43,500 bases of DNA from a virus. Taxonomy: Duplodnaviria > Heunggongvirae > Uroviricota > Caudoviricetes. The notes under the pieces are model-generated. The model searched no databases and was not told the DNA's origin. It worked only from the letters and a program-made list of their open reading frames with translations. This document shows, piece by piece, positions 1-43,500 of the stretch (position 1 is the stretch's first letter; each line of letters starts with the position of its first letter). The position numbers and the translations under genes are program-made. The stretch is from the IMG/VR virus record IMGVR_UViG_2728369187_000005; one strand, written 5' to 3'.

Positions 1-165
1 CTCAACATCCATGCTGTAACGCCCGGCTTCATCCGGATTTTCAGAGGCCACCGTGTTCACCAGTACCGTGGTGCTGTTACGCTTTGCCTTCAGTTGAATA
101 GTGCAGTTCTGTATTGGTTTTCCCGCACAATCTTTCAGCACACCTGAGATTTTTACTGCTGCCAT
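1..165 (-). CDS. stfR: side tail fiber protein Stf, N-terminal 55 codons (gene continues past window start)
   Basis: Minus-strand ATG at 165 preceded by GGAGTGG; translation MAAVKISGVLKDCAGKPIQNCTIQLKAKRNSTTVLVNTVASENPDEAGRYSMDVE resembles the lambda Stf N-terminus; follows lom as in lambda. Confidence 0.75.
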   Translation of the reverse strand, partial: MAAVKISGVLKDCAGKPIQNCTIQLKAKRNSTTVLVNTVASENPDEAGRYSMDVE

Positions 166-174
166 ATCCACTCC

Positions 175-202
175 ACAAAAAAGCCCGCCTGAACCGGCGG
201 GC
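175..202 (-). terminator. intrinsic terminator downstream of lom
   Basis: Minus-strand hairpin GCCCGCC-ggttca-GGCGGGC followed by TTTTTTGTGG. Confidence 0.55.
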
Positions 203-229
203 TGTCATAACACTGTGTTACCTGGCTAA

Positions 230-829
230 TCAGAATTTATAACCGACACCCACGATGAAACCGTCAGTGCGCCAGTCGCCACTGCCGGAGCCTTCATAAG
301 CAATATCAATAGCCACGGATTCGGTCGGGTTAAACTGCACGCCAGCCCCCCACGCCAGAGACGTGTTGCTGTGGCGACCGTCATCACTTCCAGTCAGCAC
401 ATCGTGCGTTTTCCCCTTGCTGTCAGTTACGCGGAGATAATCCCCGGAAAAAGTTGAAACACGGCTGTAAGCCACACCTGCCATCGCATAAGCACTGAAC
501 CATTCATTCACGCGTACAGACGGCCCCGCCATCATGCTGAACCAGCGGTTACGCACTGAATCTTCATGCCAGCGGGTATCGCTGTAATGCGTTTTTTGCT
601 CATCTTTGGCATTGGCATAACTGAATGACGTCACCAGCCCCAGCGTGTCCGTAAATTCATAACGGTATTTCACGTTAATGCCCTTCAGGTCATCGTTGCC
701 GGGCATATCAGTATGGGTCTGAAGATACCCGGCGCTTAGTGTGGACTGATGCTCTGCTGCGCTCGCTGGCGTACCAGCGGCGACCAGCCAGACTACTGTG
801 GACAGAATAACAGCACATAATTTACGCAT
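230..829 (-). CDS. lom: Lom/Ail/OmpX-family outer membrane protein
   Basis: 199-aa ORF with signal peptide (MRKLCAVILSTVVWLVAAGTPASA) and beta-barrel-like C-terminus ending GYKF; positioned after J as in lambda. Confidence 0.85.
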   Translation of the reverse strand: MRKLCAVILSTVVWLVAAGTPASAAEHQSTLSAGYLQTHTDMPGNDDLKGINVKYRYEFTDTLGLVTSFSYANAKDEQKTHYSDTRWHEDSVRNRWFSMMAGPSVRVNEWFSAYAMAGVAYSRVSTFSGDYLRVTDSKGKTHDVLTGSDDGRHSNTSLAWGAGVQFNPTESVAIDIAYEGSGSGDWRTDGFIVGVGYKF

Positions 830-851
830 AATTACCTCTCGCTTTTCTGCA

Positions 852-878
852 ATAAAAAAGGCGCCATTTCTGGCGCCC
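852..878 (-). terminator. intrinsic terminator downstream of J
   Basis: Minus-strand hairpin GGCGCC-agaaat-GGCGCC followed by TTTTTTATT. Confidence 0.55.
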
Positions 879-896
879 GTATCTGGGTTATAAAAT

Positions 897-3800
897 TCAG
901 CTAATCGTGATGCCTGCAGTGGCTTTCTTCATCACAACAACCAGCAAATCGCTGATACTTGCTGTGGGATACCAGCCATTTACCCACCATGCTGATACAG
1001 AAAACTCCAGTGTCATTACGCCACTGCCTGCAGGCATATCAATAACACCCGTGTAAATCAGAGTATTATCCAGAGCCGTTCGGTTATAAATTTCAGCCCC
1101 GTTTTTCTTCACTATCAGGCGGCATGACGAATAAGTATCGCTATTCTCCCGTTCATGTCTGGCACCGCTGAAAGCCACCGCTGGAATAACAATTTGCCGG
1201 TCAAACGGCTGATCGTCATAAACCCTGACGGTAATGGTCCCTGATGGCCACCGCTCCGGTGCACGGGAGTCCCGGGGGAAAGCTTTGCCCACTGTTTTAA
1301 CGAGATCGCCTTCAATCTGGTTCGCGGACAGTTTTCCCAGAACCCGACAGTTCTCGTTAATCGTGACGTTGTTGAGCGTCCCGGAGTTCGCATTCACGCT
1401 ACCGCTGATATCGGCATTTTTCGCCGTCAGTCGCCCGTCCGGTGTCAGGGAAAATGCCGGAGGATTACCGCCGCTGGTAATGGTGGGAGCCGTCAGATAT
1501 TTCAGGAACACTTCATTCATGAATATCTGATCGCCCTGACCAACAAACATCGGCTTTGTGTTGCCATTCGCAGGATTAATCATCGCAATCCTGTCTGCCG
1601 CCAGCAGCACCTGACTCTGCATGCCGTCGGGGGTGTTCTCAATACCGGCACCGATACCCGCAATATAAAGGCGTCCGTCCTGCATCTGCTGCAGCTTCAC
1701 TGCCCACATGCTGTTCAGGTTATTATTTGTATCAACCTGAACCTTCTGTATCTGCTGGATCGCTGCACTCTGGTCTTCCAGTTTCTTATTGACGGTCTGC
1801 GTGATTTCATTGCTGACATCCGTAATGGACGTCCTGATTTCAGCCAGGTCAGGCGCAAGCTGACCGTTATCAATCTGCGTCCACAGCTCCTGAGCCAGAT
1901 GGGTTTTCCCTATCTCGCCTTTGAAAAAATCCAGATAGCCGGATGCATCATCACTCGGCTGACCAACAGCCTCCACGAATGCCGATTTGCCAACGGTGTT
2001 CACACTGCGAACGTAAAAATAATAATCATGGCCCGGTTTGATATTGATACTGGCGGCTATCCAGTACAGCCCCGTGCCAAGGTAGCGCGCTGTGGTTTCA
2101 ACCTGCCTGATATCGGTAATCCGCTTTTCCGAGAACCAGAACTCAAACTGTACCGTCGGGTCATAAACGGCAAGATGCGGCGTGGCGGTTATCTGAAAAT
2201 ACCCCGGCGTCAGCTCAATCCGCGACGGTGCTACCGGTGCGGCAATCCGGAACGATACCGACNNNNNNNNNNNNNNNNNNNNNNNNNNNNNNNNNNNNNN
2301 NNNNNNNNNNNNNNNNNNNNNNNNNNNNNNNNATCCGCTGCCACGGTCAGGCGAAGCAGGAAGCTCACGCCCTTCACCACCTTCGGCGTGTCCCAGCGCG
2401 CCAGCACCTGATATTCCCCGCTGTCTGCGGTGACTTCGGCGGTCAGGTGCTGCACCGCTGGCGGCGTGACACCATTCACCGTGCCGCTCTGGTCGCCGTC
2501 AAAGTGCGCCCCGTTATCCACGATGGCTTCTTTTTCCGGTACATGCTGCACGGCAGTGATGGCATACGTGCCGTCATCGTTCTCACGGATACTCACACAG
2601 CGGAACAGGCGCTGGCGCAGCGTCGGCAGCTTCAGCCCCCACACACTGTATTCTGCAACGCCGTCAGGAACCCGGTTCACTTTCACCTTAAGTCCGTCGG
2701 TGACGGACTGAACCTCCACGCTGACCGGATTACCACTTCCGTCAACCAGGCTTATCAGCGTGGTACCGGAGGATGGCAGCGTGATTTCACGGTCGAGCGT
2801 CAGCGTCCGGGTCTGGCTGTTCACCGCCAGCACGCGACCACCGGTGCTGATACCGGCATAGTCATCATCGCAGATTTCAATGACATCGCCCGGTACATGG
2901 CGAAGCCCTTCAGCACCCACGCTGAAATCCACGGTCTGCATTTCCAGCAGTTCCGTTTTAATCAGCCACAGCCCGGCGCGGTGTGCCTGCCCCCGGCTGG
3001 TACAGCCAAAGGCATCCATCTTCGTAACATTACGACCGTAACGGGCAATGGCCTGCGTATCTTCAACAAGCTCTGTCGCCGTCTCCCAGCCGTTGTCCGG
3101 GTCAATCCAGTTCACCTCAACGGCATTATGGCGGTCCTTCAGGGCGCTGAAGCTGTAGCGGAACGGCGCGCCATCATCCGGCATCACCACATTACTGCGG
3201 TTATAGGTCCACACCTTATCCGACGGTCGGTCCTGCACGAACGTCAGCGTCTGCCCGTTCCATACCGGCATACAGCGCATCGCCGAGCAGAAATCACTGA
3301 GCACATCCCACGCCTTGCGCTGTGTGGTCAGGTACGCATTACAGGTGATGCGCGGCTCCGTGCCGCCAAAGCCGTCCGGCACTGACTGGTCGCAGTACTG
3401 GCCGATGACATACAGCGCCCATTTGTCCACATCCGCCGCACCAAGACGTTTCCCCATGCCGTAGCGTGGATGGGTCAGCATATCCCACAGACACCAGGCC
3501 ATGTTATTGCTGTATGCTGGCTTAAACGTTCCGTCCCAGATACCGCTGTATTGCCGAGTCTGCGGGTTATAGTTCGACGGCACCTGCAGAATACGCCCGC
3601 GCAGATGATAATTACGGCTCACCTGCTGGCTGCCGAACTGCTCCGAATCCACCTGTACGCCGACCAGTGCCGTGTTCGGGTAGCACTGTTTCACATCGAT
3701 GATTTCGGTGTATGACGACCAGAGCGTTTTGTTCTGCAGCTGGTCTGTGGTGCTGTCCGGCGTCATCCTGCGCATCCGGATATTGAACGGGCGCGGCGGC

Positions 3801-4283
3801 AGGTCACCCACCACCACCGATGCTAGATACTGTGAGGTGGTTTTGCCTTTAATGGTGATGTCTTTTTCCGTCACCCAGCCACCATTACGCTGTATCTGAA
3901 CCAGCAGGCGGACTTCCGACGGATTCCGGTCCCCCTTTGAGGTGNNNNNNNNNNNNNNNNNNNNNNNNNNNNNNNNNNNNNNNNNNNNNNNNNNNNNNNN
4001 NNNNNNNNNNNNNNNNNNNNNNNNNNNNNNNNNNNNNNNNNNNNNNNNNNNNNNNNNNNNNNNNNNNNNNNNNNNNNNNNNNNNNNNNNNNNNNNNNNNN
4101 TATATTGGTATTCCCCTCACTGTCCAGCACCGGCGTACTGTTCAGCAGCACGCTTTTTAATCCATCCACCGGACCTTCAACCGGCCCTTCGCTGATGGCA
4201 TCGATCACACTCAGCAGCTGCGTGGACTTCAGGTTGTCCTTCGCTTCGCGCGGGGTATGCCCCTTACTGCTGCCTTTACCCAT
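897..4283 (-). CDS. J: tail tip host-specificity protein J (reading frame interrupted by two assembly gaps)
   Basis: Three ORF segments (897-2003, 2231-4120, 3885-4283) in one orientation; N-terminus [34 protein letters not shown] and internal blocks match lambda J as recalled; total span about 1129 codons. Confidence 0.85.
2263..2332. other. assembly gap (70 N) inside J
   Basis: Run of N. Confidence 0.99.
3945..4100. other. assembly gap (156 N) inside J
   Basis: Run of N. Confidence 0.99.
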
Positions 4284-4293
4284 TCGTCATGCT

Positions 4294-4324
4294 CCATAAA
4301 CGATAAAACCGCCCGGAGGCGGTT
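4294..4324 (-). terminator. hairpin with weak T-tract between I and J (possible attenuator or stability element)
   Basis: Minus-strand AACCGCC-tccg-GGCGGTT followed by TTATCGTTTAT. Confidence 0.3.
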
Positions 4325-4343
4325 TCACATAAAACATTTTGCA

Positions 4344-4985
4344 TCAGCGACCAATCACCACAACCTGACCACCATCCCCTTCGTCTGCCGTGCTGATCTC
4401 CTGAGAAACCACGCGTGACCCCACGCGCATTTCACCGTACAGAACCGGCAGAACATTGCCCTGGGCAACCATGTTATCCAGTGAAGAAAAATAGGTGTTC
4501 TGTTTGCCGTTATCCGTTGTCTGTGTGCGGGGGGTTTTGGGTTTAGGGGCCAGCATCTGTGCAACACCGCCAAGCGTCATACTGGCACCGAGAGAAAACA
4601 GCAGATTACTCGCCATAATTCCTACCCCCGGCATCCATATAGCAACCGCCATAACAGCCGCCCCCAGCACAGCCTGAAACACACCGCCACTTTTGGCTCC
4701 TGCCAGACGCGGCACGATATGGATCACGGCACCATTTTCCAGCGGCTCATTAAGACGGGCAGACAATTCGGTTTCACCTGCATCACGCCCGGCAATGCGT
4801 ACCTGGTACCAGCCGTCGCTCAGTTTCTGACGAAATGCCGGGATCTGCATGGCCAGCGCCCGGATGGCTTCGGACCCCGTTTTCACTCGAAGGTCGATGC
4901 GGCGGCCAAATCGTTGTAAATCCCCGTAAAGGCAGATGCGTGCCATGCCCGGTGACGCCAGAGGGAGTGTGTGCGTCGCTGCCAT
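4344..4985 (-). CDS. I: tail tip assembly protein I
   Basis: 213-aa ORF; MAATHTLPLASPGMARICLYGDLQRFGRRIDLRVKTG and C-terminus ...STADEGDGGQVVVIGR match lambda I as recalled. Confidence 0.85.
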   Translation of the reverse strand: MAATHTLPLASPGMARICLYGDLQRFGRRIDLRVKTGSEAIRALAMQIPAFRQKLSDGWYQVRIAGRDAGETELSARLNEPLENGAVIHIVPRLAGAKSGGVFQAVLGAAVMAVAIWMPGVGIMASNLLFSLGASMTLGGVAQMLAPKPKTPRTQTTDNGKQNTYFSSLDNMVAQGNVLPVLYGEMRVGSRVVSQEISTADEGDGGQVVVIGR

Positions 4986-5626
4986 TTGTCGGTGTACCTC
5001 TCTCGTTTACTCAGTTGTTCAGGAATATGGTGCAGCAGCTCACCGTCACCACAGTAAATGGCGGCATGATTCGGCACCGATGAACCAAAACAGCACAGCA
5101 GCACATCGCCCGGCTGCGCCGCTGACAACGGCACCTGATACAGCCCTGTGGCCTCCAGATTATCCAGATAGAGATTCTGACCGTTACGCCACCAGTCATC
5201 CCCGCGATGAAAATCCGGCATCTCAATTCCCGCCAGATGGTAAGCGTCCCGGAACAGCGTGTAACAGTCCGTTACCCCGTGCTCAAAGCGCCGCCCGGTG
5301 AGATGCGGCACACAGCGGAATTTATGAATCGCCCCCCGGCAGACCAGCCACCACGGCAAATCACTCTGTACCTGCAGCCGCCGGTCGGCCTCACTCAGCC
5401 AGGGCAGACCACCGGGGTGGCTGTGGACCAGCGCCACAATCTCTCCCTGCATTTCTGCACTCAGCCAGTCCTCCGGCGACATCCGGAAATACTCCTCCGG
5501 CTCACCGGAGATATTCACGCAGGGAAAATATCTTTCCCCCTCCGGTGTTCTCACCACGAAGCCGCACGACTCCGCTGGCGCACATCGCCGGGCGTGCGCC
5601 AGAATCGCTGATTCTGTCTCTGTCAT
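4883..5626 (-). CDS. K: tail tip assembly protein K (JAB/MPN plus NlpC/P60-like)
   Basis: 247-aa ORF; HSHPGG metal-binding motif and Cys/His peptidase-like C-terminal half; overlaps I by 103 nt. Confidence 0.8.
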   Translation of the reverse strand: MTETESAILAHARRCAPAESCGFVVRTPEGERYFPCVNISGEPEEYFRMSPEDWLSAEMQGEIVALVHSHPGGLPWLSEADRRLQVQSDLPWWLVCRGAIHKFRCVPHLTGRRFEHGVTDCYTLFRDAYHLAGIEMPDFHRGDDWWRNGQNLYLDNLEATGLYQVPLSAAQPGDVLLCCFGSSVPNHAAIYCGDGELLHHIPEQLSKRERYTDKWQRRTHSLWRHRAWHASAFTGIYNDLAAASTFE

Positions 5627-5702
5627 GGGATTTACTGCGAAAGTTTGTTAATGGAAAGGAAGCTGCCAAAGTTGCCGACATTATTGCGAAACTTACAGCC
5701 AC

Positions 5703-6257
5703 TCAGGCATTTGCTGCATTTATCCTTCGTGATATCGGACNNNNNNNNNNNNNNNNNNNNNNNNNNNNNNNNNNNNNNNNNNNCGTTTCAGTCGGCGTGG
5801 ACAGTACAAAAGAGGCACTGACCGCGCTCAGTTCGCTGCACTGCTCGATGCGCCAGCGGCTGATCACCTCCTGCTCCGGATCGGCTTCGCTGTTTCCGTT
5901 GACGAAGTTCACCGCATCCAGAAAGCGGGCGTAAACCTTACGCCGGACCACCGTTCCGCCGACCAGACTCTGCAGATCTTCCGCCATCCCGGTGATCATG
6001 CCGTGCAGGTTAGAGACCGCCAGTGTCGGACGGGCAGCACTGCCCTTGCCGTTCATCTCAAATCCACTCCCCTGAATGGGATAGGCCTGATACTGCCGAC
6101 TCTGCCAGGTGACAGACTCACCTTTTTCGTTCTGCTCATTACAGAAAAAGTAGCGATCCCCGCCTACCTCGGTCAGGTCGATTTCCCAGAGCACCACGCT
6201 GGCCGACTGCTCCGCACGAATGCATTCATTCAGCGTTTCCTGTTGTATGTCCTGCAT
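5703..6257 (-). CDS. L: tail tip protein L (3' part uncertain because of a 43-N gap; probably continues to about 5630)
   Basis: ORF starting [41 protein letters not shown], lambda-L-like; sits between M and K. Confidence 0.7.
   Translation of the reverse strand: MQDIQQETLNECIRAEQSASVVLWEIDLTEVGGDRYFFCNEQNEKGESVTWQSRQYQAYPIQGSGFEMNGKGSAARPTLAVSNLHGMITGMAEDLQSLVGGTVVRRKVYARFLDAVNFVNGNSEADPEQEVISRWRIEQCSELSAVSASFVLSTPTETXXXXXXXXXXXXXXXPISRRINAANA
5741..5783. other. assembly gap (43 N) inside L
   Basis: Run of N. Confidence 0.99.
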
Positions 6258-6595
6258 CAGATCACCACTTCGTCAAACTGACACGAAAAATCGGTATAGG
6301 TGATATGTTCTGTCGCTGACCACGTTCGACACACCACTCTGATTTTTCTGTTAATACCCGGCGGGCGCCAAAAAAAAGATTTATAGCCTTCATGCCGGGC
6401 TAAAAATTTTTCAAATGAATCACGTTCATTCGCCTCAACTTTGAAATCACAGGTGAAAACGCGCAGAGAATGATTAAGTCCATTTGGACTTCGTTGCTCA
6501 TAACCATCGCCAAATCTTACAGTTTTTATCGATGGTTTATTTTCTGTTTTCATTCCATCCTCTGGTAACCAGTGAAATTCTTCCGTATTAGCCAC
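6257..6595 (-). CDS. M: tail tip protein M
   Basis: 112-aa ORF, lambda-M-like size and position, overlapping H stop and L start. Confidence 0.8.
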
Positions 6596-9500
6596 TTAAC
6601 ATTCCCCCATCACGTCGCATATTTAACAGATTGCCCTGCACCCGCTGATCAACCATCCCCATAAGTGCTTTTATTGCCTGAGGGCCAATCTCTCCATTCT
6701 GGCCGTCATTTTGAATAGTGATTTGGTATACAGGGGCATAGGTAATATCTCCGCCTCCATTACCACTTTTACTATTAACAGCTCTGACACCAAGAGAACC
6801 ATCGGAAGTTCGTGTTAATGGCATAATGGCTTCCGGACCAGCCTCACCAAAAACACCAGCCCCTCTTGCAAAAGCAAAAAATTGCGGGGAATCATAAATA
6901 CCGTTCGAATACGTGTTCAATGACGGAGACTCATAAACACCGCCCTTTGCATTCGGAATAAATTTACTAATAGCACTCCCGATAGTTCCTAAAATCCCCC
7001 CAGAAGAACTGTTACTAATGCTGTAGAAAATCCCAGTAATTGAAGCCTTTAATGCTATTCGACTAAGATCCGAAATCACGGAAGTAGCGAAAGAACGAAA
7101 ATTTGCTTTGCCTGTCGTGACAAAATCACCCAGCGCATCGGTCATTCCATCAAACATCTGAGTCGTGGTTGATTTTATCTGCTCACTGATATCCTTAGTG
7201 TCATCCAGCCAGTTATTGAATCCCTGGGAGGCACCACTAACCCAGTCTCCTGCCTGAATATCGAGCTGCTCGTTTTTCTGTCTGACAATTTCTTTTTCTC
7301 GTTCCAGAGCATCATTCAGAGCCTGCATTTTCTCCTGAAAAACATGATTTGACATCCCACGGGATTTATCTGCATAGTCACGTTCAAGTTGCAGACGCTG
7401 ATTGTTATATTCACGTTCAATCCGCAGTAATTCCTGCTGGCGTTGCTGATTTTTATCGCCAACCCCATAACCAGCAATCTGAATATCATACCCCTGTTGA
7501 CGATTATCAATCGAAGCCTGCAATGAATCACGCCATGCAGCTATTTCGGCGGATTCCTTGATTAGCCTGTTATTTTTTTCAATCGCAACATTTTTCTCCA
7601 TCAACGCGGTTATTTCTTCCCGGTGTAAGAGAAGCGATTTCTGATCCTTGGTTAATTTCGATGACGGTCGTGACTCCAGGTCGGCAATCTGCTGACGCCA
7701 CTTAACCAGTTCCTGTTCAGAGGAACTTAATTTAACGGTTAATTCAGTTTGTGAACTTAGTAACGCATTCTGTTGATTCAGATGATCAATCATTCGTTGG
7801 GCAGCATCATCCGAATAACCTTTCGCCTTTGGTTGCTTTGGATCTTTATAACGCTCATTTATTTGAGCGATAAGATTATTATATTCTTCCTTTGAATACT
7901 GACTCTTTAGTTTTTCCAGTTTTGCAAGTTCACTAGCTCTCTGCTGCTCCCGGGTCTGATATTGTTTTGAAAAGGCATCTGCTCTCTGTCTGAGTTCAAT
8001 TCCTTCCTGTTGTCGCTTGTTGTAATCGTTTATTGATGAATTTAGTACGTCCTGAGCAATTTTTTCTGCTTGAAGTACGCCCAATTGCTGCTTTAATCGT
8101 GCCAGCCTTTTATTTTGAGCTCCGCCATCTCCAATGCCACCTAACCCGAAAACTCCGGGTCGGGTATTTTTTTCTATTTCATCAATTTGACGGAGAACAT
8201 CTGAGATTTTTTGATCAAGGGAGGCCTCACGGCCAATATCCAGCATGGAATCCCATGCCCATTTTGCGGAGTCTGCGACAGCTTTCCATGCAGTCTCAAG
8301 ATAACCAAGATTTTCTTTAATCTGGTTGGTGCGCTGGATCATTGAGGATGAGTATGCTTCTGTCGCAATGCGGGCGGCCTCCTGCTGGTTCCCTTCATCC
8401 TGTAGCGCCTTAATCTGGTTATAAGTCGCAATTGTCAGAAAATGGTACTGATCATTAAGTTTTGATATGGCACTGACAGGATCCTTTGCAATTTCATTGA
8501 AGTCATTAACCAGTTGTTCGGTTGATATTCCTGTTACTTCGCTCGTTTTTACTATCGCTGTCGTCACTTGCTCCAGCGAACTGCTCGCTACCTTTCCCGA
8601 ACGCACAAGCTGGTTTAATACTGCCGCCGCAGCGCCAGTTGTCGAATCAGCCGCATTCCCGGCACGTTGAACTATATCGGCCAATTGCCCGCTGGTTGTC
8701 CCCAACTGATTTCCGGTAAGAATAAGAGACTTATTAAATTCGTCCTGCTCCTGAGAGCCTTTATAGTAAGCCAGCCCTAAGACGCCAACGGCTGCTGCGG
8801 CCAGGGTAAAAGGATTAATTAATCCCAGCACATAAGAACCAACACCTTTGATCGCCGGGCCAATCCCACCGAACATATCTTTTAGCTGGCCGCCCTGCTG
8901 CATTAACACCATAAAAGGCGACTGACCAGTGGACAACCCAACAACAATATCCGTCATTTGTGCAGGCAACATGCGCATAGCAAAAGCCGTTTGTTTTGCC
9001 GACATTCCGGTTTTGCTTAATTGAGATTGAGTAACCTCAAGCTCACTCCGCATAGCACGAAGTTTTCCAGAAAGTTCCTCATACATTTCAGGAGAGAGCA
9101 TCCCCTTAGCTTTTGCTTCATTGAGCTGTTTCTGTTGTTCTACCAGACGATTAAAAGCAGTTCCGACAGGGTCAAGTTGAGCAATCAGACGTTGCAAAGC
9201 AGCAACCTGTTCATCATGCGCTTTTGCTGCTTCTCGCTCTGCCTGAGCCTCTCCGGTAAGCTCTCGCCGTGTTTCCTGTATTTTTCGGCTATAATTCTCA
9301 AACTGAGAACCATTTATTTTCCCGGATGCAAACGCAGCATTAAGTTCATCCTGCTGTTGTTCAAGATTTCTTAGCGCCGCAGCCAGAGGGTCGATCTTGT
9401 CCAGCATTCTTTGAAAGGCCTGAGTCTGCGCTTCCTGCTGGGCGGCAGCAAGTTTTCCGGCCTTCTCGGCTTCTCTCTGCGCTTGCGCAACCCCGCTCAA

Positions 9501-9821
9501 TTCCTCTGTGGTTTCATTAAGTTTACGGACAAGAAATTCATATTCTTCTTTATCAATAAGCCCTTTATCGAAAAATTTCTTTAATTCAGAATAGCGTCGA
9601 CCGACAGTATCAATTGCGGCACCAACTGGATCAATAGCTGCTTTTAATTTTGCGAGCGCGTTCTTCTCATCTTCTGTTGCCTTAGTCACTTTCCCTGCGC
9701 TATTTGCAGCAGTTTCCCCGGCCTGCGTCATTTTGACTAATGAGGAGGTCAGATTGTCAGCATTATTTTTTGCTCCAGTGCTATCAATAATTATTGCGAG
9801 ACGCGAGGTTTGCTCTGCCAT
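6588..9821 (-). CDS. H: tail tape measure protein
   Basis: 1077-aa ORF, coiled-coil rich; [34 protein letters not shown] block and C-terminal ...[28 protein letters not shown] resemble lambda H. Confidence 0.85.
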
Positions 9822-9842
9822 TTATTAAAACTCCAGACAACA

Positions 9843-9866
9843 AAAAGCCCACCGAAGTGGGTTTCA
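9843..9866 (-). terminator. terminator-like hairpin between GT and H
   Basis: Minus-strand CCCAC-ttcg-GTGGG followed by CTTTTTGTTG, about 20 nt upstream of the H start. Confidence 0.35.
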
Positions 9867-9984
9867 GGCGACATAATAGTAGATATAGCGATTACGAGGC
9901 CACGCAATGCTTTTCTCCAGGAGCATCATCGATTTAATTAAAGACACCATCACATCTCTGTAACAGAGTGTACGTAATTAACAA

Positions 9985-10754
9985 CTACACACACTGCTCC
10001 TGAAAATACTGGTCATCCAGTGCAAAGATCACTGCTTCAAACTCATCGCGCTCAATCAATACCGGATGAGTGGCTAAATATTCATTTATCTCTGTCAGAG
10101 ATAAAGGCAAAGGCACCCCGGTCATTCCAGCATAACGTCGGGCACGGGATATTACCGAATAGGCGTACAACAATTCCTTAAGCACCGGGTCTATTTCTGG
10201 TTCCGGTATCGGTGGCAACCTGAGTTTTTCTCGCTTCCATCTTGCCTTTTCCCCCCTTTCTCCCCCGAACTCCGATAACCACCGCTGGGCGGCTATGGCT
10301 TTTTTATCGTATCCTGCTTCTGCTGCTCTTTACCCTGGGCGATGCTGGCTGCTTCTGCAAGGATCTGCCAGTACAACTCTGGATTCTGCTTAAGCAGCGC
10401 GATCCCTCGTTCTGGCGTATATTCCAGTGCAACCTCAGCACCATTAACCAGTTCACCAACCCCTTTCCAGTCTTTCAGCAGATAACGAGCAGCATTATCA
10501 ATGAGTAAATCATCAACAGAATCTACCTCGGAAACCTTTGAAATATCAAACTCCTTCGTTCCGACGTGCAAACTGGCATCCATTTTCTCAATGTGACGAC
10601 GGATTAATGCATTACGGGAGCGATACTGATCGTTATCGCTGCTTGCCACCAACAGTTTTAACCCGTCTATAGGTTTTAAGTCCTTCATTGGCGTAAACCA
10701 GCGTTCTCCACCGATGATAATTTTCTGATTAAGAATAAACATCCATAACCTCAT
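9985..10754 (-). CDS. tail assembly chaperone GT fusion (programmed -1 frameshift product)
   Basis: The 9985-10218 ORF is open in the -1 frame across the G stop; slippery heptamer A_AAA_AAG sits at the 3' end of G. Confidence 0.6.
10293..10754 (-). CDS. tail assembly chaperone G
   Basis: 153-aa ORF immediately downstream of the major tail protein and upstream of the tape measure. Confidence 0.75.
   Translation of the reverse strand: MRLWMFILNQKIIIGGERWFTPMKDLKPIDGLKLLVASSDNDQYRSRNALIRRHIEKMDASLHVGTKEFDISKVSEVDSVDDLLIDNAARYLLKDWKGVGELVNGAEVALEYTPERGIALLKQNPELYWQILAEAASIAQGKEQQKQDTIKKP
10299..10305 (-). promoter_or_regulatory. -1 ribosomal frameshift slippery site A_AAA_AAG
   Basis: G-frame codons ata-aaa-aag-cca-tag; the -1 frame continues KKAIAAQRWLSEFGG... 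into the downstream ORF. Confidence 0.55.
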
Positions 10755-10802
10755 TCAATGCGTCCCCCTGTAGTGCAGTACCACAGGGGGAATAACGGAA
10801 AA

Positions 10803-11765
10803 TCAACTAATCGCATCAGCACTGGCTTTTGCGATCACGGCAGTCGGGGAGCATTTTTTTCTGGTTATCGTAGGTGCTTCATCTGCTGCGGTAATGCTCA
10901 ATTGAACCTGGATAATGTCAGTATTACCCCCATCAGGCCATTCACCTGACACCTGAACCTTCGGGAAACTGAAAGTGTATGCCCCCTCTCCATTCGAAAG
11001 CGTGAAGCTGAACGGAACTGTTTCTCCAGTCAGTGTTTTACTCCAGATTTCCCACGCGGCTTTAGACCATGAAAGCGTCACCGTACCGGACGGTGTAAAA
11101 GTAGTCGGAATATTTGCTCCTGCATAAGGCGAGCCAGTCCCGATACAACGCTGTGTCTGGAGTTTGTTATCGAACTGAATATCAAAACTGTCGATACAAA
11201 AACCGTTACCTCCGGCAACACCATTCAGGCTTACTGCTGAAACCGCCTTAAACGAATAGCGTAACTTTCCTGCACTATCCACAGGTTCGCCTTTGATAAA
11301 ATTCGTATCATCGGCCTTTGATTCCCAGCCCAGCCCGGCAAAGGTTACGGTCGCTGTAATATCGCCGTCGTTAGGGATCTGCATTTTCCATGAGCCAACC
11401 TGCGCTCCTCTGACGACAGAGGCAATTCCGACATCGGACGCATAGGTCGCCAGAGAAAATGTTATTCGCTCATTCCCCATTGTCAGAGAATCGCCTGACC
11501 ATTCCGCGCCGAAACAGGATGCAAGAAAATCATCATGTTGACCCCAGCGAAATTTGGTACCAACATCACCGCCGACATCCACAGTGCCAGGCGTCGCCCC
11601 CTGAGCCATCCGGGAGCCACCAATCTCATTATTTTCGCCTTTATTCTGGGTGGGTTTTACTCCCCAGCTTGTGCGTTTTAATAAACTCCAGTCACCACTT
11701 GCTGGCGTAGTGCCTGCAACTGTCTCCCGGATAAATGCCGAGATAACCTTTGCACCTGAACTCAC
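10803..11765 (-). CDS. major tail (tube) protein, with Ig-like C-terminal extension (inferred)
   Basis: 320-aa ORF immediately upstream of G/GT; Thr/Ser/Gly-rich C-terminal region. Confidence 0.7.
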   Translation of the reverse strand: MSSGAKVISAFIRETVAGTTPASGDWSLLKRTSWGVKPTQNKGENNEIGGSRMAQGATPGTVDVGGDVGTKFRWGQHDDFLASCFGAEWSGDSLTMGNERITFSLATYASDVGIASVVRGAQVGSWKMQIPNDGDITATVTFAGLGWESKADDTNFIKGEPVDSAGKLRYSFKAVSAVSLNGVAGGNGFCIDSFDIQFDNKLQTQRCIGTGSPYAGANIPTTFTPSGTVTLSWSKAAWEIWSKTLTGETVPFSFTLSNGEGAYTFSFPKVQVSGEWPDGGNTDIIQVQLSITAADEAPTITRKKCSPTAVIAKASADAIS

Positions 11766-11791
11766 AGGAGCCTCCTATGTCATTAATTGCG

Positions 11792-12184
11792 CTAGAGCGC
11801 GCGATATGGAATTTGAAGATTAAGCTGGAACCAGCCATTCTTTTCGCCGACGGCTATTGAGGAAACAGCCTGGTAACTGAGACGATCGTCATCCTGAAAC
11901 TCAAACAGTTCCCGCAATTTATCGGCTGTCTCAGTAATGAGTTTTGAACCAGAACCTGCGGGGACAAATAACTGAATAATGATTATCCCCGTGCGATAAA
12001 CAACCGGCCCCGCGCCAATTTCATTAACTCCAGCTTGCCCGGGAATATTACTTAACCGCGCCCAGATTAACTTACCGGAAGGATCGAACGTTGGCCCGTT
12101 CGGATACAATACGTCTTTTCCATCAATAATCGTCTGTGCCGTCATTCTGGAAATAACCGTATTTCTGATTTCAGTAAACTTCAT
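11792..12184 (-). CDS. tail terminator-like protein (by position)
   Basis: 130-aa ORF between the neck gene and major tail gene; 4-nt overlap with the upstream gene. Confidence 0.5.
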   Translation of the reverse strand: MKFTEIRNTVISRMTAQTIIDGKDVLYPNGPTFDPSGKLIWARLSNIPGQAGVNEIGAGPVVYRTGIIIIQLFVPAGSGSKLITETADKLRELFEFQDDDRLSYQAVSSIAVGEKNGWFQLNLQIPYRAL

Positions 12185-12561
12185 TTGTAAGCCTGTAAAA
12201 CACCATGAAAAGCGTTGGCATACACGCCAGTTGGCGCTTGTTGTGAATGACCGTTTTCAAGAGCCTCTGCATAAGGAAGGTTATTCTGGATATAAATAAC
12301 CCCGTAATTTGCAGCTTTCGAAATAACCCCGATCCCACGCTGAACAGCAATCGTACCGTTCGGATCCACGTTATCAGATATACCAAAATCGGGATGCTGT
12401 AACGACACCAGGTTGTTATTTCTGAAACGTCCGGTATCAACCGGAGCAGCAATATCAATAGCAGTAAGAATCTGAATAGCGATGTAGCGAATCTTCAGCC
12501 CTACATCTTCCTCAATCATCCCGGCAAATATTGACGGTTCTATATCCCATGCCTTTGCCAT
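12181..12561 (-). CDS. neck / tail completion protein (HK97 gp10-like)
   Basis: 126-aa ORF with PYAEALENGHSQQAPTG motif, recalled as typical of the HK97 gp10 family. Confidence 0.5.
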   Translation of the reverse strand: MAKAWDIEPSIFAGMIEEDVGLKIRYIAIQILTAIDIAAPVDTGRFRNNNLVSLQHPDFGISDNVDPNGTIAVQRGIGVISKAANYGVIYIQNNLPYAEALENGHSQQAPTGVYANAFHGVLQAYK

Positions 12562-12945
12562 TTACGCTCTCCTTAACTGGATAGAGTAAACTGATGCGGA
12601 AGGATCTACACTTGCTGTAATTACCTCGTATCGTTGTAACTGCCTTGATACAGGATCATAAATCTCAATAATATGGTCGACAGCTGGTTTATCCGTAACC
12701 TCGCATACCAGAGCGGTTAATTTAAGGTCACCATGCAAAATATTAATCCCATCAATTCTGCCCAGCTTATAACGTGTCAACACGCCTCGCCCGGTATAGA
12801 TTGCGGTGGATTCGCCGCCAGTTTCCGTCACAGGATCCCAGTGCCGGTGCGTAACGTAAGAACCAGAAAAATCACTCACGGCGTCCGCTAAATCCTCATC
12901 AAAAGCAGCGGCAACCTCTGACTGAATCTCTTCACGAAGCCCCAT
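12562..12945 (-). CDS. head closure / head-tail joining protein
   Basis: 127-aa ORF, translationally coupled within the head-tail connector gene series. Confidence 0.45.
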   Translation of the reverse strand: MGLREEIQSEVAAAFDEDLADAVSDFSGSYVTHRHWDPVTETGGESTAIYTGRGVLTRYKLGRIDGINILHGDLKLTALVCEVTDKPAVDHIIEIYDPVSRQLQRYEVITASVDPSASVYSIQLRRA

Positions 12946-13340
12946 TATCCCCCCCTCACAACCCTGACTTGTGAGCGACTAAGTCCGTACGGTTTCAGCA
13001 GTGCTATCGCAAGCTGTAAATCGGGTTCAAGCAATGCAGTGCTGTTTGCTGGCAACTCAGAAAATGATTTCGATACACTGACCCCGTCAGCCGACACGGC
13101 TTTACTGATAACAACGCCAGAATCATTTTTCTGCTGAAACAACTTACCGAATGAGGCAATTCTGGCTGCATATGCTCCCGCAAGTTTTACCTCTTCCGGA
13201 ATACGGGATGGGTTAATTTTCAGGTTGAAGCCATTAAGCCAGGCATTAGCCATTAAAACAGCTTTATTTTTAGCGTTCTCACTCGTCCAGGCGTTCCCAA
13301 ACGCATTATCAACGTCATCACAGGTCACGTAAGTGATCAT
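12945..13340 (-). CDS. head-tail adaptor / DNA packaging protein
   Basis: 131-aa ORF, first gene after the capsid gene terminator; ATGA overlap with the next gene. Confidence 0.45.
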   Translation of the reverse strand: MITYVTCDDVDNAFGNAWTSENAKNKAVLMANAWLNGFNLKINPSRIPEEVKLAGAYAARIASFGKLFQQKNDSGVVISKAVSADGVSVSKSFSELPANSTALLEPDLQLAIALLKPYGLSRSQVRVVRGG

Positions 13341-13343
13341 GTG

Positions 13344-13520
13344 TTACTCCTGAGTTTTCCAGCCCATAGCCTTCCAGTTGTCAACTTCATCAGGATGAAC
13401 ATTAGCGATAGTTGGTGCGCCGGGAAACATCTGATAATCGGTCACCATAACCACTAACTCAATTTGCGTTTTTTGTGCGGCTTCACGCTGTGCTCTTTGC
13501 TCTTTAGTTAATCCGGCCAT
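13344..13520 (-). CDS. small hypothetical protein (58 aa) downstream of the capsid gene
   Basis: ATG at 13520 just after the capsid terminator; stop 3 nt before the next gene start; below the ORF-track length cutoff. Confidence 0.35.
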   Translation of the reverse strand: MAGLTKEQRAQREAAQKTQIELVVMVTDYQMFPGAPTIANVHPDEVDNWKAMGWKTQE

Positions 13521-13534
13521 ATGCCCCCCATTAA

Positions 13535-13562
13535 AAATGGGGCCGAAGCCCCGTTTGAATGT
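13535..13562 (-). terminator. intrinsic terminator after the major capsid gene
   Basis: Minus-strand GGGGC-ttcg-GCCCC followed by ATTTTTAAT directly after the capsid stop. Confidence 0.55.
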
Positions 13563-14702
13563 TTAACCAAGAATCAGACAACCATGTGCCGGCTTCACTG
13601 ATGAAACACCCCATGCCAGTCCAACTTCATAGCGCACCTGGCGATACTGACGATACAGTGCAATCTGGAACGTAATCCCTGAAATCGGGTCCGTAACATT
13701 CATTACATCATCAGCATTATCGCCACCTTCCGGCATTGCCGGAGTACGGGATGCCAGCAGAAACGCGTTGCGATCAAACGCCATATTTGCAGTAAAGGCC
13801 CCAACAACTGTGATGGCAGTATCATCGGCCAGATCCTGACGCAGTCCGGGCGCTGCAAGAGTAATCAGATTGCTGGTCGCTGCTGCCACAACATACTGAT
13901 TCGGATCACCAGCGAACGTAACAATCTGACCTGCAGAAATACTCCCCGAACCAGTATCAATGGAAATAAGAACATCGCCTTCTTTTTTCTCTCCATTCAC
14001 GAGATAACCAGTTGCAGCAACCTTTGGCGCTCGTTTCACACCTGCCGAACTGTGAATATTGAATCCCTCCAGACGCCCCAACACGCCCTCACGCAGTAGC
14101 TGTTCAGTGCCGGATTCATTCACTTTAAACAATACAGACTGTTTTCCGCGCAAATTAGCAATGGCAGTGGAGCCAAGCACCATCTGCAGATCGGTTGTCG
14201 GTGCGCCGTTATCCTCCAGAACCTGACGAGCCAGAGCAGCATCAGAAAGATCATCTTTAACACCAAACGGCGTTGTCCCTGCGGTTCCCACGGCGCGGGA
14301 AGCACCGAAATACAACGCACCAAGATCAGCCTCAACCTCGTTTGCAAGGGCGCGAAAAGCCTGCTTGAACTGATCAGCCAGAATGGTGTTGTAAGTCCCT
14401 GAAGGGCCAAGAGCCAGTTGTTCTTCACCATTCCATTTAACCGGTGCCATTTTGGATTTAGTAATTTTTACATCAACAGTGCCAATATTTTGATCACCGG
14501 TATTCGGAGCTGACGGCCCCGGTACGATATCTTCGGTTTTCGCCTCAGGCGCAACTGGCGCGGTTACCGTCTGATCTTTTGCTGCGGCGTCAGCTTTTGC
14601 GTTTTTTGCTACCGCAGGGATAAAACCTACCTGCTCACGGGATACAACATCCAGGGCGGTATAAATAGTCGGGATCAACCCGGTCAGGGTATTTCCAGCC
14701 AT
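13563..14702 (-). CDS. major capsid protein
   Basis: ORF 13563-14795; internal start MAGNTLTGLIPTIY at 14702 chosen (AAGGAA 9 nt upstream); follows the scaffold gene. Confidence 0.8.
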   Translation of the reverse strand: MAGNTLTGLIPTIYTALDVVSREQVGFIPAVAKNAKADAAAKDQTVTAPVAPEAKTEDIVPGPSAPNTGDQNIGTVDVKITKSKMAPVKWNGEEQLALGPSGTYNTILADQFKQAFRALANEVEADLGALYFGASRAVGTAGTTPFGVKDDLSDAALARQVLEDNGAPTTDLQMVLGSTAIANLRGKQSVLFKVNESGTEQLLREGVLGRLEGFNIHSSAGVKRAPKVAATGYLVNGEKKEGDVLISIDTGSGSISAGQIVTFAGDPNQYVVAAATSNLITLAAPGLRQDLADDTAITVVGAFTANMAFDRNAFLLASRTPAMPEGGDNADDVMNVTDPISGITFQIALYRQYRQVRYEVGLAWGVSSVKPAHGCLILG

Positions 14703-14800
14703 AATTAAATATTCCTTAAAAATTTGCGTAATTGTGAATAGATGGAGTAATGAGCTATCCAGCCCTGACACCAGCTCCCATCCGGAAGCTGACAAATGTG

Positions 14801-15565
14801 TTAATCAACGATTGTGATACCGTCTTTCAATGCGTTTTGCTTACCTGCAACATCCAGTGCATCAAAAGCAGAGCGTTTCATCGTTTTCTGACCAATATCA
14901 TGCTGTGTCGGACGGGAGCCGCCGCCATTGTTGCCACTGGCTTTCAGGATGTAGTCTTTCTGAGGGTAATTTTCGACAAGGAACTCCAGCGCCTCATCAA
15001 ACTGCGCCAGTTCGCCAGGCTTCGCGCGGGAATAAATTTTGTTGCCGGAAGCGTCATAAGCAACGATCCTCCCTTCTTCCACTTTGAATGCCTGCCCGAA
15101 GCGGGCTTGTAATAAATCTGCCGGGATCGCAATTTTATCGGCAATATATTTTGAACCCGCAAAACTACCGCCAATCATAGAATCGTAAAGCTGCTTCTCC
15201 AGCATCTGAGAGCGTTGCTTTTCTTCATCTAATTGCTGCTGAAAATTTTTCGTAATTTCTGCCTTAACCTGGTCAACCTGTCCCGCATCGAGCAGCTTTT
15301 TCTGGTCGATTTTTGACAGCATTTCCAGTGCCTCGATCGCCTTCTTCGGGTCTTCGATAGCGGCAAACTTAGCCAGTTTTTCCTCTGCAGCTTCTTTAGC
15401 CAGGCGATGATTTTTTGCCTCGCCATTAAGCTCTGTAATTTTTTTTGTCGCCAGCGGTGCATCGAAGCCAATTTCTTTACCATCGTCGTGCACATAAACT
15501 GGCAGGCCAGCAGTATCAATTTCTGCGTATTGTTTTCCGTTAATCTCGACCGTTTTCAGTTTCAT
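14801..15565 (-). CDS. capsid scaffolding protein
   Basis: Acidic coiled-coil-rich ORF; start MKLKTVEINGKQY at 15565 chosen; sits between head morphogenesis and capsid genes. Confidence 0.65.
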   Translation of the reverse strand: MKLKTVEINGKQYAEIDTAGLPVYVHDDGKEIGFDAPLATKKITELNGEAKNHRLAKEAAEEKLAKFAAIEDPKKAIEALEMLSKIDQKKLLDAGQVDQVKAEITKNFQQQLDEEKQRSQMLEKQLYDSMIGGSFAGSKYIADKIAIPADLLQARFGQAFKVEEGRIVAYDASGNKIYSRAKPGELAQFDEALEFLVENYPQKDYILKASGNNGGGSRPTQHDIGQKTMKRSAFDALDVAGKQNALKDGITIVD

Positions 15566-15669
15566 ATTAGTACCTGGTTTAAGTCTTCCGACAGTTACGC
15601 TGCTCACCATCCGGATCGCAGCAATAAAAAAGGCCACCCGAAGGTAGCCTGTTGTAATAAATGATTTAT

Positions 15670-16785
15670 TTAAATCCCTGCTTTTCTGAATACCTGTGCA
15701 TCACGCTCACGGAGCTGCTTCAGCGTCAGCCATTCGCCTTTATCGGTGTAAAATTCATCTGGCGACATACCACCATCCCGAATCAGCTTTGCTCGGGTTT
15801 CCCCCACAATCTGTTTTTGTCTGGTGTAAGGCTGACGCAAAAACCATTCCCTGTAGGTTGTATCTCCGGCCACCACGCCATCCATGCTGGCCCGCTCAGC
15901 CGGGGAAATATCGCGAACATCAATACCCAGTTCCTTCGCTGATTTCAGAATGAACGTTTCCGTTGAGCGGCAGCAGAAATGAATTTTTCCCGGCCCCTGC
16001 AAATAAGGCACGCTGTGACCTACAGGTTTATTATTCAGCGTATATTTGAGGCGATCCCTGATTCGACATTGTGGCGTAGTACGATTATCAAGCGTTGATA
16101 ACCATTGCTTACCCTTAATCAAATCATTATTCGCGCTGGCAAAACTCTCACGGGCAGTAGCAGCAAGATGTCCAACCGCTGTTTTTGCAATGCTGGCCGC
16201 ATTAGCCCGGCTCATCTGCAATGCACCATCCTGAAATCCCTTACTGACATGTCCCCGAATTTTTCTTGCGATCTGCTCATTGGTATCCCCCAGCAAAAAA
16301 CCCTGACGCACTGTATTTGTTATGCGTCTGAGCCGATCCGCTTCAAGATCTGAGGCCCACTCACTGAGCAGTCGTCCCTGGAATGGTCGCGCCATTGCAG
16401 CGGCATAAAGTGCATCAGGAGAGATACCAACCAGAGGGTGAACATCAGCAACAAAATCAGGTAGCATAGAATCAAACAGACTTAACTGATAACCAGCCTC
16501 ATAAATTGCCAGCTCGTTCAGCTCTCCGGAGAGACTGGTAAACATGCTGTTAATAGCAGTGCGGTTAACCTCTCTGACGCTCGCCAGAAGTGACTCCAGG
16601 CGCTTAACGGTAAAACTACCTGGATCGAGGCTGTCCAGTGCTATCAGCAGGCGAGCAGTAAGTTCCGCATCGCTGTCATTCAGTATTTTCACCATTCTGG
16701 CAGCCACGCCAGTGCTATAGCGGGATATCCAGACTGCATGAGCAATTGATTCATCACGCAGCCGTTCATTCACGGTTTGCATCAT
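15670..16785 (-). CDS. head morphogenesis protein (SPP1 gp7 / Mu F-like minor capsid protein)
   Basis: 371-aa ORF directly downstream of and overlapping the portal gene. Confidence 0.7.
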   Translation of the reverse strand: MMQTVNERLRDESIAHAVWISRYSTGVAARMVKILNDSDAELTARLLIALDSLDPGSFTVKRLESLLASVREVNRTAINSMFTSLSGELNELAIYEAGYQLSLFDSMLPDFVADVHPLVGISPDALYAAAMARPFQGRLLSEWASDLEADRLRRITNTVRQGFLLGDTNEQIARKIRGHVSKGFQDGALQMSRANAASIAKTAVGHLAATARESFASANNDLIKGKQWLSTLDNRTTPQCRIRDRLKYTLNNKPVGHSVPYLQGPGKIHFCCRSTETFILKSAKELGIDVRDISPAERASMDGVVAGDTTYREWFLRQPYTRQKQIVGETRAKLIRDGGMSPDEFYTDKGEWLTLKQLRERDAQVFRKAGI

Positions 16786-18172
16786 TGATTTCCATCAGCA
16801 TTACACTCTGATTTTTTAATTCATCGATCACTTCCTCTGGACGGGAATCCTGATCGATAAATTTCAACGCCTGCAACACCCGAACCGCATCAATCTGACG
16901 TATATCACCGCCCTGACGCAATGACTGAACAGCCAGCGCGGAGGATGAGTCAAACACCTGGGCAGATACATCCAGTTCAGTGCGCACATCCACATTGCCA
17001 CCGCAACTCTCTCCGATCCATTCCGCCATTATCTGGAGAATATTATCGAGGGCATCTTCGAGGGAGTTCGCCATTGTATAAAGCGGCGAGTTTTCCTGCA
17101 TTCGCTCTTCATTAGTCTGATCAACAGATTTGGTGGATGTATTTTCAGCACGCAGAAGTTTAGCGCCGGCATGACGCATCTGATTTTCCAGCTTCTCAAG
17201 TGATGTTTCGCCAGATTCTATCGCTGCGCCACTATGTTCAACATATTCGAGGCCATTTTTTGTTCTGTCCTCAAAAATCGTAGCGGTGGATGCACCAACC
17301 GTCAGTTCTTCATTCCTGTCCAGCCCGTAGGCCACCAGCAATGGAACGCGGGCAACATGAAGAATATTGTCCTGCTCGCTCTGGCTTTGCCAGTGCTTGA
17401 TATTCAGCAAGCCAAGATTAAGCAATGGCGGTGTACCACGCATAAATCCTGTTTTCTTCGTGTACAGTGTTACCAGAGGAATATCATCACGGCTGGTATT
17501 CCATGACTCATGAAGCGTCCAGACAGATTCGCCATTAGTGCCTTCGCTACGTCGATAAATTTCAACTCGACGGGGCATAATATGGCGGATCTGCTCCACC
17601 TTCTTCTGCCCGAAATCATCACCATCAATAATGATGACCTCTTTTATACGCAAATCAGTGAGAACAACTTTCCCTTGTTCAACTTTCGATTTCCATCCAA
17701 TAACCTGGCGTGGATTCAGCATCGTAACGTACGGACGACCACCGGCCGCGTTTTCATCGGCTTTTGTCCGAATCTCTTTCATATCCGTTCGTGGATAGTC
17801 CACCAGCGCATGTGCCACACCATACTGAAATGCGAGGCTGAAAAATTGCTGCGCCCACACATCCAGTCGGCTCCCCTCCATGTCGATATTTTCTGCATAT
17901 TCCCTGATTTTTGCCGGCGTTTCCTCACTCAATACTGTCGGCTCTGCAAATATGCGCCCAATATTTTGCTTGATGCTTTCTTCATACACAGGAAGTAGCG
18001 TAGCCACAGACAGGCGTTTTTTATAAGCGTCTTCATCTTCGTTAGGCCATTTTGGGAGATAATTTTCCCCCTGCCTGCGCATTTCAAGCGTACCGCCCAT
18101 CAGTGCGTCGTTAATATCCCACGCCTCCAGCATATCGTTATAGTCGAGGTTGGGTGTTGATATATCAGCCAT
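16766..18172 (-). CDS. portal protein
   Basis: 468-aa ORF directly after the terminase large subunit. Confidence 0.8.
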   Translation of the reverse strand: MADISTPNLDYNDMLEAWDINDALMGGTLEMRRQGENYLPKWPNEDEDAYKKRLSVATLLPVYEESIKQNIGRIFAEPTVLSEETPAKIREYAENIDMEGSRLDVWAQQFFSLAFQYGVAHALVDYPRTDMKEIRTKADENAAGGRPYVTMLNPRQVIGWKSKVEQGKVVLTDLRIKEVIIIDGDDFGQKKVEQIRHIMPRRVEIYRRSEGTNGESVWTLHESWNTSRDDIPLVTLYTKKTGFMRGTPPLLNLGLLNIKHWQSQSEQDNILHVARVPLLVAYGLDRNEELTVGASTATIFEDRTKNGLEYVEHSGAAIESGETSLEKLENQMRHAGAKLLRAENTSTKSVDQTNEERMQENSPLYTMANSLEDALDNILQIMAEWIGESCGGNVDVRTELDVSAQVFDSSSALAVQSLRQGGDIRQIDAVRVLQALKFIDQDSRPEEVIDELKNQSVMLMEINDANRE

Positions 18173-18174
18173 AA

Positions 18175-19485
18175 TTAAATCCGAAGTGATGTGACTCTTC
18201 CGGTCGGTTTGACAATAGGGAATTGCTTAACGATGAAATAACCTCCGGCATCATTCGGGTGATCATTGCCAGATTTTTTATCAGGCTCCCCCTTCTCATC
18301 CCAGACCTGTTGCTCCAGAGATTCGGCATATAACGGGCAACGCTTCACATTAACTTTATAGCGACGCTCACCATTGGCATTGCAGAACATTGCATTCATT
18401 GAGTTAACGCGATCTTTTACTGGCGGGTTCGAGCTGTTCACCACAACGTTAAAACCAGCCTGCTTAAGCTGGGCTATATCCGTCGTACTTGCGTTACTTG
18501 ATTTTCTGGAATCCCCGGAAGCATCTGGATAAATATAAATTTCCCTCACTTTCCGGTAATCATTCCCATCATACAGCCAGAAGCGTTCTTTAATGATGCG
18601 GATCATATCCGGCGTATCGTAGGCATTGATGATTTCAGTTACCGCACATGGAAGCCCCAAACGCAGCACATGGACGATTCCCGCCATCTTTCCAACGTTA
18701 AAATCCATCCCAATATAAATCGGCTCCCCTGGCTGCTCCACTTCTTCGCAATTATTCAGTTTCCGGTCAAACTGATGGTAAACAGTACCACTTGTCAGGT
18801 TAGTAAACTGTCCTCGAAGATAGGCTTTAATCAGCTCTGGAGGGTATGATTCAAGAAGCGAAGGAATGTAATCTGCTGGCAGGTTCTTTTCATTATCGAA
18901 AGTAGATGCCTGCACCAGACCATACAGTGAGGCCAGCTCTGTTTTTTCACGCACGGCTTTAACAAACTGCTCGTAGACAAATTTGAATCCTTCCGGCGTG
19001 GTTGTAACGTCAATACCGTTGCGAAGTCCATCAATCTTATAACGCATACGTGCAATTATCTTGCGCCACGCCGTTCTGGCTTTTTCCTTCGGCAAAATGT
19101 CCAGTTCATCCACCAACGCATTACCAATTTTGAAACCGACGATCGTTTGTGGCTTCTCCATCGATCTGCAGATAGTGGTTCCCCGATACTGGCGTCCGTA
19201 ATAAAAGTGAACCTCTTTATTTCCCTCATTAATTTTTACGTTCAATCCCCAGTCAGCAGCAACTTCTTCCACTGTAGGGTAAAAAATATCGCGAATTTGG
19301 GGATACGTTGGCGCAAAATATCCCTGATTTATACCTGGATGCTCCCAAATCCCCTTGCATATGCCGCCACACCCAACCCATGTTTTGCCCGAGCCAAAAC
19401 CAGCAATATAGGCTTTAAATTTATGGGGCATTGAAAGAAATCGCGCCTGAGGCACATTAAGCGTCGGAGAGATCATCTTCATCAC
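18175..19485 (-). CDS. terminase large subunit
   Basis: 436-aa ORF with Walker A-like AGFGSGKT near the N-terminus and acidic nuclease-type C-terminal half. Confidence 0.85.
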   Translation of the reverse strand: MMKMISPTLNVPQARFLSMPHKFKAYIAGFGSGKTWVGCGGICKGIWEHPGINQGYFAPTYPQIRDIFYPTVEEVAADWGLNVKINEGNKEVHFYYGRQYRGTTICRSMEKPQTIVGFKIGNALVDELDILPKEKARTAWRKIIARMRYKIDGLRNGIDVTTTPEGFKFVYEQFVKAVREKTELASLYGLVQASTFDNEKNLPADYIPSLLESYPPELIKAYLRGQFTNLTSGTVYHQFDRKLNNCEEVEQPGEPIYIGMDFNVGKMAGIVHVLRLGLPCAVTEIINAYDTPDMIRIIKERFWLYDGNDYRKVREIYIYPDASGDSRKSSNASTTDIAQLKQAGFNVVVNSSNPPVKDRVNSMNAMFCNANGERRYKVNVKRCPLYAESLEQQVWDEKGEPDKKSGNDHPNDAGGYFIVKQFPIVKPTGRVTSLRI

Positions 19486-20551
19486 TCCTTACTCTGGCAT
19501 CAACCACATTAATATTGATCGCCACAGGCTGGGGATGTTCATTATCTTCCACCGTTTCGATCTCTTTGCGCAGCTTCTGGTTTTCCATTCTGCGCCGTTC
19601 AATTTCCAGTTCCTGTAGCCGCTTATCTGCACATAAAGCCCCGCCAGCAGAAAGCAAACGCAACAATTCACGCCGGGCGGCAGCCTTATCCTCCAGCAGG
19701 ATCTCAACGCCGAATTTTCCGAATTTTGCCCCTGCATATAATTGCCGCGCATCCCCATCAAGCAGAGTGGTATCAGCCATATAAAGCTGTCCCGTTCCCT
19801 CACCGCAGCACTTCGGGCAGTCCGGATTGGGTATGGCGTTATCAACAAAGCCGAGGCCTCCATATTCCGGTTCGGGTTTGCCATCTCTGGAAGCCTGCGC
19901 CGCTGCCTTGTCGAATTCTGCTATATCGCGCCACTGGTAGAGATGATTCTCGCCCCAGCAATAACGGCAGTTAACACGGCGAAATTGTGCAAGCTGATTG
20001 GGGTCGGCCAGGACAATGGCCATCAACTGACTCACTAGTAAATCCAGGTCTGCGGAATAGCGTTTCTGGTACTGATTGCGGAAGTAGCTGATAGCGCGAA
20101 AAACCCTGGCATTTCTAAGCATACGACTGGCGTTGCTATTAGCTGTCGCACCTTGCCCCTCATAACCGGCTAGTCGGTACGCCTCTGTCGGCTTTTTACC
20201 CTGAGCAACAAGCATCGCAAACTTAGCCTGCTGGTCAGAAATGCCGAATTCATCGGGACAGAACGAAAATTCCTCCGCGTCGCCCTCATTCAGGCCCGCA
20301 TCGAATACTGGCTTTTTTTCCTGAGATTTTTCGTTCCGCTTTTGTGCAGTCTGCGCAGATTTTTTCTGCGCACTTTTTTGCGCAGTTTTGCACATTTCTG
20401 TCTGCGCATTTTTCGGAGTTTTTTTGATGTAACGACGGGCTGTTGCGTAATTCAGTCCCCTTGCTTCACACCATGCCACCGGAGATATACCGGAGCGGGT
20501 GTATTCAGCAATATACTCCTGCTGCAACGCCCCCCAGTCCGGTCTGCTCAT
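19457..20551 (-). CDS. putative terminase small subunit / DNA packaging protein
   Basis: 364-aa ORF overlapping the terminase large gene start; N-terminal HTH-like segment, Lys/Gln-rich linker, Cys-x2-Cys...Cys-x2-Cys-Cys cluster. Confidence 0.55.
   Translation of the reverse strand: MSRPDWGALQQEYIAEYTRSGISPVAWCEARGLNYATARRYIKKTPKNAQTEMCKTAQKSAQKKSAQTAQKRNEKSQEKKPVFDAGLNEGDAEEFSFCPDEFGISDQQAKFAMLVAQGKKPTEAYRLAGYEGQGATANSNASRMLRNARVFRAISYFRNQYQKRYSADLDLLVSQLMAIVLADPNQLAQFRRVNCRYCWGENHLYQWRDIAEFDKAAAQASRDGKPEPEYGGLGFVDNAIPNPDCPKCCGEGTGQLYMADTTLLDGDARQLYAGAKFGKFGVEILLEDKAAARRELLRLLSAGGALCADKRLQELEIERRRMENQKLRKEIETVEDNEHPQPVAININVVDARVRSDEDDLSDA
20351..20417. repeat. five imperfect tandem CTGCGCA-N-T(4-6) repeats inside the terminase small subunit gene (candidate pac-associated element)
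   Basis: ctgcgcagatttttt / ctgcgcactttttt / gcgcagtttt / gcacatttctg / ctgcgcatttttcgg. Confidence 0.4.
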
Positions 20552-20554
20552 CAG

Positions 20555-20806
20555 TTAGTCCTGATTTTTATCCACCCTGAGTAGTTCGCGCAGAGCAAAG
20601 GCATCCCCTTTTCTGGCAAGCTTAAACAATGCCGCTCGTAACTCGGCTTCACCTTTCGCTCTGCCCTTACGGATGGCCGCATAAAAATCTGTCATTGCTT
20701 CCCGATTTTCTTTCAGTCGGTTCAGATCAACATCCAGAACGTCAGCGATTTGTTGTGCAGTCATCCGGCACGCTGCCAGAGACTCGACTTTCGAATACGG
20801 AATCAT
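20555..20806 (-). CDS. small HTH-like protein of unknown function
   Basis: 83-aa ORF; stop 3 nt before the terminase small subunit start; overlaps the upstream gene by 65 nt. Confidence 0.5.
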   Translation of the reverse strand: MIPYSKVESLAACRMTAQQIADVLDVDLNRLKENREAMTDFYAAIRKGRAKGEAELRAALFKLARKGDAFALRELLRVDKNQD

Positions 20807-21674
20807 TTGTCACCCCCATTGATATGCAGGGTGTCTTCTTCCTGTATTTTTCGTGAAGGATTTTTACTGCAGCGTTGTTCCAGGTGACCTGATGGTGAAT
20901 GCGTTTATGGCTGGCACCCATCAGTGAGATTTTTACGCACGACGGCGCATACATGACGGAGTAAAAACTTTTAACGTAGGTTCCGGAATCCAGATACAGC
21001 TCGGTCATTCCGCCGCTGTTTTTCTGCGTCTGTTTCTGCCCTAACTGGACAGCACCGATCGTCATAAACAATTCACCACAGCGACCGAGATTCGTGTACG
21101 TATTCACATCCTCGTTAATGCGCCCCATGAATGAGAACGGTCGATCAACCGAACAGATAAAGCTGTTCATTGCCTTGCGTTTCACCCACGAAGCATGGCC
21201 GCCATTGTCACCAAGAAAATCCCCGCCCTGCGACATAGCGATGGAAAGAGCAGGTATTGATTCGTAGTACGCCAGCATTTCAGAAAGGATCGCATCCAGT
21301 TTCCTTATCGGAAAATAGGCCTGGTCATAGTTGCGATCCACCCGAAACTGGAACTCGTGATAATCATCATCGAGCTGAATGAAGTATTTACACCCGACCA
21401 GTTTTGCCAGGTCGAAACAGGCATTACGGGCGTAAAAAATTGAGCGGCGGTCACAGAAATTATCGGCTTCGTCAAAACGACTGGCGATATCGGCTTTGGA
21501 AAACACCAGCACCTGTTCACCAAATTCAGCCATGTACTGATGCCGTGTCTTATCTTCATCATCAACAACGATAAAAATTTTCCCGGTATAGCCAGCACGA
21601 CGCAACGTCCGGTAAGTCAGAACTTTGTCCGGTCGCCCGTGAGTCAGAATAAAGGCGCAAAAATCATCACGCAT
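20742..21674 (-). CDS. hypothetical protein with GT-A-like DxD motif pattern (K-12 ydaY-like region)
   Basis: Start MRDDFCAF at 21674, overlapping the upstream stop within ATGCGTGA and preceded by GGAGGAGGAGGAA; motif series FILTHGRP ... IFIVVDDED ... FIQLDDDY. Confidence 0.6.
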   Translation of the reverse strand: MRDDFCAFILTHGRPDKVLTYRTLRRAGYTGKIFIVVDDEDKTRHQYMAEFGEQVLVFSKADIASRFDEADNFCDRRSIFYARNACFDLAKLVGCKYFIQLDDDYHEFQFRVDRNYDQAYFPIRKLDAILSEMLAYYESIPALSIAMSQGGDFLGDNGGHASWVKRKAMNSFICSVDRPFSFMGRINEDVNTYTNLGRCGELFMTIGAVQLGQKQTQKNSGGMTELYLDSGTYVKSFYSVMYAPSCVKISLMGASHKRIHHQVTWNNAAVKILHEKYRKKTPCISMGVTNDSVFESRVSGSVPDDCTTNR

Positions 21675-22458
21675 ATTCCTCCTCCTCACCACCATGCATG
21701 ATCTCCACCATGCGCTGCGTCATCCGGACAAATCCATTTTCAATAGCCTGCTGATAATCAATGATCACCAGCGCCGACTCCTCGAAAAAACACTGAATTT
21801 CAGAGGGGGCGTGAGCGTAATAGTCCGCAATTCTGCTGAAATTAAACACCGTGTGACGTTCTGCCGCACACAGGAGGAATTTCTCAATATCAGGCTCAAG
21901 GGACGCCGAACGTATCCGGCTGATCAGCTCCTGAGTTTTCGTATCGTCGTACAGTTCACTGATATCCGGTTTACCGCCCGACGGCTCATAAACAGGCGTA
22001 TCAATTTTCGTCGTATACGGCTCCTCCTCATTTCCTGTACCGGGCAAAACATCCGTCAACAGTTCATCAATTTCTGTCGGGATGAAGCCTGTCAGGGAGA
22101 CATCAAAATCAGCATTGATTAGGTCCGACAGCTCCATCCGCAACAGATCTTCATCCCAGCCAGCATTCATCGGCAGGCGATTATCTGCCAGGCGGTACGC
22201 CTTTTTCTGCTCATCCGTCAGGCCAGACAGAACAATGACCGGAACAGAATCCATTTTGAGCATTTCAGCCGCCATAACACGACCGTGACCCGCAATAATT
22301 TCGCCCTTTTCGTCAATCAGCACCGGATTAGTCCAGCCGAATTGCTTAATACTTTCTACCAGTTGTGCCACCTGCTCAGTACTGTGCGTCCTGGCGTTGT
22401 GCGCATACGGTGACAATTCTTGTAATGGGCGATAGACTATCTTTAATTTCTCGCTCAT
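21667..22458 (-). CDS. ynaK: ParB-like nuclease domain protein
   Basis: N-terminal ParB/Srx-type motif block IVYRPLQELSPYAHNARTHS ... NPVLIDEKGEIIAGHGRVMAA; 263 aa; acidic C-terminal tail. Confidence 0.8.
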   Translation of the reverse strand: MSEKLKIVYRPLQELSPYAHNARTHSTEQVAQLVESIKQFGWTNPVLIDEKGEIIAGHGRVMAAEMLKMDSVPVIVLSGLTDEQKKAYRLADNRLPMNAGWDEDLLRMELSDLINADFDVSLTGFIPTEIDELLTDVLPGTGNEEEPYTTKIDTPVYEPSGGKPDISELYDDTKTQELISRIRSASLEPDIEKFLLCAAERHTVFNFSRIADYYAHAPSEIQCFFEESALVIIDYQQAIENGFVRMTQRMVEIMHGGEEEEYA

Positions 22459-22595
22459 ACAGCCTTGCTTTATGAATAAAACGCACCCCAGCAGCCAGTG
22501 CTACTGGGGACGGAGGTGTTGCTGGTAAAGTTAGGTATTGGATCAATGAGTGAGTCAACATAATATTAAACTCACAATTATAAATCAGCCATATA

Positions 22596-24053
22596 TTAGG
22601 AGCGCCAAAAAAAACCTGAAAACAATATAATAACAGGATAAATTTCAAGGCGACCAAGAATCATAGCTATGCACATTAAACATTTTGCAATGTCATTAAG
22701 CACTCCGAATGACGATGCAGTAGCCCCAAAACCTAATCCCATATTATTAATACATGCAGCCACTGTTGCAAATGATGTAAGAAAATCATATCCCATACCA
22801 TTTAACACCAGTATAAAAAACACCGTGAAGAGAGTATAAAGAAAAAAGAAACTCCATACAGACCTCATTACACGATCTGTAACTATCTTCCCTCCTACAT
22901 TTACACTCAACAACGCTCTGGGATGAGAAAGCTGATTTATCTCGTGTTTGCTTTGTTTGAAAAGTATAAGAAATCGAAGTGACTTAATTCCACCACAAGT
23001 TGAACCTATACATCCCCCAAAGAAACTTGACAACAGCAAAAACACTATCGTGTGCGTGGGCCAACTTGCATAATCCTGCGTAGCTAAACCATTATCAGTG
23101 AGCATGGAGCTGGCAAGAAAAAACGAATGAATAAAACTTCCATGCAAGTCATACATACCTATATGCCAGACCTGGAAAGAGGTAACAATGATCACCCCTA
23201 AGGCTATTAACAGAAAGAAACGAAGTTCAATATCTCTGATTAAAGGTTTTATCGTTTTCCTGCTAATAACAATATACCAAAGAGTGAAGTTGAAAGCCGA
23301 TAGCAGGGAAAAAGAACCAGCCACCAGCTCAACCAAATAGTTATTAAAATATCCGATACTCTCGCTATGAGTTGAGAAACCACCAAGCGAAACTGTGGAA
23401 ATCCCGTGACAAATAGCATCAAACAAAGGCATTCCTGCAAGTCTATAACAGACAATACAAGCAATACCTAATAAAGAATAAGTTATCCACAGTGTCCGTG
23501 ACGTATCGGCCAGGCGGGGAGTGAGTTTGTCATCCTTAAATGGCCCCGGCATTTCTGACTGATAAAGCTTTGCACCACCAATACCCAATAATGGCAATAC
23601 AGCAACCGCCAGAACAATAACTCCTAAACCACCTATAAAATTTAACTGTGACCGATAGTACAAATATGCCCGAGGTAATGAACTAACATCATCAATTACA
23701 GTTGCTCCTGTTGTTGTTATTCCAGAAACCCCTTCAAACAGAGCATCAATGAACGTTAAATTAAGTTCTGAGTCAATCCATAAAGGGAATGCACTAATAA
23801 CAGAAAACAAAATCCAAAACATTACAATTATAATAAACCCATCACGGGTACGTAATTGAATGCCAGATTTCTTAGTTGTATACCACGCTCCGCCACCAAT
23901 GCAAAAAAATATAACGAAAGTTATAAAGAAAACGAACAGGCTTTTTTCTTTATAAAACAATGCTACAACCATTGGTGGCAACATTGAAAGACTATAGAGC
24001 CAAACCAGGAACCCACACATATGAGTAACAACTCTTACATGAGATGTATTCAT
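22596..24053 (-). CDS. trkG: Trk-family K+ uptake transporter
   Basis: Polytopic membrane ORF with N-terminus MNTSHVRVVTHMCGFLVWLYSLSML as recalled for K-12 TrkG; AT-rich codon usage typical of a moron. Confidence 0.9.
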   Translation of the reverse strand: MNTSHVRVVTHMCGFLVWLYSLSMLPPMVVALFYKEKSLFVFFITFVIFFCIGGGAWYTTKKSGIQLRTRDGFIIIVMFWILFSVISAFPLWIDSELNLTFIDALFEGVSGITTTGATVIDDVSSLPRAYLYYRSQLNFIGGLGVIVLAVAVLPLLGIGGAKLYQSEMPGPFKDDKLTPRLADTSRTLWITYSLLGIACIVCYRLAGMPLFDAICHGISTVSLGGFSTHSESIGYFNNYLVELVAGSFSLLSAFNFTLWYIVISRKTIKPLIRDIELRFFLLIALGVIIVTSFQVWHIGMYDLHGSFIHSFFLASSMLTDNGLATQDYASWPTHTIVFLLLSSFFGGCIGSTCGGIKSLRFLILFKQSKHEINQLSHPRALLSVNVGGKIVTDRVMRSVWSFFFLYTLFTVFFILVLNGMGYDFLTSFATVAACINNMGLGFGATASSFGVLNDIAKCLMCIAMILGRLEIYPVIILFSGFFWRS

Positions 24054-24190
24054 ATCTAAATATTCTTTCAATTATAACCACCTTGCTGCAATATTATGAT
24101 TATACTGTATAAAATTTAACTCCTCTTAGATCTTACTTCACTGTTCCTTATGAAACAATCATCAAAATGAATCATATTGTAGTTAAGATT

Positions 24191-24655
24191 TTACTTTAAA
24201 CACTGCTCGGTTATGTATTGCTGAGCACCTTCAAGTTGGGCCTGCATCATTACCAGTCGTTCCCGGAGGGTGAAATAATCCCGTTCAGCGGTGTCTGCCA
24301 GTCGGGGGGAGGCTGCATTATCCACGCCGGAGGCGGTGGTGGCTTCACGCACTGACTGACAGACTGCTTTGATGTGCAACCGACGACGACCAGCGGCAAC
24401 ATCATCACGCAGAGCATCATTTTCAGCTTTCGCATCAGCTAACTCCTTCGTGTATTTTGCATCGAGCGCAGCAACATCACGCTGACGCATCTGCATGTCA
24501 GTAATTGCCGCGTTCGCCAGCTTCAGTTCTCTGGCATTTTTGTCGCGCTGTTCTTTGTAGGCGATGGCGTTATCACGGTAATGATTAACACCCCATGACA
24601 GGCAGACGACGATGCAGATAACCAGAGCGGAGATAATCGCGGTTACTCTGCTCAT
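24191..24655 (-). CDS. i-spanin Rz
   Basis: 154-aa ORF with N-terminal TM segment and coiled-coil periplasmic domain; overlaps the endolysin stop. Confidence 0.8.
24250..24435 (-). CDS. o-spanin Rz1 (embedded in Rz, +1 frame)
   Basis: 61-aa ORF with lipobox LVVVGC and proline-rich mature part, fully inside Rz. Confidence 0.7.
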
Positions 24656-25128
24656 ACCTCAATCTCTCTGACCGTTCCGCCAGCTTCTTTGAATTTTGCA
24701 ATCAGACTGTCAGCCTTATGCTCGAACTGACCATAACCAGCGCCCGGCAGTGAAGCCCATATATTGCTGCAACGGTCGATAGCCTGACGGATATCACCGC
24801 GATCAATCATCGGCAAAGCGCCACGCTCTTTAATCTGCTGCAGCGCTACAGCATCCTGACTTTCTGGAGAAAAATCTTTCAGGCCAAGTTGCTTGCGGTA
24901 GGCATCCCACCAGCGTGAAAGAAGCTGGTAACGTCCAGCGGCTGTTGATTTGAGTTTCGGATTTAGCGTGACAAGTTTGCGGGGGTGATCGGAGTAATCA
25001 GTGAACAGTTCGCCACCGACAATAACATCATAACCGTGATTTCTGGTTTTCTGCCGTCCGTTATCTGTTCCTTCTGACCATGCCACCATATCAAGGAAAG
25101 CTTTACGCTGGGAATTAAGTGTCTGCAT
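24652..25128 (-). CDS. R: endolysin, lambda R-type lytic transglycosylase
   Basis: 158-aa ORF; ...[46 protein letters not shown]... near-identical to lambda R as recalled. Confidence 0.9.
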
Positions 25129-25131
25129 TAA

Positions 25132-25482
25132 TTACTCCTTATGGGCACCGAACTTGTTACCGATGACCCTCATTGCCGCACCACGAATAGCATCAACACC
25201 AATCAGCCCCACCCCACCACCAATGGCAACAGAAAGTGATTTAGGCCATCCGACATACTCAAGCGCGGATGCAAAGGTCAGCGTCAGAGCACCACAAAGC
25301 AGAATCTCAAGCGTTTTTCGTTTCCAGCCGCCGCCACCGCCAAAATAGGCAATGCGCAAACCAGCCATAATAATTGACATAACCACTGCACCCAGCGGCG
25401 TATCTCCACGCCACCAACTTTGTAAGAGTTCCAGTAAGTCAGGCCAGGAATGAGGGGCATTGTGCATTTTCATAAGCCTCAC
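25132..25482 (-). CDS. holin
   Basis: 116-aa ORF with hydrophobic segments and M-x-x-M-K-M dual-start-like N-terminus, immediately upstream of the endolysin. Confidence 0.65.
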   Translation of the reverse strand: MRLMKMHNAPHSWPDLLELLQSWWRGDTPLGAVVMSIIMAGLRIAYFGGGGGWKRKTLEILLCGALTLTFASALEYVGWPKSLSVAIGGGVGLIGVDAIRGAAMRVIGNKFGAHKE

Positions 25483-25569
25483 CTCCGAGAGTTCGGATGG
25501 TGCTAAGTGTAAGATTCAGGCTCTCAGGCTTGCTAACAAGAAGTCGAGGATGTTTCCAGAGCCTAACAA

Positions 25570-25596
25570 CGAAAAAGCCCCGGGACATGCCGGGGC
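25570..25596 (-). terminator. intrinsic terminator upstream of the holin
   Basis: Minus-strand GCCCCGG-catgtc-CCGGGGC followed by TTTTTCGTTGTT. Confidence 0.5.
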
Positions 25597-25690
25597 CAGA
25601 TGGAGTGCCAGATTAAGCTTCTGGCGGTATATACTCGTGTTTGATATCGTTAAATCGCCAAAAGTAACAATTCAAACAAAGAGGATTTTT

Positions 25691-25852
25691 ATGTCTGAAA
25701 AAAACAAACCACAAGGTGAAAATAAACCTCAGCAACCCGTGGCACCAAAACCAACTCCAACACAAAGTACTACAGACTTTGCTACACGTCGTGTTTTTGT
25801 TGGAGATTCTGCCGACTCAGTCATTGAACATATAAAAAAACAGCCGAGATAA
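25691..25852 (+). CDS. small Pro/Lys-rich hypothetical protein (53 aa), convergent with the membrane-protein moron
   Basis: ATG 7 nt after AAGAGGA; MSEKNKPQGENKPQQPVAPKPTPTQSTTDFATRRVFVGDSADSVIEHIKKQPR; 3' end overlaps the 189-aa gene. Confidence 0.35.
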   Translation: MSEKNKPQGENKPQQPVAPKPTPTQSTTDFATRRVFVGDSADSVIEHIKKQPR

Positions 25853-26390
25853 ACATCGCCGCTACCGGAGCAAGGATGGTATACATCCTTGCTTTATCGA
25901 GACTCGTGCGGATTTTCTCATTTTCCAACAGTAACTCTCTTGCTGTATCACTCAAGTCAACAAGGCGATACCTTCGTATAAGCGGCAATAACTTATCAGG
26001 TCCTAAATATCCTGCATCAGCGAATATTTTAAAGCTCGAGGGCTCCATATCCTTATATTTTTCATGATATATATGATCAGGAGGGGCATTGATCAGGCCC
26101 CTAACCTTCACAGATAAACCAGTACATACCAAGTAAATGGCGCACCATGTCCATAGTAATGTAAATGTGGTAATTCCGGCGGTGAGAAAATCGAAATTAG
26201 TTTTCTGTGTCAGCAATAAAAAAGATGAACCAATTCCAACAATCTGAATGTTCAGAAGTTTGTATCCATTCTCAACATTGGTTTTGTTAGAAAGATGAAT
26301 CTCTCGTATCGTCTCTTCCCCTTGTTTTTCAAGATAATCGACGAGCTCATCATCTACTCCTAAAAAATAATCTTTAGGTAGTTCTCTCAT
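25821..26390 (-). CDS. hypothetical polytopic membrane protein (moron between Q and holin)
   Basis: 189-aa ORF, AT-rich; GGAGG upstream of ATG; about three hydrophobic segments (IQIVGIGSSFLLL, FLTAGITTFTLLWTWCAIYLVCTGL, MYTILAPVAAMFISAVFLYV). Confidence 0.6.
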   Translation of the reverse strand: MRELPKDYFLGVDDELVDYLEKQGEETIREIHLSNKTNVENGYKLLNIQIVGIGSSFLLLTQKTNFDFLTAGITTFTLLWTWCAIYLVCTGLSVKVRGLINAPPDHIYHEKYKDMEPSSFKIFADAGYLGPDKLLPLIRRYRLVDLSDTARELLLENEKIRTSLDKARMYTILAPVAAMFISAVFLYVQ

Positions 26391-26495
26391 CTCACCTCCA
26401 CATCCTGTACTGAAAACAATTTTACCAGAATGTCTCGATTCTAGGTATTCAGCCAGGAATCGCGCTCCAGAAATGAAACATCAGGTTCACCAGTA

Positions 26496-26528
26496 CCAGA
26501 AACAACAAAACCCGCTCAATGGCGGGTT
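26496..26528 (-). terminator. intrinsic terminator downstream of the Q-like gene (tR'-like)
   Basis: Minus-strand AACCCGC-cattga-GCGGGTT followed by TTTTGTTGTTTCT, about 85 nt after the Q-like stop. Confidence 0.45.
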
Positions 26529-26611
26529 CTGGTAAAGTTCATGCGCTTGGTTCGCCTCGCGATACAGCTTTGCGAAGCATACCGGAATTGAAGCAGTTTA
26601 TGCGTAAAAAA

Positions 26612-27154
26612 TCAAGCTATTTTTTGAGCAAATGATTCTCGCATGGGAATATATAGGGCATACTCAGCAACAGCCAACCAATTAGCAATTCGCTTTTCGC
26701 ATGTGCTAAAACACCACTCAGGATGTGCATCATTTAGCAATTCAGCCATTTTGCGCTTAGTCATCCCCCGTCCTTCATACCGTTGCCGGAGGACACTAAT
26801 CAATCCAGGATGCTCTGCCAGCACCTCACTTATGACTCGATCAATACATAACGCCTCTGCATCAGTACAATGCGCCAGCCAGCTCTTTTGCTTGCCGTTG
26901 ATCATCTCTCGCAAAAACGCTTCCAGCTCAGCTTTCTCTATTCCCGCTTTTTTCATTCTGCGCAGGGCTTCATTGATGGCTGTTTTCGTCAATTTTTTGG
27001 ATGCCAACAACTGATTGAACATATTTCCTGACCTGCCACCGCCAATATACGACCAGCGCCCCCACATACGCAGTTTGCCCTGAATCCAGACACTTTCCAG
27101 CGTGGCGAGACGAAGGTGTTCTCCGCTTTTTCCTGTATTCGTTGGGTAAATCAC
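26612..27154 (-). CDS. putative late-gene antiterminator Q
   Basis: ORF 26612-27274; GTG start at 27154 chosen (AAGGAGGG upstream, GTGA overlap with the upstream stop); last gene before the terminator and lysis region. Confidence 0.5.
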   Translation of the reverse strand: MIYPTNTGKSGEHLRLATLESVWIQGKLRMWGRWSYIGGGRSGNMFNQLLASKKLTKTAINEALRRMKKAGIEKAELEAFLREMINGKQKSWLAHCTDAEALCIDRVISEVLAEHPGLISVLRQRYEGRGMTKRKMAELLNDAHPEWCFSTCEKRIANWLAVAEYALYIPMRESFAQKIA

Positions 27155-27441
27155 AAATATCCCTCCTTTCTCCAGATTTCTTGTGTGCGAAAAACACCTT
27201 CTGCATGCATCAGGCGTAATTCTTCTTTGGTGTAATCGCTGGTTTTTACCCGCCCGTCGATTAGATCGTGGCATGAGCTACAGGCAATCGCCGCCTGCAT
27301 ATCGTGTGGTTTTGTCGCTGTTCCGCACGTTCCCGCCAGTCGGTAATGCGCCAGCACAGACGTTTCCGGATCGTGATTGCAGTAGCCAGGAATTCTGACG
27401 GTGCACATCTGCCCCCGCGCCGCTTTACGTAAATCCACCAT
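27151..27441 (-). CDS. DUF1364-type Cys-rich protein (YbcO-like)
   Basis: 96-aa ORF with Cys motifs (CTVRIPGYC ... AIACSSCHD) resembling DLP12 YbcO as recalled. Confidence 0.7.
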   Translation of the reverse strand: MVDLRKAARGQMCTVRIPGYCNHDPETSVLAHYRLAGTCGTATKPHDMQAAIACSSCHDLIDGRVKTSDYTKEELRLMHAEGVFRTQEIWRKEGYL

Positions 27442-28040
27442 TACGCAAACTCCAGCAGCTGCGCGGTCACATTTTCGACTTGTTCCGGAGAGGAAAATTT
27501 ACGGAACAGAATCCAGTTCCACAGCACATTCAGAACAGATTTATAAACCTGCTGAAACTCGGTTTCGTCCATATTCGCAAAAGCGATGGATTTCGCCCGA
27601 CGCCCATGGCTACCATCAGGATAAAGATGCTCGGTGTAAAATCCGGCCTGAATGGTTACCCACTCGCGGAAAGCCTCAAACGACTTTAGCAATGCCGTAT
27701 CCCGGGTTCTGCGTGTCGCAACTGTATTCAGATATTGCTCTGCGGCTTCGCTCAGAGCTGGCGTATGTTCCCGGCCTACTGATTCACATAGGTAATCAAC
27801 GAATCCTGAAACCAGCTTTCGTTCGCGAGGCGTGATCGCCCCACCGACCGGAGTCCAGTAATCGAATCCCAGTTGCAGGAGTTTGAAAAAACGCTTGTGG
27901 AATGCGTAGTTACGCACACGCTTAAAGTCTGCGTGTATCCACTCGCCTATTTTGATTTGATGCAAAAAATCGCAACTCTCCGGCGTCGCCGGGAGAAGTA
28001 GTCCAGAAGAGGTTTGTTTGACCAGTTGTATATGCGCCAT
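27441..28040 (-). CDS. conserved nin-region phage protein (possibly DUF1367-like)
   Basis: 199-aa ORF, first gene of the minus-strand cluster ending in the Q-like gene; ATG overlaps the downstream start region. Confidence 0.6.
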   Translation of the reverse strand: MAHIQLVKQTSSGLLLPATPESCDFLHQIKIGEWIHADFKRVRNYAFHKRFFKLLQLGFDYWTPVGGAITPRERKLVSGFVDYLCESVGREHTPALSEAAEQYLNTVATRRTRDTALLKSFEAFREWVTIQAGFYTEHLYPDGSHGRRAKSIAFANMDETEFQQVYKSVLNVLWNWILFRKFSSPEQVENVTAQLLEFA

Positions 28041-28224
28041 TTCTCAATCTCTCGATGGCGCAGTGCAGCAGATGCCAGTTGTTCAGGCTGACGAATAAAG
28101 TATAAATAAACTGGCTATGGTGTAAAGCTCCACATAACATGAACAAACACTACATATCAAATAGCTGATACAAGGATAGAAATACAACACTTATTATTAA
28201 AAACGATTAGATAAATTACATTTT

Positions 28225-28259
28225 AATGTTATGAAAAAGTTCTTTTTTATCATAACATT
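28225..28259. promoter_or_regulatory. palindrome AATGTTATGA-N15-TCATAACATT (candidate operator) in divergent intergenic region
   Basis: Perfect 10-bp inverted repeat, extendable with one bulge to about 15 bp. Confidence 0.35.
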
Positions 28260-28318
28260 TCAACAAAAGCATTACAGATGCACATCCCGTCATCATCAAT
28301 TATTTAAGGTGGTTAAAC

Positions 28319-28405
28319 ATGGAAAATAACAACTATGCACATCTCGCTCCTTTTTTATCCGTAATCCTTTTCGCTGGCTGTTTTATATGGGCATTATTTT
28401 TATAA
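28319..28405 (+). CDS. small hydrophobic peptide (28 aa)
   Basis: ATG 6 nt after AAGGTGG; MENNNYAHLAPFLSVILFAGCFIWALFL; single predicted TM helix. Confidence 0.35.
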   Translation: MENNNYAHLAPFLSVILFAGCFIWALFL

Positions 28406-28478
28406 AGTAGCCGCATGATTAGTTTCTGGAATCATGTTTCCCACTCAAATCATTAACATTTGATAAGATATATCTAAA

Positions 28479-28540
28479 AGGATGCCTTTACATTATTTGA
28501 TGCGTATATGATTTATTTATATGCACAGTAAAGGCATCCT
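28479..28540. other. long hairpin, perfect 13-bp stem with about 36-nt loop
   Basis: AGGATGCCTTTAC ... GTAAAGGCATCCT; minus-strand version is followed by TTTTAGATAT. Confidence 0.4.
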
Positions 28541-28907
28541 GGAAATAATCAAGATTAATGATATATTGCTTATCTCATCCCCCACTGTCTTTCACCCGGA
28601 AAACATTTATCGTTAAAAATATATCATAAGTAATTAAATTGAAATTTCAGAACACAACTAATGCACACAATAAGATTCAGTAACAGTAATCTATGCGGAC
28701 TATATCGAGATTTTTTAGTTAAACTTTAATAAGTTATTCCTAACACACAGAATGCACAAACTAAAAGTAAAACAAATAGTTATACGAAAAACAACCATAT
28801 TGATTCTATCTTCTCCTCTAATCAACATATCAATTATGTGTTTCATAACAGCTTGACATAACCCTCAAAAAGGTGCATTTATAATGCATGTTTTATGGGA
28901 GGTGGTT

Positions 28908-29249
28908 ATGACACACAAGAGAATTCCTAAAGACTGGGTAATCAAACGCTCAACTCCGTTCTTCACAAAAGAGAACGTACCTTCAGCGTTATTAACACAT
29001 CATAATACAGCAGCAGGTGTTTTTGGACAGTTATGCGTGATGGAAGGTACTGTAACATATTATGGTTTTGCTGATGAGAATGCTACTGAACCGGAGATAA
29101 AAGTAGTCATTAATGCTGGCGCTTTTGCAACAAGCCCACCACAATACTGGCACCGTGTTGAACTAAGCGATGATGCTCAGTTTAATATTAACTTTTGGGT
29201 AGCTCCAGACTTCTCAGGCGAAAAAGTCTATACCGCAAAAAAAGAATAG
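28908..29249 (+). CDS. YeaR-like (DUF1971) cupin-type protein
   Basis: ORF 28884-29249; ATG at 28908 after GGGAGGTGG; motifs RSTPFFTKENVP ... FNINFWVAPDF resemble E. coli YeaR as recalled. Confidence 0.55.
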   Translation: MTHKRIPKDWVIKRSTPFFTKENVPSALLTHHNTAAGVFGQLCVMEGTVTYYGFADENATEPEIKVVINAGAFATSPPQYWHRVELSDDAQFNINFWVAPDFSGEKVYTAKKE

Positions 29250-29410
29250 CCACGCTATAAATATCTTATTAACTAGTCCCGGCGTGGTTCTTTCCCCGCT
29301 GGGTCTTTTACTCAGATTAGTAGTCTACGAATCAGAGCCTCCGTCTGCCAGTTCGGATTCGTACCTCGCAGAGGTCTTTCCTCGTTACCAGTGCCGTCAC
29401 TATGACGGTT

Positions 29411-29483
29411 NNNNNNNNNNNNNNNNNNNNNNNNNNNNNNNNNNNNNNNNNNNNNNNNNNNNNNNNNNNNNNNNNNNNNNNNN
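29411..29483. other. assembly gap (73 N) in non-coding region
   Basis: Run of N. Confidence 0.99.
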
Positions 29484-29989
29484 ACCTTTCGGTCCGTAAG
29501 AGGCTAATCTCTATGTGTCGCATAGATATGGCCTCAGATTAATGTTAAACGTCTTGCAGGACGCGTAATGTTAACTGGGGCTTTTCTCTATCTACCTTTG
29601 GTGTTCATGCCCGAGGCAGATAGCCTCAAGCACCCACAGCAATTCTAACTATCCAATACATCACTGCCAACACTTTAAACTCTTACCCTTTAAAACAAGA
29701 ACAAAATTCAACCAATCAGCATTGGGCGTATACTCATATCCTAGAGAAAACAACTCTTTCTGTACTATTTATATCCATATGATTTATAAGCATTTGCCAC
29801 TTGCCATAGCCGCACAATGACAGTTTGCCATTTGATGTCAATAGATAAAAATGATCGTTTTCAATGAGTTACATACTTGCAAGGCGTTGCACATCAGGCC
29901 CGATTACGTCAGTATCAAAAGATTACAGATGGTGCATTACTGCCACTTCGCCTTAATGTTCCAGAACTCTCCAACTTGAGGAATTTTCA

Positions 29990-30763
29990 ATGACATCCTT
30001 TCAATTATCTTTGATTTCTCGTGAAATTGACGGCGAAATAATACATTTACGTGCCAAAGATGGTTACATAAACGCCACATCAATGTGTAGAACTGCGGGC
30101 AAACTGCTCTCTGATTACACTAGACTCAAAACTACTCAAGAGTTTTTTGACGAATTATCACGCGATATGGGAATTCCCATATCGGAGTTAATTCAATCAT
30201 TTAAAGGTGGAAGACCTGAAAACCAAGGGACATGGGTGCATCCTGACATCGCTATTAATCTAGCGCAGTGGCTATCGCCCAAATTTGCAGTCCAGGTTTC
30301 AAGATGGGTTCGTGAATGGATGTCAGGGGAAAGAACTACAGCAGAAATGCCTGTACATTTAAAACGGTACATGGTTAATCGTAGTAGAATTCCTCACACG
30401 CACTTTTCTATTCTTAATGAACTGACATTCAACTTGGTTGCACCTCTTGAACAAGCAGGGTACACACTCCCAGAAAAAATGGTTCCTGACATTTCACAAG
30501 GAAGAGTATTTTCACAATGGTTAAGAGATAATAGAAACGTAGAACCCAAAACATTCCCTACCTATGACCATGAATATCCCGATGGTCGCGTATACCCTGC
30601 AAGGCTGTACCCAAATGAATATTTAGCAGATTTCAAAGAACATTTTAACAATATTTGGTTGCCGCAATATGCCCCGAAATACTTCGCTGACCGGGACAAA
30701 AAGGCTCTCGCCTTGATTGAAAAAATTATGCTACCTAACCTCGATGGCAATGAACAGTTCTAA
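29990..30763 (+). CDS. KilA-N domain protein
   Basis: 257-aa ORF; N-terminal block IHLRAKDGYINATSMCRTAGKLLSDYTRLKTTQEF ... WVHPDIAINLAQWLSPKFAVQVSRWV typical of KilA-N; GAGGAA upstream of ATG. Confidence 0.8.
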   Translation: MTSFQLSLISREIDGEIIHLRAKDGYINATSMCRTAGKLLSDYTRLKTTQEFFDELSRDMGIPISELIQSFKGGRPENQGTWVHPDIAINLAQWLSPKFAVQVSRWVREWMSGERTTAEMPVHLKRYMVNRSRIPHTHFSILNELTFNLVAPLEQAGYTLPEKMVPDISQGRVFSQWLRDNRNVEPKTFPTYDHEYPDGRVYPARLYPNEYLADFKEHFNNIWLPQYAPKYFADRDKKALALIEKIMLPNLDGNEQF

Positions 30764-30771
30764 ATGATTAG

Positions 30772-30798
30772 CCAGCCCCATAAGGGCTGGTTATTTAG
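30772..30798 (+). terminator. intrinsic terminator after the KilA-N gene
   Basis: CCAGCCC-cataa-GGGCTGG followed by TTATTTAGTATTAT. Confidence 0.5.
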
Positions 30799-30883
30799 TA
30801 TTATCAACCCCAGCGGCAAATCGAATACACCACCAGCGCCACCGCCATCGCAATTCCTACCGTTGTGAATGCTTCAGGCCAGG

Positions 30884-31387
30884 TCATCGTAAAACATCCT
30901 CCACGCTTATAAGTCCGCTTCGCTCCAGGTAGTCCATCACTTTATCCGGCAATTTGCAGCCCGGTTTCGGTTTCTTCAGTTGACTAACCAATTGTTTAAC
31001 CAGCATTGTCAATTCGCGAACTTGTTTCCCGGGCTCCCCTTTGCCCTGAAGCAGGGCAGCGCGGCAAGCGTTCCATCCCTCAGCATATGTTTCAGTTACA
31101 CCATCGAGATGGCATGTAAGCAAATCCATTTCTTCCGGCACTACGGGCGCTGGAAAAACGGCATAGGGTGGCGTCCATTTTGGCGCTTTATCTCCAGCCG
31201 AACGCTGATACCAGTCATCCGGTTTGTATTCATAAAAATCACCAACTGGCTCTGCTTCCAGCGATGCCAGAGCAATTTTGAATAATTCGCCCTCTACCCG
31301 TGCCATCCCTGAATTGGGGTGGCATTTCTCAATCGCTATTTTTAATTTAGCTTCTTCGATTAATTGCTTTTTGGTTAATTCAGTCAT
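30884..31387 (-). CDS. hypothetical phage protein (167 aa)
   Basis: ORF in the early-right gene series; no recognised motif. Confidence 0.55.
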   Translation of the reverse strand: MTELTKKQLIEEAKLKIAIEKCHPNSGMARVEGELFKIALASLEAEPVGDFYEYKPDDWYQRSAGDKAPKWTPPYAVFPAPVVPEEMDLLTCHLDGVTETYAEGWNACRAALLQGKGEPGKQVRELTMLVKQLVSQLKKPKPGCKLPDKVMDYLERSGLISVEDVLR

Positions 31388-31436
31388 TTTTCATTACCGC
31401 CCTTTCGGGCCGCCTCCTAATATTTTGAGGGTGCAG

Positions 31437-31445
31437 CCCCCCCCC
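31437..31445. repeat. C9 homopolymer tract (G9 on minus strand) in intergenic region
   Basis: gcagCCCCCCCCCtccgg, about 50 nt upstream of the 167-aa gene start. Confidence 0.9.
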
Positions 31446-31549
31446 TCCGGTTAAGGATTAAATTTTATTTACAGTGCTAAATTTAATTATTCAGATTTGG
31501 ATTATGATTTCTCTTTCAGTTCACGCAGTTCCCTGATTGTTAATTTGGC

Positions 31550-31987
31550 TCACAACAGCACATCCTGAAAATTACCCTGATAGAACGCCAGTACACGCTG
31601 CATGACTTCGCTCTTCCGGCACTCGCGACAGATTATATTCAGACGCCTGTCATAGCGGCGTATTTCTCCGTCTGGTAATGACCAGATAAGGTCCGGATCA
31701 ACTACAGCAGGTTTCTTCACCTTTGCCCTCGATAGTTTTTTGCGGGCGTTTTGCCAGTCTTTACGCGCCTGTTCAGACGGGAATAACCCGTAACCAGAGT
31801 TGTATACATCGCCACTGGCAACCAGCTCACTGGCGAGAACACTCATCAGATATCTTGTCTCACCTGTCTTGGCTTCCAGTTGCCGTAACGTCTCGCGACC
31901 GCTCAGAGGTACAAGTTCAACAACCTGTCCTTTAATTTTTTCTCGCTCTTCTGGTGTAAATACTTTTGCCATAGGTGCCTCCGGCAA
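31550..31987 (-). CDS. hypothetical phage protein (145 aa)
   Basis: ORF directly following the upstream gene stop. Confidence 0.5.
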   Translation of the reverse strand: MPEAPMAKVFTPEEREKIKGQVVELVPLSGRETLRQLEAKTGETRYLMSVLASELVASGDVYNSGYGLFPSEQARKDWQNARKKLSRAKVKKPAVVDPDLIWSLPDGEIRRYDRRLNIICRECRKSEVMQRVLAFYQGNFQDVLL

Positions 31988-32749
31988 TCACTTTTCCGAT
32001 GCAACATGGCGGGAAGAATCAGTAATCTGTCGTACAATATCCCTGTGCTTGTTCAACTCACGCAGCGCGGCGCAGACACGCTCCCACTTCTGGACATGAT
32101 TTTTCGCCCGACGCAGTTCGCGGTTTGCCATATGCAGTGATGGTAAAACCAGGTCATCCGCTCGCGTTTCAGTAAACGATGGCAGCGACTGCACAATGTC
32201 CGCCACAGTTTCTGTTTTAATATCTTCCTGTGTTGCAGCCTCCTGTACTGGTAACGCAACACCTGCGGTCTGAGGAAAGGCCTTACCATCAGTTTCCGCT
32301 ACCGATGCTGCTTTCGGCTCTGCTGGTAAATTATCGCCCGGTATGCAGTAACGAAATTTACCGCCCTGATTTACGCGAATCAGACGACCTTTGCTGATTG
32401 CCATTGCCAGCGTTGAAGCCACTTTGCGTGATGTGGTACCAAACAATGTAGCCAGCTCATCAGCCGTTTGTGGTCCTCGTTGTTCAATCGTCGCGGTTAA
32501 ATCGCACTCTGAGATTTTCGCTACTGTTGCTGTGGTGATTTCTTCCGGCAGTTCTGCCTGCGCTGGCTGTTCCTGCTGAACGTTGTTATCAGCCACACGC
32601 CAGGTGTACGCGCTTTTATCAACAAAACCAGCCTTTTTCAGTTCCCATAGTTCGTTCAGCACTTCTTCACGACTGATATCAAGTCGCGCAGCAAGTTCTA
32701 TGGATGTGGCTTTTCCCATTGCTTTCAGTGCGTCAAAAACAGTCTCCAT
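31988..32749 (-). CDS. hypothetical protein with two winged-helix-like segments (by position the intact counterpart of the K-12 ydaW remnant)
   Basis: ORF 31988-32800; start [30 protein letters not shown] at 32749 chosen; downstream of ydaV. Confidence 0.55.
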
Positions 32750-32771
32750 TAAATTTTTCTCCCGGTAAAAA

Positions 32772-33518
32772 TTACTTCGCAATTCCTGGCTGGACGACAT
32801 TCGGACGCCAGCTCTCCCAGTTAAAATTCACCCATCGCCCGCCGTTCATGGTCATGCGATCCATAATCCGCTCGCCGAGCAATGTTTTCATGGCCTCATA
32901 GTTCAGGTTTGTCAGCATCCCCACGCTGCGCATCGACGCTGTCCGGCGATCAACAATCTGGTGCAGTACCACCTGCTCGTTTTTCGTCTCGCGCTGAATG
33001 CCAATTTCATCAAGAACCAGCAGATCCACTTCGCACAGTTCCCGCAAAAATTTTTCGCCTGACTGCCCATCGTCATAGCTGGCGTGCAGGGCACTCATAA
33101 CATCAGCCACGGTAACCACAATCACTGTCTGACCGTCTTTCAGCAGGCGATTCCCGATAGCTGCCGCTAAGTGGTTCTTCCCGGTACCAGGTTTTCCGCT
33201 GAACGCAAAATTTGTACACCCGGTCATCAGTTCATCAGCGATGGATTTCGCCTGACTCAACGCGTATCGCTGCCCTTCGTTCTGCACCTGGTAATTCGAA
33301 AACGAGCATTTGCGGTGCAATGGCTGGATGCCAGAGCGATTCAGAATTTTTTCCACCCGCAACTGACGATTCTGACGGTTGATCTCCTCACAACGTTTCT
33401 GGCCTTCGGAAAGTTGCCACTCGCGCCACTCCGCTACCGTCTTGAATGGCGCGGTTACATGTGACGGGGCCAGTCTGCGGATACGTTCAAGAACATCGCC
33501 TGTCGCAATATTTTTCAT
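32772..33518 (-). CDS. ydaV: DnaC-like replication helicase loader
   Basis: 248-aa ORF with Walker [18 protein letters not shown] and Walker B LLVLDEIG. Confidence 0.85.
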
Positions 33519-33524
33519 GGTCAG

Positions 33525-34382
33525 TTACCCCCTGAAGCCTGGCGGGATCGCACTATCCGGTAACGAGACGGTGTTAACCTGTCGGAGTAACGTCTCAGGT
33601 CGAACACCTTTCGGCGCGAACAAGCCCTGGTATTCATTGGCGATGCTGTGTCGAATCACCTGCTCAGGTGAAAAACCCTGCTGGCGGAATTTTTCCAGCT
33701 CCCGTATCGCCCCGTTAGCGCCCTGCTCCGTTCGAATCGGTTTTCGCAATGCCTGGCGAAATTCAACCCACTCACGCCAAAGCGAGACAGAAATCCAGTT
33801 CGGCAAAGCAATATCCAGAGGGTCAAACTTTTTGACACCTCGATTCCCCCGGGGGGGATTTAGGGGGGGATCTGTTTTTAGATCTTTATCTGTATCTTTA
33901 TTAGTTGCCTTTGTGTTGACATCATGTTCAAACACCACTTCAACATCTGTTTGAACACCTGTTAAATTTCTCTCTTGTTTTGTTTGAACATCTGCTTCCT
34001 TTCTGCTTCTTCTGGCCTGAACAGATGCTTTTCCTGCGGCTGATTTTTTGGTTAATTTTTCCCTGACTGATGCCAGATCTTCCTCAATCCGAAGATGCAC
34101 CCATTCCTCGCCGTTATCGCAAAAAAACTCCTGCAAGGATGGTTCAACATCAGCCCATCGCTCGTTAGTCAGACGGGCAATTTTTGCCAGCCTGTTTTTA
34201 GGTATTGGCTTTCCTGTTTGCCAGTAATTGAACATCAGCAACAAATACGCACCATGCTCCTCTGCTGACAAATGCATGGTGTCAGCCAGGTAATCAGCTA
34301 TGTACAGTTGCATGTATGGTAATGCGGCCATAATTGCCCCGTATGATGCTGCCCGGTGGCTTAGAATAAGCACAAACAGCAT
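33525..34382 (-). CDS. ydaU: replication initiation protein (lambda O-like role)
   Basis: 285-aa ORF upstream of the helicase-loader gene; contains internal iteron-like repeats. Confidence 0.8.
   Translation of the reverse strand: MLFVLILSHRAASYGAIMAALPYMQLYIADYLADTMHLSAEEHGAYLLLMFNYWQTGKPIPKNRLAKIARLTNERWADVEPSLQEFFCDNGEEWVHLRIEEDLASVREKLTKKSAAGKASVQARRSRKEADVQTKQERNLTGVQTDVEVVFEHDVNTKATNKDTDKDLKTDPPLNPPRGNRGVKKFDPLDIALPNWISVSLWREWVEFRQALRKPIRTEQGANGAIRELEKFRQQGFSPEQVIRHSIANEYQGLFAPKGVRPETLLRQVNTVSLPDSAIPPGFRG
33925..33990. repeat. iteron-like inverted 10-mer repeats inside ydaU (candidate prophage origin)
   Basis: TGTTCAAACA at 33925 and TGTTTGAACA at 33948 and 33981, flanked by AT-rich DNA. 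Confidence 0.4.
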
Positions 34383-34394
34383 GGAAACTTTTGC

Positions 34395-34817
34395 TTAATG
34401 AACAATGACAGAATCGTCGGAAGAACCGCCGCCGCTGAAATGCGCTTTCCGGTAAACGGCTTGGACTGCATCATCATGCGCATCAATTGCCGTACTTAAC
34501 GCTTCCTGCGCCGCCAGTAATGCACGGCGTTCCAGGGTATCGAAGATGCAGAGTCGGTGACGCAGCTCGCGCGGAAGGATTGCCAGAATTGCTGGGATCA
34601 GCTTCTGAATTTTTTCTCTTTGCGTTTTCGTTTCACCTTTCAACCAACGGTGATAGATATTCTGCTGATTGTTCCAGTCCTTGCCTGGAACCAGGGGCAA
34701 TTCGCCGCCCCCCTGGCGCAGATATTCTTCAGTAATTGCATTGGCTACCCATGCCTGCCCTTTTTCGGCTGCTAGGGCAAACAACACTGATTCGATGTGC
34801 TCATGCTTGATTTTCAT
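34395..34817 (-). CDS. ydaT: YdaT (toxic early protein of the RacR-repressed operon)
   Basis: 140-aa ORF downstream of ydaS, size and order as in K-12 Rac. Confidence 0.8.
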   Translation of the reverse strand: MKIKHEHIESVLFALAAEKGQAWVANAITEEYLRQGGGELPLVPGKDWNNQQNIYHRWLKGETKTQREKIQKLIPAILAILPRELRHRLCIFDTLERRALLAAQEALSTAIDAHDDAVQAVYRKAHFSGGGSSDDSVIVH

Positions 34818-34839
34818 GAATCATTTGCCTCTTGATGTT

Positions 34840-35136
34840 TCAGGTATGATCAAATGAGGATTTGTTACTGTCATTTAGTTGCTTCACTGACATATTCTGC
34901 GAACAACATGCCGAACGTCGTAAATATGACCAGTCAATATCAGGACGAAGTTCTTCGCACAGAACCTCACCTCTTGTTGCACGTTCAATTGCTGGACATC
35001 TCTCGGCAGGCAATTGACGTACCCCTTTGATCCATTGATTTACGCTTGGAGGTGATACACCTAAAAGCCTAGCCATTGCTGATTGCCCACCGACAACAGC
35101 ACAAGCTTGCTTGAATGAATAGTTCTCTTTTTTCAT
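34840..35136 (-). CDS. ydaS: Cro-like HTH protein YdaS
   Basis: 98-aa ORF divergent from racR with HTH-like segment QSAMARLLGVSPPSVNQWIKG. Confidence 0.85.
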   Translation of the reverse strand: MKKENYSFKQACAVVGGQSAMARLLGVSPPSVNQWIKGVRQLPAERCPAIERATRGEVLCEELRPDIDWSYLRRSACCSQNMSVKQLNDSNKSSFDHT

Positions 35137-35163
35137 CGAATGAACTCCAAAAACACACAGAAA

Positions 35164-35246
35164 TATTAGGCGACGCCTAACGCAATTGTCAATAGGCTGT
35201 GCCTAATGCGGTAAGGGTAGGGATTGCCTAATGTAATGCGCATAGG
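35164..35246. promoter_or_regulatory. operator/promoter region between ydaS and racR (OR-like)
   Basis: Palindrome TTAGGCGACGCCTAA (35166-35180); 24-bp site aattgtcaataggctgtgcctaatg; extra GCCTAA half-sites; minus-strand TTGACA-18-TAATAT promoter. Confidence 0.5.
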
Positions 35247-35259
35247 AGAATATTAAGCA

Positions 35260-35736
35260 ATGCTTAGTGGTAAAGACTTAGGCCGAGCGATAGAGCAGGC
35301 CATTAACAAAAAAATCGCATCGGGATCCGTCAAATCAAAGGCGGAGGTCGCACGCCACTTCAAAGTCCAACCACCATCAATTTATGACTGGATTAAGAAA
35401 GGCTCTATAAGTAAAGATAAACTTCCAGAATTATGGCGTTTCTTTTCTGATGTTGTTGGTCCAGAGCATTGGGGGCTTAACGAATACCCCATACCAACCC
35501 CCACCAATTCAGATACAAAAAGTGAACTTTTAGATATAAACAACCTTTATCAAGCAGCCTCTGATGAAATAAGAGCGATTGTAGCTTTCCTGTTATCTGG
35601 AAATGCTACAGAACCAGATTGGGTTGACCACGATGTTCGCGCCTACATAGCAGCGATGGAAATGAAAGTGGGTAAGTATCTGAAAGCTCTAGAATCTGAA
35701 CGGAAAAGCCAGAACATCACAAAAACTGGAACTTAA
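35260..35736 (+). CDS. racR: prophage repressor RacR
   Basis: 158-aa ORF divergent from ydaS; size and position as K-12 racR. Confidence 0.85.
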   Translation: MLSGKDLGRAIEQAINKKIASGSVKSKAEVARHFKVQPPSIYDWIKKGSISKDKLPELWRFFSDVVGPEHWGLNEYPIPTPTNSDTKSELLDINNLYQAASDEIRAIVAFLLSGNATEPDWVDHDVRAYIAAMEMKVGKYLKALESERKSQNITKTGT

Positions 35737-35809
35737 ACTTATATGGTCTGACGGAAAACTCCTGGATTCCGTTATTTAACCCCCCCATCACTTTCTGCTG
35801 TCGCCATCA

Positions 35810-35877
35810 CCTATTAGGTTACGCTCAAAACATTAGGCATAGCCTATTGACAATCAATTAGGCATTACCTATAGTTC
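35810..35877 (+). promoter_or_regulatory. operator plus sigma70 promoter (PL-like) downstream of racR
   Basis: Inverted copy of the 24-bp site (cattaggcatagcctattgacaat, 23/24 identical) overlapping TTGACA (35847-35852), 17-nt spacer, TATAGT (35870-35875). Confidence 0.5.
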
Positions 35878-36044
35878 CAGCATACCACCCACCCCGCCCC
35901 ACAGAACGCCGGGCAATACTTCGAGTTACCAGGCAGTGGTAAGGGGTTAAGTAGCCAGCCCGAGGCGTATGAACATGACGGCGGGATTCAAATTTTGCAG
36001 TGCAGCAGTTAGTTCCGCCACCCGGCGTTAAGGGGAGAGATAAG

Positions 36045-36179
36045 ATGGTGCATTACGAAGTAGTTCAGTATTTGATGGATTGTTGCGGTATCACTTACAA
36101 CCAGGCTGTGCAGGCTTTACGCAGCAACGCCTGGGATCTCTGGCAGGCAGAAGTCGCTATACGTAGCAACAAGATGTGA
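36045..36179 (+). CDS. ydaG: small protein YdaG (44 aa)
   Basis: MVHYEVVQYLMDCCGITYNQAVQALRSNAWDLWQAEVAIRSNKM; below the ORF-track cutoff. Confidence 0.6.
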   Translation: MVHYEVVQYLMDCCGITYNQAVQALRSNAWDLWQAEVAIRSNKM

Positions 36180-36189
36180 GATTCGCAAA

Positions 36190-36345
36190 ATGCAAAAAAT
36201 CGACCTCGGCAACAACGAATCCCTGGTGTGCGGCGTGTTCCCCAACCAGGATGGAACGTTCACTGCCATGACGTATACCAAAAGCAAAACATTTAAAACC
36301 GAAACTGGTGCGCGCCGATGGTTGGAGAAGTACACAGTAAGCTAA
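36190..36345 (+). CDS. ydaF: small protein YdaF (51 aa)
   Basis: MQKIDLGNNESLVCGVFPNQDGTFTAMTYTKSKTFKTETGARRWLEKYTVS; convergent with sieB. Confidence 0.6.
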   Translation: MQKIDLGNNESLVCGVFPNQDGTFTAMTYTKSKTFKTETGARRWLEKYTVS

Positions 36346-36830
36346 CGATTAAAACGTCTACTCCTGCTGTTCCAGAATAACTTCATAAAATGGGAGTATT
36401 TTTCGGTGACGAGATAATAAGAACAGTTTGCGCTATCACTCTGATGTTGAATGATGCCCTTCCGTTCTAATTTTTTCATAACCGGGTTACGGCAAGGAGA
36501 AGTGATAATAAGATTTCCTGTTTTAAGGAAATCTTTAAATACAGCGATTTCTTTCTCAGATAAACGAAGCAATACTCGTTGCTCTGGTAGTAATGAATAA
36601 TGCTTTTGAATATGTGCTCGCAATCTTGAGAAGGAAATGGCGACCACGAAAGAAAAGGCAAAAACGATAATCTGAAAGAGCCAAGGTATTTCAGTATAAG
36701 CATTGAATGCGACAGTAAACTCTTTCGGTATCAGCCAGAGAGTGAGACCAAAAATGATAATCGTATACATAAGTCTTTCGAGTGGCTCGTTAGCAAAAAG
36801 TTTCAATAATGGAGTAAATACATCCAACAT
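36342..36830 (-). CDS. sieB: superinfection exclusion protein B
   Basis: ORF 36342-36953; start MLDVFTPLLKLFANEPLERLMYTIIIFGLTLWLI at 36830; membrane protein as recalled for Rac SieB. Confidence 0.8.
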   Translation of the reverse strand: MLDVFTPLLKLFANEPLERLMYTIIIFGLTLWLIPKEFTVAFNAYTEIPWLFQIIVFAFSFVVAISFSRLRAHIQKHYSLLPEQRVLLRLSEKEIAVFKDFLKTGNLIITSPCRNPVMKKLERKGIIQHQSDSANCSYYLVTEKYSHFMKLFWNSRSRRFNR

Positions 36831-37270
36831 ATCAATAACTCTCAACTGTAAGGGTATTGAAATGTTAACACAAGCTCTCGCTGTAGGGGTATAGCCGAGA
36901 CCACCGAAGCCCGGAGGTGGTGAAATAAAACCGGGCACAACACGAAGGCGCATTTCCGATATCCATAAAGAGTCGGTCTTGTCTGTTAAATTTAAATGGT
37001 GGGAGTGCGCCTCCGGTTGTAAATAACGACATTGCTGTGTGTAGTCCTGGCGGCATCAGTTTTTTCTTGAAGTTCGGCTGATGTCCGCCCTTTTTTAAGT
37101 GAATTTTGTGATGCGGTGAATGCGGCTAAGCGCACGTGGCACAGTTAAAAGTCATGTTAGTCCTTATTGGTTTGGGTGGGAAAGCCGACTGTAATTGTTA
37201 ACTGGTTGCAGTCACCTGGAGGCACCAGGCACCGCATCAACAAAGTTCATTTGTAAAAATGGAGATAATT

Positions 37271-37492
37271 ATGATTGCACATCACTTCGGAACTGATGAA
37301 ATACCACGTCAGTGTGTGACTCCTGGCGATTATGTTCTTCATGAAGGCCGGACATATATTGCCTCGGCAAACAATATTAAAAAGCGAAAACTATATATTC
37401 GTAACCTGACCACAAAAACATGCATTACTGACCGCATGATTAAAGTCTTCCTCGGTCGTGATGGTTTACCTGTAAAGGCGGAGTCATGGTGA
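37271..37492 (+). CDS. kilR: cell-division inhibitor KilR
   Basis: [32 protein letters not shown]... 73 aa, GGAG upstream of ATG. Confidence 0.8.
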
Positions 37493-37662
37493 TGACTAAG
37501 AAAATAAAATGTGCTTACCACCTTTGCAAAAAAGACGTTGAAGAAAGCAAAGCTATTGAAAGAATGCTTCACTTCATGCACGGGATTTTATCAAAAGACG
37601 AACCGAGAAAATATTGCAGTGAATCTTGTGCCGAAAAAGACCAGATGGCACATGAACTTTAA
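37486..37662 (+). CDS. ydaE: small Cys-rich protein YdaE
   Basis: ATGGTGATG start overlapping the kilR stop; [58 protein letters not shown]. Confidence 0.6.
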
Positions 37663-37736
37663 TTAATTGACTATTCGAAACTGAATTTATGCCAGAAATG
37701 GCAGGTATTCGCTCAGCCTTAATTAAGGAGAAAAAC

Positions 37737-38012
37737 ATGATTACCAATTATGAAGCCACTGTTGTAACTACCGATGACATTGTTCACGAGGTGAATCTGG
37801 AAGGAAAGCGCATTGGCTACGTAATTAAAACAGAAAATAAAGAAACCCCATTCACTGTGGTTGATATCGATGGTCCATCAGGCAACGTAAAAACACTTGA
37901 TGAAGGTGTCAAAAAAATGTGCCTGGTGCATATCGGAAAGAATCTGCCCGCAGAAAAAAAAGCCGAATTTCTGGCAACTCTAATTGCAATGAAATTAAAA
38001 GGTGAAATCTGA
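37737..38012 (+). CDS. racC: RacC
   Basis: ORF 37689-38012; start MITNYEATVVTTDDIVHEV at 37737 after AAGGAG. Confidence 0.8.
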   Translation: MITNYEATVVTTDDIVHEVNLEGKRIGYVIKTENKETPFTVVDIDGPSGNVKTLDEGVKKMCLVHIGKNLPAEKKAEFLATLIAMKLKGEI

Positions 38013-38113
38013 AAGAAATAGCCTGCGTATGGCGCAGGCTATGAACAGTGTGTATCCGGCAAGATCATTCACTGAACAAAACGAATTTTAATCTGAGTTG
38101 AGGTTAAAAAACA

Positions 38114-40714
38114 ATGAGCACAAAACCACTCTTCCTGTTACGGAAAGCGAAAAAATCATCCGGTGAACCTGACGTCGTCCTGTGGGCAAGCAACGATTTT
38201 GAATCGACCTGTGCCACTCTGGACTACCTGATCGTTAAGTCAGGTAAAAAACTGAGCAGCTATTTTAAAGCTGTTGCCACGAATTTTCCTGTCGTTAATG
38301 ACCTGCCCGCTGAAGGTGAGATCGATTTTACCTGGAGTGAACGCTATCAACTCAGCAAAGACTCCATGACATGGGAACTAAAACCGGGAGCAGCACCAGA
38401 CAACGCTCACTATCAAGGCAATACCAACGTCAACGGCGAAGACATGACTGAGATTGAGGAGAATATGCTACTCCCAATTTCTGGCCAGGAACTGCCCATT
38501 CGTTGGCTTGCTCAACACGGCAGCGAAAAACCGGTAACGCACGTTTCACGCGACGGACTCCAGGCATTACACATTGCTCGGGCTGAAGAACTACCGGCTG
38601 TTACTGCCCTGGCTGTTTCCCACAAAACCAGCCTGCTCGACCCGCTGGAAATTCGCGAACTCCACAAACTGGTTCGTGACACTGACAAAGTTTTCCCTAA
38701 TCCTGGTAATTCAAACCTGGGACTGATAACTGCTTTTTTCGAAGCATACCTGAACGCTGACTACACCGATCGAGGACTGCTGACAAAAGAGTGGATGAAG
38801 GGTAATCGTGTTTCACACATCACTCGCACGGCTTCCGGTGCTAATGCTGGCGGCGGAAACCTCACCGATCGCGGCGAAGGTTTCGTACACGATCTGACGT
38901 CACTGGCGCGCGACGTAGCCACTGGCGTACTGGCCCGTTCAATGGATCTGGACATCTATAACCTTCATCCGGCACACGCTAAACGCATTGAGGAAATTAT
39001 CGCTGAAAATAAACCGCCCTTTTCTGTTTTCCGCGACAAATTCATCACCATGCCTGGCGGGCTGGATTATTCCCGCGCCATCGTGGTTGCGTCCGTAAAA
39101 GAAGCACCAATTGGGATCGAGGTCATCCCCGCGCACGTCACTGAATATCTGAACAAAGTACTGACTGAAACCGATCATGCCAACCCTGATCCGGAAATCG
39201 TGGATATTGCCTGCGGTCGCTCCTCTGCCCCGATGCCGCAGCGAGTAACAGAAGAAGGAAAACAGGATGATGAAGAAAAACCGCAACCATCTGGAACAAC
39301 GGCAGTTGAACAGGGAGAGGCTGAAACAATGGAACCGGACGCAACTGAACATCATCAGGACACGCAGCCGCTGGATGCTCAGTCACAGGTAAATTCTATT
39401 GATGCGAAATATCAGGAACTGCGGGCAGAACTCCATGAAGCCCGGAAAAACATTCCATCAAAAGATCCTGTCGATGCCGATAAATTGCTTGCTGCATCAC
39501 GTGGTGAATTTGTTGACGGAATTAGCGACCCGAACGATCCGAAATGGGTAAAGGGGATCCAGACTCGCGATTGTGTGTACCAGAACCAGCCAGAAACGGA
39601 AAAAACCAGCCCGGATATGAATCAACCTGAGCCAGTAGTGCAACAGGAACCGGAAATAGCCTGCAATGCCTGCGGCCAGACTGGCGGGGATAACTGCCCT
39701 GACTGTGGTGCGGTGATGGGCGACGCAACATACCAGGAAACATTCGATGAAGAGAGTCAGGTTGAAGCTAAGGAAAATGATCCGGAGGAAATGGAAGGCG
39801 CTGAACATCCGCACAATGAGAATGCTGGCAGCGATCCGCATCGCGATTGCAGTGATGAAACTGGCGAAGTCGCAGATCCCGTAATCGTAGAAGACATAGA
39901 GCCAGGTATTTATTACGGAATTTCGAATGAGAATTACCACGCGGGTCCCGGTGTCAGTAAGTCTCAGCTCGATGACATTGCTGATACTCCGGCACTATAT
40001 TTGTGGCGTAAAAATGCCCCCGTTGACACCACAAAGACAAAAACGCTCGATTTAGGAACCGCTTTCCACTGCCGGGTACTTGAACCGGAAGAATTCAGTA
40101 ACCGCTTTATCGTAGCACCTGAATTTAACCGCCGTACAAACGCCGGAAAAGAAGAAGAGAAAGCGTTTCTGATGGAATGCGCAAGCACAGGAAAAACAGT
40201 TATCACTGCGGAAGAAGGCCGGAAAATTGAACTCATGTATCAAAGCGTTATGGCTTTGCCGCTGGGGCAATGGCTTGTTGAAAGCGCCGGACACGCTGAA
40301 TCATCAATTTACTGGGAAGATCCTGAAACAGGAATTTTGTGTCGGTGCCGTCCGGACAAAATTATCCCTGAATTTCACTGGATCATGGACGTGAAAACTA
40401 CGGCGGATATTCAACGATTCAAAACCGCTTATTACGACTACCGCTATCACGTTCAGGATGCATTCTACAGTGACGGTTATGAAGCACAGTTTGGAGTGCA
40501 GCCAACTTTCGTTTTTCTGGTTGCCAGCACAACTATTGAATGCGGACGTTATCCGGTTGAAATTTTCATGATGGGCGAAGAAGCAAAACTGGCAGGTCAA
40601 CAGGAATATCACCGCAATCTGCGAACCCTGTCTGACTGCCTGAATACCGATGAATGGCCAGCTATTAAGACATTATCACTGCCCCGCTGGGCTAAGGAAT
40701 ATGCAAATGACTAA
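38114..40714 (+). CDS. recE: exonuclease VIII RecE
   Basis: 866-aa ORF, same length as K-12 RecE as recalled; stop overlaps the recT start. Confidence 0.9.
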
Positions 40715-41516
40715 GCAACCACCAATCGCAAAAGCCGATCTGCAAAAAACTCAGGGAAACCGTGCACCAGCAGCAGTTAAAAATAGCGACGTGATTAGTT
40801 TTATTAACCAGCCATCAATGAAAGAGCAACTGGCAGCAGCTCTTCCACGCCATATGACGGCTGAACGTATGATCCGTATCGCCACCACAGAAATTCGTAA
40901 AGTTCCGGCGTTAGGAAACTGTGACACTATGAGTTTTGTCAGTGCGATCGTACAGTGTTCACAGCTCGGACTTGAGCCAGGTAGCGCCCTCGGTCATGCA
41001 TATTTACTGCCTTTTGGTAATAAAAACGAAAAGAGCGGTAAAAAGAACGTTCAGCTAATCATTGGCTATCGCGGCATGATTGATCTGGCTCGCCGTTCTG
41101 GTCAAATCGCCAGCCTGTCAGCCCGTGTTGTCCGTGAAGGTGACGAGTTTAGCTTCGAATTTGGCCTTGATGAAAAGTTAATACACCGCCCGGGAGAAAA
41201 CGAAGATGCCCCGGTTACCCACGTCTATGCTGTCGCAAGACTGAAAGACGGAGGTACTCAGTTTGAAGTTATGACGCGCAAACAGATTGAGCTGGTGCGC
41301 AGCCTGAGTAAAGCTGGTAATAACGGGCCGTGGGTAACTCACTGGGAAGAAATGGCAAAGAAAACGGCTATTCGTCGCCTGTTCAAATATCTGCCCGTAT
41401 CAATTGAGATCCAGCGTGCAGTATCAATGGATGAAAAGGAACCACTGACAATCGATCCTGCAGATTCCTCTGTATTAACCGGGGAATACAGTGTAATCGA
41501 TAATTCAGAGGAATAA
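40707..41516 (+). CDS. recT: recombinase RecT (single-strand annealing protein)
   Basis: Start [16 protein letters not shown] at 40707; 269 aa. Confidence 0.9.
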
Positions 41517-41572
41517 TTCAGCCTGGCGGTGTAATGCACCGCCAACTTGAAATATTTTTTATGAGAAAAATT

Positions 41573-41767
41573 ATGAGATATGACAATGTTAAACCATGTC
41601 CATTTTGTGGTTGTCCATCAGTAACGGTGAAAGTCATTTCAGGATATTACCGAGCGAAGTGTAACGGATGCGAATCCCGAACCGGTTATGGTGGAAGTGA
41701 AAAAGAAGCACTCGAAAGATGGAATAAACGAACCACTGGAAATAATAACGGAGGTGTTCATGTATAA
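41573..41767 (+). CDS. ralR: restriction alleviation protein / type I toxin RalR (Lar)
   Basis: MRYDNVKPCPFCGCPSVTVKVISGYYRAKCNGCESRTGYGGSEKEALERWNKRTTGNNNGGVHV, 64 aa. Confidence 0.8.
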   Translation: MRYDNVKPCPFCGCPSVTVKVISGYYRAKCNGCESRTGYGGSEKEALERWNKRTTGNNNGGVHV

Positions 41768-41948
41768 AATTACCGCCACTATTGAAAAGGAAGGTGGCAC
41801 TCCTACTAACTGGACAAGATATTCAAAATCTAAACTAACGAAATCAGAATGCGAAAAAATGCTCTCAGGTAAAAAAGAAGCAGGCGTTTCCAGAGAGCAG
41901 AAAGTAAAACTGATAAATTTTAATTGCGAGAAACTTCAGTCCTCGTGA
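41760..41948 (+). CDS. ydaC: YdaC-like small protein
   Basis: Start MYKITATIEKEGGTPTNWTRYSK at 41760, overlapping the ralR stop. Confidence 0.65.
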   Translation: MYKITATIEKEGGTPTNWTRYSKSKLTKSECEKMLSGKKEAGVSREQKVKLINFNCEKLQSS

Positions 41949-42047
41949 ATTGCATTGTATTCAAATTAAAACTTCATAGCTGATTATTAATAATCAACAT
42001 CGGGCGTCAATTTCAGTCTAACATTGGCGCCTGCCAGAGGTGATGCG

Positions 42048-42263
42048 ATGGCACAAGTAATCTTTAATGAAGAGTGGATGGTTGAATACGGCCTGATGCT
42101 TCGCACTGGTCTGGGGGCCAGACAAATTGAAGCATACCGCCAGAACTGTTGGGTGGAGGGCTTCCACTTCAAACGAGTATCTCCTTTAGGTAAGCCAGAC
42201 AGCAAACGAGGGATTATCTGGTACAACTATCCAAAGATAAATCAGTTTATCAAAGACTCATGA
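42048..42263 (+). CDS. xisR: excisionase
   Basis: [71 protein letters not shown]; immediately upstream of the integrase. Confidence 0.8.
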
Positions 42264-42264
42264 T

Positions 42265-43500
42265 ATGTCTAAATTACCAACAGGTGTCGAGATTAGAGGT
42301 AGATACATTCGCATCTGGTTCATGTTTCGAGGAAAACGATGTCGGGAAACATTAAAAGGCTGGGAGATTACAAACAGTAATATTAAAAAGGCCGGAAATT
42401 TAAGAGCGCTGATAGTTCATGAAATAAACTCCGGTGAATTTGAGTATTTAAGACGTTTTCCCCAGTCCAGCACTGGGGCAAAAATGGTGACAACGAGAGT
42501 CATAAAAACGTTCGGAGAGCTTTGTGATATCTGGACAAAAATTAAAGAGACAGAGTTAACAACAAACACAATAAAGAAAACGAAATCACAATTAAAAACA
42601 CTCAGAATAATAATTTGTGAAAGTACCCTGATATCACATATTCGTTATAGCGATATCTTAAACTACCGGAATGAACTGCTGCATGGAGAAACGCTTTACC
42701 TGGATAATCCAAGATCCAACAAAAAAGGAAGAACCGTGCGCACAGTTGATAACTATATCGCCCTGCTCTGTTCGCTGTTACGTTTTGCGTATCAGTCGGG
42801 ATTTATATCAACCAAACCATTTGAAGGAGTAAAAAAATTACAGCGAAACAGAATAAAGCCTGATCCGTTATCTAAAACAGAATTCAATGCATTAATGGAA
42901 AGTGAAAAAGGACAGAGCCAGAACATGTGGAAATTTGCAGTTTACTCAGGACTTCGTCACGGGGAACTGGCAGCTCTGGCGTGGGAGGATGTGGATCTCG
43001 AAAAGGGAATAGTGAATGTCAGAAGAAACCTGACGATACTTGATATGTTCGGTCCCCCAAAAACAAATGCCGGGATCCGGACAGTAACACTACTGCAGCC
43101 TGCTCTTGAAGCACTGAAGGAGCAATACAAACTGACCGGGCATCATCGCAAAAGCGAAATCACCTTTTATCATCGGGAGTACGGCAGAACCGAAAAGCAA
43201 AAACTGCATTTTGTTTTCATGCCCAGGGTGTGTAACGGAAAACAAAAACCTTATTACTCGGTAAGCAGTTTGGGGGCAAGGTGGAATGCAGCAGTAAAAC
43301 GTGCTGGTATTCGCCGCCGTAATCCGTACCATACGCGGCATACTTTTGCCTGCTGGCTGTTGACGGCAGGAGCGAACCCGGCATTTATAGCCAGCCAAAT
43401 GGGGCATGAAACTGCGCAGATGGTGTATGAAATTTACGGTATGTGGATTGATGACATGAACGACGAACAGATAGCCATGTTGAATGCGCGGTTATCATAG
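42265..43500 (+). CDS. intR: tyrosine integrase
   Basis: 411-aa ORF with C-terminal catalytic residues (R...HTRHTF...Y); stop codon is the last triplet of the window. Confidence 0.9.
   Translation: MSKLPTGVEIRGRYIRIWFMFRGKRCRETLKGWEITNSNIKKAGNLRALIVHEINSGEFEYLRRFPQSSTGAKMVTTRVIKTFGELCDIWTKIKETELTTNTIKKTKSQLKTLRIIICESTLISHIRYSDILNYRNELLHGETLYLDNPRSNKKGRTVRTVDNYIALLCSLLRFAYQSGFISTKPFEGVKKLQRNRIKPDPLSKTEFNALMESEKGQSQNMWKFAVYSGLRHGELAALAWEDVDLEKGIVNVRRNLTILDMFGPPKTNAGIRTVTLLQPALEALKEQYKLTGHHRKSEITFYHREYGRTEKQKLHFVFMPRVCNGKQKPYYSVSSLGARWNAAVKRAGIRRRNPYHTRHTFACWLLTAGANPAFIASQMGHETAQMVYEIYGMWIDDMNDEQIAMLNARLS

Follow-up and report, generated by a model that had tools for sequence, protein, structure and literature searches.

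The ydaU gene of the Rac prophage, which encodes the replication initiator and holds the candidate origin described here, is an open reading frame of 285 aa on the minus strand at positions 33525–34382 of the window (the whole stretch of DNA analysed, 43.5 kb). Homologues begin at MAALPY, which makes the ATG at 34331 the probable real start, and gene nucleotides are numbered from that ATG. YdaU belongs to the DUF1376 initiator family, with a Pfam match (PF07120) over aa 22–104 scoring 92.2 bits (gathering cut-off 30.1; E = 2.7e-26), and it matches PHROG 6451 over its full length (1.2e-123); an NCBIfam search returned no family for it. The N-terminal DUF1376 domain (34002–34331, minus strand) is predicted to be a winged helix, its best matches including replication-initiator winged-helix domains, and is presumed to bind the origin. 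The C-terminal module (aa 172–285; 33525–33869, minus strand) is common to O-like initiators with other N-domains: in tblastn searches the 'replication protein O' of SPN3UB, mEpX1, N7 and others matches YdaU from aa 172–176 onwards. This module also matches phrog_678, shows a weak likeness to the DnaT C-terminal domain (PDB 2ru8, E = 0.0027), is near-identical in an alternative E. coli allele, and presumably contacts the helicase loader. The loader gene ydaV lies directly downstream (32772–33518, minus strand) and its product is DnaC-like (NCBIfam PRK12377, 7.9e-153; DnaC, 2.3e-92; Pfam IstB/DnaA ATPase). A candidate pR-like promoter in the racR–ydaS intergenic region (35163–35192, minus strand; TTGACA, 18-nt spacer, TAATAT, 10/12 matches in a consensus scan) would drive transcription of ydaS-ydaT-ydaU-ydaV across the candidate origin. 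The same scan finds no promoter-like site within 33840–33992, and there is no DnaA box (TTWTNCACA) within 10 kb of the repeats described below.

The linker-coding part of ydaU contains a compact repeat array. The original prediction drew attention to a 10-mer occurring three times within 66 bp, and this is borne out: TGTTCAAACA is present on the plus strand at 33925–33934 and its reverse complement at 33948–33957 and 33981–33990. There are no other exact copies in either orientation in the window, and it is the only 10-mer of the window with at least three non-overlapping copies inside 70 bp. The triple arises in none of 200 Markov-1 simulations and in none of 2000 permutations of synonymous codons in ydaU with the protein unchanged, just four of which retain even the two direct copies; it is unexplained by the YdaU protein sequence. 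The two direct copies are in frame, 33 nt apart, and both read VQT.

The repeat is described more finely as five units of ~11–12 bp with a GTTSAA core (33912–33992), starting at gene nt 342, 375, 387, 398 and 411, and autocorrelation of the periodicity peaks at lags of 11, 23 and 33 (z = 3.6, 4.2 and 4.9, respectively). Three of the five are the identical quasi-palindrome TGTTYRAACA. Unit a (33981–33992, minus strand; TGTTTGAACATC on the plus strand, GATGTTCAAACA in gene sense; core at nt 342) contains the third of the 10-mers in window order, and unit b (33948–33959, minus strand; TGTTTGAACACC on the plus strand, GGTGTTCAAACA in gene sense; core at nt 375) contains the second. Unit c (33936–33947, minus strand; gene sense GATGTTGAAGTG; core at nt 387) and unit e (33912–33923, minus strand; gene sense GATGTCAACACA; core at nt 411) are degenerate, and between them unit d (33925–33934, plus strand), the first of the 10-mers, is in the opposite orientation and reads TGTTTGAACA in gene sense, encoding V-F-E-H. 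Two outlying copies are situated in the N-domain coding region, a cluster A copy at 34140–34154 (minus strand; TGGTTCAACATCAGC) and a further copy of the wider motif at 34225–34239 (minus strand; TAATTGAACATCAGC). The former includes the sole perfect match in Rac to the family consensus GTTSAAC (34142–34148; gene nt 183), relative to which the Rac units are degenerate (one of seven perfect); the three exact 10-mers have a centre of 2 nt as against 1 nt in the family consensus. Near-identical Rac alleles from a viral scan served as a population sample, and units b and d are invariant across the ~80 Rac-type alleles.

On the downstream side of the units is a 43-bp A/T-rich tract (33870–33912; 74% A+T), a candidate DNA-unwinding element composed of degenerate (GATAMA)n that encodes NKDTDKDLKTD, with GATC sites in or at it (33869 and 33881). 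In windows of 30, 40, 60 and 100 bp no other part of the ydaS–ydaV module is as unstable, in agreement with the AT-rich DNA originally noted beside the repeats. The homopolymer tracts come next, CCCCCGGGGGGG at 33846–33857 and G7 at 33863–33869, which on the minus strand encode P172 P173 L N P176 P177 R G; in gene sense the whole (33846–33869) is C7-TAAAT-C7-G5, or PPLNPPRG, and contains four of the five CCC proline codons of the five-gene ydaS–ydaW module. It marks the 5′ boundary of the conserved C-terminal module and the mosaic junction, and has equivalents in mEpX1 (ACCCCCTATATCCCCC) and SPN3UB (ACCCCCTTTAATCCCCC). The CCCCCGGGGG palindrome noted at the same place is present, but as a conserved hairpin it fares poorly: similar elements occur in only four of 81 loci and close relatives are without it, so it is dropped as a defining part. 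In close relatives the conserved feature is the double C-tract opening the shared C-terminal module rather than the palindrome. The tracts had also been proposed as slippage sites, but they are not hypervariable. Among 76 IMG/VR contigs gathered with a length-tolerant pattern, 75 have C7/C7/G5 and one (L234) has C6/C7, and an E. coli allele chosen for its frameshift annotation in ydaU (L005) has C6/C6; the length polymorphism among close relatives that marks a phase-variable homopolymer switch is not seen.

The array is found well beyond Rac. The Rac N-half as a query matched only identical E. coli sequences, and homologues were collected with a profile of diverse N-domains. Those with 29–47% protein identity to YdaU (in Pseudomonas and Bordetella phages and many prophages) have 11-bp-phased GTTSAAC repeats at the same position in the gene, unit b agreeing with the family unit positions (375/386/397), and A/T-rich hexamer repeats following them. 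In real phages these homologues lie between cro/cII-like genes and a DnaC-like loader gene. Exact GTTSAAC occurs across 80 loci at 7.2 per kb in gene nt 330–420, 4.0 per kb in nt 150–215 and 0.14 per kb elsewhere, although the loci are related by descent and Poisson P values for this enrichment overstate their independence. The 11-bp spacing distributes the copies over all three reading frames (30/13/9). Homologous (GATACA)n tracts are present at 20 of the 80 loci, and their GAT-ACA codons are kept even at loci with 61–67% G+C; the frame is Asp-Thr in 19 of the 20, so that selection on the linker protein and on the DNA are not fully separable here.

Lineages of other specificity have different 11-bp repeats at the same place (e.g. 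AGCAATGC in Acidobacteriaceae, and GCGAACGC types), and the linker repeat of a given locus is found again in the part of its gene that encodes the N-domain 0.83 times, the figure for control windows being 0.097. In the alternative E. coli allele another N-domain and other palindromes (GTAACGCnnnnnGCGTTAC, three times) go with the same cro, ydaT, ydaV and YdaU C-domain, and an identical Rac-type ydaU is also found beside different cro/cI genes. Repeat type among these alleles tracks the initiator N-domain and not the neighbouring genes, and the C-domain goes with the loader; across the ydaU family the repeats are lineage-specific. An unbiased repeat-density scan puts the densest 120-bp window in the linker at 31 of 82 loci (~7 expected by target size), but in both Rac and lambda it picks the operator region (racR–ydaS in Rac), so the scan is supportive but short of decisive.

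The phage lambda origin lies inside gene O, and lambdoid origins also include those of 434, phi80, 82 and P22. The proposal of a lambda-like origin in the initiator gene, with linker repeats beside A/T-rich DNA, draws support from these comparative, repeat and domain data, the first of them independent of the original observation. The annotated lambda iterons are at nt 349–433 of O and the ydaU units at ~342–420, the same relative position, and the latter lie between the DUF1376 domain and the C-terminal module starting at aa 172. Where an iteron array calls for at least three to four repeats with dyad symmetry, ydaU has five units that are non-random and share a conserved motif. Both genes have several quasi-palindromic repeats with ~40 bp of A/T-rich DNA on their 3′ side, directly downstream of the units as in the unwinding region of the lambda type, and then the C-terminal domain; in both a helicase loader gene is next, and a pR-like promoter (a candidate in Rac) transcribes from behind cro-/cII-like genes.

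There are also clear differences. The N-domains (DUF1376 in YdaU, Phage_rep_O in lambda O) are without sequence similarity: BLASTP of YdaU against lambda O gives E = 1.6, the only Pfam match of YdaU is DUF1376, and YdaU has no match to Phage_rep_O (PF04492), to which lambda O itself scores 5.7e-36. The ydaU units are spaced ~11–12 bp apart, one helical turn, and the 18–19-bp lambda iterons every 20–24 bp. Unlike lambda, ydaU has extra motif copies within the N-domain coding region; the loader is DnaC-like in Rac and P in lambda, and to the right of the A/T tract lambda has a palindrome where ydaU has the double C-tract. DNA similarity of the A/T tract to lambda is not significant (14/300 shuffles) and falls in the wrong place.

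The O-like initiators of Escherichia phage mEpX1 and Salmonella phage SPN3UB have a Phage_rep_O N-domain, a YdaU-type C-domain homologous to that of YdaU from aa 172 on, and a DnaC-like loader. Their order is that of ydaU: iterons, an A/T-rich tract with AAAGAYA words, C5-TAWAT-C5 and a KFDP C-domain. Aligned locally with SPN3UB DNA, the Rac A/T tract has its best match at the syntenic place, the similarity being modest (4/300 shuffles), and that with mEpX1 is borderline (19/300). Their iterons differ from those of ydaU (TGTCTCCAAGTTAGAGACA four times and ATCCCCGAAAACGGGGAT ~seven times) and are ~19 bp long and strongly palindromic. Theta plasmid iterons (pSC101, F, P1, R6K, RK2) are 17–22 bp with ~22-bp spacing, lie outside the rep gene and usually accompany DnaA boxes. 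The ydaU array is set apart from these, and from RepA_N/DnaD-type winged-helix initiators, in being intragenic, 11-bp phased and without a nearby DnaA box; a plasmid iteron origin of the RepA/pi/TrfA type does not fit the 11–12-bp spacing, the coding location and the absent DnaA boxes.

Diaz and Pritchard are said to have carried out the classical mapping of Rac oriJ in 1978–79. Genetic knowledge of this origin dates from the late 1970s, and it continues to serve as an example of a cryptic prophage whose origin is active. Plasmids have been constructed from it (PMC3945230); PMC11014345 credits Potrykus et al. 2000 (Plasmid 44:111) with oriJ as a plasmid-supporting origin. The searchable full-text literature yielded no placement of oriJ at the sequence level. 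We estimate a probability of roughly 75% that 33846–33992, together with the outlying copies at 34140–34239, is the core of a Rac-type origin inside ydaU, most likely oriJ itself at the sequence level; the lambda-like arrangement would then probably be the fine structure of the known origin. Read this way, the winged-helix DUF1376 domain of YdaU would bind the GTTSAA-core units, phased at ~11 bp, along a single helical face as a multimeric complex, which may strain and open the A/T-rich tract, and the C-terminal module would bring YdaV and host DnaB to the melted DNA. The promoter upstream of ydaS could provide transcription across the origin, as in lambda. The same DNA also encodes a flexible linker, which would account for its peptide repeats (VQT and D-T/D-K) and for codons that are unusually chosen.

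The most serious competitor, itself unlikely, is that the repeats are YdaU sites for autoregulation or copy-number control (by handcuffing or as a transcriptional roadblock), with opening elsewhere, e.g. in ydaV or an intergenic region. Plasmid iterons serve initiation as well as control. The primers of De Paepe et al. 2014 said to 'frame oriJ' map to 33107–33261, inside ydaV and ~0.6–0.8 kb from the repeats, as a control role would allow, but that region has no notable repeats and is not A/T-rich, which argues against an origin there, and the 155-bp semi-quantitative PCR amplicon merely reports copy number near the origin. Against control alone are also the position of the module's least stable DNA directly beside the repeats, the order of iterons, A/T-rich DNA and C-domain common to lambda, mEpX1 and SPN3UB, and the lack of a promoter-like site at 33840–33992.

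A slightly less probable view takes the repeats as a by-product of a low-complexity linker grown by in-frame duplications (DVQT, GVQT, DVEV, DVNT; DT/DK; PPxNPP), the DNA in itself being functionless. It is consistent with the shared frame of the direct 10-mers, 33 nt apart and encoding VQT, with the Asp-Thr frame of (GATACA)n in 19 of 20 loci, and with C-tracts that read Pro-Pro without exception. It does not predict, however, that the inverted copy reads V-F-E-H instead of VQT, that synonymous permutation never recovers the triple, or that the homologues' 11-bp units lie in three frames and so encode different peptides. Nor does it fit the persistence of GAT-ACA codons at the G+C-rich loci, or a motif that also occurs where the folded N-domain is encoded and that changes together with the linker repeat.

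Marginally less probable again is an ancestral origin decayed in cryptic Rac, its units drifted from GTTSAAC and initiation lost. The single perfect GTTSAAC among seven units, the occurrence of frameshifted ydaU alleles and the description of Rac as replication-defective in one paper (PMC11014345) point in this direction, but the three identical 10-mers suggest a specificity that has shifted and been maintained. Decay is also at odds with the invariance of units b and d, with the identity of the origin segment in K-12 and in the phage-deposited record vB_EcoS-683R6, and with the reported activity of oriJ. A slippage on/off switch of the initiator at C7/C7/G5 is scarcely credible: it has in its favour the 7-nt runs inside an essential replication gene and the L234 and L005 variants, but besides the 75 of 76 contigs, ~79 of 80 aligned Rac-type alleles are likewise C7/C7/G5, the tracts at this place in mEpX1, SPN3UB and the alternative allele are shorter (C5), and the rare variants fit pseudogene decay or sequencing error equally.

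The ydaU candidate origin is very likely a further case of the lambda-type intragenic origin, with a repeat layout that recurs in this initiator family across many bacterial phyla. We lean, by a small margin, towards a broader reading in which the whole DUF1376/YdaU family has its origin within the stretch of the gene that encodes the linker, built as a fixed module of three parts. Members of the family occur in both phages and prophages, including those of Gammaproteobacteria, Alphaproteobacteria, Acidobacteriota, Spirochaetes and further groups. The module would consist of 3–10 lineage-specific repeats in exact 11-bp phase, so that every reading frame is used; a microsatellite of A-rich hexamers, either (GATACA)n, (AATCAG)n, (GAACAG)n or (AACCAG)n, acting as unwinding element and encoding a linker of two-residue repeats; and a loader-recruiting domain. 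The gammaproteobacterial branch would have in addition a second, inverted repeat cluster ~180 bp upstream, where the folded N-domain is encoded, and this cluster could serve to wrap or loop the DNA. Should the family-wide reading hold, sequence could directly reveal the origins and initiator specificities of thousands of uncharacterised prophages.

These observations support treating ydaU and ydaV as the Rac counterparts of O and P, and not as genes of no known role beside supposed 'toxins'. DUF1376 could be annotated as a predicted origin-binding winged helix with an intragenic origin, an aid to prophage annotation, origin prediction and vector design. The locus would also exemplify overlapping coding and cis-acting demands, with 11-bp repeats in three frames and A/T-rich codons in G+C-rich hosts. 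The candidate origin is at about 1,401,940–1,402,092 in the K-12 ER3413 record, and the five units, the 43-bp A/T tract and the two outlying copies are concrete, mutable candidates for oriJ in E. coli K-12.

The 43.5-kb window represents a Rac-type lambdoid prophage of E. coli. Over the 1.1 kb surrounding the repeats, identity is 100% to one E. coli chromosome and 99.9% to K-12, and 33840–33995 shows no difference from K-12 ER3413. The minus strand carries a cro-like gene (ydaS, 34840–35136), a cII-like gene (ydaT, 34395–34817), ydaU with its DUF1376 N-domain (33525–34382), the DnaC-like ydaV (32772–33518; NCBIfam DnaC, E = 2.3e-92) and a full-length DUF1627 gene (ydaW-type; 31988–32800). The racR gene is on the plus strand, and a candidate pR-like promoter (35192–35163; TTGACA—18 nt—TAATAT) faces ydaS, ydaT, ydaU and ydaV. 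YdaU is annotated as 285 aa from an ATG at 34382 that lacks an obvious ribosome-binding site. All YdaU homologues begin at MAALPY, whose ATG (34331) has GGGG ~8 nt upstream, and the annotated start is probably 17 codons too early.

The linker-coding part of ydaU contains three copies of a 10-mer and its reverse complement within 66 bp (33925, 33948 and 33981), as the original prediction described; exact copies are absent from the rest of the window. Across the 43.5 kb, no other 10-mer has three non-overlapping copies inside a 70-bp span, and the triple was recovered in 0/200 Markov-1 simulations and 0/2000 synonymous-codon permutations of ydaU. In gene sense, both direct copies read VQT in the same frame and the inverted copy reads VFEH. 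The array is larger than these three copies and comprises five units with a GTTSAA core (33912–33992), starting at gene nucleotides 342, 375, 387, 398 and 411 as counted from the MAALPY ATG, with autocorrelation peaks at lags 11, 23 and 33. The units at 33948–33959 and 33925–33934 are invariant among ~80 aligned Rac-type alleles; that at 33981–33992 is TGTTCAAAAA in seven of them, including E. coli 2015C-3107 (L005). A wider motif, TTSAACAYCWG, occurs five times in a single orientation inside ydaU, two of them (34143 and 34228) in the part that encodes the N-domain; the expectation for the whole window is 0.23 copies, for a motif derived post hoc from these data. Outside ydaU the wider motif appears once, as an isolated TTCAACATCAG on the minus strand (36441–36451, within the ORF at 36342–36953), probably by chance.

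Directly 3′ of the array in gene sense is AT-rich DNA (33870–33912; 74% A+T), which has the lowest stability in the whole ydaS–ydaV module with windows of 30, 40, 60 and 100 bp alike. At 33846–33869, the C5G7 and G7 tracts encode PPLNPPRG and contain four of the five CCC proline codons of the five-gene module. The C-G palindrome formed here is not conserved; it is particular to the PPRG codons of Rac, and similar elements are found in 4/81 loci. Slippage in these tracts had also been suggested. A length-tolerant pattern search shows C7/C7/G5 in 75 of 76 IMG/VR contigs and C6/C7/G5 in one, IMGVR_UViG_2711768048_000002 (L234); the Rac-type ydaU of E. coli 2015C-3107, annotated as frameshifted, has C6/C6. 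Variants are present but rare, with no sign of phase variation among the 76 contigs, and neither the palindrome nor the slippage idea gains support.

Full-length YdaU homologues are encoded by Pseudomonas phages UFJF_PfDIW6 and AH02, Bordetella phage IFTN6 and one uncultured phage, flanked by cro/cII-like genes and a DnaC-like loader. They share just 29–47% protein identity with YdaU and have unrelated linker peptides, yet all four have GTTSAAC-core repeats spaced at ~11 bp in the linker, plus another cluster, in the opposite orientation, ~170–190 bp upstream within the N-domain coding region. A one-genome-per-species scan gave 80 further loci, and 75 of these together with the four phage loci and Rac itself make up the 80 analysed. 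Across them the density of exact GTTSAAC is 7.2 per kb at gene nucleotides 330–420, 4.0 per kb at 150–215 and 0.14 per kb elsewhere; because the loci share ancestry, formal P values for this enrichment overstate independence. The favoured positions are 364/375/386/397, and successive copies change reading frame (30/13/9), so that the conserved object is the DNA rather than the peptide. Distant lineages keep the layout with a changed repeat word: up to about ten 11-bp units with a AGCAATGC core in Acidobacteriaceae, units of the ATGCTCAGCGA type in Bosea and of the GCGAACGC type in further lineages. The linker repeat of a given locus is found again in the sequence encoding its N-domain at 0.83 copies per locus, versus 0.097 per control window. 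At most loci the repeats are followed by an A-rich hexamer microsatellite, including (GATACA)n with n of at least 2 in 20/80 loci (some at 61–67% G+C) and (AATCAG)n, (GAACAG)n or (AACCAG)n at others; AATAAAGATACAGATAAAGATCTAAAAACAGAT of Rac is a degenerate form of this tract. Some DUF1376 initiators (L115, L116, L118, L120, L122; P0170, P0176, P0190 and others) have an extra domain inserted after the N-domain, with longer genes, HNH (PF01844/PF14279) or other domains in some of the proteins, and the (GATACA)n tract displaced to ~nt 650; these look like homing-endonuclease-type insertions.

A natural swap is seen in E. coli THO-008, YL3 and E9 (L002–L004), in which the N-terminal half and linker of ydaU, at the position equivalent to 33870–34400, are unrelated to those of Rac; the C-terminal domain (from ~KKFDP) and three neighbouring genes (ydaV, ydaT and the cro-like gene) differ little from the Rac versions. 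This allele (PHROG 2509, no Pfam match) contains no GTTSAA units and has three 19-bp palindromes (GTAACGCnnnnnGCGTTAC), presumably its own iterons: the first just before the ATG, another within the N-domain coding region and the third in the linker. Identical Rac-type ydaU is also found beside different cro/cI genes, and the repeats therefore track the initiator N-domain and not RacR, YdaS, YdaT or YdaV.

After the annotated iterons of lambda (nucleotides 349–433 of gene O), which the repeat tool used here also recovers, come A/T-rich DNA and a palindrome. At the sequence level YdaU shows no similarity to lambda O, and the likeness is thus architectural. Many phage proteins annotated 'replication protein O', with a Phage_rep_O N-domain and a DnaC-like loader beside them, have a C-terminus homologous to the YdaU C-terminal module (aa 172–285). 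Two such phages, mEpX1 and SPN3UB, show the order seen in Rac: clear 19-bp iterons come first, then A/T-rich DNA containing AAAGAYA words, then ACCCCCTATATCCCCC or ACCCCCTTTAATCCCCC, and last a KFDP C-domain. When the Rac A/T-rich tract is aligned locally with the SPN3UB locus, the best DNA match is at the syntenic position (4/300 shuffles equal its score); the match with mEpX1 is borderline and that with lambda not significant. C-tracts lie at the same place in both phages, marking the double C-tract as the conserved 5′ edge of the C-terminal module and a mosaic junction. The YdaU C-terminus (aa 210–285; 33525–33755) also bears a weak resemblance to the corresponding domain of the host primosomal protein DnaT (PDB 2ru8, E = 0.0027; 9zbt, E = 0.01), and the alternative allele has an NCBIfam DnaT tail match. 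With the strongly DnaC-like ydaV, the ydaU–ydaV pair mirrors the host dnaT–dnaC operon, which hints at shared phage ancestry.

The repeat array, comparative data and lambda-like anatomy support the predicted origin inside the initiator gene, and 33846–33992 with outliers at 34140–34239 is best read as the origin of the Rac replication module. By analogy with lambda, and from the anatomy of the site, YdaU would bind the repeats, the DNA would unwind and the loader would be recruited here. The winged helix predicted for the YdaU N-domain supports a DNA-binding initiator role, as a common fold that falls short of proof. Rac is reported to have an active origin, oriJ, on which plasmids have been built (PMC3945230; reference 62 of PMC11014345), and these segments are probably oriJ. 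The one sequence landmark found for oriJ is a set of primers that De Paepe et al. (2014, PMC3945230 supplement) describe as framing it; they map inside ydaV (33107–33261), giving a 155-bp amplicon ~0.6–0.8 kb from the candidate origin. Neither repeats nor A/T-rich DNA were found in that region, which probably just reports copy number close to the origin. Sequence comparison supports placing the Rac site among the known intragenic lambdoid origins, as a new member of DUF1376 type, and the whole DUF1376 family appears to have an 11-bp-phased iteron array and a hexamer-repeat unwinding element in linker-coding sequence.

An unbiased scan places the densest 120-bp repeat window of the Rac replication/immunity region in the racR–ydaS intergenic region (35137–35263), where the repeats are presumably RacR/YdaS operators around the pR-like promoter. 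Four runs of N mask parts of the window (2263–2332, 3945–4100, 5741–5783 and 29411–29483). In K-12 the DUF1627 gene is reduced to a truncated pseudogene, with rzpD and trkG after it, so this Rac relative is more complete than the prophage in K-12, and the same racR-to-ydaW gene set is present in phage record vB_EcoS-683R6.

Follow-up and report, generated by a model that had tools for sequence, protein, structure and literature searches.

Inverted promoter-operator cassettes flank racR in the Rac prophage, and the downstream copy is probably an OL/PL equivalent

Rac is a much-studied cryptic prophage, the source of RecET recombineering, of the division inhibitor KilR and of the supposed toxins YdaS and YdaT, and its repressor gene racR is essential in Escherichia coli K-12. 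In current models RacR regulates the racR-ydaS intergenic region only, and the silencing of kil, on the other side of racR, is ascribed to Rho. The locus raises the question of whether the operon downstream of racR is also a direct target of the repressor. The initial annotation of the window (the whole 43.5-kb stretch of DNA analysed here) proposed a lambda-type OL/OR layout, with the repressor gene between two outward operator-promoter regions, and this reading is supported by the published biochemistry of the ydaS side, by RNA-seq data and by comparative analysis. We conclude that racR is bracketed by two inverted cassettes, the right copy most probably being a strong sigma-70 promoter with operators, equivalent to OL/PL and under RacR control. 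RacR binding to OL1 and OL2, the activity of PL and its start site are predictions made from the DNA sequence.

The site upstream of racR that had been singled out, aattgtcaataggctgtgcctaatg, is present as a 25-mer, at 35184-35208 and not at 35182-35207 as claimed, and it is indeed adjoined by a perfect palindrome (OR1, Table 1). The downstream site, cattaggcatagcctattgacaat, was located exactly where it had been placed. The two match in inverted orientation at 23 of 24 positions, on either side of racR; when the 1.1-kb region was shuffled 300 times under a first-order Markov model, the closest 24-nt inverted match scored 21/24. The sole mismatch between the arms is the middle base of the 3-nt operator centre (ACA versus ATA). 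The repeat is not, as had been thought, a 24-bp operator: it is composed of one 15-bp operator (TTAGGC-n3-GCCTAT), a fused -35 hexamer and flanks.

What is duplicated is a promoter-operator cassette of about 45 bp, present in two inverted copies around racR. Each cassette contains two 15-bp palindromes of the TTAGGC-n3-GCCTAA type, 25-26 bp apart centre to centre, one fused to the -35 hexamer (TTGACA) and the other to the -10 hexamer. The PR and PL cassettes can be aligned across the whole of these ~45 nt, with an identical operator-to-hexamer register. Two operator clusters with a common recognition motif flank the repressor gene, as is characteristic of a lambdoid immunity region. Each cluster overlaps both the -35 and the -10 hexamer of an outward-facing early promoter: PydaS, which was mapped experimentally, on one side and PL, which is predicted, on the other. 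OR2 and OL2 are separated by 641 bp, OR1 and OL1 by 692 bp. A pattern scan flagged OR1 and OL2 as minus-strand terminator hairpins; this was rejected, as both have poor T-tracts and stems of only 5-7 bp, and as OR1 is situated inside PydaS, between its -35 and its -10.

Table 1. Features of the racR region (positions in the window).
Feature	Position	Strand	Description
ydaS	34840-35136	minus	Cro-like; opens the rightward (PR-type) operon; ORF, annotated ydaS in an identical genome
PydaS (PR equivalent)	35163-35192	minus	TTGACA 35192-35187, 18-nt spacer, TAATAT 35168-35163; 10/12 to consensus
OR1	35166-35180		TTAGGCGACGCCTAA, perfect palindrome overlapping PydaS -10 and spacer; 0 mismatches
Upstream arm of 24-nt inverted repeat	35185-35208		OR2, PydaS -35 and flanks; 23/24 to downstream arm
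OR2	35192-35206		ATAGGCTGTGCCTAA, abuts PydaS -35, inside upstream repeat arm; 1 mismatch
OR3	35217-35231		GTAGGGATTGCCTAA, additional site in Escherichia-type loci; 2 mismatches
OR4	35253-35267		TTAAGCAATGCTTAG, across racR start codon; 3 mismatches
racR	35260-35736	plus	Repressor gene, 158 aa; ORF and annotation
OL3 (possible, weak, doubtful)	35814-35828		TTAGGTTACGCTCAA; 3 mismatches
Downstream arm of 24-nt inverted repeat	35831-35854		OL2, PL -35 and flanks
OL2	35833-35847		TTAGGCATAGCCTAT (TTAGGC-ATA-GCCTAT), last base common to PL -35; 1 mismatch
PL-type promoter (predicted)	35847-35875	plus	TTGACA 35847-35852, 17-nt spacer, TATAGT 35870-35875; 11/12 to consensus; predicted start near A35882
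OL1	35858-35872		TTAGGCATTACCTAT (TTAGGC-ATT-ACCTAT), overlaps PL spacer and -10; 2 mismatches
Predicted PL leader, 163 nt	35882-36044	plus	Common to lambdoid phages of other immunities
ydaG and ydaF	36045-36345 (ydaG 36045-36179, ydaF 36190-36345)	plus	First ORFs of the leftward operon; ORFs and annotation

The motif is confined to these two regions. TTAGGCNNNGCCTAA with up to two mismatches occurs five times in the 43.5 kb, starting at 35166, 35192 and 35217 on the left and at 35833 and 35858 on the right, and nowhere else; 1.65 occurrences are expected, and five were reached in 3 of 100 shuffles. The TTAGGC/GCCTAA half-sites that had been noticed on both sides were found again: the two regions (232 bp) hold 7 of the 10 exact hexamers of the window and 9 of its 27 pentamers (binomial P about 1.5e-14).

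The ydaS-side cassette is already published. EMSA and DNase I footprinting showed that RacR recognises ATTAGGC-type sites between racR and ydaS, and the operator consensus (T/A)TAGGC-n3-GCCTA(T/A) was given in 2022 (Wisniewska et al., NAR 2022, PMC9638921); on that side, the suggestion that operators could be defined from the repeats therefore came late. In the same work the PydaS hexamers were mapped by primer extension and -10 mutagenesis, the PydaS region was the first to be protected, at low RacR concentration, and OR4 was described as an operator whose n3 overlaps the ATG; the EMSA and footprint fragments ended at +85 of racR (PMC9638921). In our comparison OR4 was found at -7 from the ATG in every genus examined, and OR3 is kept in E. 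coli variants and in E. ruysiae, other genera having three sites and not four. The centre of OR2 lies 26 bp from that of OR1. The ydaS product matches YdaS_toxin (Pfam, E 2.6e-31) and P22_Cro (E 3.4e-9), so that the operon diverging from racR begins with a gene for a Cro-type regulator. RacR itself has only a weak HTH_17 match, below the curated cut-off, and the RacR of the window gave no Pfam match to Peptidase_S24, the self-cleavage domain of the CI/LexA type.

The present analysis adds the anatomy of the cassette, its statistics, its conservation and its linkage to the RacR DNA-binding domain. Neither Wisniewska et al. 2022 (PMC9638921) nor the 2019, 2023 and 2025 papers of the same group mention the downstream pair (35833-35872) or its promoter. 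No description of a Rac OL/PL was found in the literature searched; the sbcA work of the 1970s-90s lies outside that search and may contain an earlier account.

OL2 fits the published RacR consensus exactly and OL1 fits it with one mismatch; their centres are 25 bp apart, and both sites are kept across genera. The OL3 candidate was seen only in Escherichia, with two mismatches in E. coli RM14723 and in E. ruysiae, and its centre lies just 19 bp from that of OL2, which is an odd spacing. The left operator may be weaker than OR in E. coli, where the right half-site of OL1 (ACCTAT) is weakened and the third site is a poor one.

The near-consensus plus-strand promoter reported next to these sites is present, its activity being predicted. 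It is the sole consensus-like promoter on the plus strand between racR and racC, and no plus-strand intrinsic terminator was found in 35870-38200. Reading rightward, the genes are ydaG, ydaF, sieB, kilR, ydaE, racC, recE, recT, ralR, a DUF1187 gene (ydaC in K-12), xisR and intR, which bears out the order ydaG-ydaF-kilR-recET-int given earlier, with sieB among them on the opposite strand; the annotation was mapped from strain EcPF14, with which the window is collinear only from about 32900 onward. The ydaF product matches DUF1391 (E 3e-28), and ydaG has a weak UBA-like match. Upon reduced racR expression, ydaG, ydaF, kilR, ydaE, racC, ydaC and ralA were up 40- to 70-fold by RNA-seq (PMC6765115), and recombination functions undergo zygotic induction (PMC5917428). 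The derepression seen by RNA-seq could be indirect, via YdaS or YdaT or via prophage excision.

We propose the following mechanism. In the resting prophage, RacR dimers would sit on OL1 and OL2 as on OR1 and OR2, and the bound repressor would cover both hexamers of the promoter, so that the genes for toxicity, recombination and excision stay off. If RacR were lost, the two outward promoters would be released simultaneously, and transcription from PL would then proceed from near A35882 through the leader into ydaG, ydaF, kilR, ydaE, racC, recE, recT, ralR, xisR and intR.

The downstream sites might also bind protein chiefly for another purpose, either as a looping anchor that tightens PydaS repression or tunes racR autoregulation, or as YdaS targets. 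Lambda CI, which mediates OL-OR looping, is a precedent for the former. RacR forms an octamer in solution, as determined by size-exclusion chromatography (PMC11014345), and in prophage CP-933P PaaR2 and YdaS each repress the PL-type promoter (PMC8630535). However, OL1 and OL2 cover the -10 and -35 of PL in exactly the register found at PydaS, where RacR represses, so that their occupancy would block PL regardless of any other role. A looping or YdaS function would add to direct repression of PL by RacR rather than replace it, and we regard it as improbable that it is the main one.

The PL leader starts with a C-rich, G-poor, rut-like stretch (17 C in the first 31 nt), which makes Rho control of this region plausible. 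Folding of the leader gave an MFE z-score of -2.06, and an alignment of six leader sequences contained too little variation for covariation analysis. An Rfam scan of 35700-36400 with E values up to 1 gave no match; this conserved leader therefore belongs to no curated RNA family.

A rival reading gives Rho the main part: together with NusG it would terminate transcripts from the racR promoter and so silence the left operon, the downstream promoter being a decayed or inactive relic and the palindromes having no regulatory role in this cryptic prophage. A Rho-dependent terminator, trac, was placed inside racR, its failure was linked to lethal kil expression, and kil silencing was attributed to Rho termination of racR-promoter transcripts (PMC4150792). 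Such silencing needs no PL promoter, and the rut-like start of the leader also fits this proposal. Against it, the PL promoter departs from the consensus at a single position and is intact, with both operator clusters, in 89 of 90 loci encoding RacR homologs, isolated phages included; most of these are near-identical E. coli prophages, and the independent support amounts to about 8-10 lineages. The exception, from Klebsiella sp. R390, has no OL within 4 kb and has lost the PR -35; probably this locus has decayed to a remnant, or else its OL is located outside the flank analysed. Across loci the half-sites and promoter hexamers are conserved and the n3 centres, inter-site spacers and flanks are variable, whereas a relic would not retain half-sites as spacers drift. 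Moreover, control by Rho and control by operators are compatible and may act in series. Silencing by Rho with a dead PL is thus quite unlikely.

In seven genera the downstream cassette was found 64 to 1883 bp 3' of a RacR-type repressor gene. It has the fixed form TTAGGCnnnGCCTAT-TGACA...TTAGGCnnn(G/A)CCTAA-TAT in Mixta, Morganella, Proteus, Klebsiella phage KpF5, Achromobacter and Pigmentiphaga (distances of +64 to +1883 bp, counted from the repressor gene or match). That the arms resemble each other merely because a promoter segment was recently duplicated or underwent gene conversion, with no selection for repressor binding downstream, would fit their near-identity within one genome and the existence of Rac variants (e.g. 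locus L049) in which ATA at the OR2 centre would make the arms identical, but it is very hard to believe, as the cassette is present on both sides even in lineages where the repressors are just 57-75% identical, as conservation is limited to half-sites and promoter hexamers, and as OL1, which is also conserved, lies outside the 24-nt arm and has an n3 centre unlike that of OR1.

Within the proposal of direct repression of PL by RacR, a more detailed scheme can be put forward tentatively. The RacR octamer, which was assigned by the Wisniewska group to the four repeats of the racR-ydaS intergenic region, might instead bridge OR1-OR2 and OL1-OL2 by a loop of about 0.65 kb around racR; the promoter at 35847-35875, and not read-through from racR, might be the real source of the kilR, recET and xis-int transcripts; and Rho silencing of kil might act on the C-rich leader. 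We consider this combination possible but doubtful.

As judged from the genomes compared, the operator motif follows the N-terminal (DNA-binding) domain of RacR through natural domain swaps, the two varying together. Repressors that combine the N-terminal domain of RacR with a C-terminal Peptidase_S24 domain have the same operators at OR and at OL; in Burkholderiales relatives with the RacR N-terminal domain, the S24 matches had E values of 4e-15 and 1e-13, and the YdaS/P22_Cro-type family is also found beside the Burkholderiales homologs. The motif is absent from the 10.8 kb around a protein whose S24 domain is closely similar but whose N-terminal domain differs.

In alignments, the immunity-specific sequence ends, on the PL side, at the PL -10. 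Within a few bases past this hexamer the sequence becomes similar to that of phages Evi, Tritos, 689R5 and pPE4, and the same is true of similarity to more than 2000 E. coli genomes that lack racR. At the corresponding place relative to the common leader, phages of other immunities have a promoter and operators of their own.

If PL is controlled by RacR as proposed, loss of RacR would directly switch on kilR, recET, xis and int, with filamentation, activation of recombination and excision as the consequences. The PL/OL region would provide a concrete locus for sbcA mutations of the operator or promoter type, reporter and EMSA constructs would have to include 35800-35900, and OL-OR looping by an oligomerisation domain that is not of the CI type would become testable. 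The gain is incremental, because the concept is a textbook one, documented for lambda, Qin and CP-933P.

As in the lambda immunity region, with its order OL/PL-rexBA-cI-OR/PRM/PR-cro, the repressor gene of Rac is flanked by two sets of related imperfect palindromes, each set overlaps both hexamers of an outward early promoter, and a Cro-type gene comes first on one side, with kil, recombination, xis and int genes on the other. Cargo between the repressor gene and OL is also shared: Klebsiella phage KpF5 has a DUF450 gene and a terminator at the place of rexAB. Lambda operators are 17 bp long with centres 23-24 bp apart, whereas those of Rac are 15 bp long with centres 25-26 bp apart. Only two of the Rac OL sites are good, with at most a weak third beside them, the OL-OR distance is about 0.65 kb compared with about 2.4 kb in lambda, RacR lacks the self-cleavage domain, and neither an N gene nor a nut site is evident in Rac from the domain matches of the first ORFs and the Rfam scan. 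The two systems have in common a leaderless repressor mRNA (for racR, PMC9638921) and an octameric repressor (for RacR, PMC11014345); they differ in that YdaS was reported not to repress racR (PMC9638921).

The RacR operators published previously (PMC9638921) have the same motif, with ATTAGGC as the monomer site, and the same operator-to-promoter register at PydaS, as the downstream sites, but all of them lie between ydaS and the racR start. CP-933P of E. coli O157:H7 (PaaR2/YdaS/YdaT, PL933P, OL1-3; PMC8630535) is a sister lambdoid prophage with ydaS-ydaT, in which the PL-type promoter has the same -35 and -10 as PR and matching operators, and its repression by the repressor and by YdaS was demonstrated (PMC8630535). 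It differs from Rac by its repressor family, by its operators, which are 18-bp palindromes of the GTTTAGTAA type, and by a toxin-antitoxin pair between the repressor gene and OL.

The Qin dicA/dicC/dicBp region is similar in several respects. First, its repressor is short and belongs with RacR to the non-cleavable Gifsy/DicA group (PMC3121763). Second, dicA has an operator set on either side, in the intervals that separate it from dicC and from dicBp, and dicBp is repressed 22-fold by DicA (PMC10448788 and papers cited there). Third, ydfA, the first gene past dicBp, occupies the place of the DUF1391 gene ydaF in Rac, and the conserved leader is also present in dicB-type phages. Qin differs from Rac in operator sequence and immunity, and in some lineages its downstream operon carries dicF and dicB in place of kilR.

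The segment studied corresponds to the immunity region of an E. coli prophage of the Rac type: positions 35100-35950 are 99.6% identical to K-12 MG1655 and 100% identical to strain EcPF14, in inverted orientation relative to the K-12 map. The DUF1187 gene between ralR and xisR is named ydaC in K-12. The sole minus-strand gene within the early-left operon is sieB, the start codon of which is uncertain.

The initial annotation placed racR between inverted copies of a 24-bp operator. Alignment of the two arms gave the expected 23/24 identity, compared with at most 21/24 for the best 24-nt inverted match when the 1.1-kb region was shuffled 300 times under a first-order Markov model. The downstream 24-mer was located at 35831-35854 as claimed; the upstream sequence was also recovered, as a 25-mer at 35184-35208, 1-2 bases away from the position proposed for it (35182-35207). 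The recognisable operator unit is not the 24-nt repeat, it is the 15-bp palindrome TTAGGC-n3-GCCTAA, and the perfect palindrome reported next to the upstream arm is one such site (TTAGGCGACGCCTAA, OR1). When the whole window was scanned allowing up to two mismatches, five sites were found (1.65 expected), all confined to the two regions flanking racR (OR1, OR2, OR3, OL2 and OL1). Half-sites cluster there: 7 of the 10 exact TTAGGC/GCCTAA hexamers of the window fall in the 232 bp that these two regions make up, as do 9 of its 27 pentamers (P about 1.5e-14 for the latter). Neighbouring centres are 26 and 25 bp apart in the left-hand cluster and 25 bp apart in the right-hand one. The near-consensus plus-strand promoter noticed downstream of racR (PL, 17-nt spacer) matches the sigma-70 consensus at 11/12 positions, and PydaS is its mirror image (18-nt spacer, 10/12).

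Coordinates of the features (window numbering; comparison loci, L, are numbered internally)
Feature	Coordinates	Strand	Remark
ydaT	34395-34817	-	
ydaS	34840-35136	-	
PydaS -10	35168-35163	-	TAATAT
OR1	35166-35180		
PydaS -35	35192-35187	-	TTGACA
OR2	35192-35206		
OR3	35217-35231		
OR4	35253-35267		weaker, across racR start codon
racR	35260-35736	+	
OL2	35833-35847		
PL -35	35847-35852	+	TTGACA
OL1	35858-35872		
PL -10	35870-35875	+	TATAGT
Leader	35878-36044 (predicted)		
ydaG	36045-36179	+	
ydaF	36190-36345	+	
sieB, longest ORF	36342-36953	-	203 aa; after ydaF
sieB, annotated in identical genome	36342-36830	-	162 aa
kilR, ydaE, racC, recE, recT, ralR, DUF1187 gene, xisR, intR		+	after sieB, in this order
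Fusion repressor, Pigmentiphaga daeguensis (L013)	4001-4906		Burkholderiales
Fusion repressor, Achromobacter MAG (L012)	4001-5098		Burkholderiales
Control protein, viral contig (L102)	4950-5831		
Leader copy, L097	2501-2680		
Leader copy, L098			
Leader copy, L099			
Leader copy, L101	2501-2655		

The duplication extends beyond 24 nt to the whole cassette, minus strand 35163-35208 aligning with plus strand 35831-35875 (PR cassette, CATTAGGCACAGCCTATTGACAATTGCGTTAGGCGTCGCCTAATAT; PL cassette, CATTAGGCATAGCCTATTGACAATCAATTAGGCATTACCTATAGT). In both copies the end of the distal operator coincides with the start of the -35 (GCCTAT-TGACA) and the proximal operator continues into the -10 (CCTAATAT or CCTATAGT); the 24-nt arms differ only at the middle base of the operator n3 centre. 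At the level of sequence, the defining features of a lambda OL/OR-like arrangement that were tested are present, in line with the initial annotation. Compared with lambda, the Rac operators are 15 bp long and spaced 25-26 bp between centres, good sites number only two at OL, OL and OR are about 0.65 kb apart, RacR has no S24 domain, and an N/nut system is not evident. Among documented systems the closest are Qin, where operator sets flank dicA on both sides and dicBp is repressed 22-fold by DicA (PMC10448788), and CP-933P, where the PL933P hexamers are those of PR, three OL sites are present, and PL933P is repressed by PaaR2 and by YdaS (PMC8630535).

The OR half of the Rac switch is already published. 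The 123-bp intergenic region contains three repeats and forms three RacR complexes (Krishnamurthi et al., 2017; PMC5700373). PydaS was identified as TTGACA/TAATAT by primer extension and confirmed by -10 mutagenesis, DNase I footprinting of RacR yielded an ATTAGGC monomer motif, operators were named with the consensus (T/A)TAGGC-n3-GCCTA(T/A), and racR mRNA was found to be largely leaderless (Wisniewska et al., 2022; PMC9638921). RacR is an octamer, which the same group assigned to four inverted repeats of the intergenic region (PMC11014345). The DNA fragments used by that group stop at +85 of racR. Nothing is said of downstream sites, or of a promoter beyond racR, in these papers (ydaG, looping and a left operator are absent or irrelevant there), in the YdaT paper (PMC11879457) or in the racR-silencing paper (Bindal et al., 2017; PMC5700377). 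No description of the Rac OL/PL half was found in the literature searched, and an earlier one is possible, including in the old sbcA literature; as far as searched, OL/PL is an undescribed element of a familiar type.

RacR-homolog loci were taken from genomes, viral contigs and annotated phages and scanned for the motif. In 89 of 90 loci the sites formed two clusters, each with at least two members; as most of these are near-identical E. coli prophages, the divergent loci are the informative cases. With the end of the racR gene (or protein match) taken as zero, the distal OL site lies at +64 in Morganella, +90 in Mixta and +150 in Proteus (repressors 57%, 62% and 60% identical to RacR), at +96 to +100 in an E. 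coli variant (87% DNA identity), at +940 in the Achromobacter MAG and +1883 in Pigmentiphaga (75% and 74% identity to RacR over residues 1-77), and at +1396 in Klebsiella phage KpF5 (about 76% DNA identity, 5' third of the region). The OL pair is 25 bp apart in all seven, and the common frame, TTAGGCnnnGCCTAT-TGACA, five bases, TTAGGCnnn(G/A)CCTAA-TAT, is a TTGACA-17-TAATAT promoter directed away from the repressor gene.

In KpF5 (L002 3617-4950), a DUF450 gene and, behind it, a strong intrinsic terminator (cccgcttatgcggg plus a T-run) lie between the repressor gene and OL; in lambda this place is occupied by rexAB and tIMM. Upstream of its repressor, on the other strand, KpF5 has a ydaS-like gene that the annotation omits. 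Klebsiella sp. R390 (L010) was the sole RacR-homolog locus with no OL pair within 4 kb, and is probably a decaying prophage remnant. Its PR-type -35 is gone (3934-4008; tcaaaaataaa instead of ttgtcaat), and a DUF450 gene and terminator insertion is also listed for it, from about 4640 onward. On the left-hand side, four sites are present in Escherichia-type loci (35166-35267; -94, -68, -43 and -7 relative to the racR ATG), against three in other genera (L002, L008, L009, L011, L013; -67, -42 and -7). The -43 site (GTAGGGATTGCCTAA) has the appearance of an insertion separating OR2 from the site at the ATG. The PydaS spacer is 18 nt in E. coli, 17 nt in most other genera and 16 nt in one, Pigmentiphaga.

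In Pigmentiphaga and Achromobacter, the N-terminal 77 residues of RacR (74-75% identical; the SIYDWIKKG segment is invariant) are joined in one protein to a Peptidase_S24 domain (Pfam E 4e-15 and 1e-13), and the RacR C-terminal domain is missing. Both loci retain TTAGGC-n3-GCCTAA at OR and OL, beside a YdaS/P22_Cro-type gene. The control protein of L102 is 55% identical overall to the Pigmentiphaga repressor, mostly in the S24 half, with a different N-terminal domain, and no site of this type was found in its 10.8 kb. Therefore, the motif tracks the RacR DNA-binding domain and not the oligomerisation/induction domain, and one operator system is used with two unrelated C-terminal domains.

Sequence matching 35878-35950 is present in over 2000 E. 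coli genomes and in about ten phages, all without racR; in phages Evi, 689R5, Tritos and pPE4 it lies behind a different repressor gene. Similarity with these phages begins a few bases past the PL -10, and upstream of that boundary the -35/-10 and the repeats are particular to each phage. The RacR-specific segment therefore ends at PL, which occupies the early-left promoter position of other phages. From PL to racC, no other plus-strand promoter-like site and no plus-strand intrinsic terminator were found.

We propose that RacR dimers, perhaps acting cooperatively, would bind OL1 and OL2 as they do OR1 and OR2, and would cover both hexamers of a strong early-left promoter predicted to start near A35882. 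Occlusion of PL would silence ydaG, ydaF, kilR, recET, xis and int, and loss of RacR would open both outward promoters. We consider this reading probable. Lowering racR expression with a foreign C protein increased ydaG, ydaF, kilR, ydaE, racC, ydaC and ralA expression 40- to 70-fold (PMC6765115), and zygotic induction of Rac recombination functions was already known in 1973, according to a citation in PMC5917428; both indirectly support repressor control of the left operon. That the sites are mainly anchors of a putative OL-OR loop, or YdaS targets, is unlikely, and would be more an addition than an alternative. Silencing of kil has been attributed to a Rho-dependent terminator (trac) inside racR, acting on racR-promoter transcripts (PMC4150792). 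In that model kil expression is read-through from the racR promoter, and the near-consensus promoter downstream of racR is left unconsidered. That Rho alone silences and PL is an inactive relic seems quite unlikely. Half-sites and both hexamers are nearly invariant among 17 distinct PL and 25 distinct PR cassettes, the variation lying in the flanks, the n3 centres and the stretch from the -35 to the proximal operator; that the arms are alike through neutral duplication or gene conversion is very improbable. Repression of PL by RacR would be unsurprising to phage biologists; the OL/PL element supplies a missing part of a widely used model prophage, and with it looping and the source of kilR/recET transcription become open to test.

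The predicted leader, about 165 nt from the PL -10 to the first ORF, had no match in Rfam. It is C-rich and G-poor at its start (17 C in 31 nt), its computed fold is somewhat better than that of shuffled sequences (z -2.06), and it may serve the early-left operon for Rho loading (a rut site) or for antitermination. Lambdoid phages and over 2000 E. coli genomes with unrelated repressors and operators carry it at 85-98% identity. In a phage catalogued under Actinobacillus the identity is 76%, and there kil comes next, with no ydaF.
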